Assembly: GCF_018780105.1 (NCBI RefSeq)
Contig: NZ_JADMKC010000005.1
Span: forward strand, 16,482 to 80,481
Source: Thiobacillus sp.
GTDB taxonomy: Bacteria > Pseudomonadota > Gammaproteobacteria > Burkholderiales > Thiobacillaceae
DNA length: 64,000 nt
Direction: 5' to 3'
Shown here in pieces: positions 1-64,000 of this stretch. The notes under the pieces are model-generated. The model was not told the DNA's origin. It did not search any database and was given only the letters and a program-made list of their open reading frames with translations. Both the position numbers and the translations under genes were made by a program. The stretch's first letter is position 1, and each line of letters starts with the position of its first letter.

Positions 1-1549
<1,549 letters not shown>

Positions 1550-1555
1550 GCCCGG

Positions 1556-1580
1556 TGCCCGCCCGCCTGCCGGGCGGGCA
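1556..1580. other. GC-rich intergenic stem-loop after norB
   Basis: Perfect 10-bp stem TGCCCGCCCG/CGGGCGGGCA, 5-nt loop, no U tract. Confidence 0.5.
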
Positions 1581-1595
1581 GGGCATGAGACGATC

Positions 1596-2189
1596 TTGAA
1601 CATTGCAGTCGCGCTCCTCGCACCGCAAGGCCGCCGTCGCGATTTGCCCGGCGACCTGGCGATGTGGTTTTTCATCTTCGCCGAACTGCTGGTGTTCGGC
1701 GTCCTCTTTCTGGCATACGCATTTGCGCGTGCGCGCAACGTCGAGCTGTTCAACGCATCGCAGCTTGAGCTTGACCGGATCAGCGGCGCCATCAACACCG
1801 CGCTGCTGATCACCAGCAGCTACTTCGTGGTGCGTGCCGTGGACCGCATCCGTCATGGCGCCTCGCGCGCTTGTGTCCACTGGCTGGCCGCTGCCATGGC
1901 GTGTGGCGGCGCCTTCCTGGTGCTCAAGCTGGTCGAGTTCGGCGCCAAGTTCGACGCCGGCATCACCATGTCGACCAACACCTTTTTCATGTTCTACATC
2001 GGGCTCGGCTTCTTTCACTTCATGCACGTGGTACTCGGCATGGTCATCCTCGGCGCGGTCGCGCTCAAGGCGTGGCAAGGCGGATACAGCGCCGCCGATC
2101 ACACCGGCGTGGAGACTGGCGCGTCCTACTGGCACATGGTCGACCTGGTGTGGATCGTGCTATTTCCCCTCGTCTACGTGCTGCGCTGA
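1596..2189 (+). CDS. norE: NorE-like cytochrome c oxidase subunit III family protein
   Basis: MWFFIFAELLVFGVLF, F..FH..HV and YWHMVDLVWIVLFPLVY motifs; TTG start; nor cluster context. Confidence 0.8.
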   Translation: MNIAVALLAPQGRRRDLPGDLAMWFFIFAELLVFGVLFLAYAFARARNVELFNASQLELDRISGAINTALLITSSYFVVRAVDRIRHGASRACVHWLAAAMACGGAFLVLKLVEFGAKFDAGITMSTNTFFMFYIGLGFFHFMHVVLGMVILGAVALKAWQGGYSAADHTGVETGASYWHMVDLVWIVLFPLVYVLR

Positions 2190-2194
2190 ACGCG

Positions 2195-2458
2195 ATGAAA
2201 CAGGCGACCCTCCTGTGGCTGCTCCTGCTGGCGCTGACCACGCTGACGACGCAGGCCGCCACGTTGTCCGCAGCCGCAGGCTTGACCGGCTCGGCCGTGC
2301 CCCTGGTGCTGCTGGCGGCCCTGATCAAGGGCCGCGTCGTGATCGACCGTTTCATGGTGTTGCAGCATGTCGACGGCCCCTGGCGCTGGATCGTGCTGGG
2401 CTGGCTGCTGCTGGTGCTCGGCCTGATCGGCTACGCTTTCAACCTGAACCCGACCTGA
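2195..2458 (+). CDS. NorF-like / cytochrome oxidase subunit IV family membrane protein (87 aa)
   Basis: ATG at 2195; hydrophobic protein with IKGRVVIDRFMVL motif, following the CoxIII-like gene. Confidence 0.72.
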   Translation: MKQATLLWLLLLALTTLTTQAATLSAAAGLTGSAVPLVLLAALIKGRVVIDRFMVLQHVDGPWRWIVLGWLLLVLGLIGYAFNLNPT

Positions 2459-2471
2459 CTGGAGCCTCAGC

Positions 2472-3287
2472 ATGAACGACCTCACCGAATCCGGCCTGGC
2501 AAGCGCCGCTGCCATCCCCTGGTACCACCCGGTCGGCAAGGAATGCGAGCTGTTTGAATATGCATTCAGCAACCGCCTGCCACTGTTGATCAAGGGACCC
2601 ACCGGTTGCGGCAAGACGCGCTTCGTCGCGCACATGGCGGCGCGCCTGGGGCGGCCGCTGATTACCGTAGCCTGCCACGACGACCTCACCGCCGCCGACC
2701 TGGTCGGCCGCCATCTGATCGGCGATGGCCAGACCCTCTGGTCGGACGGCCCACTTACCCGCGCCGTGCGGCAAGGCGGCATCTGCTACCTCGACGAAGT
2801 GGTCGAGGCGCGCAAGGACACCACCGTGGTGCTGCACCCGCTGACCGACGACCGGCGCATCCTGCCGATCGAGCGCACCGGCGAGGAACTCCATGCGCCG
2901 GACGATTTCATGCTGGTGGCGTCCTACAATCCCGGCTACCAAAACCTGCTGAAAAGCCTGAAGCCCTCGACCCGCCAGCGCTTCATCGCAATCAGTCTCG
3001 GTTTCCCGCCGCGCGCGATCGAGGAAAAAATCGTGGTCGCCGAAACGGGTATTGCACCGGCACTGGCAGCCCGGCTGGTGACGCTGGTCGGACAGCTGCG
3101 TCAGCTCAAGGATCACGACTTGGAAGAAGCCGCCTCGACCCGCCTGCTGGTGTACGCAGGCAGCCTCATTGCCGCCGGCTGCGACCCGGTCGCCGCCTGC
3201 CACGCGGCACTGGTGGAGCCGTTGACCGACGACCCCGATACCGCCGAGGCACTGCTCGAAGTGGTGCGGGCGAGCTTCGGCACATGA
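2472..3287 (+). CDS. norQ: NorQ/NirQ/CbbQ MoxR AAA+ ATPase
   Basis: Walker A GPTGCGKT, Walker B YLDE, SYNPGYQ and STRLL motifs. Confidence 0.95.
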   Translation: MNDLTESGLASAAAIPWYHPVGKECELFEYAFSNRLPLLIKGPTGCGKTRFVAHMAARLGRPLITVACHDDLTAADLVGRHLIGDGQTLWSDGPLTRAVRQGGICYLDEVVEARKDTTVVLHPLTDDRRILPIERTGEELHAPDDFMLVASYNPGYQNLLKSLKPSTRQRFIAISLGFPPRAIEEKIVVAETGIAPALAARLVTLVGQLRQLKDHDLEEAASTRLLVYAGSLIAAGCDPVAACHAALVEPLTDDPDTAEALLEVVRASFGT

Positions 3288-3661
3288 GCGGCGTCCCGGC
3301 TCGGGCTTCTCCCGCAGTACAGGCTGAGGCGCTCTATCTGATCAACCTGCTGCTGGTGCCGGGGCTGGCGTTTCTGCTGTTGCTGCTGCTGTTCCGTCGC
3401 CATCGCAATAGCACCGATCCGCTGGTGCGCGGCCATGTGCGGCAAACCGTTGCGGCAAGCCTGCTGGCCGGGTTGCTGCTGGCGGGGGGGCCTGCGCTGA
3501 TGGTGCTGGCGGGCGATTTGAGTCGGCCTGGCGTCTGGATTGGCATGGTTTTGTATTTTGTGTGCTGCCACGGCACGCTGGTTTTGCTGGGAGTGTTCGG
3601 GCTCGCGCGCGCACTGGCTGGCAAGCCCTTCAGCTACCCGCTGCTCGGGCGCTACGCATGA
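3284..3661 (+). CDS. Small membrane protein, about 3 TM helices (125 aa)
   Basis: ATGA overlaps with the norQ stop and the next gene start; hydrophobic ORF MSGVPARASPAVQAEALYLINLLL...FSYPLLGRYA. Confidence 0.75.
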   Translation: MSGVPARASPAVQAEALYLINLLLVPGLAFLLLLLLFRRHRNSTDPLVRGHVRQTVAASLLAGLLLAGGPALMVLAGDLSRPGVWIGMVLYFVCCHGTLVLLGVFGLARALAGKPFSYPLLGRYA

Positions 3662-4689
3662 TCGGCACTCAGGCTACCGCCGCGATCCGCGCCGAGCTTG
3701 CCCGCCATGCCCGCAGCTGGCTGGGGCTGCCGGTGCAACGCTGGCGCCGCCTGACCCAGACAGGGTTTTTCCTGCTGTTCGTTTGTGCGCCCCTATTCGA
3801 CATTTTGCGTCTCGACCTCAACCTCGGGCATTTCATCCTGTTCGGTTTCGACTGGACGCTTGGTCTCGACGATTTCGCCGCCGGGCGCCTGTCCACCGCG
3901 CAAGCCTCGCTCAACATCGTGCTGCGCGGCTTCCTGCCGCTGGCGGCGGTCGCCGGCACGGTGCTTTATGTCGGCTGGAAATGGGGCCGCCTGTACTGCG
4001 GCTGGCTGTGTCCGCATTTCTCGGTGGTCGAGACGCTCAACCAGATGCTGCGGCGCGCGATTGGCAAGCAAAGCCTGTGGGACACAAAACAGCAGCCCGC
4101 GCGCAACCCTGATGGTAGCGAAACCCCGCGCGACGCGCTGTGGTGGTTTGCCGTGCTGCCGCTGACGATCGGCTTCGCGATGCTGTGGGCGGTGGTGCTG
4201 CTGACCTATCTACTGCCGCCGGCCGAGGTCTACGGCAACCTGCTCAATGGCACGCCAACGCGCAATCAGGCGATCTTTCTGACGGTTGCCAGCCTCGCGT
4301 TCTGCGTCGAATTCCTGTTCGCGCGCCACCTGTTCTGCCGCTACGGCTGCGCGGTCGGCCTGTTCCAGAGCCTGGCCTGGATGGGCAATGACAAGGCCAT
4401 GGTGGTTGGCTTCAGCCGAACGCGCGCGCGCGATTGCGCGAGCTGCCACTCGGCCTGCGACCAGGTCTGCCCGATGCGCCTCAACCCGCGCAACGTCAAA
4501 CGCATGATGTTCGCCTGCGTGCAGTGCGGACAGTGCGTGGATGCCTGCGACCACACCCAGGCCGCCAATCCGGACGGGGCACTGCTCAACTGGGTACACG
4601 ATCTGCGCGCCGAGTCCGAAGCCGCGTTCAACACCCGTGCCGCCCGTACCCTGCCGCCGGCGTGCGGTTCGGCACACACGGGATCCTAG
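3658..4689 (+). CDS. Membrane-bound polyferredoxin (NapH/FixG-like 4Fe-4S protein)
   Basis: CGWLCP, CRYGC, CASCHSACDQVCP and CVQCGQCVDAC motifs plus TM segments. Confidence 0.87.
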   Translation: MIGTQATAAIRAELARHARSWLGLPVQRWRRLTQTGFFLLFVCAPLFDILRLDLNLGHFILFGFDWTLGLDDFAAGRLSTAQASLNIVLRGFLPLAAVAGTVLYVGWKWGRLYCGWLCPHFSVVETLNQMLRRAIGKQSLWDTKQQPARNPDGSETPRDALWWFAVLPLTIGFAMLWAVVLLTYLLPPAEVYGNLLNGTPTRNQAIFLTVASLAFCVEFLFARHLFCRYGCAVGLFQSLAWMGNDKAMVVGFSRTRARDCASCHSACDQVCPMRLNPRNVKRMMFACVQCGQCVDACDHTQAANPDGALLNWVHDLRAESEAAFNTRAARTLPPACGSAHTGS

Positions 4690-4692
4690 GCC

Positions 4693-6534
4693 ATGGAAGA
4701 ATTTGTCGGCAGCCTGTGGGACAAGCTGATCACCCGCGCCGCCTATCGGGGTTTTCCCCGGGCACGCGTCGAACTGGCGCAGATCGAACGCATGGCGCCG
4801 GTGTACTTTCGTGCCCTTGGCGGCGACGCGGGCCTGGCGCTGCGTGCCGGCTGCGCCACCGCGCACGGCGCACGGCGCAACTGGATGGAGCGTGTGGCGG
4901 GAATCGGCGACAAGGTCGAGCTGGCGTGGCGCGACGACGCCACGTTGTATCTTCCGGCTGCGATCGAGGTGTTTCCGCAGCGTGAGCTGAACCGCGATCT
5001 ATATCTGTGGCTGATCGCACTGGCGGCGCACGATGTCGCGCCGAACACGCCGTGGATCGTGCGCAATCAGGCAGCGGCGCGTGCAACGCTCGCCGCATTG
5101 CCCGGCCTCGCGCCGCGCTATCGCAGGCTGGTCAATGCGCTGCTGGCGCTGCGCCCACCCCTGGATAGCCTCGTCGGGGCGGAGCAAGAGGCAGAAGTCG
5201 CGATCCGCGCCGCGCTGGATGCGCCGGGTTCGGTCGCAATCTTCGCGCCGGGTCGGCGGCGGCCGACGCCAGTGCCGCTATGGCTGCATCCCGAGCCGCC
5301 AGTCAATGCCGCCGCGCCGCGCCGGTCTGGCAGCGCGACGTCGCCGCAGCCGGCAGGCCCCCAATCCAGGGCCGACCGGGAAAAACGCAAGCGGCGCGCC
5401 GAGCGGGTCGACATGCCGCAGGCGAACAGCCCCTTCATGCTGTTGTTTCGTGCCGAAAGCCTGTTTTCCTGGGCAGAGTTCATCAAGGTTGACCGCCCGC
5501 TCGACGAGGACGAAAACGAGCACGCGGAAAAGGCCGCCAACGACCTCGATTTCCTCAGCATCGCCGACGGCGAAACGAGTGCCGCCAGCCGGGTGCGCTT
5601 CGATCTCGATCTGCCGTCCGAAGCCGACGACGACCGCAAGCTGGCCGACGGCATCCTGCTGCCGGAATGGGATTACCGCAGGCAGCGCCTGCAACCCGCG
5701 CACTGCCGGCTGCAAATGCTGCTCGCGCGCGACGCCGGGGACTGCGCCCTGCCGCCCCTCTTGCGCGCACCGGCGCGGCGGCTGCGCCAGCAGTTCCAGG
5801 CGTTGGCCACGCAAAACACGCGGCTGCGCGCCCAGATGGCCGGTAGCGATCTCGACATCGATGCCTGCGTCCGCTTTGCCGCCGACCGCACAGGCGGTGC
5901 GCACGCGCCCGAGCCGGGGCTGTATATCGACAGCCGCCGCCATCAGCGCGATCTGTCCTGCCTGTTGCTGGCCGATCTGTCGCTTTCAACCGACGCCTGG
6001 ATCAGCGATTCGGGGCGGGTGATCGATGTGATCCGCGACAGCCTGCTGCTGTTCAGCGAAGCGCTGGCAGCCACCGGCGACCGCTTCGCGCTGTACGGCT
6101 TTTCGTCGGTGCGGCGCGACAACGTGCGCTTTCACCTGCTCAAGGGTTTCGACGAGCGCTACGACGCGCGCATCCGTGGCCGTCTCATCGCCATCAAACC
6201 GGGCTACTACACCCGCATGGGAGCGGCGATCCGCCATGCCGCCGCGATCCTCGCAAGCCGCAAATCAGCGCGCCGCCTGCTGATGATCTTGACCGACGGC
6301 AAGCCGAATGATCTCGACAAGTACGAAGGCCGCTACGGCATTGAAGACACCCGCATGGCGATCATCGAGGCACGCCGACAGGGGTTGATCCCGTTCTGCG
6401 TGACCATCGATGCCAAGGCTGGAGATTACCTGCCGCACCTGTTCGGCGCGGCGGGTTATGTCGTGGTGCGCGATGCGGCCATGCTGCCCCAGGTACTGCC
6501 AAGCCTGTATACCAGGCTGACCGAAAACATTTGA
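4693..6534 (+). CDS. norD: NorD vWA-domain activation protein
   Basis: MEEFVGSLWDKLI start; MIDAS DLSLS; PGYYTRMGAAIRH and LTDGKPNDLDKYEGRYGIEDT. Confidence 0.93.
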   Translation: MEEFVGSLWDKLITRAAYRGFPRARVELAQIERMAPVYFRALGGDAGLALRAGCATAHGARRNWMERVAGIGDKVELAWRDDATLYLPAAIEVFPQRELNRDLYLWLIALAAHDVAPNTPWIVRNQAAARATLAALPGLAPRYRRLVNALLALRPPLDSLVGAEQEAEVAIRAALDAPGSVAIFAPGRRRPTPVPLWLHPEPPVNAAAPRRSGSATSPQPAGPQSRADREKRKRRAERVDMPQANSPFMLLFRAESLFSWAEFIKVDRPLDEDENEHAEKAANDLDFLSIADGETSAASRVRFDLDLPSEADDDRKLADGILLPEWDYRRQRLQPAHCRLQMLLARDAGDCALPPLLRAPARRLRQQFQALATQNTRLRAQMAGSDLDIDACVRFAADRTGGAHAPEPGLYIDSRRHQRDLSCLLLADLSLSTDAWISDSGRVIDVIRDSLLLFSEALAATGDRFALYGFSSVRRDNVRFHLLKGFDERYDARIRGRLIAIKPGYYTRMGAAIRHAAAILASRKSARRLLMILTDGKPNDLDKYEGRYGIEDTRMAIIEARRQGLIPFCVTIDAKAGDYLPHLFGAAGYVVVRDAAMLPQVLPSLYTRLTENI

Positions 6535-6556
6535 AGTTCAACCCAAAGGAGCACGC

Positions 6557-6814
6557 ATGAAAAACGAAACTCTCACCCTTATTGGCACAGTCTGCGCCGA
6601 AACCGCCGAACGCGCATGCGCCAGGCTCAAGGTTCTGCCGGGCGTACTGGATGCGACGTTCTTCGCCGACCCGGCGCGCCTGTGCGTGAGTCTCGACGAT
6701 GCTGCACCGTCCCGCGCGGAACTGGAAACGGAGCTCGCCAGGGCTGGCTTGCTGGTCGAAGCGGAGCGGCGCACTCACGCGAGCGGCGGTTGCTGCGGCG
6801 GCTGTGGGAGTTAG
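6557..6814 (+). CDS. Small HMA-like protein with Cys-rich tail (GGCCGGCGS)
   Basis: AAAGGAG RBS; 85 aa with HMA-like pattern (C...C..RLKVLPGV) and a terminal Cys cluster. Confidence 0.6.
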   Translation: MKNETLTLIGTVCAETAERACARLKVLPGVLDATFFADPARLCVSLDDAAPSRAELETELARAGLLVEAERRTHASGGCCGGCGS

Positions 6815-6862
6815 GCGGTTGCCGTGGCCGGGGGATTTTCAACCGGCCAGCGGCGGCGGGGC

Positions 6863-7468
6863 TCAGTGGCGGTGATGCGTGTTGCGGTTCATCGACTGGA
6901 TCAGTTCGGGCGTGACTTGTTTGAATTCCAGGGTCGTCCCGCCCTGGCCACGGGTAAAAGCGTCCGCTGCTGCGCGCGTGGAAAAGGCAGGCAAATCGGC
7001 GCCCCGCATCGGGCCCATTGTAGTTGAGCCCTGTACGAAAAAGGCATGCTGCGCTTCGATCCATTGCCCGGTTTCAAAGTCGGTGACATAGCTGGCGATA
7101 ATGTCTGCGGGCGCGTAGCGTGTTCTGCCGCGGCCACTTCTTTGCAGAAAGACAAACAGATCGACCGGTGTATCAAAGAAGTGCGACGCACCGTCCTGGA
7201 AAACGGTTTGCGCAGCCCAACGCGGAGTACGCGCCGGATACATGCCGCATATCGGGCAGCGTGCATCAACGGGAATCGATTTGGGTGCGCGCATCGCCAG
7301 ACCTGATGAGGCATCGTAGGGCGTTGCAGGGGCAACGATGCACAGCTCGTTCGTGACCGGACCGGCATTGAGGCTTGCCTGCTGGCCAGGGGGCAGGAGC
7401 GGATAGGCAGCGATTGCAACCACAGTTGCAGCCCCCCCCAGCAAGATCAAGTTTGCCGGCAGATGCAT
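6863..7468 (-). CDS. Second NosL-family copper-binding protein
   Basis: CPICGM, FFD, YVTDF, AFFVQGS and GPMRGADLPAF motifs; N-terminal hydrophobic anchor; ends THHRH. Confidence 0.85.
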   Translation of the reverse strand: MHLPANLILLGGAATVVAIAAYPLLPPGQQASLNAGPVTNELCIVAPATPYDASSGLAMRAPKSIPVDARCPICGMYPARTPRWAAQTVFQDGASHFFDTPVDLFVFLQRSGRGRTRYAPADIIASYVTDFETGQWIEAQHAFFVQGSTTMGPMRGADLPAFSTRAAADAFTRGQGGTTLEFKQVTPELIQSMNRNTHHRH

Positions 7469-7833
7469 CAGGCGGTTTCCCTGACTCCAAGCATGGGGTT
7501 GTCCAGCAAGGCGAGAATCAAGCTTCGCAGGTTGTCTTCCGGTGATGCATCGGGGCGGGTGATCGGATCTGCCATGATGCGGCCGCCCGCATCGTGAAAG
7601 TGGTTAGGGAAGCTTGCCAAATCCCGGTGCAGAGGGGCGGTATCGATGCCGGATTCGGCATCGCCATAGACCCAGCGCAGCGAATAGGCATCGGGCGCGG
7701 CATAGCGAACGTCCAGCGTGACGCCATTCTTCAGGTGGATGATCATTGCATCCTGCGTTTGTTCGACAGGGGAATCGAGGTCGCCCCCAAAGGCTTCATT
7801 AATCATGGTGCTGAGTTCAAGATGTTGGCTCAT
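7468..7833 (-). CDS. DUF6516/TumE-like protein (putative toxin)
   Basis: ATG at 7833 with AAGGAGG RBS; motif IDTAPLHRDLASFPNHFH resembles the DNAPHH...FPHHxH signature as recalled. Confidence 0.55.
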   Translation of the reverse strand: MSQHLELSTMINEAFGGDLDSPVEQTQDAMIIHLKNGVTLDVRYAAPDAYSLRWVYGDAESGIDTAPLHRDLASFPNHFHDAGGRIMADPITRPDASPEDNLRSLILALLDNPMLGVRETA

Positions 7834-8101
7834 TCCGATTGGCCTCCTTGAGTCTCTCAGCAAGCGTTGTACGGACTATTTCACGAGTGTCGGCAAGAAT
7901 TCTGGCTGCCAGGTAGTGCTCATAGGCTGGATGCTCAGCCACTTCGCCGGTCTGTATTTGCTGCAGCAGTGCGGTCTCATTTTCAGCGCCATGGTGTTTG
8001 AGAATGGCGTTGTGGTTCTCCCGCAATTCATAGGCCAGCCGGGACAACTGTTCGATTTCCGTTGCGGTCTCGAACGCGACGTGTTCAAAGAATTCGACCA
8101 T
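7817..8101 (-). CDS. Hypothetical protein, TumA-like antitoxin candidate (94 aa)
   Basis: ATG at 8101 just after the nosL stop; ILKHHGAENETALLQQIQTGEVAEHPAYEHYL; overlaps the next gene by 17 nt. Confidence 0.5.
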   Translation of the reverse strand: MVEFFEHVAFETATEIEQLSRLAYELRENHNAILKHHGAENETALLQQIQTGEVAEHPAYEHYLAARILADTREIVRTTLAERLKEANRNEPTS

Positions 8102-8106
8102 GATGT

Positions 8107-8628
8107 TTACATGCTCCTGTCGTGAAGGGCGCCGCCGTCGAGCACCACCATGTCGGGGGTAATGTCGGCGAAACGAAAAAGTTTCCCGCCATGCTCGGCG
8201 GCAAACTGGGTGGCATCCTTTTCCAGCGCGAAACTGGCGATCGTCGGCCCCATGGAGCCGAGCCGTTTGCTGCCATGCACGTAGTAGGCGGTCTTCGCAT
8301 CGATCCAGTGGTTCCGCGGCTGGTCCCAATCTGCCTTGCCCATGTCCTGCACGAAAATACCGAGCACGGCCCGAACCTGTTCGGGATTGAGAAACATGTG
8401 GAACATTTCCACCGTGTCGCAGAAGTAATCCGGCTCGGCCTGCCCGGCATAATGAATCTGTGCTTTGGGGCCGGGATAGTCGGCGAGCAGCATGCCGTCC
8501 AGGCTGCAGGATGTGCCCTGATCGATCTCCAGGGGAACCACTGCGGTTTCGGTTGCGGATTGCCCGCAACCCACCAGTACGGTGGCAGCGAAGGCGGCAA
8601 GAACAAATCTTTGTCGTACAGGTTTCAT
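8107..8628 (-). CDS. nosL: NosL lipoprotein copper chaperone
   Basis: Lipobox VLVGC, CSLDGM, YPGPKAQI, GSMGP; follows nosY. Confidence 0.9.
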   Translation of the reverse strand: MKPVRQRFVLAAFAATVLVGCGQSATETAVVPLEIDQGTSCSLDGMLLADYPGPKAQIHYAGQAEPDYFCDTVEMFHMFLNPEQVRAVLGIFVQDMGKADWDQPRNHWIDAKTAYYVHGSKRLGSMGPTIASFALEKDATQFAAEHGGKLFRFADITPDMVVLDGGALHDRSM

Positions 8629-9440
8629 TTGCGGAATCTCCAGCTTGCAATACCTAAGGGCGCGGCTATCCAGGCGAGCATCACCAGACCCAGCAGCCAG
8701 GGGTTGGCCAGTGTGGGTGGGAAAACAGTCGTCAGGCCGTACAGGGTGCGAACGTCGTCGAGGGCAAAGACATTCAGGATGCGGAACACGTCAGCGGGAT
8801 TGGCCAGCAGCAGATAGGGGAAAATCTCGCCGCCCCATTGACCGCCGGTCACGACCAGTGCGCCGAGCAGCAGCAGGTCGAACACCAGCACGAAGAAAAA
8901 CCATAGTGCAATCGCGAGTCCGGAAGCGCGCGTGCGATCACTGGCAAACACCGACAGCATCACCGCCAGACTCAGGAAGGCGCAGCCCAGCAACACCGAA
9001 CTGAACATGAAGCCGACGTAATGGAACAGCGCATCGAGATCGAGCTGCGGCGACAGCACGATCCCCGCCAGACCAAAGCCGGCCACGGTGGAAAATGTCA
9101 GCGCAGCAGCAAGCCCGAAATATTTGCCGAGCAGGATTTCCAGCCGGGTGATCGGCATCGACAGCAGCAGGTCGAGCGAGCCGCGTTCGCGTTCGCCTAC
9201 GATGGCATCGAAGCCCAGGATCAGCGCAATCAACGGGATCAGATAAATGACGAGACTCACCAGGCTGGCAATGGTGACGTCGATCGCGTGAAAGCCGACG
9301 GAGCCCTGCTGCGCCGCGCCGAAGTAGGCGATGACCAGTGCGAAGGCGGTGAATACCAGGGCCACGGCCAGCACCCAGCGATTGCGGATGCGGTCCCAGA
9401 ACTCCTTGCTGGCGAGGGTAGTGATTTGTTTGATTTCCAT
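8625..9440 (-). CDS. nosY: NosY ABC transporter permease
   Basis: KEFWDRIRNRW, DAIVGERERGSLDLLLSMP, NPADVFR; nos context. Confidence 0.92.
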   Translation of the reverse strand: MEIKQITTLASKEFWDRIRNRWVLAVALVFTAFALVIAYFGAAQQGSVGFHAIDVTIASLVSLVIYLIPLIALILGFDAIVGERERGSLDLLLSMPITRLEILLGKYFGLAAALTFSTVAGFGLAGIVLSPQLDLDALFHYVGFMFSSVLLGCAFLSLAVMLSVFASDRTRASGLAIALWFFFVLVFDLLLLGALVVTGGQWGGEIFPYLLLANPADVFRILNVFALDDVRTLYGLTTVFPPTLANPWLLGLVMLAWIAAPLGIASWRFRK

Positions 9441-9449
9441 GCTCGCCCT

Positions 9450-10385
9450 TTAATCCGAAAAACCGAAGAACACGTCTTCGAGCGAGGGTTCGCGCACGGT
9501 CATGTCGCGTACGCGTCCGCCCAGTGCGGCAAGCGCTTCGATCACCGCCATTTTGTTTTCGCGCCGGCACGGTACGGTCAGATGATCGGCGTGCGTCTCG
9601 ATTGCGCCGACAGGCAGATGGGCAAGCGCTGCGCGCACCGCGGCGAAATCCGCCTGCGCGGTGCGCACGGTAAACCACAGCGGCAGATCCATCTGCTCGC
9701 GCAAGGCCTGCACCGTGCCGCTGGCCTGTATCTTGCCGGCGGTCATGATGGCCAGGCGATCCACCCTTTCCTGGATTTCGGCGAGGATGTGGGAGGTGAT
9801 CACCATCGTCACGCCTTCGCTGCGAAGTTGCCGCAGGATCGCGTAGAAGCTGCGGATCGCCTCCGGGTCGAGCCCGGAAGTCGGCTCGTCGAGAAACAGG
9901 ATGCGCGGCTTGCCGAGCAGCGCCTGGGCAAAGCCGAGCCGCTGGCGCATGCCCTTGGAGTATTCGCGCACCCGCCGCCTGGCCGCCTGCGCCAGACCGA
10001 CACGTTCGAGCGCCGCGCCGCTTTCGGCCTGTGACACGCCTTTCAGGCGCGAAAAGAAGTGCAGTGTTTCAAGCCCGGTGAGGTTGTCGTAGAGCACGAC
10101 ATTTTCCGGCAGGTAACCGATCGTGCGCCGCACCGCGCGAAAATTTCCGCCACTCACCTGTGCGCCATCGATGCGGATGTCGCCCGCCGTGGCGGGGATC
10201 AGGCCGAGCATCATCTTGAACATCGTGCTCTTGCCGGCGCCGTTGTGGCCGATGAGGCCGAACAGTTCACCAGCGCGAATATCGAGGTCGACGCCATCGA
10301 CCGCATGAATCGGCCCGTAGTGCTTGTGTACGCCGCGCGCGACGATGACCGCCGTTCCCGCTTCAGTTTGTGTCTCAGTTTTCAT
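9450..10385 (-). CDS. nosF: NosF ABC transporter ATPase
   Basis: GHNGAGKST, YSKGMRQR, LFLDEP; between nosD and nosY. Confidence 0.92.
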   Translation of the reverse strand: MKTETQTEAGTAVIVARGVHKHYGPIHAVDGVDLDIRAGELFGLIGHNGAGKSTMFKMMLGLIPATAGDIRIDGAQVSGGNFRAVRRTIGYLPENVVLYDNLTGLETLHFFSRLKGVSQAESGAALERVGLAQAARRRVREYSKGMRQRLGFAQALLGKPRILFLDEPTSGLDPEAIRSFYAILRQLRSEGVTMVITSHILAEIQERVDRLAIMTAGKIQASGTVQALREQMDLPLWFTVRTAQADFAAVRAALAHLPVGAIETHADHLTVPCRRENKMAVIEALAALGGRVRDMTVREPSLEDVFFGFSD

Positions 10386-11652
10386 AATGGAAGTAACGGC
10401 TACGCCATTGGCCCCAGTCAGATTGGTACGGTTGCATCACGGGGGTGGGATCGACGACGCTGGGCGCGCGCAACAGCGGGAACTGCTGGCTGACCAGCCG
10501 CAGCGTCTGTACCGCCGGGCTGGCGAGCAGCAGCTTCATCATCGGGTGTTGCCAGGACAGACGGTCGACCAGATCGTTGGCCTCGTATTGCACATCGCCA
10601 ATGCCGTCGCCGTTGCGGTCCCAGCCCACATAGTTGCTCCAGAAGTTGCCACGGTCCTTGCCCCATATCACGTCCTGGCTGGCGACGTATTTGATCTGGG
10701 TACGGTTTGAGATGAAGTCGTTGCCGGTGACCTGGTTGTGGATCGAACCCGCCGCCAGATGCACGCCTGTGGTGTTGTCTACGATCAGGTTGTTGCGCAG
10801 GGTGTTGTACTCGGCATCGTAGATGAAGAAACCGCGTTCATTGCCCGCCACAATGTTGCCTTCGATGACCGAGTCCTGAATGGTGCGCAGCATGATGCCA
10901 TGATCCGAATTGCCCCAAGCGCGGTTATTGCGCACCACCTGATGGCGGGTCATCATCAGGGCGAGGCCGCCACGGTTGTGGTACGAGTCGTTGCCTTCCC
11001 ACACGTTGTAGTGGGAGTTCATGTAGTGGGTGCCGTAGCGGGAATGGTGGATGCGGTTGTTGCGGAATACTGCGTGGTGCGACACGTCGACGTAGATGCC
11101 GTCGCGCACGAAGCTGATGTTGTTGCCGATGATCTGCGCGCCTTCGGTGTTATAGAGCTGGATGCCGTTGCCGCGCCGGGGCGACCGATAATCGCGCTTG
11201 CCGGTGATGACATTGTTGCGGATCTCGACGTTCTTGGCCGTCTGGATATAAATGCCGAACAGGTTGTAGGTCAGGTCGCAGTTGCGCACCGCCGCGCGAT
11301 GCGCCCCCGGCTTGATGAAGATGCCGGCATTCTGGTCGATCAGTTCATCGCCCGAATCACGCACGATCAAGCCATCGATAACCACATCCTCTGCGGTGAT
11401 CCGGATCGTGTCGCCCTTGAAGCCGCCGCTCAGGGTAGGGCGGCCAATCCCTTTCAGCGTCAAGGGTTTGTCGATCACCAGTTGCTCCTGGTAATAGCCT
11501 TTTTCCACCCGGATCACGTCACCGGGCGAAGCCTGCACAATCGCCGCAGCGATGGACTGCCCTGTCTGCACGGTCAGTTCGGCAGCATCCCCGCTGCCGG
11601 CTGCCAGCAAGCAGAACCATGCAACCGCAAGCGGGGGGGGGCGGTAGCGCAT
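10375..11652 (-). CDS. nosD: NosD periplasmic maturation protein
   Basis: Parallel beta-helix repeats; RGNGIQLYN, SRYGTHYM, GNFWSNY.GWD; probable ATG at 11652 overlapping the nosR stop. Confidence 0.93.
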   Translation of the reverse strand: MRYRPPPLAVAWFCLLAAGSGDAAELTVQTGQSIAAAIVQASPGDVIRVEKGYYQEQLVIDKPLTLKGIGRPTLSGGFKGDTIRITAEDVVIDGLIVRDSGDELIDQNAGIFIKPGAHRAAVRNCDLTYNLFGIYIQTAKNVEIRNNVITGKRDYRSPRRGNGIQLYNTEGAQIIGNNISFVRDGIYVDVSHHAVFRNNRIHHSRYGTHYMNSHYNVWEGNDSYHNRGGLALMMTRHQVVRNNRAWGNSDHGIMLRTIQDSVIEGNIVAGNERGFFIYDAEYNTLRNNLIVDNTTGVHLAAGSIHNQVTGNDFISNRTQIKYVASQDVIWGKDRGNFWSNYVGWDRNGDGIGDVQYEANDLVDRLSWQHPMMKLLLASPAVQTLRLVSQQFPLLRAPSVVDPTPVMQPYQSDWGQWRSRYFHYEN

Positions 11653-14261
11653 CAATACAGCCATTGCAACGCTGGCAGGTCTTGCAGGAAGTCCAGCACG
11701 CCCATGCCTTTCATGACCAGGAACAAGGCGGCGGCGATCAGCAGGTTTTTGAACGCCACGTAGGCGGCCATGTCAGCCCAGGATGCCGGAACCAGATTGC
11801 GCCCCCACCAGGGGCCGTCTTTGACGTAGGGTTTGCAGCGCATGCGTACCACCATTTCGTACACGCTCCAGGCCAGCCACCAGCCCAGAATGATGCCGGG
11901 ACCAATACTGCCGGCCGCACCGAGCACCCACACCCAGGTCACCAGTATGGTGAGGGCGAACGTGGCTGCCTGCAGCAGGACCGGCTGCTGGAATACCTTG
12001 CGGCTCCAGGGGAACGCGTGGTCGAAGAACTCCTGCCCGATGAAGGCGGCCAGGCTTGGCCGCGCCGCAGCAGCAGGCGCCGCGACGACCGGGATGATGG
12101 GGATGAAGTAGCCGTCCGAACCGATCGCTGTCAGCGGCTCTCCGGCCTTGGTGCGGCGCTTGCGCTCCTGCGCCAGCGGTGGGCAGGCGTGGTCGTCGTA
12201 ATACAGCACCTGGCAGTCCAGACACAGCAGACATTCACGCTGGTCAATACGGCCCGAATCGTCGATGGCCTGGGATCCGCAGCCCACCTGGCACGCCGCA
12301 CATGGGCCACACTCTTGCTTGCGCTTGAGCCCCCACCAGCGGAACGTGGAGGGCACCGCCAGCGCTGCGCCGAGCGGGCACAGATACTTGCAGAACGGGC
12401 GCTCGAAAAAAGCCGAAGCGACAATCAAGACCGTCCAGAAAGTGACGAAAGGCCAGGAGCGGTTCCACACCCCGACCAGGAAAGTGGTTTTGAAGGGCTC
12501 GATTTCGGCGAGCTTTTCCGCCAGCCCGATGGAATAGAACGACACCCCGAGCAAAATCGCAAAAACGCCGTACTTGATCCATTTCAGGCGATCATGCCAG
12601 TTTTGCGGCAGCAGATGGCGCTGATAGCGCTTGAGGCCCAGTTTGCCGGCCACATGGTAGACCAGCTCGGCGAGCGAACCGTAGGGGCACATCCAGCCGC
12701 AAAACATCCCGCGTCCCCAGAAAAATACCGAGACGACAATGAAAATCCAGAACAGGAAGACGAACGGATCGGACAGGAACAATTCCCAGCGCCACTCGAA
12801 CAGGATGGCGTGGAACCAGGTCAGCACCTGCGTGATGGACGGCACGGCCAGCAGGTAAAACCCGACGAATCCGATCGACGTAGCCCATAGCAGGTATTTC
12901 GGGATGTCCTTCCAGCGCTTGTCTTTCATGGTTGAGCGACGAACCAGCTTGTCGCGCAATGCATACACCGTTCCCGCTGCGGTGAGCCAGAGCAGAAACA
13001 GGATGACCTCGACCTTGCGGGTTTTCCATACGGTCACCCAGGTCGCTTCCGGCTCGATGATTTCCGGACGGCCGCCTTCCAGATAGCGGCTGGGCAGCCA
13101 GTATTCCTGGTCGAAGTTGACGAAAGTCTTGGCGCGGGTTTGCCGATCCATCTTGTTGGCCAGAAACACCAGACTCCAGGGATAGGCCGCGCTGAATGTG
13201 GGCGAGCGGATGATGAAGATGGCCGACTCCCGGTAAGCGGGCGCACCGGCTGCCTTGATGTCGTAGAGATTGAGGTAATCCAGATCGCGGAAGGTGAAGG
13301 TATCGATGCCCTGGGCCACCTGCACCCGGTCATAAATCCCGCCGCGCACAAAGCCCGAGCCCTTGAACGATTCCACCCCGCTGGCGACGATAAAGATGGC
13401 ATGTTCGTCGGGCTTGAGCCGGGACATCAGGCTTTCGTAGACCGCGTCGCCGAGCACGCTACGCCCGACTCCCGGTGCGTTGAGGTAGCCAAAATACATA
13501 TCGATGTAGGGCTGGTCGGCACGGGGCATTCCGACCGCCTCGGTACTGACCTGAATGCGCTGGACGCTGCCTTCCTTGACCAGCTGACCCCAATCCAGTT
13601 TACCTTCGACCGGCCTGAACTTCGCCTGCGGCAGCACGGTGGGTTCGATGATGCCCACCTGCTTTGCAATGGCCAGGCCACTGCGAAGAATGACCTGGTT
13701 TTGGGCAATCACGGTCACCGTGGCTCCGGTGATGGCGTCCAGGCCGATCACGCCCTGATTCGGACGCCCTGCGCCCACTTCGATCTTTGAGCCGACAAAC
13801 TTGCCGAGGTATTGCTTGATGAACTTGGTGAGTTCCTCTTCCGGAATGCCCAGCAGCAGGATCGGCTCGGAGTGTTTGAGCACCCGAACGCCGGTGACGA
13901 TGCCCTGGGTATTCATGCCGATCAGGGTCACGACAGGTTTGCCTGAATAGGCGGGAATGTCGACGATGTCGGTGGAGAGAAAGACGTAACCAATCAGCTT
14001 GCGGTCGTTTTTCTCGCCAGGGTCGCTTTTCCTGCTCTGGTAGGCCTCGACATAGGCTGGCTTGCCCATGCGGTGGGAAAAACTGTCGGCACCGGGCAGC
14101 ACCTCCTTGCACGGGACGTACGCGCAGAGATCTGGATCGGTTGACAGCTGGACGGGCAGGGGCGCCTCATAACTTCCGCTTTCGCCAACGGCCAGACCCC
14201 ATGCGCAGATCAGGCAAAGCCCTGCCAGGAAACGGGTAAAAAAACCGGGGAGATAAGTCAT
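11652..14261 (-). CDS. nosR: NosR membrane FMN/Fe-S protein with C-terminal membrane extension
   Basis: FMN attachment motif DAITGAT; CGWMCP, CKYLCP, CGPCAACQVGC, CLLCLDC; ATG at 14261 (ORF open to 14303). Confidence 0.93.
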   Translation of the reverse strand: MTYLPGFFTRFLAGLCLICAWGLAVGESGSYEAPLPVQLSTDPDLCAYVPCKEVLPGADSFSHRMGKPAYVEAYQSRKSDPGEKNDRKLIGYVFLSTDIVDIPAYSGKPVVTLIGMNTQGIVTGVRVLKHSEPILLLGIPEEELTKFIKQYLGKFVGSKIEVGAGRPNQGVIGLDAITGATVTVIAQNQVILRSGLAIAKQVGIIEPTVLPQAKFRPVEGKLDWGQLVKEGSVQRIQVSTEAVGMPRADQPYIDMYFGYLNAPGVGRSVLGDAVYESLMSRLKPDEHAIFIVASGVESFKGSGFVRGGIYDRVQVAQGIDTFTFRDLDYLNLYDIKAAGAPAYRESAIFIIRSPTFSAAYPWSLVFLANKMDRQTRAKTFVNFDQEYWLPSRYLEGGRPEIIEPEATWVTVWKTRKVEVILFLLWLTAAGTVYALRDKLVRRSTMKDKRWKDIPKYLLWATSIGFVGFYLLAVPSITQVLTWFHAILFEWRWELFLSDPFVFLFWIFIVVSVFFWGRGMFCGWMCPYGSLAELVYHVAGKLGLKRYQRHLLPQNWHDRLKWIKYGVFAILLGVSFYSIGLAEKLAEIEPFKTTFLVGVWNRSWPFVTFWTVLIVASAFFERPFCKYLCPLGAALAVPSTFRWWGLKRKQECGPCAACQVGCGSQAIDDSGRIDQRECLLCLDCQVLYYDDHACPPLAQERKRRTKAGEPLTAIGSDGYFIPIIPVVAAPAAAARPSLAAFIGQEFFDHAFPWSRKVFQQPVLLQAATFALTILVTWVWVLGAAGSIGPGIILGWWLAWSVYEMVVRMRCKPYVKDGPWWGRNLVPASWADMAAYVAFKNLLIAAALFLVMKGMGVLDFLQDLPALQWLY

Positions 14262-14400
14262 GAAAGAATCAGAAGGCCTCGCTGCATCGCTTTGAACAAG
14301 CACAAAAAAGGCAGCGCCCCTGCGGACGCTGATTTGCTGCCGGATGATCGTAAAGGGTTCGTGCCGCGACTCGTCCCTCTACCGGGAACGGAGTCGCCGT

Positions 14401-16335
14401 TCAGGCCTCGACAATCATGCGGCTGCGCATTTCAAGATGCAGGGCGTGACAGAAGTGGGTGCAGTAACACCAGTAGACACCGGGCTTGTCGGCGATGAAG
14501 GTGACTGACTTGGTTTCCTGCGGGTTGACGATAAAGTTGATGTCGTACTTCGGCATTGCGAAACCGTGGGTCAGATCCTCCACCTTGTCGTGGTTGGTCA
14601 GAATGAGGGTCACTTCATCGCCCTTTTTGAGCTTGAATTCCCGCAGGCTGAAGGCCGGCGCCTGGCTGGTGAGCTTGACCGTCACCTTTTTGCCATTGCG
14701 GAAGACGCCTGATTCCGCTGGATCCTTCACTGCGTTCGGGAACTCGTCCATATCGTAGATCTGGCGCGTCTTGATGATGTCGCGGCGGACGATGATTGAG
14801 TCGTGCGGCTCAGAGAGCACCGAGTGGTCGTGCACCAGCTTCATTTTGTCGCCACTGATATCGATCAACTGTGCCGTCTCGCAGTGGAGAGGGCCTACAG
14901 GCAGGAAACGGTCCTTGGAGAACTTGTTGTCCGAGTTGAAGAAGCGGCCATCCGCTTCCCTTGTTTCGCCCATGGAGGTGAAGCCGTGGCCCGGCTGGTA
15001 ATGCACGTCGATACGGTCGACCACGGCCTTGGCAGTCTTGTCACCCTTGAATGCCTTGATCGCGGCTTCCACGTTCCACTTCACGATCTGGCTGTCGAGG
15101 AATAGCGTGGTGTAGGCATTGCCCTTGTTGTCGAATCCGGTGTGCAGCGGGCCGAGACCGATTTCGGGTTCTGCGACCACTGCGTCGCGTGCGTTAGGCA
15201 GTTCGCCGTCGAACCATTTCAGCACCAGTGCATGTTCGATCACTGAAGCAGTGGGAGAAAGCTTGCCCGAGCAGGCGTAATACTTGCCGTCCGGGCTGAT
15301 GTTCACGCCGTGCGGGTTCTTCGGGATCGGCACGTAGCAGGTCAGCGCGGTTTTCGGATCCTTGTTGGAAGCCCGTGTGCCGTCCACTACCGGAACCTTT
15401 GAGCTGCCGATGGTGGTGAACTTGCCGGCCTTGACGGCTTCTTCGACACGGGCCACGTTGAAGAACAGGCAGGCATCCATTTCGGCCGACATGGTTTCTT
15501 CATAATGGACGCCCATTTCGGTGTTGTACTGGTTGGTACAAGTCAGCTTGCCGTCGTAAGAGGTCGCCACCAGATCGCAGTTGCCATCAATCAGCACCTG
15601 CCAGCGCACATCCATGGTGTTGGAATCGATACAGGTGAACAGCGATTTGTACTTGCTGCCATCATCCATGTTGCGCCCGTCGTTGGGCAATGGAATCGAG
15701 AATTCTGCGCCACAGAACACACGGGTAGTGTGATTGATGCTGGCATCGACCGGGTCACGCTTGTCGGTGAAGGTGCCGTGAAAGCCCTGGATGTTGGGGA
15801 TTTCCGTAATCTTGTCGCATTCCATGGTGTCCATCCGGATGCGGGCCAGTCGGCCATGGATCTTGTCGTTCACGAACATGTACTTGCCGTCGTAGGTGCC
15901 GTCGGTGTAGGACTGGTGTACGTGGTGTGTGTCGCCGGTGGAGTATTTCAGAGAGCCATCGGGCCTGGTGCCGATGATGGCCTTGGATTCGTTGGTGATG
16001 CCCCAGCCCACCAGGTTGTCCGTGTTGAAGACCGGAATGCTCTTTAGTTGGCGACCGGATGGCAGGCCGTAGATGCGCACATCGCCGGAATGGCCGCCGC
16101 TCGAGAACGAGTAGTATTCATCGAGTTGGCCAGGTGGCACCTCATATGGGCTGTGCGTGGCTACTTCGCCTTTGGCGCTTGGCGCTTTCGCGCCTGGAGC
16201 CGATTCCTTGTTGCAGGCAGACAGACCAACAGACAGGCCGGCACCCGAGAGGCCGACAAGTGCGGCGGAGTTCAGAAATTTACGGCGTCCCAGATCGGGC
16301 TGGGTGTCGCGGTTTGTGGTGTCGTCCTGTGTCAT
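14401..16335 (-). CDS. nosZ: Nitrous oxide reductase, clade I (Tat-exported)
   Basis: Twin-Arg leader GRRKFL; CuZ His motifs (DTHH, KNPHG, GPLHT, HYQPGH, EPHD); CuA CTHFCHALHLEM. Confidence 0.98.
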   Translation of the reverse strand: MTQDDTTNRDTQPDLGRRKFLNSAALVGLSGAGLSVGLSACNKESAPGAKAPSAKGEVATHSPYEVPPGQLDEYYSFSSGGHSGDVRIYGLPSGRQLKSIPVFNTDNLVGWGITNESKAIIGTRPDGSLKYSTGDTHHVHQSYTDGTYDGKYMFVNDKIHGRLARIRMDTMECDKITEIPNIQGFHGTFTDKRDPVDASINHTTRVFCGAEFSIPLPNDGRNMDDGSKYKSLFTCIDSNTMDVRWQVLIDGNCDLVATSYDGKLTCTNQYNTEMGVHYEETMSAEMDACLFFNVARVEEAVKAGKFTTIGSSKVPVVDGTRASNKDPKTALTCYVPIPKNPHGVNISPDGKYYACSGKLSPTASVIEHALVLKWFDGELPNARDAVVAEPEIGLGPLHTGFDNKGNAYTTLFLDSQIVKWNVEAAIKAFKGDKTAKAVVDRIDVHYQPGHGFTSMGETREADGRFFNSDNKFSKDRFLPVGPLHCETAQLIDISGDKMKLVHDHSVLSEPHDSIIVRRDIIKTRQIYDMDEFPNAVKDPAESGVFRNGKKVTVKLTSQAPAFSLREFKLKKGDEVTLILTNHDKVEDLTHGFAMPKYDINFIVNPQETKSVTFIADKPGVYWCYCTHFCHALHLEMRSRMIVEA

Positions 16336-16624
16336 GATGGCCTGGCTCCCTATGTCAAGTTAACGGTTGCTGCCGGCTCGTAGATGGCAAGCTGCGATCC
16401 GGACCGAAAAAAAATGGCGGGGATGCATGTACCCGCTACTGCGTCAATATGTCGCACGCCCACATTAGCAAATATTGGGATAGATAAATCGAATTATCCG
16501 GGCGGGGCATGTGGCCAATACCCGCGTGGTGAGCCGACTGTGCTTATGCTTAATCGTGAAATAATGATTAACCAATTGTTTTGATTGAGGACATTTTTCC
16601 CGGTGTGACGTTATAGCGGCCTTA

Positions 16625-16645
16625 TACCTCTTTGGAGGTACCCAT
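16625..16645. promoter_or_regulatory. NarL-type 7-2-7 inverted heptamer plus overlapping extra heptamer
   Basis: TACCTCT-tt-GGAGGTA (16625-16640) and TACCCAT (16639-16645) match TACYYMT, between divergent nosZ and narXL. Confidence 0.7.
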
Positions 16646-16799
16646 TAATATCGGTCTGTTCATACCGTCTGCATAAGAAGCAAACTTAAAATCAAACGCC
16701 GGCATGGGCTGTTTGCGCTGGCGCGAAAGTGGGGCGGCGCAAATACTCTGCTTCTGAAGCTGGAATAAACCGCAATACCCGCGTAACAAGGAATAAGCG

Positions 16800-18728
16800 T
16801 TGACTGGATGGAGAAAACGGGTGCGCCATTTTCTGGGTAGGACCGCGCTGGGAAACACTTTGCAGAACTCGCTGCTGCTGCGGCTGGGCGGCATGTTTGT
16901 CGCCATCACCGTGCTGGCGGTGGCCAGCATGTCCACCTCGTGGATGGTGGCGGAGACCACCCAGGGCAGCGGCCAGGCGATCAATCTGGCGGGCAGCCTG
17001 CGCATGCAGAGCTGGCGCATGGCGTCGATCCATCAACAACTGCAGCAGACCGGCAGCCCCGGGTACCGGGACACGCTGCAACTGGCCATCGCCCGGTTTG
17101 AAAGCGACCTCCAGGCAGGCCCCATCCTGGCGGTGCTGCCGGACGATGAAACCATGCCGCTCAAGCAGGTGTACCGGCAGGTCGTCGACAGCTGGCACAC
17201 GCAGATCAAGCCCGGCCTGACCGAACCGGCGGCCGCAACGGACACGGCACTGCTGCAGCAGATTCCCGCATTCGTCGCCCGCATCAACGATCTGGTCAAA
17301 CAGATCGAGGATGCCGCCGAAGCGAAAATCCTCGTCATGCGCGTCATCCTCGGCGCGGCGGTCGTCGCCACGCTGCTGGTGGTGATCCTCTCCATCTATC
17401 TGGTCAACAACATCCTGGTTCACCCGTTGCGTGACCTGCTGGGTCTGGCCGACCGGATCGGCCAGGGCGATCTGGCGGCGCGCACCGATCTGGCCGGTGA
17501 AGACGAGATCGGACGGCTGGGGCAGGCCTTCAACCATATGGCGGAAGACCTCTCCAAGCTCTACCAGAATCTGGAAGCGCGCGTGGCGGAAAAGACCGCA
17601 GAGCTCACCATCGCCAATCGCTCGCTAGAACTTCTCTACCACTCGATCGCACGGCTGTATAACGGCCCGGTGGCGCCGGACACTTACGCCATCCTGCTCA
17701 AGGATCTGGAAAACGTACTGGGCGTGGGCCACGGTCAGGCTTGTCTGGTCGAGGCCGGCGAGTCGCACGCACGGATGATTGCGACGACGCTGGAACCCGC
17801 GCGTGGCGACGTCGATGTATGCGGTCTCATGAGTTGCGCCGAATGTCTGGCCAGCCCGTCGCTGGCCGTGCATGCGCTCAAAAACGGCAGCCGCGTGCTG
17901 TCGCTGCCGCTGCAGGACACCGAGCACCATTACGGCGTGCTGCAACTGGAAATGCCGCCCGGCAAGGAGCTGGTGGCCTGGCAGACTCAGTTGCTGGATG
18001 CGCTGTCGCGCCATATCGGCATTGCCATCGGCACCGCACGCCGCGCCGAACAAAGCCGCCGGCTGTCGCTGCTGGAAGAGCGCGCCGCACTGGCGCGCGA
18101 ACTGCACGACTCGCTGGCGCAGTCGCTGGCCTACATGAAAATCCAGGTCAGCCGCCTGAAGCCGCTGGTCGAACGCTCAGGCGCAGGCAGCGAGGCGGGC
18201 GAGGTGCTGGCCGAGTTGCGCGAGGGACTCAACAGTGCCTACCGCCAGTTGCGCGAGCTGCTCACCACCTTCCGTCTGCGCATCGAGGGCGAGGGACTGG
18301 CTGCCGCACTGGAAACGACGGTCGCCGAATTCTCCGGTCGCGGCAACATTCCCATTCGGCTGGACGTGCATCTGGCGGGCTGTACGCTCAGCCCCAACGA
18401 GGAAATCCATGCCCTGCAGATCGTGCGCGAGGCGCTGTCCAATGTGCTCAACCATGCCCAGGCGAAGCAGGCCGAGGTCAAGGTGCAGTGCAACAGCGAC
18501 GGCTCGGTGTCGGCCACCGTCACCGATGACGGCATCGGCATCCAGCAAAGCGCAGGAGTGCATCATTACGGCATGACCATCATGGACGAGCGGGCGAAAA
18601 ATCTGGGCGGTCAGCTGAGCGTCGAGAATTTGCCCGCATTGGGCACTCGCGTGACCCTGCATTTCATGCCGGCAAGCCGTCGCGAGACGATCATTCCCAT
18701 CCACCCTGTACACGCCAACGACGCATGA
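16800..18728 (+). CDS. narX: Nitrate/nitrite sensor histidine kinase NarX/NarQ
   Basis: P-box AINLAGSLRMQSW, HAMP, LARELHDSLAQSL H-box, HATPase; start codon uncertain (TTG 16800 or GTG 16821). Confidence 0.9.
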   Translation: MTGWRKRVRHFLGRTALGNTLQNSLLLRLGGMFVAITVLAVASMSTSWMVAETTQGSGQAINLAGSLRMQSWRMASIHQQLQQTGSPGYRDTLQLAIARFESDLQAGPILAVLPDDETMPLKQVYRQVVDSWHTQIKPGLTEPAAATDTALLQQIPAFVARINDLVKQIEDAAEAKILVMRVILGAAVVATLLVVILSIYLVNNILVHPLRDLLGLADRIGQGDLAARTDLAGEDEIGRLGQAFNHMAEDLSKLYQNLEARVAEKTAELTIANRSLELLYHSIARLYNGPVAPDTYAILLKDLENVLGVGHGQACLVEAGESHARMIATTLEPARGDVDVCGLMSCAECLASPSLAVHALKNGSRVLSLPLQDTEHHYGVLQLEMPPGKELVAWQTQLLDALSRHIGIAIGTARRAEQSRRLSLLEERAALARELHDSLAQSLAYMKIQVSRLKPLVERSGAGSEAGEVLAELREGLNSAYRQLRELLTTFRLRIEGEGLAAALETTVAEFSGRGNIPIRLDVHLAGCTLSPNEEIHALQIVREALSNVLNHAQAKQAEVKVQCNSDGSVSATVTDDGIGIQQSAGVHHYGMTIMDERAKNLGGQLSVENLPALGTRVTLHFMPASRRETIIPIHPVHANDA

Positions 18729-19384
18729 ATCCAGCCGAACCCCAGACCCTCCTGATCGTCGACGACCACCCGCTGTTTCGCAAAGGGGTGATCCAGCTGA
18801 TCCAGGCGACACCCGAATTCCGTCTGGTCGGCGAGGCCCCCAGCGGCAAAGAGGGCATGTCGCTCGCGCGTAGCCTGCTTCCCGACATGATCCTGCTCGA
18901 CCTTAACATGAAGGACATGAGCGGAATCGAGGTGCTGAAAACACTGAAGGATGAGGGGCTCGATGCGCGCATCATCATGCTGACCGTTTCCGATCACGCT
19001 GACGATCTGATGGCCGCCCTGCAGGCCGGCGCCGACGGCTATCTGCTGAAGGACATGGAGCCGGAAGACCTGATGCAGCAACTGGTCGAGGCGGCGCACG
19101 GCAAGATCACCATCAGCGAACGCCTCACGCAATTGCTGGTGGCCTCGCTACGCGAAAAGAGCCGCCCCCCGAGTCCTGCCGAAGCCGGGCTGACCGATCA
19201 GGAAAACCGCATCCTCGAACACCTGATCGCCGGCAAGAGCAACAAGCTGATTGCCCGCGACATGGACATCGCCGAGGGCACGGTGAAAGTGCATGTCAAA
19301 CACCTGCTGAAGAAACTCAACCTGCGTTCGCGCGTGGAAGCCGCGGTGTGGGCGGATCGCTGCCGGCGCCAGGGCAAGACATGA
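18725..19384 (+). CDS. narL: NarL/NarP response regulator
   Basis: REC (DDHP, LLDLNM) plus LuxR HTH (SNKLIAR...EGTVKVHVKHLLKKL); ATGA-coupled to narX. Confidence 0.9.
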   Translation: MNPAEPQTLLIVDDHPLFRKGVIQLIQATPEFRLVGEAPSGKEGMSLARSLLPDMILLDLNMKDMSGIEVLKTLKDEGLDARIIMLTVSDHADDLMAALQAGADGYLLKDMEPEDLMQQLVEAAHGKITISERLTQLLVASLREKSRPPSPAEAGLTDQENRILEHLIAGKSNKLIARDMDIAEGTVKVHVKHLLKKLNLRSRVEAAVWADRCRRQGKT

Positions 19385-19447
19385 GCGTGTTTGCCGCGAC
19401 CGCTCCGGCTAGAATACGCGTATGACGCCACCCGCCGCATCCCAGCC

Positions 19448-19822
19448 ATGACTGCCTTTCTTGCCGTGGGCATTGGCGCCGCACTCGGCGCCTGGCTGCG
19501 CTGGGGTCTCGGGCTGTGGCTCAACCCGGTCTACCCCGCGATGCCGCTCGGCACCCTGGCCGCCAATCTGGTCGGCGGCTATTTCATCGGCCTGATCATC
19601 GCCTGGTTTGCCGAGCATCCTGGCCTGCCGCCCGAGGCGCGGCTGTTCCTGATCACCGGCCTGCTCGGCGGCCTCACCACCTTCTCCACCTTTTCCGCCG
19701 AAGTCGTCACCGCGCTGATGCGCGGCCTCTGGGTCACCGGCGGCCTGATCGCCTTTAGCCACATGGCCGGCTCTTTCCTGGCGACCGGGCTGGGGTTTTA
19801 CAGCATGAGGCTCTTCAAATGA
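19448..19822 (+). CDS. crcB: Fluoride channel Fluc/CrcB
   Basis: [35 protein letters not shown]. Confidence 0.95.
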
Positions 19823-20130
19823 ATTGCGTGTGCCTGCAGGTTTTTGTCAGCGAATCCAGCCGCCATCACGGCAAGCTCACCTACGAATGGCTGCTCGATA
19901 CGGCGCAGCACATCGGGGTAACAGGCGGGTCGGCGTTTCAGGCCATCGCCGGATTCGGCCGTTCGCATCGGCACGATGCGGGCTTCTTCGAGCTGGCGGG
20001 CGAATTGCCGGTGGTGGTCGAGTTCTTTGTCGAGGCGGCTGTCGCGGACCAGTTGCTGCAAGCGATCGGTGCAGCCGGGCTGAAGCTGGTGTACACAAAA
20101 CTGCCCGCTGAAATCGGCATCACCGGCTGA
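19819..20130 (+). CDS. DUF190 PII-like protein
   Basis: [34 protein letters not shown]; usual crcB neighbour. Confidence 0.85.
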
Positions 20131-20148
20131 CGCATGCCCCCTTGAATT

Positions 20149-20904
20149 ATGCTCGACCAGATCATCCTGTTCGTCGCCTCGCTGGCGGCGAATTTTTTTT
20201 CGGCCCTGTCGGGTGGCGGCGCCGGGCTGATCCAGTTCCCGATGCTGATTTTTCTGGGGTTGAGTTTCGGCACCGCGCTCGCCACCCACAAGATCGCCAG
20301 CGTTGCGCTCGGCCTCGGCGCGACGCTGAGGCACCTCAGGGAGTCGCATCTCGAACGCCGCTTCTCGCTGATCATTCTGGGTGCCGGCCTGCCCGGCGTG
20401 GTGCTGGGCGCGCTCACCATCCTGCATATTCCCGAACGCGCCGCCACGCTGGCGCTGGGCGTGCTGACGCTGGGGCTGGGGGTGTATTCGGTGTTCAAGC
20501 CCCGGCTCGGCATGGAACATGCGCCCCGAAACCAGCAGGGCAGGGCACTCGCCGGCGGCATGGCAGGGCTGTTCGCGGTCGGCTTCCTCAACGGCTCGAT
20601 CACCAGCGGCACCGGCCTCTTTCTCACCGTCTGGCTGATTCGTTATTTCGGACTCGACTACACCCGCGCGGTCGCCTACACGCTGATTCTCTGTGGCCTG
20701 GTGTGGAACGGCACCGGCGCGCTGGTGCTGGGCGTCATCGGTACCGTGGCGTGGAGCTGGATGCCGGCGCTGCTGGCGGGCTCGATCATCGGCGGCTATC
20801 TCGGCAGCCACCTGGCGATCAAGAAGGGCAACCTGTGGATCAAGCGCTCGTTTGAAATTGTGACGATCCTGATCGGCCTGAAGCTGATCTTTGGCTCGTT
20901 GTAG
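20149..20904 (+). CDS. Sulfite exporter TauE/SafE (TSUP) family protein
   Basis: SALSGGGAGL, ALATHK, GSITSGTG; multiple TM segments. Confidence 0.85.
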   Translation: MLDQIILFVASLAANFFSALSGGGAGLIQFPMLIFLGLSFGTALATHKIASVALGLGATLRHLRESHLERRFSLIILGAGLPGVVLGALTILHIPERAATLALGVLTLGLGVYSVFKPRLGMEHAPRNQQGRALAGGMAGLFAVGFLNGSITSGTGLFLTVWLIRYFGLDYTRAVAYTLILCGLVWNGTGALVLGVIGTVAWSWMPALLAGSIIGGYLGSHLAIKKGNLWIKRSFEIVTILIGLKLIFGSL

Positions 20905-20912
20905 TTTCTCAG

Positions 20913-22511
20913 CTAGTCGTCGCTACTGCAGACGCGGTTGCGGCCGCCGTGCTTGGCCTGATACAGCGCCTGGTCGGCGGCCTTGATCAGCGCGTCGCCG
21001 GTTTGCACCAGCGGGTAGGTGGCGATGCCCACGCTGATGGTGGCGAGGAAATGGCTGTCGCCATGCGGGTGGTGGATTTGCGAGAAGTCGTGGCGGATGC
21101 GCTCCATGATGGCGAGCGCCTGCTCGGCATCGGTGTGCGGCAGGCCGATCAGGAATTCCTCGCCGCCGTAACGGCAGATCATGTCGTGCTTGCGCAGGCG
21201 CTGTTTGAGCAGCCACGACAGGCTGCGGATGACCTGATCGCCGACCGGGTGGCCGTAGCGGTCGTTGACCTGCTTGAAATGGTCGATATCGAGCATCACC
21301 GCCGACAGGAATCCGCCCTCGTGCACGATGCCGGACAGCACGACGTCCAGCGTGTGCTTGCCGCTGGCATGGTTGAGCAGGCCGGTCAGGCTGTCGTGGT
21401 ACATCGAGCGGCGCAGGGCGCGGTAACGCTCGATCTTGCTCTTGACGATGGTGTTGAGGAAAACCGGGTTGAACGGCTTGGTGAGGAAATGATCGCCGCC
21501 GAGGCGCATGGCGTCGACCTGCAGCGCGACGTTGGTTTCGCCCGACAGGTAGACGATCGGAATGCTGAGGAATTCGCTGTGCTGGCGGATGATGCGCGCG
21601 ACTTCGACGCCGGTGCAGCTGGGCATGTACATGTCCATCAGGATCAGATCCGGATTGAACTGCTTGAGCGCGTGCAGCGTTTCGCGCGGATCGTTGACGA
21701 TGTGCGCGTTGATCTGGATTTCCGCCAGGGTGCGGTGGATGAAGTGGCTGGCGGTTTTTGAGTCTTCGACGATCAGCACGCGGTAGGCTTCCTGATCGTG
21801 GCATTCGTTCAACTGCATGATGTGTTCGACGACGGCGTGAGACGGCGTGCCGGTCAGCAGACAACTGTCGCAGCCGCTCTTCAGCGCCAACTGCAGCTGG
21901 TCGAAATCGGACGCGACTTCGAGCGCGATCAGCTGTCCCATCCCGAAACGCTGTCGCAGTGTCTGGATCCGTTCATGCCATTCGGACGCGGGCAGCCCGC
22001 TCAGATCAAGCAGCAGCAGGGGGGCTGCATCCGCGCTGTCGGCGACCGGCTGATCCCAACTCACGAACTCGGTCGACATGCCGAAATAGCCCAGCTGCGT
22101 CAGCAGCTCGGACCAGCTGGCCTGCTGGTGTCCGATCAGCCAGGCGCGCGCGCTGCGCATGCTTTGCGGCGCAATGAATACGGGATCGCGCGGCAGGGTG
22201 TCGAGGCTGGAATTGGCGCGTGCCTGGGTCAGGCGCGCCAGCGCACGCACGCGCTCGTTGAGATCGTCCTGCGCGGCTTGCGGCAGCGGATGTTCGACCT
22301 CCTGGGTAAACAGCGTCAGCGTCACCTGTTCGAGCTGGTGGCTGGCGTGATGCAACGCCGCGATGCCTTTGTCGATGAGGAATTCTGTGAAGCTGTTGAT
22401 CGAGATGGCGAGCTCGACGAAATTTTCGAAACTGGGGCTCGCCAGATAGCGATCCCAGGTGTCGGTCAATGTCTGATTCTTTTGCAGCAGTGCCTCGGGT
22501 GAGCAGAGCAT
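20913..22511 (-). CDS. Response-regulator diguanylate cyclase (helical N-domain, degenerate REC, REC, GGDEF)
   Basis: VLIVEDS...LILMDMYMP REC; DSLTGL, DIDHFKQVNDRYGH, RYGGEEF. Confidence 0.9.
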   Translation of the reverse strand: MLCSPEALLQKNQTLTDTWDRYLASPSFENFVELAISINSFTEFLIDKGIAALHHASHQLEQVTLTLFTQEVEHPLPQAAQDDLNERVRALARLTQARANSSLDTLPRDPVFIAPQSMRSARAWLIGHQQASWSELLTQLGYFGMSTEFVSWDQPVADSADAAPLLLLDLSGLPASEWHERIQTLRQRFGMGQLIALEVASDFDQLQLALKSGCDSCLLTGTPSHAVVEHIMQLNECHDQEAYRVLIVEDSKTASHFIHRTLAEIQINAHIVNDPRETLHALKQFNPDLILMDMYMPSCTGVEVARIIRQHSEFLSIPIVYLSGETNVALQVDAMRLGGDHFLTKPFNPVFLNTIVKSKIERYRALRRSMYHDSLTGLLNHASGKHTLDVVLSGIVHEGGFLSAVMLDIDHFKQVNDRYGHPVGDQVIRSLSWLLKQRLRKHDMICRYGGEEFLIGLPHTDAEQALAIMERIRHDFSQIHHPHGDSHFLATISVGIATYPLVQTGDALIKAADQALYQAKHGGRNRVCSSDD

Positions 22512-22514
22512 GAT

Positions 22515-23471
22515 TTATTCCATGCCCTCTTGTTCCAGCCGGAGATACTGGTTGTACGCGTTGGCCCGGTTGGCCTCTTCGAAGGCCGGCAGATTGCGCC
22601 AGGCCGACCAGTCCGTCGCCGCATAAGCATCCTCGAAGGGCACCAGATCGCGTGCGGCCCGACCCATCTGCTCGCGTACGAACACAAGGTAGTCGCGGGT
22701 GAACACCAGATCGGCGCGTGGCGTGCGCGAAAACGCACCGTGGCCGGGCACCAGAACCCTGGGTTGCAGCGCGATCAGCTTGTCGAGCGCAGCGATCCAA
22801 CTGCGGCTGTCGGCATCGCCGACATAGGGCACCCGCCCCAGAAACACCAGATCGCCGGCATACAGCACGCCGTCTTCCTGCACCAGCATGGCCAGGTCTT
22901 CTGCCGAATGCGCAGGGCCGACGTGGCGCAACGCAAAGTGGAGGCCGCCCATTTCGAAATCGGTGTCGCCTTCCAGAAAAACATCCGCTTCCAGCAGGCG
23001 GGTGGTCTCGTTGACCCAGGGAAACAGCACGTCGCGGCGCTGCGCCAGGCGCTCGGCGGCCGCCTCGCTGCGGGTGCAGCCCTCGGCAGCACGGTGTGCC
23101 CAGATTTCGGCGCCGAGCGCCTTGAAGGTCTGCAGTCCGTAGAAATGGTCGGCGTGGCAATGGCTGAGGATCACGCGGCGGATCGGCTGCGGGGTGATCG
23201 TGCGGATCAGGCCGAGCAGTTTGTCGGCCAGCGGCGGCGAGGCCAGGGTATCGAATACCACCACACCCTCGCCGGTGACGACAAAGCCGGCATTCGACAT
23301 GAAGCCCTGGTTTTCGCTGGAGGCCGCGCCGGGCAAACCTTCCACGAAATAGCTGTGGGCGCCCAGCTTGACCGCCTTCATCGGCACGTCGACATCCACT
23401 AGATTGGCTGCGGCGGCAGGAAGGCAGACGCAGCAGATCAGCGAAAACAGGAGACGCAGCAGGCTATTCAC
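22515..23471 (-). CDS. Exported MBL-fold metallo-hydrolase (SoxH-like)
   Basis: Signal peptide; SHCHADH, AHS, AGDL and PGHG motifs. Confidence 0.82.
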   Translation of the reverse strand: MNSLLRLLFSLICCVCLPAAAANLVDVDVPMKAVKLGAHSYFVEGLPGAASSENQGFMSNAGFVVTGEGVVVFDTLASPPLADKLLGLIRTITPQPIRRVILSHCHADHFYGLQTFKALGAEIWAHRAAEGCTRSEAAAERLAQRRDVLFPWVNETTRLLEADVFLEGDTDFEMGGLHFALRHVGPAHSAEDLAMLVQEDGVLYAGDLVFLGRVPYVGDADSRSWIAALDKLIALQPRVLVPGHGAFSRTPRADLVFTRDYLVFVREQMGRAARDLVPFEDAYAATDWSAWRNLPAFEEANRANAYNQYLRLEQEGME

Positions 23472-23618
23472 AAAATTAATCAGGTTCTCGGGTAGGGCAT
23501 TATAAACAGTATGGCGATTCCGGTATGCCGGCTTTCAAACGGGACAGGCGTGTCCTGGATGACGACCGTCCGCGGCCCATGCTGTGATATCTTCAAAATG
23601 TGTAAGAGGGAGTCAGGC

Positions 23619-24146
23619 GTGTTCAAAAAACAGTGGCCAGCGTTCGTGCTGGCATTCGTATTGCCGCTCGTGGCGGTGTTCTGGTGGTGGGGCGGATTCA
23701 ACGCGGTGAGCGTGAGCGAAACCGAGGCCGGGCCTTACCGTTATGCCTACCTCGAGTACGAGGGGCCAATCAGCAATATCCGCAAGCCGCAGCGCACCGT
23801 GCTGGAGAAGTTCGATCTCGCCAAGGTGGAAGCGGGCGACACCATCAACGTGATCCTGAGCGATCCGCGCGCGACCCACGGCAAGGTGCGCGCGCAGGTG
23901 GGCTACACGCTCAGCGAAACGGCGGCGATTCCGGCCGGCCTGACCGAGGGCCGCATCGCCCGCCGTCCGGTGTACGCCGCCGAGGTGCATGCGGTCGTGC
24001 TGCTGGCTCCCTCCAAGACGTATCAAAAACTGGCCGATACGCTCGAAGCGCAGGGTAAAACGCTCACCATGCCGACGGTCGAACTGTATCGCCCGGCCGG
24101 GCAGAGCAATCGGGTGGGCCATTTCACCCTGGAAATGAATCGCTGA
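23619..24146 (+). CDS. Membrane-anchored GyrI-like small-molecule-binding protein
   Basis: GTG at 23619 after GAGGGAG; N-terminal TM; GPYRYAYLEYEGP and terminal VELY/LEM pattern. Confidence 0.6.
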   Translation: MFKKQWPAFVLAFVLPLVAVFWWWGGFNAVSVSETEAGPYRYAYLEYEGPISNIRKPQRTVLEKFDLAKVEAGDTINVILSDPRATHGKVRAQVGYTLSETAAIPAGLTEGRIARRPVYAAEVHAVVLLAPSKTYQKLADTLEAQGKTLTMPTVELYRPAGQSNRVGHFTLEMNR

Positions 24147-24151
24147 CCCGC

Positions 24152-25072
24152 ATGGCATTCTTCACCGTCCTCGCTGCCGTCACCCTCGAGCACATGCGCC
24201 CGCTGCGGCAGCCGTTGCCGCACTACCAGCAGTACGCGCGTTTCACCCAATGGCTGGAGCACAAGTTCAACGCCAACGCATTCAGCCACGGCGCCATCGC
24301 CTGGGGGCTGGCGGTGGTGCCGCTGCTGCTCGGCGTGTGGCTGGTCGACCGCCTGCTGAGCGGCATCAGCCCGTTTCTGGGCTGGGTGTGGAGTGTGGCG
24401 GTGCTGTATTTCACCCTCGGCTTCAAATATTTCAGCGACGACGCCGAACGCATCGCACGCCTGCTGCGGGCCGGTGAACTCGATGCCGCGCGCGCGCAAC
24501 TCATCGCCTGGCGCGGCGGCGACGCCAGCCAGTTCAGTGCCGACGAAGTCGCACGCGTCACCATCGAGCAGGTCATGGAGGCCAGCCATCGCCAGATGTT
24601 CGGCGTGCTGCTGTGGTTCGTGCTGCTGATTCCGCTCGGGCCGGTCGGCGCGGTGCTGTTCCGCACCGCCTCGATCCTGGCGCGGCGCTGGCTGGGGGCA
24701 CAGGGTGCGTTCGGTGCATTTGCACAGCGCGCCTTTCATGCGATCAACTGGCTGCCCCTGCGGCTGACAGCGCTGACCTACGCCATCGCAGGCAACTTCG
24801 AGGACGCGACGTTTTGCTGGCGTACCCAGGCGGCCGGCTGGCCGGAGCCGGAAGACGGCGTGGTGCTGGCGGCCGGCGCCGGTGCGATGGGCATTCGGCT
24901 GGGGCAGCCGCTCAATGTCGGCGGCGAAACCGTGTGGCGCCCCGAGCTGGGTAGCGGCCAGACCGACCCCGACCCCGACAGCATCGACAGCGCGGTCAGC
25001 ATGATCTGGCGCGGGCTGGTGATCTGGATGGTGGCCGGGCTGCTGATCGTGATCGCAGGCTGGGTGACCTGA
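24152..25072 (+). CDS. CobD/CbiB family membrane protein
   Basis: INWLPLRLTALTYAIAGNFE, AAGAGAMGIRLG; TM-rich. Confidence 0.8.
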   Translation: MAFFTVLAAVTLEHMRPLRQPLPHYQQYARFTQWLEHKFNANAFSHGAIAWGLAVVPLLLGVWLVDRLLSGISPFLGWVWSVAVLYFTLGFKYFSDDAERIARLLRAGELDAARAQLIAWRGGDASQFSADEVARVTIEQVMEASHRQMFGVLLWFVLLIPLGPVGAVLFRTASILARRWLGAQGAFGAFAQRAFHAINWLPLRLTALTYAIAGNFEDATFCWRTQAAGWPEPEDGVVLAAGAGAMGIRLGQPLNVGGETVWRPELGSGQTDPDPDSIDSAVSMIWRGLVIWMVAGLLIVIAGWVT

Positions 25073-25078
25073 CGTCCC

Positions 25079-26317
25079 ATGCTGAACGTTTTATGGGTCG
25101 GCTTCTTTGTCGCCGCCTTTGTGATCGCCCTGTTCAAACTGCTGGTGCTGGGCGATGCCGGAATATTCGCCGGCCTGGTCAAGGCGCTGTTCGACAGCAG
25201 CAAGGCGGCGTTTGAAATCGCGCTCGGCCTGACCGGCGTGATGACGCTGTGGCTAGGCGTCATGAAAATCGGCGAGCGTGCCGGCATGCTGGAACTGCTG
25301 ACGCGCGGCCTGGCGCCACTGTTCAAACGCCTGTTTCCCGAAGTTCCGCCCAACCACCCGGCGCTCGGCGCGATGACCATGAACATGGGCGCCAACATGC
25401 TGGGTCTCGACAATGCCGCCACGCCGCTCGGCATCAAGGCGATGCAGGAACTACAGACGCTCAACCCCCTGCCCGATACCGCCAGCGACGCGCAGGTCCT
25501 GTTCCTGGTGATCAACACGGCCTCGGTGACCCTGCTACCGGTGACCATCTTCACCTATCGCGCCCAGCTCGGCGCAGCCGATCCGACCGACGTATTCGTG
25601 CCGCTGCTGATCACCACCTACATCGGCACGCTGTGTGGACTGCTGGTCACTGGCATGTATCAGCGCCTGCACCTGTGGAACCGCGTCACCCTGGCTTACT
25701 TGGGCGGCGCGACCGCGCTGATCGGCGGACTGGTGGCCTGGTTCGGCAGCCTCGACGCGGCCGAGATGACGCGGCAGTCGTCGATCCTCAGCAACGTGCT
25801 GCTGTTCGGCCTGATCGTCACCTTCCTGCTGATGGCGGTGCGCAACCGGGTCAACGCCTACGAGGCCTTCATCGAAGGCGCGAAGGAGGGCTTTCACACC
25901 GCTGTCACGATCATTCCGTATCTTGTTGCAATGCTGGTGGCCATTGCTGTGTTCCGCGCCAGCGGCGCGCTCGACTTGCTGATGAATGCTGTGCGTAGCG
26001 GCGTGCTGGCGCTGGGCTTCGACACGCGCTGGGTCGATGCCCTGCCGACGGCGCTGATGAAACCCTTTTCCGGCAGCGGTGCGCGCGCGATGATGATCGA
26101 CACCATGCAGGCGCACGGTGCCGACTCCTTTGCCGGACGCCTCGCTTCCATCGTGCAGGGCAGCACCGAAACCACCTTTTACGTGCTGGCGGTTTACTTC
26201 GGCGCGGTCGGCATCAAACGCGTGCGCCATGCCGTGACCTGCGGGCTGATCGCCGACGCCGCCGGCATCCTCGCCGCCATCGGCATGGCCTATCTCTTCT
26301 TTGGCAACAGCGCATGA
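25079..26317 (+). CDS. SpmA/SpmB fusion (nucleoside recognition gate) membrane protein
   Basis: ANMLGLDNAATPLGIKAM and GSTETTFYVLAVYFG motifs. Confidence 0.88.
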   Translation: MLNVLWVGFFVAAFVIALFKLLVLGDAGIFAGLVKALFDSSKAAFEIALGLTGVMTLWLGVMKIGERAGMLELLTRGLAPLFKRLFPEVPPNHPALGAMTMNMGANMLGLDNAATPLGIKAMQELQTLNPLPDTASDAQVLFLVINTASVTLLPVTIFTYRAQLGAADPTDVFVPLLITTYIGTLCGLLVTGMYQRLHLWNRVTLAYLGGATALIGGLVAWFGSLDAAEMTRQSSILSNVLLFGLIVTFLLMAVRNRVNAYEAFIEGAKEGFHTAVTIIPYLVAMLVAIAVFRASGALDLLMNAVRSGVLALGFDTRWVDALPTALMKPFSGSGARAMMIDTMQAHGADSFAGRLASIVQGSTETTFYVLAVYFGAVGIKRVRHAVTCGLIADAAGILAAIGMAYLFFGNSA

Positions 26318-27798
26318 AAACCTACGACACCCTCGCCGCCGTCGACCTCGGCTCCAACTCTTTTCGCCTCGAAGTGGTGCGGGTGTCCGGCGACCAGCTT
26401 TATCCGCTCGATTCGCTGAAGGAAACCGTGCGCCTCGCCGGCGGCCTGACCGATGACAAGCAGCTCGACGAAGCCACCCAGACGCGCGCGCTGGCCTGCC
26501 TGCACCGCTTCGGCGAGCGCCTGCGCGGCCTGTCGCCGGAAGCCATCCGCTGCGTCGGCACCTCGGCCCTGCGCATCGCCAAGAACGCCGACATCTTCAT
26601 TCCCAAGGCCGAAATCGCGCTCGGCCACCCGATCGAAATCGTCGCCGGCCGCGAGGAAGCGCGGCTGATTTATCTGGGCGTCGCGCATTCGCTGTTCCCC
26701 TCGCCCGACAAGCGGCTGGTGGTCGACATCGGCGGCGGCTCCACCGAATTCATCATCGGCCAGGGCTTGAAGCCGCTGGAACGCGAAAGCCTGCACATGG
26801 GCTGCGTCAATTTTTCGCGGCGATTTTTCCCCGAAGGCGTGATCGACAAGGCCTCGATGAAAGCCGCCGAGACGGCGGCGCGCGCCGAAGTCGAGCGCAT
26901 CGCCCGCGAGTTTTCCCATGGCAACTGGCAGCAGGCGATCGGCTCGTCCGGCACCGCGCGTGCGCTGCGCGAACTGCTCGAACTCAATGGCCTGTCCGAT
27001 ACCGGTATCACCGCGCACGGCCTGACCCAGCTGCGCAGCCTGATGGTCAAGGCGGGGCATATCGACGCGCTCGACCTCGTCGGGCTGACGCGCGACCGCC
27101 GCCCGGTGATCACCGGCGGCTTTGCCATCATGATGGGTCTGTTCGCCGAGCTCGGCATCGAGCAGATGGACGTCGCCGAAACCGCGATGCGCGAAGGCAT
27201 CCTGTACGACCTGCTGGGGCGCTTTCACAAGCAGGACATGCGCGAGGCGACGGTGGACGAATTCATGCGCCGTTACCACATCGACAACCAGCAGGCCGCG
27301 CGCGTCAACCGCGTGGCGCTCAAGCTGCTGAGCGCGGCGGGGGGCGAGGCGGCGAGCGAGAACGACGTGCAGTTTCTCGACTGGACCGCGCGCCTGCATG
27401 AAATCGGCCTGTCGGTGTCGCACGGCGGCTATCACCGCCATTCCGCCTACATTCTGGAAAACGCCGACATGCCCGGTTTCTCGCGCTCCGACCAGTCGCG
27501 GCTGGCCCTGCTGGCACGCGCCCAGCGCGGCGCGCTGAACAAGCTGCCGGAATTTGCCCCGGAAGGCGGTTTGCCGGACAACGACCGACTGCTGGTGTGG
27601 CTACTGCGCCAGGCTGTGATCCTCTGCCGCAACCGCGCCGAACCGCGTCTGCCCGACATCAAGGTGGAGACCAGCGGCAGGCGTTTCCGCCTGACCCTGC
27701 CCGAAGGCTGGCTGGAACGCCGCCCGCTGACGCGCCGCGCGCTGGAAGACGAATCGGTCCACTGGCACGCAGTGGGCATCAAATTCCTGTTCGCCTGA
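26314..27798 (+). CDS. ppx: Exopolyphosphatase Ppx/GppA
   Basis: AAVDLGSNSFR, GREEARLIYLG, VDIGGGSTE, HEIGLSV HD-like domain. Confidence 0.93.
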   Translation: MKTYDTLAAVDLGSNSFRLEVVRVSGDQLYPLDSLKETVRLAGGLTDDKQLDEATQTRALACLHRFGERLRGLSPEAIRCVGTSALRIAKNADIFIPKAEIALGHPIEIVAGREEARLIYLGVAHSLFPSPDKRLVVDIGGGSTEFIIGQGLKPLERESLHMGCVNFSRRFFPEGVIDKASMKAAETAARAEVERIAREFSHGNWQQAIGSSGTARALRELLELNGLSDTGITAHGLTQLRSLMVKAGHIDALDLVGLTRDRRPVITGGFAIMMGLFAELGIEQMDVAETAMREGILYDLLGRFHKQDMREATVDEFMRRYHIDNQQAARVNRVALKLLSAAGGEAASENDVQFLDWTARLHEIGLSVSHGGYHRHSAYILENADMPGFSRSDQSRLALLARAQRGALNKLPEFAPEGGLPDNDRLLVWLLRQAVILCRNRAEPRLPDIKVETSGRRFRLTLPEGWLERRPLTRRALEDESVHWHAVGIKFLFA

Positions 27799-27806
27799 AC
27801 CGGGAT

Positions 27807-28538
27807 TTATTTCGCGTATTTCGCCTGCATGGTCTGTGATGGCAGTGCGGGCTGAATGTCGGATTCCACCAGAGCGTCTTCCGGTTCGCAGTGGTCCAGC
27901 TGATAGAGCGCGACCACCAGACCGATCGACGAAATCAGCAGGAAATACGGCCCAAACAGCCAGAATACCAATGGCACCGCAAAAAAGAAGGCGCGCATGC
28001 CAATTGCAAACATGTTGCCGGCACGGTGCAACCGCCGCGCAACCGCCCTGGGTGAGAGATTGTGATGGGCGTCATGCTCAGGCACGTTCACCATGAACAC
28101 GACATGGTTGGCCAGGCGCACCGACATGGCGAAGGCAAAGAAGGCCACGATGAAATCCAGCAGCAGGAACATCACCTTGACGATCCAGATCTCGGTGGCA
28201 AATGAGCCTTCGAGGTTCAGTACATGCCAGTTCGGTGCAATGTGCTCGGCTTGACCTGAAAGGGTCAGGGTGCCGATGATGAGCAGCGCAGCGGTCGACG
28301 CCATGAGCGAGGAGCCCATGATGAAATTCCGCATGGTTTGCACTGCCATGATGTCCTTGCTGGAGTTGCGCATGATGTGTTCCACCCACAGGGTGCGCGC
28401 CAGGGCATTGACACCGTGGATGGTGTAGGTGGGGTTGGCCCGCACCTTCATGTTGAGAAAGCCGTAATAGGCGGCAACGATGGCGGCGCTGACGGCGAAC
28501 GCCATGAAATCGATTTCAAAGTCGGCGAATGTGGCCAT
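27807..28538 (-). CDS. DUF599 family membrane protein
   Basis: IMAVQTMRN...S..MAS, FFAFAMSVR, GMRAFFFAVPLVFWLFGP. Confidence 0.85.
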   Translation of the reverse strand: MATFADFEIDFMAFAVSAAIVAAYYGFLNMKVRANPTYTIHGVNALARTLWVEHIMRNSSKDIMAVQTMRNFIMGSSLMASTAALLIIGTLTLSGQAEHIAPNWHVLNLEGSFATEIWIVKVMFLLLDFIVAFFAFAMSVRLANHVVFMVNVPEHDAHHNLSPRAVARRLHRAGNMFAIGMRAFFFAVPLVFWLFGPYFLLISSIGLVVALYQLDHCEPEDALVESDIQPALPSQTMQAKYAK

Positions 28539-28541
28539 GTC

Positions 28542-28733
28542 TTACACCGCGCCCTGGATGTGCCCGAGGAGAGGCGCGTTGTCCGGTGACGGGCTATTCG
28601 CTTTGGGCTCTTTCGTCCGGTCGGTGGCGTTGTCCGGCACGTCAATCTCGCGCAGCAGGTTTTTGAATTCGTCCAGGTTGCCCGCGTTGGCAAAAGACAG
28701 GGCATTGAAAAACAATTTGGTGTGGGTTTTCAT
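28542..28733 (-). CDS. Small hypothetical protein (63 aa)
   Basis: ORF directly downstream of a sigma54 promoter and 3 nt before the DUF599 start. Confidence 0.6.
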   Translation of the reverse strand: MKTHTKLFFNALSFANAGNLDEFKNLLREIDVPDNATDRTKEPKANSPSPDNAPLLGHIQGAV

Positions 28734-28771
28734 GGCGAGTTCGCTCCGGGCGGTTGGGATGAACTTATAAA

Positions 28772-28787
28772 GGCATAATGCGTGCCA
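28772..28787 (-). promoter_or_regulatory. Sigma54 (-24/-12) promoter
   Basis: Minus strand TGGCACGCATTATGCC with exact GG-N10-GC spacing, about 40 nt upstream of the ATG at 28733. Confidence 0.78.
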
Positions 28788-28853
28788 TTAGTGTATCCAA
28801 TTGAATTTAAAAGAATGTTCGTGCCCTTGCTCGGATTAATCAGGGTTTCATGT

Positions 28854-28970
28854 GTTGCATTAAGCAACTTTTAAAAATTGAATTGTTTTTCTATATGTAT
28901 GTTTATAAATGGTTAATTATTAAATTAATGCGGGCGTTGAACTTATGCATCGGTTGTTGCAAAATGCAAC
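28854..28970. promoter_or_regulatory. Two palindromic GTTGC-N5-GCAAC sites (candidate enhancer sites)
   Basis: GTTGCATTAAGCAAC (28854-28868) and GTTGCAAAATGCAAC (28956-28970) flank an AT-rich tract. Confidence 0.65.
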
Positions 28971-28996
28971 CATTCAGGTCGAATTGATGCAAAAAC

Positions 28997-30501
28997 ATGG
29001 ATTCCACACCGCTTTCTGATCCCGGCACCTTATCGCGCCATTCCCTGCGAGGCAAAATCACCCTGGGCTATTACGCAGTGGCGGCGATCATTCTGGTGGC
29101 CTCACTGTTTTTCGTGGGCGAGCTGCGCACGCTGGAAGCGCGGGTGGTGCTGGGGCAGCGGGCTACCGACCTGTTCAATACCGCGCTTGAGATACGTCGT
29201 TTCGAGCGCAACTATTTTCTTTATCATCAGGCCGCCGACCTGACGGAAAACGGCCGCTATATTGAGCAGGCGCAGGCCATGCTTACAGCCAACCGGGCCG
29301 ATTTCGCGGCGATCGCCAGCGAAGCGCGCCTGACCCAACTGCATACGCGTCTGAATGACTATCAGCGGCAGATCTCGGTTTTAGCGGCCGCTGACCCGCG
29401 CCAGTTCGCCGCAGCCGAGCCGCGGGTGCGTCAACTCGGGCAGGCGGTCGTAGCCATCGCCGAGGAGATGGCGGGCACCGAGCGGCACCAGATTCAAACC
29501 ACCCTGGCTTCTTTTCGCAGCTTGCTGCTGGGCGTCATTGTGAGCATGGCGCTGCTGATCGTGGTGATCGGTCGCGCATTGTCGCAACGGGTGGTGAAGC
29601 CGCTCAAGGAAATGGAAACCAGCGTGGCGGCCATTTCAGCCAATTACCGTGAAACCCTGCTGGCGCCTTCCAACGATCGCGAGATCCTGTCCATCATCGC
29701 GGCGTTCAACCACATGCTGAAAGAGCTGGATCTGCGGCAGAAGTCGCTGATGCGGTCGGAGCGCATGGTTTCGCTCGGAACCATGCTGTCCGGGGTGGCG
29801 CACGAACTGAACAACCCGCTGTCGAATATCTCGACCTCCTGCCAGATCCTGCTGGAAGAAGTGGGCGAAAACGATGCGGCGACGCAAAAACGCTACCTGG
29901 AACAGATCGACCAGCAGACCGAACGGGCGCGCACCATCGTCCGTTCGCTGCTGGATTTTTCGCGCGAACGGGCGTTCCGCAAGGAGGCCGTGCTGCTGCG
30001 GCCGCTGGTGGCGCAAACGGTCGGTTTCGTGCGCGGCGAGGTATCGGCCAAGTCGGTGGTGCAGCTGTCCATCCCGGACAACCTGAGCGTGCCGGCCGAT
30101 GCCCAGCGCCTGCAGCAAGTGTTCGTCAACCTGATCCGCAACGCCATGGAAGGACTCGGACCGCAGGGGCGCATCGATATCGCGGCGCAAATCGTGCAGG
30201 CCAGCGAGCCGCCTGCGGGCACGGCCCTGGGCGAGGGCTGCACGACAAAAGGCGCAATGGTGGAAATCCGTGTGACGGACAACGGGCCGGGCATTGCGCC
30301 GGATATTCTGCCGCGCATTTTCGATCCCTTCTTCACCACCAAAGACGTTGGCCATGGCATGGGACTGGGCCTGTTTGTGGTCTATGAAATCGTCGATGAG
30401 CATGGCGGCTGCATCGCCGTGCAAAGCACGCCGGGGCAGGGCGCGCAGTTCTGCATCCGGCTTCCCGTCTTCAACTTGGACACTCAACAGGGAGCGCATT
30501 A

Positions 30502-30502
<1 letters not shown>
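28997..30502 (+). CDS. Sensor histidine kinase (NtrB-like)
   Basis: Two TM segments, HAMP, GVAHELNNPL, N-box QVFVNLIRNA, DNGPG, GLGL. Confidence 0.92.
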
Positions 30503-31863
<1,361 letters not shown>

Positions 31864-31867
31864 TCGT

Positions 31868-32581
31868 TCAAGGACACGCCGGCCGCATCAGCGCCTGCAT
31901 CGTTTTGCCCTGCGCATCCAGCACGAACGCCGTCACGCCGAGATTCGCAAGCTGCCATCCCGGCGCCACGGCAAAACGGTAACGCGCGCGTTGGGGGTCG
32001 AGCGGCCCGACCAATTGACGCACCACGTAATCGTGCTGCAGCGTGCGCTGCGCGTTCTCGCCTGCCGTGATCCTGGAACTGAGCCGGTTTTCATACAGGG
32101 CCAGATACACCTGCGCATTGCGCGCAGCGCCAGATGACACGAAGCGGCTTTCCACCTGCGCCTCGATGACCGCTGGCGTCTGATTGATTTCGAGACTCAG
32201 GCTTACCGTGGCAGGGGCGCGCAAGCGGGCAGGCAGCCCGCCTTGCCAGCTGCGGAAATCCTCGCCATCAAGCATCACCTGCGGCGTATAGACCCAGCCT
32301 GGCCCGCTGTTGCGGGCGCGCTGGCGCTGGCCGAACGCGGCCTGGGCGAACGGGTCGCGCCAGCCCAGCCGGTCCCAGTAATCAACATGGAAGGCCAGCG
32401 GCACCACGCCGCTGTTTGCCGGCAGTTGCGACAGCCAGCGGTCGGCGGGCGGGCAGGAACTGCAGCCTTCCGAGGTGTAGAGCTCCAGCAGGCGGTTTCG
32501 GGTGTCGCCACTGACGGCGCTGCAGGCTGCGGCGTGAACCGTCGGGGCGAGAAGGGCGCATAGCAATATGAAAACGCGCAT
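31868..32581 (-). CDS. DUF1223 thioredoxin-like exported protein
   Basis: ELYTSEGCSSCPPAD, AFHVDYWDRLGWRDPF, YTPQ. Confidence 0.88.
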   Translation of the reverse strand: MRVFILLCALLAPTVHAAACSAVSGDTRNRLLELYTSEGCSSCPPADRWLSQLPANSGVVPLAFHVDYWDRLGWRDPFAQAAFGQRQRARNSGPGWVYTPQVMLDGEDFRSWQGGLPARLRAPATVSLSLEINQTPAVIEAQVESRFVSSGAARNAQVYLALYENRLSSRITAGENAQRTLQHDYVVRQLVGPLDPQRARYRFAVAPGWQLANLGVTAFVLDAQGKTMQALMRPACP

Positions 32582-32770
32582 GAACAACTCCTGTTGGATT
32601 TTGTCTTGGTCGCGTCATGTGGATATTCCTTACGGATTTAATCCGGGTTTGTCTCCGCGGGCAAAAGCGCCAGAGACTGATGGTCTGGCAGGGTGTGACT
32701 GTGTCACGGGAAGACGCATTCGCCACTCGGGACTAGAATAAGGGACAGAGTTGTCCTGAAAGCGATTGCC

Positions 32771-35700
32771 ATGACCCGCATGCTCACCATCGACGGCAAC
32801 GAGGCCGTTGCCCGCATCGCCTACCTCGGCAACGAGATCATCGCCATTTACCCGATCACGCCGGCGTCCAGCATGGGCGAATGGGCCGACGAATGGGCAT
32901 CGCAGGGCCGGCCCAATTTGTGGGGTGCGGTGCCGACCATCATCGAAATGCAGTCGGAAGGGGGCGCCGCCGGCGCATTGCACGGCGCGCTCACGTCCGG
33001 CGCGCTGGCGACCAGCTTTACCGCCAGCCAGGGGCTGCTGTTGATGATCCCCAACCTGTACAAGATCGCCGGCGAGTTGACGCCTTTTGTGTTGCATGTG
33101 GCAGCGCGGACGCTGGCGACGCACGCACTGTCGATCTTTGGCGACCAGTCCGACGTCATGGCCTGCCGCGCCACCGGCTGCGCCATGCTCGCCGCAAACT
33201 CGCCGCAGGAGGCGCAGGATTTCGCGGTCATCGCGCAGGCGGCCACGCTGGCCGGGCGTATCCCGGTGATTCATTTCTTCGACGGCTTCCGGACCTCGCA
33301 CGAGGTGGCGAAGATCACCGCGGTGGAAGCCGATAGCGTGCGCGCCATGCTCGACGCTGATTTGATCGCGGCGCATCGCGCCCGCGCGCTGTCACCCGAG
33401 CATCCGGTGTTGCGCGGCACCTCGCAGAACCCGGACGTGTTTTTCCAGTCGCGCGAACGCGCCAACCCGTTCTACGACCGTTTTCCGCAGATCGTGCAGG
33501 ACGCGATGAACCGCTTCGGCGAATTGACCGGGCGCCATTACACGCTGTTCGAGTATGTCGGCGCGGCCGACGCCGAGCGCGTCATCGTGCTGATGGGGTC
33601 TGGCGCCGAGACGGTGCACGAGACGGTCGATCATCTGCTGGCCCGCGGCGAAAAAGTGGGGGTGTTGAAGGTGCGGCTGTACCGGCCATTTTCGCCAACT
33701 GCATTGCTGGACGCGCTACCGCACACCGTAACATTCATCGCCGTGCTCGACCGTTGCAAGGAGCCGGGCGCCGACGGCGAACCACTCTACAAGGACGTGG
33801 TGACCGCATTGGCGCAGGCGGCGGCGGACGGCGCGCGCAGCATGCCGCGTGTCATCGGCGGCCGCTATGGTCTGGCGAGCAAGGAATTCACGCCCGGCAT
33901 GGTGAAAGCGGTGTTTGATGCGCTGCGCGCTCACTCTCTCCCCAGCCCCTCCCCTCTCAAGGGGGAGGGGCTTGATGTCCCCTCTCCCTTGAGGGGAGGG
34001 GGTGGCCCGCAGGGCCGGGAGAGGGTGGGCGCGCAGCGCCAGGATGGAGTGAAACGCCAGTTCACCATCGGCATCGACGACGATGTCACCCACCTGTCGC
34101 TGCCGTGGGACGAGACGTTCCGCACCGACGCGTCGCGCCAACTCCAGCATGCCGTGTTCTGGGGGCTGGGCGCAGACGGCACGGTGTCGGCCAACAAGAA
34201 CTCGATCAAGATTCTCGGCGAAGCCACCGACCTGCAGGCGCAGGGCTATTTTGTCTACGATTCGAAGAAATCCGGTGCGGTGACGGTATCGCACCTGCGC
34301 TTCGGACCGGCGGCGATCCGTTCCACCTATCTGATCGAGGCGGGCATGGCCGGCTTCGTCGCCTGCCATCAGCCGGTGTTCGTCGAGCGCTATGACCTGT
34401 TGGCACATGCCGCACCCGACGGGGTGTTTCTGCTCAACACCCCGGCGCCGCCGGATCAGGTGTGGGATAGCTTGCCCGAGACTATGCGCGCGCAGATCCG
34501 CGACAAGCGCCTGCATCTGTGGGTGATCGACGCCTACGCCGTGGCCGCCGAGGCTGGCATGGGGCGGCGCATCAACACCATCATGCAGACCTGCTTCTTC
34601 GCCATCTCTGGCATCCTGCCGAAAGACGAAGCGATCGCCGCGATCAAGCATGCGGTCGACAAGACCTACGGTAAAAAAAGCAAGCGCCTGGTCGAGCTGA
34701 ATTACCGCGCCATCGATACGACGCTGGCGGAGTTGCATCAAGTTGTCATCCCGGCGGATACCCTGAAGGGCACAAGCGCCGGGATCCAGTCGGATGAAAA
34801 ACGCTGGGCCCCGGCGTTCGCCGGGGTGACGGATGTCCCCGACTTCGTGCGCGATCTCACCCTGCCGATCTACCAGGGTCACGGCGATCGTCTGCCGGTG
34901 TCGTTGCTGCCGGTAGATGGCACCTATCCGCTGGGCACCGCGCGCTACGAAAAGCGCAACATCGCGCTGGAAATCCCGGTGTGGGAAGCTGACATTTGCA
35001 CCCAGTGCGGCAAGTGCGTGTTCGTCTGCCCGCACAGCGCGATCCGCGCACGCGCTTTCAGCGCTGAAGCTGCAGCCCACGCGCCGCCGGGCTTCAAGCA
35101 CGTGCCGGCCAAGAGCAAGGATTTGCCAGCCGGCACCCGCATCAGCTACCAGGTCGCGCCGGAGGACTGCACCGGCTGCGGCGACTGTGTCGAAGCCTGC
35201 CCGATTCACGACAAGTCGAATGTTTCTCGCAGGGCGGTGAACATGGCGCCGGTCGGCCCCTTGCGCGATCAGGAGCGCGACAATTTCACTTTCTTCCTGC
35301 GCCTGCCCGAGTTCGACCGTAGCATGATTAAGCATGGCACCCTCCCGGGTTCGATGCTGCTCGACCCCTTGTTCGAGTTTTCCGGCGCCTGCGCCGGCTG
35401 CGGCGAAACGCCCTACATCCGTCTTGCCACGCAACTGTTCGGCGACCGCATGCTGGTCGCCAACGCCACCGGGTGTTCGTCGATCTACGGCGGCAATTTG
35501 CCCTCCACACCCTACACGGTGAACGGCGCCGGGCGCGGTCCGGCGTGGAGCAATTCGCTGTTCGAGGACAACGCCGAATTCGGCCTGGGCATGCGGCTCG
35601 CTGCCGACCAGCTGATGGCGTATGCGAAACAGCTGGTGCGTGAACAGGCGAACGACATCGGTGGCGACCTGGCCGAGGCACTGGTCAACGCCGACCAGCG

Positions 35701-36478
35701 CGAGGAGGCGGGCATAGTTGAACAGCGCGGCCGCGTTGCCCTGCTGCTCGACAAACTGGTGGCCTCCCGCCACCCGCGCGCGAAGGAATTCACCAGCGTC
35801 GCCGAATGGCTGATCCGCCGCTCGGTATGGATCATCGGCGGCGACGGCTGGGCCTACGACATCGGCTACGGCGGACTCGACCACGTGCTGGCGTTGCCGT
35901 ACGACGTCAACATCCTGGTGCTCGACACCGAGGTCTATTCCAATACCGGCGGGCAAACTTCCAAAGCGACGCCGATCGGCGCCGTCGCCAAGTTCTCTGC
36001 CGGCGGCAAGGCCACCGCCAAGAAAGACCTCGCCAAGCTCGCCAGCGACTACAGCCACGTCTATGTTGCAACCACGGCCTACGGCGCCAAGGACGTGCAG
36101 ACCCTGCGCGTGTTCCACGAAGCCGAGTCCTACGACGGCCCCTCGCTGATCGTCGCCTACAGCCCGTGCATCGCCCACGGCTACGACCTGCTCTACAACC
36201 AGCGCCAGCAGGATCTCGCAGTGAAGAGCGGGCACTGGCCGCTGTTCCGTTCCGACCCGCGTCTGGCAGAAGCGGGCGGCAATCCCTTCAAGCTCGATTC
36301 CGCCGCGCCGAGCCAGCCGATCAAGGCCTTCATGGAATCGGAAACCCGCTTCGCCATGCTGCAGCGCAGCCATCCCGAGGCCGCGCAACGTTTCCTGGAC
36401 CAGGCGCAGCAGGACGCCGAACGGCGCTTCAAGATGGTTCAGGACATGGCAGCGGCAGAGCGCAAGCCGGACAAGTGA
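32771..36478 (+). CDS. nifJ: Pyruvate:ferredoxin/flavodoxin oxidoreductase
   Basis: IYPITPAS, MQSEGGAAG, GLGADGT, CTQCGKC, CTGCGDC, ACAGCGE, ANATGCSSIYGG, GGDGWAYDIG; two non-canonical in-frame insertions. Confidence 0.97.
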   Translation: MTRMLTIDGNEAVARIAYLGNEIIAIYPITPASSMGEWADEWASQGRPNLWGAVPTIIEMQSEGGAAGALHGALTSGALATSFTASQGLLLMIPNLYKIAGELTPFVLHVAARTLATHALSIFGDQSDVMACRATGCAMLAANSPQEAQDFAVIAQAATLAGRIPVIHFFDGFRTSHEVAKITAVEADSVRAMLDADLIAAHRARALSPEHPVLRGTSQNPDVFFQSRERANPFYDRFPQIVQDAMNRFGELTGRHYTLFEYVGAADAERVIVLMGSGAETVHETVDHLLARGEKVGVLKVRLYRPFSPTALLDALPHTVTFIAVLDRCKEPGADGEPLYKDVVTALAQAAADGARSMPRVIGGRYGLASKEFTPGMVKAVFDALRAHSLPSPSPLKGEGLDVPSPLRGGGGPQGRERVGAQRQDGVKRQFTIGIDDDVTHLSLPWDETFRTDASRQLQHAVFWGLGADGTVSANKNSIKILGEATDLQAQGYFVYDSKKSGAVTVSHLRFGPAAIRSTYLIEAGMAGFVACHQPVFVERYDLLAHAAPDGVFLLNTPAPPDQVWDSLPETMRAQIRDKRLHLWVIDAYAVAAEAGMGRRINTIMQTCFFAISGILPKDEAIAAIKHAVDKTYGKKSKRLVELNYRAIDTTLAELHQVVIPADTLKGTSAGIQSDEKRWAPAFAGVTDVPDFVRDLTLPIYQGHGDRLPVSLLPVDGTYPLGTARYEKRNIALEIPVWEADICTQCGKCVFVCPHSAIRARAFSAEAAAHAPPGFKHVPAKSKDLPAGTRISYQVAPEDCTGCGDCVEACPIHDKSNVSRRAVNMAPVGPLRDQERDNFTFFLRLPEFDRSMIKHGTLPGSMLLDPLFEFSGACAGCGETPYIRLATQLFGDRMLVANATGCSSIYGGNLPSTPYTVNGAGRGPAWSNSLFEDNAEFGLGMRLAADQLMAYAKQLVREQANDIGGDLAEALVNADQREEAGIVEQRGRVALLLDKLVASRHPRAKEFTSVAEWLIRRSVWIIGGDGWAYDIGYGGLDHVLALPYDVNILVLDTEVYSNTGGQTSKATPIGAVAKFSAGGKATAKKDLAKLASDYSHVYVATTAYGAKDVQTLRVFHEAESYDGPSLIVAYSPCIAHGYDLLYNQRQQDLAVKSGHWPLFRSDPRLAEAGGNPFKLDSAAPSQPIKAFMESETRFAMLQRSHPEAAQRFLDQAQQDAERRFKMVQDMAAAERKPDK
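33920..34039. repeat. 120-bp imperfect palindromic element inserted in frame in nifJ
   Basis: Outer 11-bp perfect IR GCGCTGCGCGC/GCGCGCAGCGC enclosing an inverted pair of CCCCTC(T/C)CCC..GGGGAGGGG units; 40 codons, no stop. Confidence 0.8.
34745..34831. repeat. 87-bp REP-like doublet inserted in frame in nifJ
   Basis: GTCATCCCGGC...GCCGGGATCCAG (34745-34789) and CTGGGCCCCGGCGTTCGCCGGGGTGACG (34804-34831); first unit 40/45 identical to the reverse complement of 36856-36900. Confidence 0.88.
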
Positions 36479-36762
36479 AACAGCCCTGCGTTTATATGCT
36501 GGCGAGCCAGCGCAACGGCACGCTCTACATCGGCGTGACGTCCGACCTGATCAAGCGGGTGTGGGAGCACAAGCAGGATCTGGTCGAAGGATTTACCAAA
36601 AAGTATGGCGTGCATGATCTGGCCTGGTTTGAACAGCATGCGGACATGCTGACCGCGATTGCGGGGGAGAAGACGCTCAAGGAATGGAAGCGGGCGTGGA
36701 AACTGGAGCTGATCGAGAAGATGAATCCTGAATGGAAGGATTTGTATGCAGGGCTGGTTTAA
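36475..36762 (+). CDS. Stand-alone GIY-YIG nuclease (95 aa)
   Basis: GTG overlaps the nifJ stop (GTGA); VYMLASQRNGTLYIGVTSDLIKRVWEHK...EKTLKEWKRAWKLELIE..NPEWKDL. Confidence 0.88.
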   Translation: MKQPCVYMLASQRNGTLYIGVTSDLIKRVWEHKQDLVEGFTKKYGVHDLAWFEQHADMLTAIAGEKTLKEWKRAWKLELIEKMNPEWKDLYAGLV

Positions 36763-36796
36763 GGGTTTTCAGGCGAAGGCCAGGTCGTCTGATTTT

Positions 36797-36999
36797 CTGG
36801 ACCCCGTGTCGTGGCACGGGGTGACGAACAATAAGGCTGAGGCTTTTTTGTCTGTCTGGGTACCGGCCCTTGTGCCCTTCAGGGTATTCGCCGGTATGAC
36901 GTCAGCTACAGGCTACTTCTCATGCACGCCACGACAGCGGAGCAAGTACAGACGCCCCTTGCATCCCGCCGTCACCCCGTGCCACGACACGGGGTCCAG
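36797..36999. repeat. Cluster of CGTC-type palindromic (REP-like) repeats
   Basis: Perfect 30-bp IR (36797-36826 / 36970-36999), long-loop unit 36856-36901, degenerate unit 36919-36946 sharing GCCACGACA. Confidence 0.88.
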
Positions 37000-37040
37000 C
37001 CAATTAAAACAGCCCAGCAACTGAATTTCAGGAGCCCCGC

Positions 37041-38054
37041 ATGATCGATCTCTCCACCGACTACCTCGGTCTCACACTCAAAAACCCGCTGGTGCCCTCG
37101 GCCTCGCCGCTGTCGAAAAACATCGACACTGCGCTGCGGCTGGAAGACGCCGGCGCCGCCGCGCTGGTGATGTATTCCCTGTTCGAGGAAGAATTGCGGG
37201 CGGAAGACGCGATGACGGATCGCTTCCTGCTGCATTCGGGCATTGGGCACGGCGAGGCGGATGGGTTCCTGCCTGATGGCGGTGATTTCCAGGGCGGGCT
37301 GGAACGCTATCTGTCGCACTTGCATCAGCTCAAGCGGCGGCTGGAAATCCCCGTGGTCGCCAGCCTCAACGGCGTCTCCCCGTCCGGCTGGGTGGAACTC
37401 GGCCGCGAATTGCAACAGGCCGGTGCCGATGCCCTGGAGCTCAACGTCTATCACGTGGCGGCCGACATGCAGCAATCCGGCGCCGAGGTGGAGGCCCGTT
37501 ACATCGAGCTGCTGACCGAACTGCGTCAGGTGGTGAGCCTGCCCATCGTGATGAAGCTGTCGCCGTACTTTTCTTCGCTGCCGCATTTTGTGAAGCAGCT
37601 GGAAATGGCTGGGGCAAACGGTGTCGCGCTGTTCAATCGCTTCTACCAGCCCGACATCGACCTCGAAGCATTACGCATGGTCGATCAGCTGCACCTGTCA
37701 CATCGCGACGAGGCGCTGCTGCGCATCCGCTGGATCGCCATCCTGCATGGCCGCACCCGCCTCACGCTGGCGGCCACGGGTGGCGTTCACGGCCTGGACG
37801 AAACCCTGAAACTGCTGCTGGCCGGCGCCGATGTGGTGCATCTCGCCTCCTGCCTGCTGCAGCATGGGCCCGACAAGCTGACCGAAATCCTGGCGTTTTT
37901 GCAGAACTGGATGGAAGAGAAGGAATACGAATCGGTCGCGCAACTGAAAGGCAGCATGAGCCAGCAAAACCTGCCCGATCCTTCGGTGCTGGCGCGTGCG
38001 AGTTATTTGCGCGTGCTGGACAGCTTTACGACGCGACCGGGCGTGTGGTCCTGA
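37041..38054 (+). CDS. Dihydroorotate dehydrogenase-like flavoprotein
   Basis: YLGLTLKNPLVPSASP, SLFEE, ALELN, MKLSP, FNRFYQPDID, ATGG. Confidence 0.88.
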   Translation: MIDLSTDYLGLTLKNPLVPSASPLSKNIDTALRLEDAGAAALVMYSLFEEELRAEDAMTDRFLLHSGIGHGEADGFLPDGGDFQGGLERYLSHLHQLKRRLEIPVVASLNGVSPSGWVELGRELQQAGADALELNVYHVAADMQQSGAEVEARYIELLTELRQVVSLPIVMKLSPYFSSLPHFVKQLEMAGANGVALFNRFYQPDIDLEALRMVDQLHLSHRDEALLRIRWIAILHGRTRLTLAATGGVHGLDETLKLLLAGADVVHLASCLLQHGPDKLTEILAFLQNWMEEKEYESVAQLKGSMSQQNLPDPSVLARASYLRVLDSFTTRPGVWS

Positions 38055-38272
38055 ATCTGCTTCGGCTACAGGCTCACAGCCCCTGTTCCGCATCGGTCCG
38101 GATGGGCATGAGGAAAGTCGTTCCCCCGGGGGCGCAAGGTTTGAGTTGAACGGGCGTAGCGGGCAGGTTATTGATCCGGCCAGTTGAAGTTTGAAGTGGC
38201 AGAAAAACTCGATCTGGCGTGGCGGTTCAACAATGGCAATAGTCCAGTCTGTCGCCTGTTATTGAACAAAAA

Positions 38273-38695
38273 TCAAACCTCTTTTTCAGGGGTGGGTTGA
38301 TTGCGCCGGGGCGGGACGTACCACCATGTGGCAGCGACGACCAGCCCAAACAGGGTGTAGACCAGCGTGAATACCCAGCCAGGCGCTTCGAAGTACAGCA
38401 CGTTCTGCAGCCAATACTCGATGAAGCTTCCCGAGTAGATTGTTTCCCGGGCTCTGGCGCGCAGCCACATTTCAATAGCGGTCAGTGGGCACGCTGCGCC
38501 AAGCCAGGATTGGGCGACAACCACCGTGATGGCGGCCAGGTGCGCCAGACGGAACCACAGAGACCTGGCCCAGCGCCAGTCGCGCAAATTGCCCACGACA
38601 ATGAAGACCAGCCCGCCCACGACAAACACGACGAAGGCGAAGTGCACAAACAGCACCGCGTCGGCGAGGAGTTGATAGGGCGGGGTGACGCTCAC
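38273..38695 (-). CDS. DUF2784 membrane protein
   Basis: LADAVLFVHFAFVVFVV, WFRLAHL, CPLTAIEMWLR, SFIEYW. Confidence 0.85.
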   Translation of the reverse strand: MSVTPPYQLLADAVLFVHFAFVVFVVGGLVFIVVGNLRDWRWARSLWFRLAHLAAITVVVAQSWLGAACPLTAIEMWLRARARETIYSGSFIEYWLQNVLYFEAPGWVFTLVYTLFGLVVAATWWYVPPRRNQPTPEKEV

Positions 38696-38792
38696 AAGCC
38701 GTGCCTGACGCCCGGATGAATCGCGGGCCCCGTTAACCGGAATTCAATCCCGCTGCGGATGTGCGTCACGGATGTCATGCTCGTGGCCGGGA

Positions 38793-39446
38793 TCAGGGAT
38801 GACGCGCGCGCTGTGCCGTCATCAAGAAAACGGGGTAGTCCCGTGTCCCGTCCTCGCGTTCCTTGGCAATATTGAACACCGTCTGAAACCGGATATCGGT
38901 AAAACCGGCCTGCGCAGCGCGCCGGCCCAGGTCGGCCTGATCGAAGCCGTGGTGCACGTCGACTTCCGGGCCGTGAAACGAGCCGTCTTCCTGGTCGAGG
39001 TCGGCGACGCACAGATACCCGCCAGGCTGCAGCAGACCGTGGAAGATACGCAGGATGGCGTCGGTGTCGGGCACATGGTGCAGCGTCATCGCGGTGGCGA
39101 TCAGGTCGAATCTTTCGGCCGGAGCCGGGTCGCTCAGCAGGTCCAGCTGCAGCGCCGTTATGTGGTGCACGTCTTGCGCGGCAATCTTCTCGCGCACCAC
39201 ATCGAGCATCCCGTTCGAGCTGTCCGCCAGCAGGATCGCGCCGAGTTCATCCTTGAGCGGAAACGACAGCAGGCCCGTGCCGCAACCGTAATCGAGCGCA
39301 CGCATCTGCGGATGCAGAGGCACGGCCTGGCGGATGGCCTGCGCGATTTTCAGCCCGCGTTCACGGAACACCGGGTTGTCGTCCCATCGGCGGGCTTTGC
39401 TGTCGAAATGTGAAGCGTCGAGCTTGGTGGGGGGCATGTGGGTCAT
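38793..39446 (-). CDS. Class I SAM-dependent methyltransferase
   Basis: FDSKARRWD, LDYGCGTG, LHHVPD, ADLDQEDGSFH; start uncertain. Confidence 0.88.
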   Translation of the reverse strand: MTHMPPTKLDASHFDSKARRWDDNPVFRERGLKIAQAIRQAVPLHPQMRALDYGCGTGLLSFPLKDELGAILLADSSNGMLDVVREKIAAQDVHHITALQLDLLSDPAPAERFDLIATAMTLHHVPDTDAILRIFHGLLQPGGYLCVADLDQEDGSFHGPEVDVHHGFDQADLGRRAAQAGFTDIRFQTVFNIAKEREDGTRDYPVFLMTAQRARHP

Positions 39447-39460
39447 GGTGAGGCGAGGTT

Positions 39461-40597
39461 TCAAAGGGATTGGGTCTGGTTGCGGCCATGGGCCTTGGCC
39501 TTGTAAAGCGCCCGGTCTGCGCGGGTCTGCAAAGCCGCCAGCGAGTCATCCTGACCCAGCCATTCCGAAATGCCAATACTGACAGACCAGGCGATCGGCT
39601 GGCCTGTTTTTCCTGCCTGGTGCAGGCGGTCGGCTGTGAGCATGGCGTGTTCGGCATCCGTGTCCGGGAGGATGGCCATGAATTCATCGCCGCCAAAACG
39701 CGTGAGCCGGTCGGTCTCCCGGAGCGCGGTTTTGGCCTTGCCGGAAAAATCGACCAGCACCTTGTCGCCCTCAAGGTGGCCGTGCGTGTCGTTGATGTTC
39801 TTGAAATTGTCCAGATCGATAAGCATGATCGACAGCTTGTTGTCGTGACGTTTGGTCCAGGCAATTTCCCGCTGCAGCTCTTCCATCGCCGCTTTTTTGT
39901 TGAGGCATTGCGTCAGGTCGTCGTAGCGGCTGATGAATTCCAGGTCCCGGTGCAGTTTTTCAGCGGCGAGCAAGATGAGGCTGATCGTTCCTAGCGGAAT
40001 CGTGATGGAAGGAATGGCGATATAGACAAGCTGCGGAATCGAGGGGTCGAACACACCCACAGGCTGATCGAATCCGAGCATCAAGCCGCCCAGCCGGACG
40101 AGCCTGGGCACGACCAGGATAACCAGCGAAGCGACCAGGATATGGCGTCCTGTCGTTGGGGGCAGTTTCTTCAGCACAAAAACCAGCTGATCGAGAATGA
40201 CGACGAGGGTAAACAGGCTCATGGTCGCAATCCGCATCCCGATATTCGGGTGGATGAAGGTGAACCACACAAACAGCGAAACATAGGCAAGCACGAACAA
40301 AACCAGCGCCACCCGGTTCGACCGGGGTGGCGCCCCTGCAAATTTCCTGACGCCCTGATTCATCATCATGAAGCCGATCAGGATCATCAGATTGGCCAAC
40401 ACAATGCTGAATACGTCCGGAATCACGCCCCTGGCAATGAACAGCGGCAGACTGAGTCCGATGACGAGCGCGGCCGCACTCCATTCGGTCAGGCCGCGTA
40501 TGCTTTTGGGATAGGTCTTCGCAATCGTGAACAGGATCGCGCCCATGGCCAGCGCCACAAAGCACGAGATCGTCAGGATTATCAGGGGGGCGTTCAT
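39461..40597 (-). CDS. Membrane-bound diguanylate cyclase
   Basis: Multi-TM N-terminus; DDLTQCLN, DLDNFKNINDTHGH, RFGGDEF. Confidence 0.9.
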   Translation of the reverse strand: MNAPLIILTISCFVALAMGAILFTIAKTYPKSIRGLTEWSAAALVIGLSLPLFIARGVIPDVFSIVLANLMILIGFMMMNQGVRKFAGAPPRSNRVALVLFVLAYVSLFVWFTFIHPNIGMRIATMSLFTLVVILDQLVFVLKKLPPTTGRHILVASLVILVVPRLVRLGGLMLGFDQPVGVFDPSIPQLVYIAIPSITIPLGTISLILLAAEKLHRDLEFISRYDDLTQCLNKKAAMEELQREIAWTKRHDNKLSIMLIDLDNFKNINDTHGHLEGDKVLVDFSGKAKTALRETDRLTRFGGDEFMAILPDTDAEHAMLTADRLHQAGKTGQPIAWSVSIGISEWLGQDDSLAALQTRADRALYKAKAHGRNQTQSL

Positions 40598-40713
40598 GGG
40601 GGTGGTTTGTGTGTTGCCAGGTCGATTGCTGCATCGGAAGCAATGCTCGTCCTGGATGAGTCGGGACAGAAACCGCCATTATCCTAGGGAAATGCCTGGT
40701 GTGTTTCAGCTCG

Positions 40714-41265
40714 CTACAGTCGATTTGTTCCGCGATCAAAAATATTCGGGTCTGGCTGATCCGGGTTTTGCAGCACGGCCGCCCAGCGTGCCAGCTTTTC
40801 TTCAAACGGCATCGCTGCATGGGCCGGGCTGGTGGACGGCAGCGTTGCGGTGCGGATGGCGCGCAGACCGGCCGGCAAGCCGGGCAGCACCTGCCGGCGG
40901 AAGAGGTCGGCCGCCTTGCCGCCGTTGAAGCCGATCAGGCCGATGCCCGGATGGTTTGCAAGGAACGCGGTCAGGTCGTTCGGCACCACGCTCGAATGCA
41001 CGATCGCGGCGTCGAGGCTGCCCGGCCGTTGCGCAGAAGCGCAGACATCCCACAGCGCGATCCCGTTCAAGACAAGGCGCTGCGCGCGTTCTGCGTAAGG
41101 CCGTTCCGGGCCCGCGTCGAACAGCCGGCCCATGATTTTCCAAAACGCGTTTTGCGGCTGGGCGTAATACTGCTGCCGCTGCAGCGATACCTGTCCGGGC
41201 AGGCTGCCGAGAATCAGAATGCGCGCGTGCGCGTCGGCGATGGGCGGGAAACACTTGTCATGCAT
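40714..41265 (-). CDS. DNA-deoxyinosine / mismatch-specific glycosylase (UDG superfamily)
   Basis: ILILGSLPG..SL...QYYA.PQNAFW, ALWDV, FNGGKA, LPSTSPAHA. Confidence 0.88.
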   Translation of the reverse strand: MHDKCFPPIADAHARILILGSLPGQVSLQRQQYYAQPQNAFWKIMGRLFDAGPERPYAERAQRLVLNGIALWDVCASAQRPGSLDAAIVHSSVVPNDLTAFLANHPGIGLIGFNGGKAADLFRRQVLPGLPAGLRAIRTATLPSTSPAHAAMPFEEKLARWAAVLQNPDQPDPNIFDRGTNRL

Positions 41266-42115
41266 AGACTGACTCGCCCCGTTCAAAACACGTCAGCCGC
41301 ACATCCACGCTGAGCGACAGCGCCGTCAAGGCAGCGGCCTGTGCGCGGCCCTCTGCGCTGGCGCGGTAGAGATGCGGCGTCATCGTCAGCAGATCGGCAA
41401 TCTGTTCGGCGCTAGTCAGATCGATCGAGAAGCGCAGCGCTTCCGTCGGTAGGCGGCTGAAGCCTGCCGGGGTGGGCGGCTCGGCCGTGCGTTCCGGTTT
41501 CAGGCTGGGGTAGATGATCTCGCGCAGCTCGCGCAGATGGTCCGGCCCGGCATCGACCTGCAGCAGTCGACCGCCCGGCTTCAACACCCGCGCAAACTCC
41601 GCATACACCGGGAAGCCGAACATGCACAGCACGCGATCCAGCGTGCCCGGCAGCACCGGGAGGTTGGCGTTGCTGCCCACCACCCAGTTGGGTCGCTGGT
41701 CCTGTTTGGCCGCCGACAATACCGCCCATTTGGAAATATCCAGTCCCAGCAACGCCAGCGTTTGCCCCTCCGGCACCGCTGCCGCCAACTGGCGCAGGTA
41801 GTAGCCTTCGCCACAGCCGGCATCGAGACAACTGATGCTTGCGTCAGCAGGCAGATCGGCCAGCACCGCCCGGCTCACCGCAGCGGCAACCGGCTGGTAA
41901 AAGCCGGCCGCCAGAAAACGCCGCCGCGCCGCGATCATCTCCTTGCTGTCGCCCGGATCGCGTGAGCGCTTGTTTTGCACCGGCAACAGATTCGTGTAGC
42001 CCTGGCTGGCGATGTCGAAACTGTGGCCGGTCGCGCAGCGCCAGGCGGAACCGGTGCAATGCAAGGGTGTGCCGTCCAGCGGACAGGCCAGTGCCTGGAA
42101 TGGGGTGATGCTCAT
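41258..42115 (-). CDS. RlmA-like putative RNA methyltransferase
   Basis: N-terminal CPLDG...C..GHSFDIASQGY zinc knuckle, GDSKEM, LDAGCGEGYY, MTPH. Confidence 0.88.
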   Translation of the reverse strand: MSITPFQALACPLDGTPLHCTGSAWRCATGHSFDIASQGYTNLLPVQNKRSRDPGDSKEMIAARRRFLAAGFYQPVAAAVSRAVLADLPADASISCLDAGCGEGYYLRQLAAAVPEGQTLALLGLDISKWAVLSAAKQDQRPNWVVGSNANLPVLPGTLDRVLCMFGFPVYAEFARVLKPGGRLLQVDAGPDHLRELREIIYPSLKPERTAEPPTPAGFSRLPTEALRFSIDLTSAEQIADLLTMTPHLYRASAEGRAQAAALTALSLSVDVRLTCFERGESVYA

Positions 42116-42303
42116 TGACTATGGTCCAGACAGCTTATGGTGTGCGCTAATTTAGTGCGAAAACCGTCATTTTTCTGGCTTATTCGAAACTTTAACGATG
42201 TACTGGTCATGGGGCTTGTAAACATATTTACGCCAACTATGCTTGATTTCGCATTTGGGTTTTTCTGTTGCATTGGGCCAGTTCGTTGTTCAAGGGGCAC
42301 GCC

Positions 42304-43128
42304 ATGAAACTGCATCGAACATTGTTCGGATTCACACTGGTTACCGTTGCAGTTCTCGTCGGCAATCAGGCCCATGCGACCGCCACACTCGGCGGGGTGG
42401 TGTCCCTCGTCGGAGGCTCTGGTGCCTGTAATTTCAGCCAGCTGGTTCCGCTCAACACCCAGCAGGATACCTTTGTGCTCAACGGAGCGACCGGTTGTCT
42501 GGGCACTTCATCCAGCGTCGATCTGCATGGAGAGGCGGCGACCGGTACGATCGGCCTGCGCGCGACGTCGAGTGGCAACGGGTTGGGTAGCAGTCAAGCT
42601 GCAGCGCAAGTGTATTACAGCGACCATTGGCTGCTTACGCCACCAGCAGGTTTGGCTAATGGAACGTACAGCATTCCCGTCTCACTCACGCTGGAGGGCA
42701 ACATTTCTCCCGGGGCATTGTACGGTTTTCAATTTAACCGTTTTCTGGACTACAGCTTGTCGGTACGTGATTTATACGCAGGGATATCTCCCTCAACCCT
42801 GTTCAGTGCTAACGGCTCGATTTCCACTACCGGGGCGTTTACACAAACCTTCAACGGCAATGTGAATTTCCGCTATTTCGGTCCAGGTTCAGCCTTGCCG
42901 ATGACTGCCGAGGTCATCGCCAGCCTTTCCCTGCCTGGCTTGAATGAGGGTGTCGTCGATTTCTACAATACGGCATCGATTTCGATGCAACTACCGTCTG
43001 GGTTTTCGGCCGCCACCTCATCGGGGTTGCCATTGGTTTTCCAGCCTGTGCCTGAGCCACGCACTAGCGCGATGATGTTCGTGGGCCTGGGACTTCTTGC
43101 ATGGCGTGTGCGTCACCAGTACACGTAA
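42304..43128 (+). CDS. PEP-CTERM exosortase-targeted surface protein
   Basis: Signal peptide; C-terminal VPEPRTSAMMFVGLGLLAWRVR; visibly lower GC than flanks; only plus-strand gene in this block. Confidence 0.85.
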   Translation: MKLHRTLFGFTLVTVAVLVGNQAHATATLGGVVSLVGGSGACNFSQLVPLNTQQDTFVLNGATGCLGTSSSVDLHGEAATGTIGLRATSSGNGLGSSQAAAQVYYSDHWLLTPPAGLANGTYSIPVSLTLEGNISPGALYGFQFNRFLDYSLSVRDLYAGISPSTLFSANGSISTTGAFTQTFNGNVNFRYFGPGSALPMTAEVIASLSLPGLNEGVVDFYNTASISMQLPSGFSAATSSGLPLVFQPVPEPRTSAMMFVGLGLLAWRVRHQYT

Positions 43129-43159
43129 GGCGCAGGGCATCAATAGGCGAAGCACATTG

Positions 43160-43240
43160 CGCGCAGCGCCAGGCGGAGCCGTCTGGATGCAAGGGCCTGC
43201 CGTCCAAGGGGTAGGCCAGCGCCGGTGATGCTCATTGACT
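43160..43240 (-). pseudogene. Decayed copy of the 5' end of the rlmA-like gene
   Basis: 68 of 81 positions match 42032-42120 by manual alignment, with an 8-nt frameshifting deletion. Confidence 0.8.
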
Positions 43241-43261
43241 GGTTCACCGTACGACGAGCGT

Positions 43262-45316
43262 TCAAAACGCCATATGGTAAGCCGTCGCCAGCCACATATT
43301 GGGTGCAGCGCCTTCGGTCGTCACATTCAGCATGAGCGAAGCCATGCCATCGCCCAGTTTTCCTTCCACGCCGCCCCCTGCGCGCAGCCAGGTTTGCTTG
43401 TTGTCGGTGCCGGCAATATCGAAGCTGAACAGCCCCACCACCTGACCATGGGTGTCGGCCTGATTTTCCTGAAACAGGTGGGCGGCTTCGACGATGCCAA
43501 TCAGACGCATGGTGCCGGCAAGCGGACGGCTGGCGTTGGCACCGATGCGCAGCTCGGTCGCCTTGTTCGTGCGCGCGTCGTAAGCCACCGGAAACCCGCC
43601 GCCGGTTTCCGTGTAGGCATCCGTGCGCGTTTCGCTGTGGCTCAAGTCGGCATAAGGCGTGAGGCTGACCTGCTCGAATGCCAGCGCGTCATCCCAGTCG
43701 AGCCGGGCGCGCAACCCCCAGGTAAACGTATCGGTATTGCCGTCGGACGTCGTCGGCAAGCCCGCATTCAGATAGCCGCGACGAATATCCGCCTCGCCCC
43801 ACATGCCGTAGGCATCAAACGTCGCCCACAGCTTGTTGGGCAGGGGCAGCAGGGCCTCGGCCATCAAATAGGTGCCATCGGCCTGGGCTTCGCCAGCCAG
43901 CGAGAGATTTTGCTTTCCCCAGGCCTGCCCCAGCGACAGATTGAGTTGCACGCTGCCCAGATTCGCCCCGCCCCCCAGCTCGGCCGCGCCCAGACTGCCG
44001 TTGCGCGTGTCGTGGTTGTCCGTGCCCCAATCGCCCGATACCCAGACCACCTTCTGGCCGGCCGCCACCCGGCGTGCCAGTGGCCGGCTGTGCTCGCCAT
44101 GCATCACCAGATTGCTCATCCCAAGCGTCATGTCGCCCGCACGGCTGGCTTCGAGCAGACTTTGCTGCAAGCCGGCCAGGCTGACCGCGCCGCTGCCCAC
44201 AGCCGACACGCGCGCCAGAAAGGCTTCGGCGCCGGACGGGCCGTACGATTCCCCGACCACCGTACTGCCATCCGCCGAAACGTCCTTGGCACTGGCCAGC
44301 AGATAGCCCGGCGCGACCGTCACGCCCGCGGCCGCGAGCCAGTCGGTCACGCTTTGCATCCCGCCCGCCTGCGTCCAGCGGAACGCCTGCTGGTTGTTGC
44401 TGGCGTTAACGCCGCGTCCCACCACCACTGAGCCATCGCTATTGACCGCATTGGCCACGCTGTCGAACATCCCGCCTGCCAGATCGCCGAGGCCCACCAT
44501 CCCGCCCGCCTGGGTCCAGCGGAACGCCTCCTGGCCGCTGGCGCTCGTGCTATATCCCACCACTACCGCGCCATTGCCACTCACGCCAAAGGCTTCACTG
44601 AAAAAACTCCCGCCTGTCAGATCGCCCAGGCCCACCATCCCGCCTGCCTGCGTCCAGCGGAACGCCTCATTGCCGCTGGCGCTGCTGCCCATTCCCACCA
44701 CGACCGAGCCATCATCATTCACGCCGAGGGCGAAACTGGAAGTCCCGCCGCCTGCCAAGTCGCCGAGGCCCACCATCCCGCCCACCTGGGTCCAGCGAAA
44801 CGCCTCAGAGCTGAAGCTGGCGTTGTTGCCATACCCCACCACCACCGACCCATCGCCGTTCGTGGCGAAAGCCGTGCTTTCAAACTGTCCCCCCGGCAGA
44901 TCGCCGAGGCCCACGATCCCGCCCGCCTGCGTCCAACGGAACGCCTCGAACTGGCTGCTGGCGTTGCGGCCGCGTCCCACGACCACTGCGCCATCGCCGC
45001 TCACGCCATAGGCCAGACTCTCGAACAGCCCGCCCGGCAGATCGCCCAAGCCCACCATGCCGCCCGCCTCGGTCCATCGGATCGCCTCGTAGCCACTGGC
45101 ACCGATGCTGCGCCCCACCACGACTGTGCCGTCATCGCTTACGCCCGCGGCATAACTCGCAAACCCACCACCTGTCAGATCGCCCAATGGCGTGAATTCG
45201 GATGCGCCGACTGCCAGCGGGGCAAGGCAGGCCACATACAGTGCTGCCCGCAACAAGGGCAGGGTGAGTTTGGGCTGGAATGAAGAAGCCAAGCCGGTAG
45301 AACGGATGGGGTGCAT
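43262..45316 (-). CDS. Autotransporter with HAF-type extracellular repeats
   Basis: About seven 44-47 aa repeats (LGDL.GG...S.A..V..DG.VVVG......EAFRWTQAGG) followed by a beta-barrel-like domain ending in F; start uncertain (ORF open to 45409). Confidence 0.85.
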   Translation of the reverse strand: MHPIRSTGLASSFQPKLTLPLLRAALYVACLAPLAVGASEFTPLGDLTGGGFASYAAGVSDDGTVVVGRSIGASGYEAIRWTEAGGMVGLGDLPGGLFESLAYGVSGDGAVVVGRGRNASSQFEAFRWTQAGGIVGLGDLPGGQFESTAFATNGDGSVVVGYGNNASFSSEAFRWTQVGGMVGLGDLAGGGTSSFALGVNDDGSVVVGMGSSASGNEAFRWTQAGGMVGLGDLTGGSFFSEAFGVSGNGAVVVGYSTSASGQEAFRWTQAGGMVGLGDLAGGMFDSVANAVNSDGSVVVGRGVNASNNQQAFRWTQAGGMQSVTDWLAAAGVTVAPGYLLASAKDVSADGSTVVGESYGPSGAEAFLARVSAVGSGAVSLAGLQQSLLEASRAGDMTLGMSNLVMHGEHSRPLARRVAAGQKVVWVSGDWGTDNHDTRNGSLGAAELGGGANLGSVQLNLSLGQAWGKQNLSLAGEAQADGTYLMAEALLPLPNKLWATFDAYGMWGEADIRRGYLNAGLPTTSDGNTDTFTWGLRARLDWDDALAFEQVSLTPYADLSHSETRTDAYTETGGGFPVAYDARTNKATELRIGANASRPLAGTMRLIGIVEAAHLFQENQADTHGQVVGLFSFDIAGTDNKQTWLRAGGGVEGKLGDGMASLMLNVTTEGAAPNMWLATAYHMAF

Positions 45317-45522
45317 GAGTTTCCTGGCTTGAAGGGAAAGAACTTCCGGGGACACGATGCCGTCGGTTGGCGGCGTCGTTGCAGATGCTTGATATAACGC
45401 TTCAATCACGGCGTACTTGAGGCATCTGACAAAGGCCGGGCGGAGCTAAGCCCGCTAGCATCTCCCCAAACCGCATAGGGGCAAGGGCCCGCCACCCATG
45501 CATGCATGGGTCGATAACGAAT

Positions 45523-45903
45523 TTACGCCGGGGTTTGCAATGCCGCCTGCATCGCCTGCTCGCTCACCGGGTAGGTCAACACAGCATGGATGGGAAACAG
45601 TTCCAGCAGCTTGCCGATATGCGGTTCTTCACGCGGATGCATGAACACGATCACCTTCGCCTGTGGCGCAAAGCGTTGCAGGGTGCGGATCGTGACGTCC
45701 AGGTTCGAGACGTTTGCGCCGGCGTAATTGTTGCCCCAGCCGTAGACGAATTCCCCGACGAAAAAACCCGGCGGCTGCTTCTGCAACGCCCGATGGAGAT
45801 TGCGGGCCGTGTCGAAGCGCTCCGCCGTAATGCCCAGCTTTTGGTACAGGGCACTGAAGTCGGGAGGGAAGGGGGATTCGGTCAGGGAGAAAAGTGTTGG
45901 CAT
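45523..45903 (-). CDS. Hypothetical protein, possibly receiver-like fold (126 aa)
   Basis: Clean ORF with alternating beta/alpha pattern; no family recognised with certainty. Confidence 0.65.
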   Translation of the reverse strand: MPTLFSLTESPFPPDFSALYQKLGITAERFDTARNLHRALQKQPPGFFVGEFVYGWGNNYAGANVSNLDVTIRTLQRFAPQAKVIVFMHPREEPHIGKLLELFPIHAVLTYPVSEQAMQAALQTPA

Positions 45904-46178
45904 GTTGCGGGCGTTTACATCGGAACGCGTTGATTATCGTCCTGACAGGCTGGCGCCGGAAATGGAGCGAGATGCTCATTTTTATTTCCGATGTTGACCC
46001 CTTTAGTCCACGAAGGAAACCGTGGTTCTTATCACGCACCCAATTACGCAAATGCCACCCTCGGCAGGGGCCTCCGGAGGCGAAAGCCTTGCCCGGAGGC
46101 CGGACAACCGGTCCCAGCCAGCTTGCACAGGCTTACGCGGGTGGTGTCAGCCTACAGCCACCGGGGGCTAGGCCGAGA

Positions 46179-46904
46179 TCAGGGCTTGTGGTCCAACTGG
46201 TTCGGGGCAGAGACGTCCCTACCGCCGAGTATCGTGGACCAGTTGCCGGTGGCTGAATTGTTATAGCCGCCGACCACCGCCGAGTAATAGCCCCCAGCTG
46301 TGTTGCCGGTGCCGCCATAGACCGATGCCATGTAGTTGGTGCTGATGTTGTTGGAGCCTGCGATGATCGCCCCGGCGCTGGAGTAGTTGTTCTGCAGTCC
46401 CATGATGAGGTTGTGGGAGCCGGTTCGGGTGTTCACCACGCCGGCGCCGGAACGCAACTCGTTGTAGCCGATGGTCAGGTTGCCGAGCCCGTTCACCCCG
46501 GCAGCGAAGGAAGCGCCTTTGCCATTGCGGAGGTGCAGATTGGCGCCGGTGATGTAGACATCGGTGCCGATGCGGCTGAAGTAGACCAGCTTGTCGGCCA
46601 CCGGCGCCACCTTGTTGTCGCAATAGGTCTTGGCATCCGCTACCCCCGTGTTCACTGACGCCTGCAGGGCCGTGATGGCGGCGGCTTGCTGGTTGATGGT
46701 GTTTTGCGCCGAGGCCAGGGCAGCGCCCTGTTGAGTGATGGTGGCCTGCGCCGCCGTCAGGGTCGTGTTCAGGCTGTCGATCTCGGCCTTCAGGGAGGTC
46801 AGCGAGAGGCGCTCCGCGCTGGTGGCTGTGGCCGCGTGGGCCAGAAACAGCGCGCCAACCAGCGCCTTCAACATCAATCCTGAGTATCCGTTCTTTTCTT
46901 TCAT
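46179..46904 (-). CDS. Exported coiled-coil / Gly-rich fibre or adhesin-like protein
   Basis: Signal peptide, heptad Ala/Gln/Thr stretch, C-terminal GG.N.A..S.V.GG repeats. Confidence 0.7.
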   Translation of the reverse strand: MKEKNGYSGLMLKALVGALFLAHAATATSAERLSLTSLKAEIDSLNTTLTAAQATITQQGAALASAQNTINQQAAAITALQASVNTGVADAKTYCDNKVAPVADKLVYFSRIGTDVYITGANLHLRNGKGASFAAGVNGLGNLTIGYNELRSGAGVVNTRTGSHNLIMGLQNNYSSAGAIIAGSNNISTNYMASVYGGTGNTAGGYYSAVVGGYNNSATGNWSTILGGRDVSAPNQLDHKP

Positions 46905-46970
46905 GGTCCGCTCCTCTGTGATGGGTCGTATGGTTCAAAACACAAACGTGCCGCCCACGCGGCACGCATC

Positions 46971-47001
46971 AAAAAACAGCCCCCTGGGGGAGGCCGGCTG
47001 T
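46971..47001 (-). terminator. Probable intrinsic terminator after the second PEP-CTERM gene
   Basis: Minus strand ACAGCC...GGCTG stem followed by T6; a second 8-bp hairpin lies at 46947-46966. Confidence 0.5.
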
Positions 47002-47116
47002 CACTGTTCTATGGCTGATAACGCTGTGAAGAGGCTCTACGCATTCCAGCAGGGACCAATGCACGCTCCCGTGAGCGCCTCCGATCGAATGGAATACGTG
47101 AATTGCCGCGCCGGCT

Positions 47117-47836
47117 TCAAGCCAGGCCGTCAGAACCTCTACGCACTGCGCGCCGCGTGGTGCGGACGCCCAGCAGGCCCAGGCCGGCCATCAGCATGGC
47201 CCAGGTGCCCGGTTCCGGAACCTGGGCCACGGCGGTCACGACGTCATCGGCGTTCCATAGGAAATAGCCGCTCTGGCCGTCATGGGAGGTGGTCACGCTA
47301 GCCGCAGTAAAGGTGGCTGTGGGATCGACGATGCCCAGGAAGTAGACCGAAGTGCCGTCGTTCAGGGTGTACTGCAGGTCCGCGCTGGAGAGGCTGGCCG
47401 AGAACGAACCTACCGTGAGCTGGAAGTCGTCGTCGATGAGCCCGTCCAGGGACATCACATAGAGGCCCACGGCGTTGCGCGCGCCAAAGCCCAGCTGGAA
47501 ATCGTCGCCGTCCTGAAGCATGCCGAGGTCATTGGTGCCGAGGAAGTTGGGTGCCGAGGTGGTGTCGGCCCCGTCGGTGACCTGCAGGCTCACGCCGCCC
47601 AGGTCGTAGCTGAAGCTGATCCCGTCCACGGTGTCGCCACTAGCGATCAGGTCACCCGCCGTCAGGCCGTCGAAGTTCAGGGTGGTGATGCTCACATTGC
47701 TCAGCCCCGCCACCGCCGCATCGTAGGTGCCGCGGTCGGTAAACGCGTTGGGGGCCGCCTGGACCAGGCCGGCATACGCCAGAGTGCAGCAAATGGCCGA
47801 ACTGCTTAGCAGGGCCTGGACCAACCGATTTCCCAT
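47117..47836 (-). CDS. PEP-CTERM surface protein
   Basis: Signal peptide; C-terminal VPEPGTWAMLMAGLGLLGVRTTRR. Confidence 0.9.
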   Translation of the reverse strand: MGNRLVQALLSSSAICCTLAYAGLVQAAPNAFTDRGTYDAAVAGLSNVSITTLNFDGLTAGDLIASGDTVDGISFSYDLGGVSLQVTDGADTTSAPNFLGTNDLGMLQDGDDFQLGFGARNAVGLYVMSLDGLIDDDFQLTVGSFSASLSSADLQYTLNDGTSVYFLGIVDPTATFTAASVTTSHDGQSGYFLWNADDVVTAVAQVPEPGTWAMLMAGLGLLGVRTTRRAVRRGSDGLA

Positions 47837-47913
47837 GACTCTCTCCTGAAAGGGGTACTGCTCTTATTGGGTTCGTCCGCCAAGCTCGCGGCCGAGGATG
47901 TTCGTTGTATACA

Positions 47914-48013
47914 AGCAAGTAAAATGCCAGTATAAAAATACCGATATAAAACATGATGTTGTGCGTCACCCATCGGCCAGGGCCTACACAAGTGGCAAAA
48001 AATCCGACACTTG
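47914..48013 (-). promoter_or_regulatory. Sigma54 promoter (47914-47929) and upstream enhancer-like box (47989-48013)
   Basis: Minus strand TGGCATTTTACTTGCT (GG-N10-GC); CAAGTG-GCAAAAAATCCGA-CACTTG about 60 nt further upstream. Confidence 0.75.
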
Positions 48014-48103
48014 GGCCTGGTCAGGGAACAAATGGGGTCACCCTGGCCCCTTTGATTTTGTAGCGATCGCCTGACGGGTAAATGATCCTGCCGCGCCGGG
48101 CGT

Positions 48104-48490
48104 TTAGCAGCCTGCTTGCTTGGCCAGCGCGTTGCGCATGCCATCAGACCAGTCCGAAATGAACACCTCGATTGACTCGGCGAATTCAGGATCGGGTTGC
48201 GTCTTGTCGATCGTACAGTGAACGATCAGCGCCTCATTCGCCTCATCTGCGGTGAGCGTCCATGTCAGCGCATGCGGGCAGTCGAGCAGCGCATAACGGA
48301 CACCTTTCCGAATCTCGTCGCGTCGCAGACTGAACGCACCCCAGAGGCAGTAGATATTGCCGGCGTTGCTGCTGTCCGACGTGGCCGAGCTGATGGAGGC
48401 GCACAGACTTGGCAGATTGTCGATGGTCAGGAGATTCTTGAGCGCAGGGATGTCGAGGTGAGGGTGTTGGATTTCGCTAAAAAATTCCAT
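48104..48490 (-). CDS. Hypothetical protein (128 aa)
   Basis: Clean ORF, co-oriented with neighbours; no family recognised. Confidence 0.65.
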   Translation of the reverse strand: MEFFSEIQHPHLDIPALKNLLTIDNLPSLCASISSATSDSSNAGNIYCLWGAFSLRRDEIRKGVRYALLDCPHALTWTLTADEANEALIVHCTIDKTQPDPEFAESIEVFISDWSDGMRNALAKQAGC

Positions 48491-48562
48491 GCGTATTTTC
48501 TTTAGAACGTGTGAGCTGAAAGTCGTCGCGTTGCCTCTTTCTCGTAGCTGTCCAATGCAACG

Positions 48563-49105
48563 CTAAACGCCGTATGGGAGTTTGGAGGCCATCATCTTCC
48601 TCCGGTCAAGCTTGCGCCCATCGACAATGAACGTTCCGTCGCCGACAGCGTGAACCGTGCGCTTCTCCTTGCGTGCGGTATCGATGTATGCGGCAACCGC
48701 CTGTAACACGACGATGTTGTGCTTCTTGACGATGTCTATGACCTTGCACTCCATGTTGGCGAGGCACTCCTTGATCAAGGGCGACGTGACGAATTTGCCC
48801 GGCACAGGTGTGAGCTTGAACTTGGCAAACTTGTCTGTATCAGCCCCAGAGCACGTCCCTATACCGACGACCTTATCCAGCATGTCAACCGTGGGAATGG
48901 CAATGACGCACTCCCTATTCTTTCGCAACGCCGCGAAAGAATGATTCCATTCACCCGTGGTGATGGCAAATAGCGGAGTGAAATCCATCACCATGGTCCA
49001 GGAGATAGTCATGATGTTGTCTTTCTGCCCATCATGGGTCGTCACGAGGACAACAGGCCCTGATTCCATCAGGGTAAAGGCCTTGTTCAGTTTCAACTGC
49101 CGCAT
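48563..49105 (-). CDS. Flavin reductase-like protein
   Basis: GPVVLVTT, NIMTISW, ECVIAIP, GTCSG..TDKF, PLIKECLANMEC. Confidence 0.88.
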   Translation of the reverse strand: MRQLKLNKAFTLMESGPVVLVTTHDGQKDNIMTISWTMVMDFTPLFAITTGEWNHSFAALRKNRECVIAIPTVDMLDKVVGIGTCSGADTDKFAKFKLTPVPGKFVTSPLIKECLANMECKVIDIVKKHNIVVLQAVAAYIDTARKEKRTVHAVGDGTFIVDGRKLDRRKMMASKLPYGV

Positions 49106-49295
49106 GAGAGCTCCTCGTGATATTCCTTTGGCATCGACGATATCGGAAGCTGACCCCTTTGCGAGGCGAAGCCTGCTGTAAGCCTGTCACCGTTGAGGGA
49201 TGGGTGTTCAGGTGTCATGCGTGAAACCGGCGGCTACAGGAAAAATGGAGTCTGACCTCATTTACCTTTCGAGCCAGCCCTTTGATTCCCCTGAC

Positions 49296-49691
49296 CTAAG
49301 CGCAGCCGCATGCGCCGCTTGCGGGCGTGCCGGCACTTTTGCCTTCGGTCGGGTGGCCGTCGCGCTTCCACCAGTCGAGTCCCCCGATCAGTTCCCTGAC
49401 CTTGAAGCCGAGCCTGGTCATGTTGAGCGCGCCCTTGGTCGAGGCGTTACAGCCGATGCCATCGCAGTAGGTCACGATGAGGCTCGCCTTGTCGAAGCCG
49501 GCGGTCGTGGCCGCGTCCATCGTGCGATGCGGGATGGATACGGCACCCGGAATGTGTTCCGCCGCATAGGCTTGGGGCGACCGTGTGTCGATCACGATCA
49601 CGGACTCGCTGTTCTCGAGGGCTACCTTCAGGTCCCACGAATCGATCTCGTAGGCCAGTTTGTCGGAGTAATGCTTGATCTGATCGTTCAT
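49296..49691 (-). CDS. Rhodanese-like domain protein
   Basis: IDTRS..AY..EHIPGA, YCDGIGCNAS, ELIGGLDWW; ends ACGCA. Confidence 0.9.
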   Translation of the reverse strand: MNDQIKHYSDKLAYEIDSWDLKVALENSESVIVIDTRSPQAYAAEHIPGAVSIPHRTMDAATTAGFDKASLIVTYCDGIGCNASTKGALNMTRLGFKVRELIGGLDWWKRDGHPTEGKSAGTPASGACGCA

Positions 49692-49758
49692 GTTCAGGAT
49701 GGGATAGGAAGCGCGGGGTTCATTAGAAATATTCGAGCCTGGCCCCTTTAACTCGTTG

Positions 49759-51114
49759 TTATGTGTTGAGGCGAACCATTAAATTACTAAGTCTCGCATT
49801 CGCTTTATCTAGCATTTGATCGGGGTCGTTTGGGTACCGAATTTTGTCCAAGCCAGACTCAATATCTTCTCGAGTCGCGAGCAGTGCATTATGCGTAGCC
49901 AGTTGATCTACTTGAGCGGCAATCTGGTCGCGCGGCAGTCGACACACAAGTACAGCGAAAACCGATGCTGGGTGCCCACTGCTCGCCAATGATTTTGAAA
50001 GTGAACCGCGTCTATCCACGAGCTTACCCAATTTTGAGGCGAAGTCGGCTATTCGAGTGGTGCACTCCACAACGATTAGTTTCCCTCCTGGCGTTGTTAC
50101 GACAATGTCAGGGGAGTTTGTTTCGATAGGAATTACCGGTGTGAAGCCGAGTAAAAAAAGAAGCGCGGCGATACCTTGTTCAAACTTCGATGAGTCTGCT
50201 GATTCAAGAAGTGCGTTTCTAACCATGCGCAAGTCTTTATCGAAGTGTTGAATAGCAAGAAACCTATTGTTTCTCGCCTTCGTTGCGTCGATAAACCATT
50301 GCCTTCGCACTGGGGACGACTTAATCATTAGTACGCCGAACACGCTGTCAGCGTGAGTCAAAACAATGTTTGCAGTGCCCACCCGAAGGCCATCTTTGAC
50401 GCGCCCCCAACGGATTTGACTAGCGATTTGCTGGCGTGCGTTAAGCCCCGCACCAGGTACTGTGCGTATCATCAGCGCGACATCATTCACGTTGAATTTT
50501 GGATGTGCATGGAGGGTTACTTGAAGCCGGTCGTCAATGAGAGAACACTTTTCGAAAATTATGTCGACAGGCGGGCCAATGTGAATATTGATAGATGGTG
50601 GATTTGAATTGGCCAGCGGCGATACGAGACCTAGCCAAGCGGTAACGTCTGATATCCCATCAAAGGGATTGTTGGCCACGCGGAGCGCATTGTCGAAACC
50701 TCTAAGCTGAGTTTGAGCCGGGAGTGGGATACGGCCGCCGCTGATTCGAAGATGGAGGGGGGAGTACCACGGTTCGCTATGACTCGTGTTCGAATAAAGA
50801 TCAAGAGATGCCCGCTCAGGCAACGGCAACGTCAATCGCTTACCAGGGAGGGTGAGTACTCCATCGACCGCGTTTGAGAGCAGCGTTAATAGAACCCTCT
50901 TGTTGCGCGGGAACTCTTGTATGTGCCCAACATGCCAGCCGTCCCCATCAATTTGAAACGATGTGTCCTTCTCGGACGGAAGCGGATTTAGTGCGATTGA
51001 CGCGTCCATGATTCCGTCTGGACTAGCTAGAAATCTAACATCGAGCGAATAGCCGTTACACACCCACGCTTCGGCAGCCTGAAGGAAAGTTGTTTTTCTG
51101 ATGTCGTTGGTCAA
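49759..51114 (-). CDS. Lower-GC hypothetical protein with C-terminal PD-(D/E)XK-like nuclease motif
   Basis: 451-aa ORF in visibly AT-richer DNA; FEQGIAALLFLLGF...PDIVV...VVECTT; TTG start with GAGGAG RBS. Confidence 0.6.
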   Translation of the reverse strand: MTNDIRKTTFLQAAEAWVCNGYSLDVRFLASPDGIMDASIALNPLPSEKDTSFQIDGDGWHVGHIQEFPRNKRVLLTLLSNAVDGVLTLPGKRLTLPLPERASLDLYSNTSHSEPWYSPLHLRISGGRIPLPAQTQLRGFDNALRVANNPFDGISDVTAWLGLVSPLANSNPPSINIHIGPPVDIIFEKCSLIDDRLQVTLHAHPKFNVNDVALMIRTVPGAGLNARQQIASQIRWGRVKDGLRVGTANIVLTHADSVFGVLMIKSSPVRRQWFIDATKARNNRFLAIQHFDKDLRMVRNALLESADSSKFEQGIAALLFLLGFTPVIPIETNSPDIVVTTPGGKLIVVECTTRIADFASKLGKLVDRRGSLSKSLASSGHPASVFAVLVCRLPRDQIAAQVDQLATHNALLATREDIESGLDKIRYPNDPDQMLDKANARLSNLMVRLNT

Positions 51115-51157
51115 AGAATCACTCCTCAGAACAAATGGGGGGTGGACACCATATTTA

Positions 51158-51445
51158 TCATTGGTGAACCGGCGTAGCAGAGAGCCTGACCCCCAGCGCG
51201 TGCAGCAGCTTGAGCATGGTGTCGTAGCGGGGCTTGGCGCCGGGTGTCAGCGCCTTGTACAGGCTTTCGCGTCCCAGCCCGGCATCCTTGGCGAGCTGCG
51301 CCATGCCGCGGGCACGGGCTACGTCACGCACAGCGGTCAGAAAGACATCGGGGTTAGGGTCGTCCAGTGCGGCGGTGATGTATTCCGCGATGGTTTCCTC
51401 GTTGTCGAGGTAATCGGCGGCGTCGAAGGTGGAAAATTTGGTCAT
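51158..51445 (-). CDS. Addiction module antidote (HTH antitoxin)
   Basis: FDAADYLDNEETIAEYI, ARARGMAQLAKDAGLGRESLYKAL. Confidence 0.92.
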   Translation of the reverse strand: MTKFSTFDAADYLDNEETIAEYITAALDDPNPDVFLTAVRDVARARGMAQLAKDAGLGRESLYKALTPGAKPRYDTMLKLLHALGVRLSATPVHQ

Positions 51446-51448
51446 GAT

Positions 51449-51748
51449 TCACTCCTTGTTTAGCGTTCGCGCCATTTCCATGGCACGTTTGATGTCGCGC
51501 TTCTGCGAGGACTTGTCGCCGCCTAGCAGGAGCAGATAAATAACCTCGCCGCGCCGGGTGTAGTAGAGCCGATAACCTGGCCCGGCGTGGATGAGCATTT
51601 CGGAAACGCCTTCGCCAATGGGTTCGCAGTCGCCAAAGTTGCCATGCTCGGCGGAACGGATGCGATGAATGATGCGGGCACGTCCGACCTTGTCCTTTAG
51701 CGCCGCAAGCCAAGCGCCGAATTCTTCCGAGCGCAGAAAGGTGTTCAT
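51449..51748 (-). CDS. RelE/ParE/HigB-type addiction module killer protein
   Basis: F..WL..LKD..GRARI..RI...GNFGD...GEGVSE....GPGYRLYY...LLLGGDKSSQKRDI. Confidence 0.92.
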   Translation of the reverse strand: MNTFLRSEEFGAWLAALKDKVGRARIIHRIRSAEHGNFGDCEPIGEGVSEMLIHAGPGYRLYYTRRGEVIYLLLLGGDKSSQKRDIKRAMEMARTLNKE

Positions 51749-51753
51749 GTCTC

Positions 51754-51782
51754 AATGTATCCAATCGGATACCGGATTGCAA
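51754..51782 (-). promoter_or_regulatory. Sigma70 promoter with overlapping palindromic operator of the TA operon
   Basis: TTGCAA-17 nt-TACATT; GTATCC-AATC-GGATAC palindrome at 51757-51772. Confidence 0.75.
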
Positions 51783-51804
51783 CTGAATATTTGGGGCAGA
51801 CATG

Positions 51805-51833
51805 AAAAAGCGCGACTGATTGCTCAGTCGCGC
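51805..51833 (-). terminator. Intrinsic terminator after htpG
   Basis: Perfect 10-bp stem GCGCGACTGA/TCAGTCGCGC, 4-nt loop, T5 on the minus strand. Confidence 0.8.
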
Positions 51834-51867
51834 CTGGTTACAGCTTGATCCTGTTGGTGATTGGCGT

Positions 51868-53766
51868 TCAGCCCGGCAGCATCGCCAACAACCCATTCAA
51901 GCGCCGCACAAAACTCGCTGGGTCATCAAGCTGGCCGCCTTCCGCCAATAGGGCCTGCTCGAACAGCAGGTTGGCCCAGTCGGCGAAGCGGGCGTCGTCG
52001 GTTTCACTGTTGAGCCGCGTGACCAATGCATGTGACGGGTTGATTTCCAGCGTCGGTTTCACCGTGGGCGCGGACTGGCCGGCGGCCTTGAGCAGGCGCT
52101 CGAGGTTGGCGCTCATGTCGGCTTCGCCGGTGACGAGGCAGGCGGGCGAGTCGGTGAGGCGGTGGGTGACGCGCACTGCTTTGACGCGCTCGCCGAGGGC
52201 TGTTTTCACGCGCTCGACCAGCGGCTTCATGGCGTCTTCGGCTTCTTTCTGCGCAGTCTTCTCGGCTTCGTCTTCCAGTTCGCCCAGATCGAGGCCGCCC
52301 TTGGCGACGGACTTGAGCGGCTTGCCGTCAAATTCACTGAGGTTGCCGGACAGCCATTCGTCGACGCGGTCGGACAGCAGCAGGACTTCGATGCCTTTCT
52401 TGCGGAAGATTTCGAGGTGGGGGCTGTGCTGGGCGGCGGCGAAGCTGTCGGCGGTGATGTAGTAGATGGCGGTCTGGCCTTCTTTCATGCGCGCCACGTA
52501 ATCCTTGAGCGAGACGATCTGCGCGTCGCTGTCGGAGTGGGTGGAGGCAAAGCGCAGCAGGGCGGCGATGCGGTCCTTGTTGGCGTAGTCCTCGCCGGGG
52601 CCTTCCTTCATCACTTTGCCGAAGGCTTTCCAGAATTCGGCGTATTTCTCGGGCTGGTTTTCGGCCAGGTCTTCCAGCAGGCCCAGCACTTTTTTCACCG
52701 AGCCGGCCTTGATGGATTCGATGTCGCGGCTGTGCTGCAGGATTTCGCGCGAGACGTTGAGCGGCAGGTCGGCCGAGTCGATCACGCCGCGCACGAAGCG
52801 CAGGTATTGCGGCATCAGCTGTTCGGCGTCGTCCATGATGAAGACGCGGCGCACGTAAAGCTTGATGCCGTGGCGGTGTTCGCGGTCGTACAGGTCGAAC
52901 GGCGCGCGTGCCGGCAGATACAGCAGCGAGATGTATTCCTGCTTGCCTTCCACGCGGTTGTGCGACCACGCCAGCGGCGCTTCGGAGTCGTGTGCGACGT
53001 GCTTGTAGAACTCGTTGTATTCGTCTTCCGTTACGTCCTTTTTGGCGCGCGCCCACAGGGCCGAGGCGCGGTTGACTGTTTCGTCTTCGTCGGTGGGGGT
53101 TTCGACGCCGTCTTTCCATTCGGTCTGCTTCATCACGATGGGCAGGGTGATGTGGTCGGAGTAAGTGCGGATGACCGACTTGATCTTCCAGTCGGAGAGG
53201 AACTCGTCTTCGGCTTCGCGCAGGTGCAGCACGATCTCGGTGCCACGCGTGGGCTTTTCGACGGTTTCCAGGGTGTAGTCGCCGGCACCTTCGGATTCCC
53301 AGCGCACGCCGTGTTCGGGGGTGAGGCCGGCGCGGCGGGTGGTGAGCGTCACGCGGTCGGCGACGATGAAGGCGGAGTAGAAGCCGACGCCGAATTTGCC
53401 GATCAGGGCGGCGTCTTTCTTCTGGTCGCCCGACAGCTGCGAGAAGAATTCATGGGTGCCGGACTTGGCGATGGTGCCGATGTGGTCGATGACTTCCTGC
53501 CGGCTCATGCCGATGCCGTTGTCGCTGATGGTCAGCGTGCGCGCGTCGCGGTCGAAGGCGACGCGGATTTTCAGCTCGGAGTCGCCTTCAAACAGGGCGG
53601 GGTCGGACAGCGCTTCGAAGCGCAGCTTGTCGGCGGCGTCGGAGGCGTTGGAAATCAGTTCGCGCAGGAAAATGTCCTTGTTGGAATACAAGGAATGGAT
53701 CATCAGCTGCAGCAGTTGTTTGACTTCGGCCTGAAAGCCCAGGGTTTCTTTGGTGGTGGCGGACAT
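51868..53766 (-). CDS. htpG: Hsp90 chaperone
   Basis: [50 protein letters not shown]. Confidence 0.97.
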
Positions 53767-53806
53767 GCCTTCTTTCTCCATCATGGTTGAAACGATGGGA
53801 CGGCAT

Positions 53807-53833
53807 ATTGGGGCATGGGGCGTGGGTTTCAAG
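53807..53833 (-). promoter_or_regulatory. Sigma32 (RpoH) promoter of htpG
   Basis: Minus strand CTTGAAA-13 nt-CCCCAAT. Confidence 0.8.
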
Positions 53834-53931
53834 CCCTGCCTGGTCACGATTTCCTGGTCGAATGATCTATAAATAAAAGCCCATTTTGGGTATCCGGAAG
53901 TGCCGGATCGAGGGGGCTAAGGAGGTACAGC

Positions 53932-54129
53932 ATGGCACGCAAATTTATCGATTGCCGGGAATATCCGAGCGAAATGAACTGCACAGTATTCATGTCGGCA
54001 GACCGCGAAGACGAACTGCTGGAAGCGGCCGTTCAGCATGCCGTGGCCGTTCACGGCCACACCGACACACCTGAGCTGCGCGAAACGCTACGCTCGATGT
54101 TCAAAGAGGAGCTCAGGAAAGCTGCCTGA
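53932..54129 (+). CDS. DUF1059 small metal-binding protein
   Basis: RKFIDCREYPSEMNC...ELLEAAVQHAVAVHGH; AAGGAGG RBS. Confidence 0.85.
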   Translation: MARKFIDCREYPSEMNCTVFMSADREDELLEAAVQHAVAVHGHTDTPELRETLRSMFKEELRKAA

Positions 54130-54255
54130 GCATTTCGCCATCGGGCGGCGGTGCGCCCGGCGGTTTGTGGCCTGTTGCAGTATGCTGGAGAGTGGGGCGG
54201 ATTGCAGAATCCGCCCCGGGCGGTGATTTTGCATGGAGATAGCGCCTACCGTTCC

Positions 54256-55272
54256 TCAGGCCGCCGCGGCTTCCAGGCGAAACGGCCGCAAATGGCCGAC
54301 GAACTGCTCGGTGGCTGCGCGCCAGGAGAACTTTTCGGCGTGGGCGCGGGCGTGGCCGCGTTCGATGTCGAGCGCGGCGAGGCAGGCGATGCGCAGGTCG
54401 TTGTGCATGACGCCGGCGGTCGAGTTGCCGAGTACGTCGATCGGCCCGCTGACCGGGTAGGCCGCGACCGGCAGGCCGCAGGCCATGGCTTCCAGCAGCA
54501 CCAGGCCGAAGGTGTCGGTTTTGCTGGGGAACACGAAGACGTCGGCGGCGGCATAGATTTCGGCCAGTTCGGGCTGCTTCATCACCCCGAGGTAGTGGGC
54601 GTCGGGATACTGTGCGCGCAGGCCAGCCAGCGCTGGACCGTCGCCGACCACCCATTTGGAGCCGGGCAGGTCGAGCTTGAGGAAGGCCTCGACGTTCTTT
54701 TCGACCGCCACCCGGCCGACATACAGAAAGATCGGGTGTTCGCTGTCGAGACGATGCGAGGGCTGCAGCCGGAACACGTCGAGATCGACCCCGCGCGACC
54801 ACAGCACCACGTTGTCGAAGCCGAAGGTTTCGAGGTCGGTCTTGACCGCCTGGGTGGGCGTCATCACCGCGCTGGCGGGGCCGTGAAACCAGCGCAGAAA
54901 GCGGTAGGTCCAGGCCAGCGGAATGCCGGTGCGGGCTTTGACGTATTCGGGAAAACGCGTGTGGTAGGCGGTGGTGAAGGGCAGGCCGTTGCGGATGGCG
55001 TAGCGGCGCGCGGCGAGGCCGAGCGGTCCCTCGGTGGCGATGTGCAGCGCGTGCGGATCGTAGTCGCGGATGCGCCGGTGCACCGCGTTGCCGGCCAGCA
55101 CCGACAGGCGGATGTCGGGATAGGTGGGGCAGGGCAGGGTGCGGAATTCGAGCGGGGTGAGGATGTCCACCTGATGCCCCATGGCTTCCATTTCGCGGCG
55201 CGTGGTGGTGAGGGTGCGCACGACGCCATTGACCTGGGGTGCCCAGGCGTCGGTCACGATCATGACTTTCAT
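54256..55272 (-). CDS. GT4 glycosyltransferase, Agt-like glycolipid synthase
   Basis: TDAWAPQVNGVV, HIATEGPLG, YHTRFPEY, DTFGLVLLEAMACG; coupled to a plcP-like gene. Confidence 0.85.
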   Translation of the reverse strand: MKVMIVTDAWAPQVNGVVRTLTTTRREMEAMGHQVDILTPLEFRTLPCPTYPDIRLSVLAGNAVHRRIRDYDPHALHIATEGPLGLAARRYAIRNGLPFTTAYHTRFPEYVKARTGIPLAWTYRFLRWFHGPASAVMTPTQAVKTDLETFGFDNVVLWSRGVDLDVFRLQPSHRLDSEHPIFLYVGRVAVEKNVEAFLKLDLPGSKWVVGDGPALAGLRAQYPDAHYLGVMKQPELAEIYAAADVFVFPSKTDTFGLVLLEAMACGLPVAAYPVSGPIDVLGNSTAGVMHNDLRIACLAALDIERGHARAHAEKFSWRAATEQFVGHLRPFRLEAAAA

Positions 55273-56186
55273 GGCATCTCCAGAACGGGGACGACGGCTT
55301 CGACGGGCGCCTTGTGGGCATCCAGGCAGTGCGTCCAGTGGATGATTTCGAGCGTGCCGTCGGCGGTTTCGGCCAGCGCGGTGAGGCTTTCCACCCAGTC
55401 GCCGTCGTTGCAGTACATCAGGCCGTCGAGCATGCGGATCTCAGCCTTGTGGATGTGGCCGCAGATGACGCCGTCGCAGTCGCGGCGGCGCGCTTCGTCG
55501 GTCATCACTTTTTCGAACGCGGTGATGAAGCTGACCGCATTCTTGACCTTGTGCTTGATGTATTGCGACAGCGACCAGTAGGGATAACCCATGCGCGTGC
55601 GCAGGCCGTTGAACCAGCGGTTGAGCGCGAGGATCAGGGTGTAGCCCGAGTCGCCCAGATAGGCCAGCCAGCGCGCGTGCTGCATCACGCCGTCGAACAG
55701 GTCGCCGTGGGTGACGAGGAAGCGCCGGCCGTCGGCGGTGACGTGGATCACTTCATCCGCCACCTCGATGTCGCCAAACGCCAGCCCCATGAACTGGCGC
55801 GCCATCGAGTCGTGGTTGCCCGGCACGTAGATCACCCGGGTGCCCTTGCGCGCCTTGCGCAGCAGCTTCTGCACCACGTCGTTGTGCGCGCGCGGCCAGT
55901 ACCAGCCTTTGCGCAGCTGCCAGCCGTCGATGATGTCGCCCACCAGGTAGAGCGTGTCGGATTCGTTGTGCTTCAGGAAGTCGAGCAGGTAGCGCGCCTG
56001 ACAGCCGGCGGTGCCGAGGTGGACGTCGGAGATCCACAGCGTGCGGTAGTGGCGGGAGGGACTGTCAGCTGCAGTCTGGTCGGGCGGGGAAGCGGAGAGG
56101 CTGGGAGACCAGGGCGGCGTACCCACGGGGGCTTGAGGCAGGGCATCCGGGCGTGCGCGGAGCAGATTCGTGACGCGATTCAGCAT
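55269..56186 (-). CDS. plcP: PlcP-like metallophosphoesterase (LpxH family)
   Basis: ISDVHLGT, VGDIIDGW, PGNHD, HGDLFD, CGHIH, NDGDWVES; GT4 gene and Pho boxes adjacent. Confidence 0.75.
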   Translation of the reverse strand: MLNRVTNLLRARPDALPQAPVGTPPWSPSLSASPPDQTAADSPSRHYRTLWISDVHLGTAGCQARYLLDFLKHNESDTLYLVGDIIDGWQLRKGWYWPRAHNDVVQKLLRKARKGTRVIYVPGNHDSMARQFMGLAFGDIEVADEVIHVTADGRRFLVTHGDLFDGVMQHARWLAYLGDSGYTLILALNRWFNGLRTRMGYPYWSLSQYIKHKVKNAVSFITAFEKVMTDEARRRDCDGVICGHIHKAEIRMLDGLMYCNDGDWVESLTALAETADGTLEIIHWTHCLDAHKAPVEAVVPVLEMP

Positions 56187-56208
56187 GGCGCTATGAAGCC
56201 ACGCCCAG

Positions 56209-56248
56209 ATGACAGCGGCGTGGCAGCCCGGTGAAGCTTTGTTGACCT
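56209..56248 (-). promoter_or_regulatory. Pho-box array (four heptamers, 11-bp period)
   Basis: Minus strand AGGTCAA-caaa-GCTTCAC-cggg-CTGCCAC-gccg-CTGTCAT, 22 nt before the plcP ATG. Confidence 0.72.
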
Positions 56249-56276
56249 TTTCACCCCCGCGCGGGGCGGCTGGCGG

Positions 56277-58337
56277 TCAGCGTGAAAACAGTTCCAGCAG
56301 TGCGGTTTGCGCCTGGTAGGCCTTGGCTCGGCCGGGCTTCTTGCAGCGGTAGGTGCCGTCGGACTGCATTTCCCAAGCCTGCACGTTGTCGCGCAGATAG
56401 GGTTTGAGGCCTTCGGCGATGACGCGCTTTTTGAGCTTGGGGCTGAGGATCGGGAAGCCGGTTTCGATGCGGCGGAAGAAGTTGCGGTCCATCCAGTCGG
56501 CGGACGACAGATAAACCAGTTCGTCGCCGTCGTTCCTGAAGTAGAAAATCCGCGTGTGTTCGAGGAAGCGGCCGACGATGGAGCGCACCCGGATGTTCTC
56601 CGACAGCCCGGCAATGCCGGGACGCAGCGCGCACACGCCGCGGATGATGAGGTCGATTTTGACGCCAGCCTGCGAGGCGGCGTAGAGGGCGGCGATCACC
56701 TGCGGTTCCAGCAGCGCGTTCATCTTGGCGACGATGGCGGCAGGCTTGCCGGCGACGGCCAGCTCGGTTTCGTGCTGGATCGCAGCGATCACTTCGCTGT
56801 GCAGGGTGAACGGCGCCTGCCACAGGCGCTTGAGCTTGCCGGCCTTGCCGAGCCCGGTGATCTGGGTGAATAGGCTGTTGGCGTCGGCGGTGATGGCTTC
56901 GTCGCAGGTCATCAGCCCGAAGTCGGTGTACATGCGGGCGGTGCGCGCGTGGTAATTGCCGGTGCCGAGGTGGGCGTAGCGCTTGAGCTGGCCGTCTTCG
57001 CGGCGGATCACCAGGGCCAGCTTGGCGTGGGTCTTGTGGCCGAGCACGCCGTAAATGACGTGCGCGCCGACTTCTTCCAGCCGCGAGGCCCAGTTGATGT
57101 TGGCTTCTTCGTCGAAGCGCGCCATCAGTTCCACCACCACGGTGACTTCCTTGCCCGACTGCGCCGCGCGGATCAGCGCCATCATCAGCTGCGAATCGGT
57201 GCCGGTGCGGTAGACCGTCTGGCGGATGGCGACCACGTTGGGGTCGGCCGCCGCCTGCTCGATGAAGCTGATCACCGGCTGGAAGGATTCGAAGGGATGG
57301 TGCAGCAGGATGTCGGCCTTGCGGATCTGGGCAAAGATGTCTTCCTGCTTGTCCAGCCGCGCGGGCAGGGCCGGGGTGAACGGGGTGTACTTGAGTTCGG
57401 GGCGGTCGACCCAGTCGGGCACCTGCATCAGGCGCACCAGGTTGACCGGGCCGTTGACCTGGTAGAGGTCGTCGCGTTCGAGTTCGAACTGTTCGAGCAG
57501 GAAGGCCGCCATCGATTCCGAGCAGTTGTCCGCCACTTCGAGCCGCACGGCCGCGCCGAAATGGCGCTGCGGCAGTTCGCCCTGCAGCGACTGGCGCAGG
57601 TTCTTGGTTTCTTCGTCGTCGACGAACAGGCCGGAATTGCGGGTGACGCGAAACTGGTAACAGCCTTCCACCGTCATCCCGGTGAACAGTTCGCCGACGT
57701 GGGCGTGCAGGATCGACGACAGAAAGACGAAGCCGTATTCGCAGCCGGCGATTTCTTCGGGCATGCGGATGAAGCGCGGCAGCGCGCGCGGCGCCTGCAC
57801 CACGGCGGCGCCGGAACTGCGGCCGAAGGCGTCGCGGCCGGACAGCTCGACGGCAAAATTCAGGCTCTTGTTGAGCACGCGCGGGAACGGGTGCGAGGGA
57901 TCGAGCCCCACCGGGGTGAGTACCGGCATCAGTTCGCGCAGGTAATACTCGCGGATCCACGCCGCCTGGGCTTCGGTCCAGTGGGTGCGGCGGAAGAAGT
58001 GGATGTCGCGCTTGGCCAGCGCGGGGATCACGCTGCGGTTGAGCAGTTCGTATTGCTTGGCGACCAGGTCGTGCGCCATGGCGGATACGGCGCGGTATTG
58101 CTGCAGCGGGGTGAGCCCGTCGTCCGAGCGCTGGGTGGAGTTGGCGCGGATCTGTTCCTTGAGCCCGGCCATCCGTACTTCGAAGAATTCGTCCATATTG
58201 CTGGACACGATGCAGAGGAACTTCAGTCTTTCCAGCAGCGGCACATCGGTGTCTTCGGCTTGGGCCAGCACGCGGCGGTGAAAGGCCAGAATGCCGAGTT
58301 CGCGGTTGATCAGGGTGTCGGGACTGGGAAGATTCAT
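56277..58337 (-). CDS. ppk1: Polyphosphate kinase 1
   Basis: INRELGILAFHRRV, NMDEFFEVR, DILLHHPFESF, ELMARFDEEANI, KTHAK, SADWMDRN. Confidence 0.96.
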   Translation of the reverse strand: MNLPSPDTLINRELGILAFHRRVLAQAEDTDVPLLERLKFLCIVSSNMDEFFEVRMAGLKEQIRANSTQRSDDGLTPLQQYRAVSAMAHDLVAKQYELLNRSVIPALAKRDIHFFRRTHWTEAQAAWIREYYLRELMPVLTPVGLDPSHPFPRVLNKSLNFAVELSGRDAFGRSSGAAVVQAPRALPRFIRMPEEIAGCEYGFVFLSSILHAHVGELFTGMTVEGCYQFRVTRNSGLFVDDEETKNLRQSLQGELPQRHFGAAVRLEVADNCSESMAAFLLEQFELERDDLYQVNGPVNLVRLMQVPDWVDRPELKYTPFTPALPARLDKQEDIFAQIRKADILLHHPFESFQPVISFIEQAAADPNVVAIRQTVYRTGTDSQLMMALIRAAQSGKEVTVVVELMARFDEEANINWASRLEEVGAHVIYGVLGHKTHAKLALVIRREDGQLKRYAHLGTGNYHARTARMYTDFGLMTCDEAITADANSLFTQITGLGKAGKLKRLWQAPFTLHSEVIAAIQHETELAVAGKPAAIVAKMNALLEPQVIAALYAASQAGVKIDLIIRGVCALRPGIAGLSENIRVRSIVGRFLEHTRIFYFRNDGDELVYLSSADWMDRNFFRRIETGFPILSPKLKKRVIAEGLKPYLRDNVQAWEMQSDGTYRCKKPGRAKAYQAQTALLELFSR

Positions 58338-58401
58338 GGTCTAGTATCCGTAGGGGTCACGCATGATAAACGGCTGCATTGATAGTGAATATGACAATTC
58401 T

Positions 58402-59949
58402 ATGAACACGCCCCACCCACTTGAGGTCGAACTCAAGCTGGCCCTGCCGCCGCCGCAGGTCGCAGCATTTCTGCGGCTGATGGTGCGGCGGCGTGTCGCG
58501 CCCGAGCAGCAAAGCCTGCTGACTCGATATTTCGACACGCCGGCGTTTTCCTTGAGCCGGCAGGGAATCGCTCTGCGGGTGCGGCGCATCGGCCGCCGCT
58601 GGGTGCAGACGCTGAAAACCGAAGGCGAGCGCCACGGCGGTTTGTCGCGCCGCGCCGAATACGAGGTGCCGATCAGCGGCCGTGTACCGGACTGGAGCCG
58701 GTTTCCGGCCGAAGCGCAGGCCTGGGTGCCGCAAGCCTTGCGGGCGCAACTGGTGCCGGTGTTTGAAACCGAATTCAAGCGTACTGCCTGGCTGCTGGCG
58801 GGCGGGCAGGGCGCGGCGATCGAAGTGGCGCTGGATGTGGGCGAAGTGCGCGTTCCGGACGATTCCGGCGACGCTGCGCTGCGCCAACCGATTTGCGAAA
58901 TCGAGCTGGAACTGAAAAGCGGCCAGCCGGAAGAGCTGTTCACGCTGGCGCTGGACTGGGCATCGCAGCTGGACCTGCTGCCGCTGGATATCAGCAAGGC
59001 CGATCGCGGCGTGCAGCTGGCGCTGCGCCAGCCGCTGGAGCCGGTGAAGTCGCTGCCGCTGACGCTCGACAAGAACATGAGCGTCGAAGATGGTTTTGCC
59101 GCGGTATGTCAGGATTGTCTGGCGCAGTTTCAGGCCAACCTGCCGGGCGTGCTGGAGGAGGATGACATCGAGTACGTCCATCAGGCGCGGGTGGCGTTGC
59201 GACGCCTGCGTGCAGCGTTGCGCATCTTTCGCCGGGTGTGCGCGGTGTCGCCCGACTTGCTGGCGCAACTGCGCGAGCTGGCCGGTACGCTCGGCCCCGC
59301 GCGCGACTGGGATGTGCTGATGAGCGAAACGCTGCCGCAGGTGGCTGAGCATTTTCCGGACGCGGCGGCCTGGCAGCAGGGGGTAAGCCGGCTGGAAGCG
59401 CTGCGCGCCGAGGTGCGCGCCAACATGCGGACGCGGCTGCTGCAGGCGCATCCGGGCGCCTGGCTGCTGGCGTTTCAGCGCTGGCTATTGCAGCGCGGCT
59501 GGCGTCGCAATTCCGCCGGGGGGATGGCCAGCGAGGCGCAGCGTTTCGTCCAGCTGGCGGCGCTGCGGCCCTGGGCACAGCGGGCGCTGCGGAAAGGCCG
59601 GCGCCCGGTAATGCGCGGTGCGCAGGTGTTTGGCGAGTTGAACGCGCAGCAACGGCATCGCCTGCGTATCGCCATCAAGCGCCACCGCTATGCCACCGAG
59701 TTTTTTCAGGCACTGTTCGGCGGTCGCCGCTATGTCCGCTATCAGGCGGCGTTGCGCTGCGCGCAGGACAGTCTCGGGTGCTATCGCGATGCGCAGGTGG
59801 CGAGCGATTTTCTGTGGCAGGCCGATGCAGGCGCGATGGCGGAGTTTGCCCGCGGCTGGCTGGCCGCGCGCCAGACGGAGGTCATCCCGACCGAGAGCGC
59901 GGCCGCCGTGCAGGCCTTGCTGGCGCTGAAGTTGCCGGATGGGCTGTAG
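58402..59949 (+). CDS. CYTH-CHAD domain protein
   Basis: EVELKL, YFDTP, ALRVRR, EIELELK, SKADRG; CHAD HQARVALRRLR and HRLRIAIKRHRY. Confidence 0.9.
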   Translation: MNTPHPLEVELKLALPPPQVAAFLRLMVRRRVAPEQQSLLTRYFDTPAFSLSRQGIALRVRRIGRRWVQTLKTEGERHGGLSRRAEYEVPISGRVPDWSRFPAEAQAWVPQALRAQLVPVFETEFKRTAWLLAGGQGAAIEVALDVGEVRVPDDSGDAALRQPICEIELELKSGQPEELFTLALDWASQLDLLPLDISKADRGVQLALRQPLEPVKSLPLTLDKNMSVEDGFAAVCQDCLAQFQANLPGVLEEDDIEYVHQARVALRRLRAALRIFRRVCAVSPDLLAQLRELAGTLGPARDWDVLMSETLPQVAEHFPDAAAWQQGVSRLEALRAEVRANMRTRLLQAHPGAWLLAFQRWLLQRGWRRNSAGGMASEAQRFVQLAALRPWAQRALRKGRRPVMRGAQVFGELNAQQRHRLRIAIKRHRYATEFFQALFGGRRYVRYQAALRCAQDSLGCYRDAQVASDFLWQADAGAMAEFARGWLAARQTEVIPTESAAAVQALLALKLPDGL

Positions 59950-60046
59950 CGCACGCCAGTGGCGGCCAGATTGTCATGCTTTGGTCGCATAGCGGGCGGA
60001 CAATGGCCGGTTGAATTCAAGCGATGAATATTTGTGAGGAAGCAGG

Positions 60047-60499
60047 ATGGAACTGATTTTATGGCGGCACGCCGAGGCGGACGACACGACGCCGGACATG
60101 GAACGCAAGCTGACCGGGCGCGGACGCAAGCAGGCTTCGCGCATGGCCGACTGGCTCAACCCGCGTTTGCCGCCGGATATCCGGGTGCTGGCGAGCCCCG
60201 CCACGCGCGCCTGGCAAACCGCGCAGGCGCTGGGGCGCGATTACGAACTGGTGCCCGAACTGGCGCCGAACGCCAGTGCAGACGATCTGCTGCGCGTGGC
60301 CAACTGGCCGGATTCGTCCTATCCAGTGTTGATCGTGGGGCATCAACCTAGCTTGGGTCGGGTGGCGATGCAGTTGCTGGCCAGGCAGGACGGCGATCTG
60401 CCGGTTAAAAAAGGCGGCATCTGGTGGTTTGTGAGCCGCGAGCGCGCGGGCGAATTGCAGGTGGTATTGCGCGCTGTGGCGGGGCCTGACTGGTTATAA
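60047..60499 (+). CDS. sixA: SixA-like histidine phosphatase
   Basis: LILWRHAEA, SPATRAWQTA, VGHQPSLG. Confidence 0.85.
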   Translation: MELILWRHAEADDTTPDMERKLTGRGRKQASRMADWLNPRLPPDIRVLASPATRAWQTAQALGRDYELVPELAPNASADDLLRVANWPDSSYPVLIVGHQPSLGRVAMQLLARQDGDLPVKKGGIWWFVSRERAGELQVVLRAVAGPDWL

Positions 60500-60574
60500 T
60501 CGCCATGTGACTATTCCACCCATCCCGCATCGGGCCAACCCGCAGTACACGGCCATGCCGACGAGGCTTTTCCT

Positions 60575-61933
60575 GTGTCGGGCTGGCTGAGCGCGCTGCG
60601 CGACCTGATCGTGGACGCGTCGCCGCGGCGACGTTTCATGCTGGCGCTGCTGGTCTTGCTGCCGCTGCTCATGTTGTCCAGCGCGTACTGGTGGCTCAAC
60701 CCGCCGGCCTACCGCGTGCTGTATCCGCAACTCTCCGACCGCGCCAGCGGCGAGGTCATCGCCGCCCTCGAACAACTCGATATTCCCTATCGCCTGGCGG
60801 CCGACAGCGGCCGCGTCGAAGTCGCCGCCGATCAACTGCATCTGGCGCGCTACCGGCTGGCTGCGCTGGGACTGCCCAAGTCGGATGCCGAAGCCGAAGA
60901 TGCCATCGACCGCGCGCCCAGCTTCGGCGCGTCGTCGCTGCAGGAACAGCAGCGCTACCAGCACGCGCTGGAAATCGACTTGGCGCGGTCGATCCAGAAG
61001 ATCCAAACCATCGAACTGGCGCGGGTGCATCTCGCCCTGCCCAAGGCGTCGCCTTTCTTGCGCGATGCGCCACTGGCCACGGCTGCAGTTTTGCTGCGCC
61101 TGCGTTCGGGCGCACGGCTGTCGGCCGAGCAGGTGGCCAGCATCCAGACCCTGGTGGCGGCCAGCGTGCCGCGCCTGAAGCGCACCGAAGTGCAGGTGCT
61201 GGACCAGAACGGCGTAGTGCTGGGCGCTGCGGTCCCCGAGCCGGTGCAGTCGCAGCAGCTGGTGCTGGAACAGGATCTGGCACGGCGCGCGCTGGCGGTG
61301 CTGACACCGTGGCTGGGACAGGATCGGGTCAGCGTGCAGATCACGGCGACGCTGGACGACAGCGAAAGCCGGCAGACCGTCGAGCGCGTGCGCCTTGGGG
61401 TGGTGGGCGGCCAGGCGCGCCCGCAGGAAACCACCGTGCTCACCACGCGGATTCCGCAAGGTCGTATCCAGCGCCTGCATGCCATCGTGATTCTGGGCTT
61501 CGACGCCAGCGCAGCCGAGCTGAAACGCGCCGGGCAGCTGACGCGTCAGGCGCTGGGCGTGGTGCCGGCGCGGGGCGACAGCGTGAACGTCTATGCGCTG
61601 CCGCGCACCGCCGCTGCGGCGCCCGCTGAAGCGGGCATGATCGCGCGGCCGCAGGCGCCGGCTGCCTTGCCCCCCGTTTCCATCCCGCAGGTGCGTGTCC
61701 AGCCCGATGCATCGCCCGCCGGCACGGCGTCCGAATTGCCGCTGGGCTGGCTGGCGGCCGGGCTGGGCAGCCTGGTGCTGCTCGGCGCAGCCGGCTGGTG
61801 GCGCCGGCGTCAGCCGCCGGCGCTGGAACTGTCGGTGGACGACTTCGAGGTCGAACTCGACAACGCCCGTAATCAAGCCTTGCTCGATCCGCGCGTGACG
61901 GCCGATGTCATCAAGTTATGGATGCGCGCATGA
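60575..61933 (+). CDS. fliF: Short, divergent FliF MS-ring protein
   Basis: YQHALEIDLARSI, ARVHLALPK.SPF, TAAVLL.L, VLDQNG, terminal ADVIKLWM; only 452 aa. Confidence 0.8.
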   Translation: MSGWLSALRDLIVDASPRRRFMLALLVLLPLLMLSSAYWWLNPPAYRVLYPQLSDRASGEVIAALEQLDIPYRLAADSGRVEVAADQLHLARYRLAALGLPKSDAEAEDAIDRAPSFGASSLQEQQRYQHALEIDLARSIQKIQTIELARVHLALPKASPFLRDAPLATAAVLLRLRSGARLSAEQVASIQTLVAASVPRLKRTEVQVLDQNGVVLGAAVPEPVQSQQLVLEQDLARRALAVLTPWLGQDRVSVQITATLDDSESRQTVERVRLGVVGGQARPQETTVLTTRIPQGRIQRLHAIVILGFDASAAELKRAGQLTRQALGVVPARGDSVNVYALPRTAAAAPAEAGMIARPQAPAALPPVSIPQVRVQPDASPAGTASELPLGWLAAGLGSLVLLGAAGWWRRRQPPALELSVDDFEVELDNARNQALLDPRVTADVIKLWMRA

Positions 61934-62895
61934 GTCAGGCCGGCATCGAAAAATCCGCCGCCCTGCTGCTTGCGCTGGGCGAAGAGGCAACCGCTGCGGT
62001 ATTCCGCTACCTGAGCCCGCTGGAAGTCAGCCGGCTGGGCACGGCGATGCGCGAGATGGGCGTGCTGCCGCGCGAGCGGGTCCGCCTGATTCTGCGCGAT
62101 TACGCCGCCGAGGCGGCCGAGCAGACCGGCTTCGCCGCCGATGCCGGCCGCTTTCTGGACGACAGCCTCAAGCTGGCCTGGAGCCCGGAACGCGCGCAGG
62201 CGGTGCTGCAGCGGCTGGGCGGGGCCGCCGGCCAGGCGCAGGAAAAGTTGGCCGGACGCGAGCCGGCGCAGATCGCCGGTCTGCTGGAAGAACAGCCGCC
62301 GCAACTGATCGCCATGGTGCTGGCACAACTGCCGCGCGATGTCGCCGCTGCGGTGCTGGATGCGCTGCCCGGCAGCGCGCGGGCCGGGACGCTGCTGAGT
62401 CTGGCGCACAGCGATGCGCCGCACCCCGACATGCTGACCGAACTGGACGAGTGGCTGGCCAGCCTCGATGCGCCGGCTTCCTCGCAGGGCGAAGCCGCCG
62501 TCGCCAGCCTGCTGGGGCAGATGAGCGAGGGCAGCGCCGCCGCCGCGCTGAGCCAGATCGATCACGACGATGCGGAGCTGGCCGCGCGCTTGAGGGTGCG
62601 GCATCTGGCGTTCGAGGATCTGGCGCGTCTGCCCGAGGCCAGCCGTAAAACCTTTTTGCGCAACGTCGGCGCGCGCGCGCTGCTGCTGGCCCTGAAAGGC
62701 AACGACGGCCGGGTGCTGGACGCGCTGGCTGCCGTGATGAGCCCGACCGCGGCGCAGCGCATGCGCGATGATCTGGATACGCTGGGCGCCGTGCCCGTGA
62801 CCGAGGTGCAGCTTGCGCAGGAGGAAGCCAGCGCTACCCTGCGACGGCTGGCGGCGGAGGGGGCGATCCTGCTCCCGCAAGAGGAGGCCGCATGA
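61930..62895 (+). CDS. fliG: Divergent FliG switch protein
   Basis: GIEKSAALLLALGE, ALKG, RDDL, LRRLAAEG; ATGA-coupled to fliF. Confidence 0.82.
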   Translation: MSQAGIEKSAALLLALGEEATAAVFRYLSPLEVSRLGTAMREMGVLPRERVRLILRDYAAEAAEQTGFAADAGRFLDDSLKLAWSPERAQAVLQRLGGAAGQAQEKLAGREPAQIAGLLEEQPPQLIAMVLAQLPRDVAAAVLDALPGSARAGTLLSLAHSDAPHPDMLTELDEWLASLDAPASSQGEAAVASLLGQMSEGSAAAALSQIDHDDAELAARLRVRHLAFEDLARLPEASRKTFLRNVGARALLLALKGNDGRVLDALAAVMSPTAAQRMRDDLDTLGAVPVTEVQLAQEEASATLRRLAAEGAILLPQEEAA

Positions 62896-63500
62896 ATACG
62901 CACGACGAACAGACGAGGCAGGAAGCCACCGCATTCGAGCAGTGGGAAGTGGTGGAACTGGCAGCATCCGCGGCGCAAGTGGCTACGGATACGCAGGCCG
63001 CCGAGCTGGCCAGACTGCGCGACACGGCCCGCGCCGAAGGCTATGCCGAAGGTCTGGCCGCCGGGCAAGCCAGAACCGAGCAGGCTTGCGCGCAGTTCAA
63101 GCAGCTGGCCGAAAGCTTCGACAACACGCTCGACAACCTCGACTTCCATCTGGCCGACATGGTGCTGGAACTGGCGCTCGACGTGGCGCGCCAGGTGATC
63201 GCCGGCGAACTGGCGGTGCGCCCGCAACACATTCTCGACGTGGTGAACCAGGCGCTGAAATTGATGGCCGAGTCGAGCCGCGGCGCCCGCCTGCTGCTCA
63301 ATCCGGAGGATGCCGCGCTGGTGCGGCCGCACCTCGATCAGGTGCTCGACAAGAACCGGCTGCGCATCGTCGAGGACGTGCGCATCGTGCGCGGCGGCTG
63401 CCTGATCGAAACCCCGCAGGGCGACCTCGACGCCACCCTGGTCTCGCGCTGGCGTCAGGTGGTGCAGGTGCTGGGGTCCAACCAGAACTGGCTTGAGTAA
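62892..63500 (+). CDS. fliH: FliH export ATPase regulator
   Basis: AEGYAEG, LNPEDA, RGGCLIETPQGDLDAT..RW. Confidence 0.85.
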   Translation: MNTHDEQTRQEATAFEQWEVVELAASAAQVATDTQAAELARLRDTARAEGYAEGLAAGQARTEQACAQFKQLAESFDNTLDNLDFHLADMVLELALDVARQVIAGELAVRPQHILDVVNQALKLMAESSRGARLLLNPEDAALVRPHLDQVLDKNRLRIVEDVRIVRGGCLIETPQGDLDATLVSRWRQVVQVLGSNQNWLE

Positions 63501-63513
63501 GCGGCAGAGGATG

Positions 63514-63808
63514 ATCCTAAAAACCGCAGTTGACCGCTTGTCACCTTGAGGAATGCCGCATGAATACTGAGTTTATTGCCTCCGATCACGTTCACTATCT
63601 GGGTGAGTCCGCTACGCACCCGCTGGCACGCCCGCTCGTGCGCCTGCCTTTGTCCCCGCGAGGGGGAGGCCGGATTCGTAAAGCCGCTGAAGCGGCAACG
63701 AATCCGCTCTCGCGCCTCCTTGCGGGCCCCGGCCCGCAGCGTCGTTGCTTCGCGGCAGACACCCGATCAGACGCACCATCGGGCGCGTCCAACTGCGGTT
63801 TCTAGGAT
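63514..63808. mobile_element. 295-bp MITE with 19-bp TIRs and 4-bp target duplication
   Basis: ATCCTAAAAACCGCAGTTG (63514-63532) / CAACTGCGGTTTCTAGGAT (63790-63808), one mismatch; GATG on both sides (63510-63513, 63809-63812); no transposase. Confidence 0.85.
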
Positions 63809-63809
63809 G

Positions 63810-64000
63810 ATGGAACGCACCGTCCGTTTACGCGAATACCTGGCGGCGTGCCGGCGCGCCGTCAGCGGCGCCACGCCGATCTCCGGCAGCGGTCGCCTGA
63901 CCCGCGTGTCCGGCCTGGTGATGGAAGCGGTGGGCCTGCGCATGCCGGTGGGCAGCCAGTGCCAGATCCAGGTGCCGGGCGGGCAGAACATCGAAGCCGA
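63810..64000 (+). CDS. fliI: FliI export ATPase, N-terminus (truncated by window edge)
   Basis: MERTVRLREYL...SGRLTRVSGLVMEAVGLRMPVGSQCQI; follows fliH. Confidence 0.88.
   Translation, partial: MERTVRLREYLAACRRAVSGATPISGSGRLTRVSGLVMEAVGLRMPVGSQCQIQVPGGQNIEA

Follow-up and report, generated by a model that had tools for sequence, protein, structure and literature searches.

A transposase-less MITE inserted at the fliH-fliI junction of a Thiobacillus genome shares its ends with IS1380-like insertion sequences

The fliH-fliI junction

The window (the whole stretch of DNA that was analysed, 64,000 nucleotides of a Thiobacillus genome) ends at the junction between fliH and fliI, both encoded on the forward strand. 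The fliH gene, taken from the ORF list, occupies positions 62892-63500; its 202-aa product matches the Pfam family FliH (PF02108, E 5.6e-38) and its stop codon is the TAA at 63498-63500. The 5' end of fliI covers positions 63810-64000 and the gene continues beyond the window edge. We placed its start by comparison with relatives, whose FliI proteins begin with M-[D/E]-R-[T/I]-V. This matches the ATG at 63810-63812 (MERTV...), the probable native start, and an alternative in-frame ATG lies at 63807-63809. For gene calling we used codon log-odds scores derived from training on this genome. The full fliI ORF, followed in the genome, is intact (465 aa), matches the Pfam families ATP-synt_ab and T3SS_ATPase_C, and obtained a high, gene-like codon log-odds score.

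Between the two genes lies a transposase-less MITE in forward orientation. Its 291-bp core, CCT...AGG, corresponds to positions 63516-63806 and ends in 22-bp inverted repeats (CCTAAAAACCGCAGTTGACCGC / CCTAGAAACCGCAGTTGGACGC) that match at 19 of 22 positions, the left repeat (CCTAAAAACCGCAGTTGACCGC) at 63516-63537 and the right repeat (GCGTCCAACTGCGGTTTCTAGG) at 63785-63806. Both ends terminate in TAGG, and the right repeat includes, together with the terminal AGG, the TAG (63803-63805) that closes an 81-codon open frame. The core is flanked by two copies of the pentamer ATGAT, at 63511-63515 and 63807-63811; a repeat finder accordingly reported 27-nt inverted arms (63511-63537 and 63785-63811) that are 85% complementary. 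From fliH to fliI the junction reads GAG-TAA(63498-63500)-gcggcagagg-ATGAT-CCTAAAAACCGCAGTTGACCGC...GCGTCCAACTGCGGTTTCTAGG-ATGAT-GGAACGC, with AGGATGATGG at the right end of the MITE. The ATG of the left pentamer now starts a 12-codon mini-ORF (63511-63549) that reads into the element. An earlier note on this DNA had proposed a MITE at the fliI start codon and had described the fliH stop, the inverted repeats, a strong hairpin and an RBS-preceded ORF at 63560-63805. All of these features are present where it placed them, and the MITE itself is borne out by its inverted ends, its target duplication and its 12 genomic copies, the duplicated pentamer supplying the AT of the fliI ATG.

The fliH-fliI junction is compact in 22 of 30 species of the genus; in most of these the two genes overlap by one base (TAATG, TGATG, TAGTG), and the sequence is TAA/TAG-gcc-ATG in the three species most closely related to this one (86-88% FliH identity). 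In the remaining eight of the 30 species, the present genome among them, an insertion of 160-310 bp fills precisely the space from the fliH stop to the fliI ATG. These eight insertions fall into at least three end types, the other types having CCTGGGAACCCCGGTTGACCGC ends (with the duplication ATAAT in L068) or CCTAAAATCCCTGAACCACAGAG ends. The fliI gene is intact in L067, L068 and L074, the three insertion-bearing species with gene-called flanks. Insertion at this junction is tolerated.

Two pattern scans of metagenomes did not find an empty fliH-fliI allele of the same species, and the spacer of the nearest relatives (TAG-gcc-ATG) differs from that found here. The pre-insertion fliI site is thus reconstructed, not observed: removal of the core and one pentamer would restore GAGG-ATGAT-GGAACGC (GAGGATGATGGAACGC, GAGGATGATGG). 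On this reconstruction, the MITE entered the pentamer ATGAT, whose final AT forms the first two bases of the fliI ATG, and the staggered 5-bp duplication left the fliH stop and spacer complete on one side and the fliI start, ATGATG-GAA, complete on the other. Neither gene was destroyed because the duplicated A/T-rich pentamer contains the stop/start signals. A transposon can thus occupy the tightest spots of an operon, the overlaps between stop and start codons, while sparing both genes.

The element family and its IS1380-like partner

The 3.3-Mb assembly contains 12 copies of the MITE, 11 besides the one at fliI. Ten of these measure about 234 bp, one of them (C29:84003) being diverged, and the sole other 291-bp copy (C45:2648-2938) is 92% identical. 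The copies are mosaic, with 75-80% identity over the left ~100 bp and 90-98% over the right ~135 bp. Three flagellar junctions of this genome carry insertions. A first search recovered matches in all 24 same-genus genomes that it covered; in 16 genomes representing other families of the same order it gave none, apart from a single weak one. The 12 genomic copies and the genus-wide matches therefore exclude chance. After more loci had been fetched, the family set comprised 55 complete, oriented copies at 52 distinct sites.

Perfect 5-bp direct repeats flank 27 of these 55 copies, and 15 more have flanking pentamers that agree at four of five positions. All 27 perfect duplications have T as their second and A as their fourth base, and begin and end with A or T, which gives the pattern W-T-N-A-W; duplications seen flanking copies are ATGAT, TTGAA, TTTAA, ATCAT, ATTAT and ATAAT. 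For the copy G000:C37:205048-205281, the flanks, when joined through one ATGAT, yield CCTACATGATCGAAATT, and the sister species G022 and G071 have exactly this empty site (ACATGATCG, single ATGAT). The earlier note had instead read a 4-bp duplication, GATG, flanking ATCCT...AGGAT. The pentamer is nearly palindromic, so that the ends can also be parsed in this way; judged from the other copies, the copies of the related insertion sequences (IS) and the empty site, the target duplication at fliI is the 5-bp ATGAT.

The strong hairpin of the fliI copy, GGATTCGT..GCCGCT-GA-AGCGGC..ACGAATCC at 63672-63705, belongs to a separate 57-bp mini-repeat (63653-63709, forward strand) nested inside the MITE. 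Two copies of this genome contain it, and the ten ~234-bp copies lack it. Its outer stem pairs 63672-63679 with 63698-63705 and its inner stem 63683-63688 with 63691-63696. The same mini-repeat also occurs alone elsewhere in the genome (C51 ~76068-76123 and C14 ~185553-185608); these solo copies have the conserved flanks and an unchanged loop, and their stems are different yet self-complementary. In relatives, two 348-bp elements correspond to the 234-bp form plus 114 bp (2 x 57), and a further stem variant of the mini-repeat was found in L068, a relative with an element at its fliI junction.

A candidate partner for the family was found in the same genus. Locus L086 of genome G003 contains, at positions 1310-2957, a 1,648-bp IS with the ends CCTAAAAATCTCAGTTGAC / CCTAAAAACCGCAGTT, flanked by the duplication ATGAA. 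It encodes a DDE transposase of 516 aa whose best NCBIfam match, NF033539 (IS1380), scores 146.7 bits where the cut-off is 180; this match spans profile positions 8-415 of 419, and the runner-up family reached 28.8 bits. The protein passes the Pfam thresholds for DDE_Tnp_1 and DDE_Tnp_1_4, the latter with 53.1 bits (cut-off 34.7). This transposase has widespread relatives, with Betaproteobacteria and Nitrospira among the groups that carry them. Those IS for which both ends were found (CCTAAAAAC...GTTTTTAGG) span 1,622-1,657 bp, and their duplications include TTGAA, ATAAT, ATAAA, TTCAA and ATGAA. The IS1380-like elements of about 1.65 kb in other genomes thus have the ends (CCTAAAAACCGCAGTTG) and the 5-bp W-T-N-A-W duplication of the MITE, the left repeat of which recurs on elements of 1.62-1.65 kb.

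The stretch at fliI therefore has the properties by which a MITE is recognised: a length below ~600 bp, terminal inverted repeats without a transposase gene, a duplication of fixed length, dispersed and polymorphic copies, and autonomous elements, found in a same-genus genome and in many other bacteria, whose ends match its own. In the IS1380 family, as described in ISfinder, the ends start with CC and the target duplication measures 4-5 bp; both the partner IS and the MITE family show these features. CC-starting ends and an A/T-rich 5-bp duplication are found in ISEcp1, IS1247 and IS1380 as well, and the inverted repeat of ISEcp1 starts with CCTAGA. The MITE differs from the IS of this family in its size (291 bp) and its lack of a transposase, and the partner transposase, whose 146.7 bits lie below the cut-off, represents a distant branch. 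By its ends and duplication, the MITE is best placed as a non-autonomous derivative of such a distant IS1380-type lineage, and it was presumably mobilised in trans by the DDE transposase of IS1380-like elements. An end-sequence search, the NF033539 profile and a tblastn search with the L086 transposase detected no autonomous copy in this genome; as no such IS is left here, the copy at fliI is probably a fossil. We found no IS1380-derived MITE, no Thiobacillus MITE and none of these end sequences in the searchable literature, so that both the MITE family and its partner appear to be undescribed. The one candidate paper deals with an IS1182-derived MITE.

The family also possesses an internal hairpin of its own, GCGGGC-CCCG-GCCCGC (63722-63737, forward strand). 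Three of its stem pairs show two-sided changes, in 9, 2 and 4 of 35 copies respectively, and one-sided changes were not seen (0). This exclusively two-sided pattern implies that the family is under some structural constraint, whether as DNA or as RNA. The whole element is moreover predicted to fold with -143.8 kcal/mol (z = -3.6). Compensatory changes and a stable fold are what one would expect if the stretch were not mobile DNA and were instead a conserved cis-regulatory leader or a small RNA gene belonging to the flagellar operon. This explanation is refuted by the absence of the stretch from 22 of 30 orthologous junctions, by the spread of the family over 52 unrelated sites, where target duplications flank it, and by ends common to the MITE and to transposase-bearing IS; Rfam, searched at a permissive threshold, also returned only noise (E > 2). 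The earlier note had suggested looking for further copies, an autonomous IS and an empty site in relatives, and had named as fatal to its proposal a situation in which relatives lack an empty allele and the terminal repeats occur nowhere else. The situation encountered is the opposite one: 12 copies in this genome, IS with the same ends in other genomes, compact junctions in the 22 species and the exact empty site of the C37:205048 copy.

Translation signals at the fliI start

The earlier note had further proposed that the right end of the MITE provides a new AGGA Shine-Dalgarno sequence and an extra in-frame ATG, together a replacement RBS for fliI. Neither is new, since both the AGGA and the additional ATG are already contained in the reconstructed GAGG-ATGAT-GGAACGC. 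The terminal AGG of the MITE equals the AGG of the former GAGG, and the context of fliI from -3 onwards, AGGATGATGG, is therefore unchanged. The match to the anti-Shine-Dalgarno sequence is weaker in the occupied site (-4.0 kcal/mol) than in the reconstructed empty one (-5.8 kcal/mol). Shine-Dalgarno sequences usually lie 5-9 nt from the start codon; here the AGGA lies 2 nt from the ATG at 63810 and 0 nt from that at 63807. In the occupied transcript, positions -15 to -1 have a predicted probability of being unpaired close to 0, and the duplex between the two ends of the MITE is predicted at -33.6 kcal/mol. A sequence that is at once complementary, spaced by 5-9 nt and accessible was thus not supplied by the element.

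One may nevertheless suppose that the right-end AGGA acts as the functional Shine-Dalgarno sequence of fliI, taking over from the native site and tuning the gene. It does stand 2 nt upstream of the ATG at 63810 with a duplex energy of -4.0 kcal/mol, and the AGGA-NN-ATG arrangement is also seen at other copies of the family and, as AGGATAATG, at fliI junctions in other species. We consider this role unlikely. The native GAGGA occupied the same position with the stronger match, so that nothing was replaced; the spacing falls short of the usual range; and the predicted structure pairs the site with the left inverted repeat. In the family as a whole, the downstream ATG directly abuts the AGG, with zero spacing, in 11 of the 33 forward co-directional copies (the start of one such gene, WrbA-like, was verified against orthologues), which means that the end of the MITE is no conventional Shine-Dalgarno sequence in general. 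As both ends finish in TAGG, a role of this kind would not predict the orientation bias described below either. The AGGA at fliI would thus be, at best, a weakened copy of the site that preceded the insertion.

Pairing of the two ends in the fliH-fliI transcript would bury both the AGGA and the start region, and free entry of 30S subunits at fliI would consequently be worse than before the insertion. Expression of fliI would then need ribosomes or helicase activity to open the stem. Carried further, this argument would make the insertion polar or inactivating, with translation or transcription of fliI blocked and the flagellar cluster silent or decaying. The predicted sequestration of the start, the presence of two MITE copies in the same cluster (fliH|fliI and fliQ|fliR) and a second, paralogous FliH locus in the genus, which might relax the constraint, would all agree with it. 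We regard such an outcome as very unlikely, however, given that fliI, fliH, fliQ and fliR are intact, with full-length Pfam matches and gene-like codon scores, that the MITE contains no terminator-like site, and that an insertion has been kept at this junction together with an intact fliI in seven other species. A consensus scan of the MITE detected neither a sigma-70 promoter nor an intrinsic terminator, and in this it differs from ISEcp1 with its outward promoter. The conserved TGGCACG motif could be taken for part of a sigma-54 promoter; inspection by eye led us to reject this reading, since its GC element is shifted by 3 nt from the proper register and the GG is lacking in diverged copies.

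We therefore favour, with a probability of about 85%, the interpretation that the stretch is a MITE inserted at the fliI start codon with both flanking genes intact, its AGGA sequestered and not serving as a functional replacement RBS. The predicted structure suggests that expression of fliI probably persists, altered and most likely reduced, with a looser tie to fliH. The further suggestion of the earlier note, that the insertion tunes or uncouples fliI and does not abolish its expression, is plausible, on the indirect evidence of an intact fliI and of recurrent insertions at this junction in seven other species. As a whole, the insertion is most readily understood as tolerated and near-neutral, not as an adaptive donor of an RBS.

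Operon junctions, orientation bias and the open frame

In this GC-rich genome, W-T-N-A-W pentamers would include the stop/start signals TAATG, TGATG and ATGA, and this overlap would account for the accumulation of copies at operon junctions. Among copies in co-directional contexts, 33 are oriented forward like the fliI copy (30 once orthologous sites are subtracted) and 9 are reversed (p about 0.001). The downstream start lies within 18 nt of the right end in 24 of the 33 forward copies, and the upstream stop is frequently located inside the left duplication. The two strands of the MITE are not alike: the forward strand is C-rich (C/G = 1.33) with two open frames, and in the consensus none of the three reverse-strand frames is free of stops.

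One of the open forward frames is the 81-codon frame of the ORF list (63560-63805), which is preceded by GAGGAA, starts at an ATG conserved in the family and closes at the TAG of the right repeat, 1 nt ahead of the downstream ATG. In 39 of 55 copies, variants of 279, 291, 348 and 429 bp among them, the frame stays open as far as the right end and closes either at the TAG or at a stop inside the duplication. We rejected the possibility that it encodes a protein: it has no Pfam match, its variability is flat over the three codon positions (0.10/0.14/0.11, without periodicity), the codon log-odds score of the region is negative in all frames, and a second frame is equally open. Substitution shuffling predicted 7.6 new stops in the 63560 frame where 2 are observed (P about 0.014). 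The corresponding figures for the other two frames are 9 observed for 14.1 expected and 6 for 10.1, so that all frames are depleted in stops and the excess depletion in the 63560 frame is not significant. Selection for the mere openness of this frame is possible.

Such openness would make sense in a translational relay, in which ribosomes leaving fliH restart within the MITE, either at the ATG of the left duplication (63511-63549) or at the GAGGAA-preceded ATG at 63560, translate through it while melting the end-to-end stem, terminate at the TAG at 63803-63805 and reinitiate at fliI. With its conserved ATG at core position 45, the MITE would be compatible with operons by design, in one orientation only. 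Several features of the family fit this scheme: the open frame of the 39 copies, with extra modules that are multiples of 3; the 30 forward against 9 reverse insertions; the stops in all three reverse-strand frames; the ATG abutting the AGG in 11 forward copies, where Shine-Dalgarno spacing is impossible; the 2 new stops for 7.6 expected; and the C-rich forward strand, which if left untranslated would resemble a Rho entry site. Other features speak against it. The remaining frames are also stop-depleted (0.59-0.64 of expectation) and one of them is equally open in the consensus, codon periodicity is absent, only a minority of copies have a Shine-Dalgarno sequence before the internal ATG, and an intact ORF is only weakly associated with a forward position in operons (p = 0.04 or 0.13). 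In addition, open frames of 60-80 codons are expected by chance in about 20% of cases at this GC content. On balance we consider the relay, the main rival of the reading favoured above, rather improbable.

The reading of the insertion as a tolerated and near-neutral event does not, in a purely neutral form, explain the 30:9 orientation bias. It does not explain either the roughly tenfold excess of insertions at fliH-fliI, nor the three flagellar junctions occupied in one genome. This excess compares an occupancy of 8 in 30 with a naive expectation of ~2% per junction per genome, a W-T-N-A-W pentamer being present, by a crude count, at about 370 of the co-directional junctions in this genome; shared ancestry between some of the eight species weakens the figure. 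More speculatively, the family could be built for life in operons, the W-T-N-A-W duplication regenerating stop and start, the open frame relaying translational coupling, and the capture of fliH|fliI reflecting selection on the FliH:FliI ratio. We think this improbable as well, and with even more reserve than the relay itself. If true, the repeated capture of fliH|fliI by at least three element types would point to selection on the ratio of FliH to FliI expression.

Whatever its effect, the distribution of the family offers natural experiments across the genus, with dozens of sites at which 234-430 bp interrupt translational coupling; sister species with an occupied and an empty allele of fliH-fliI provide one such pair. 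Comparable situations are known from other bacteria. The Correia elements of Neisseria (NEMIS/CREE) are, like the MITE, small inverted-repeat elements that lie beside or between genes and are co-transcribed with them; their two ends form a long stem in the mRNA, as predicted for the MITE, and they can alter the expression of neighbouring genes. Their sequence is unrelated, however, and their target duplication is TA; in addition, Correia promoters, an IHF site and RNase III cleavage have been demonstrated experimentally, and the scan of the MITE consensus detected no promoter. The intergenic repeats ERIC/IRU of enterobacteria and Yersinia resemble the MITE as miniature insertions within operons. 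They reportedly have orientation-dependent effects on flanking mRNA, and some of their copies are said to overlap stop or start codons. They differ from the MITE in ends, size and host, and the orientation bias of the latter is a count (30:9). For genome annotation, a practical consequence is that gene callers will extend fliI or other downstream genes into the MITE, or will call spurious ORFs of 62-127 codons within it.

Element copies at flagellar gene junctions

Two further copies of the MITE, the 291-bp element without transposase that sits at the fliH-fliI junction (window 63516-63806), were found between flagellar genes of the genome under study (G000). The first, a diverged copy in reverse orientation at G000:C29:84003-84236 (positions 1382-1615 of locus L019), belongs to the same flagellar cluster as the fliH-fliI element and lies about 3.7 kb beyond the window end. 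Its neighbours are supported by Pfam, with the stop codon of fliQ (Bac_export_3) on one side and the start of fliR (Bac_export_1) on the other, the fliR ATG being located 8 nt past the element. The second, at G000:C37:304597-304830, is inserted between the flgI stop and flgJ, and its left target-site duplication, TTTAA, contains the flgI stop codon TAA. Together with the fliH-fliI copy, three of the 12 G000 copies are thus located at flagellar gene junctions, well above the expectation from the share of flagellar genes.

The fliH stop/fliI start is also exactly occupied by insertions of 160-310 bp in seven other species of the genus (the loci named are L058, L060, L064, L067, L068, and L074), whose ends represent at least three distinct types. 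This junction looks like an insertion hot spot, or a site where insertions are preferentially retained. Nearly all genomes of the genus also encode a second FliH-like protein that is only distantly related, at about 30-39% identity (G000:C37:276919-277389 in the genome under study), so that two FliH-containing export systems are present in this genus.

Over all 55 oriented MITE copies, the comparison with flanking co-directional genes gave 30 forward and 9 reverse (p ~0.001), a bias that could result from selection or from a bias linked to the direction of replication.

Nested modules and a conserved core motif

The 57-bp hairpin module (window 63653-63709; G000:C51 ~76068-76123; G000:C14 ~185553-185608) forms a separate small repeat family, found both solo and nested inside MITEs. 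Its sequence is conserved at the flanks (CCCGCRAGGGGNAGGCC ... GCTCT) as well as in the loop region (AAAGNCGCTGAAGCGNCAA), whereas its stems covary freely. Two 348-bp MITEs exceed the 234-bp form by 2 x 57 bp. Copies of 334-429 bp in relatives (loci L089, L146, and L148) owe their length to additional nested inserts distinct from this module; in L089, for instance, GGATGTGGCGTCCTCGCGCAATAT is duplicated in tandem and a further hairpin unit is present. The motif CGCTACGCAYYCGMTKGCACG, at about 95-125 of the MITE core (window ~63610-63640), is kept even in the most diverged subfamilies and is better conserved than the sequence adjoining the inverted repeats.

Possible consequences for fliI annotation

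The fliI frame is open upstream to 63576, within the element (window 63576-64000, + strand), so that automatic annotation could produce a false FliI extension or a spurious ORF. The possible miscalls are a FliI overextended by about 78 residues from a TTG start and a spurious 91-aa ORF at 63530-63805.
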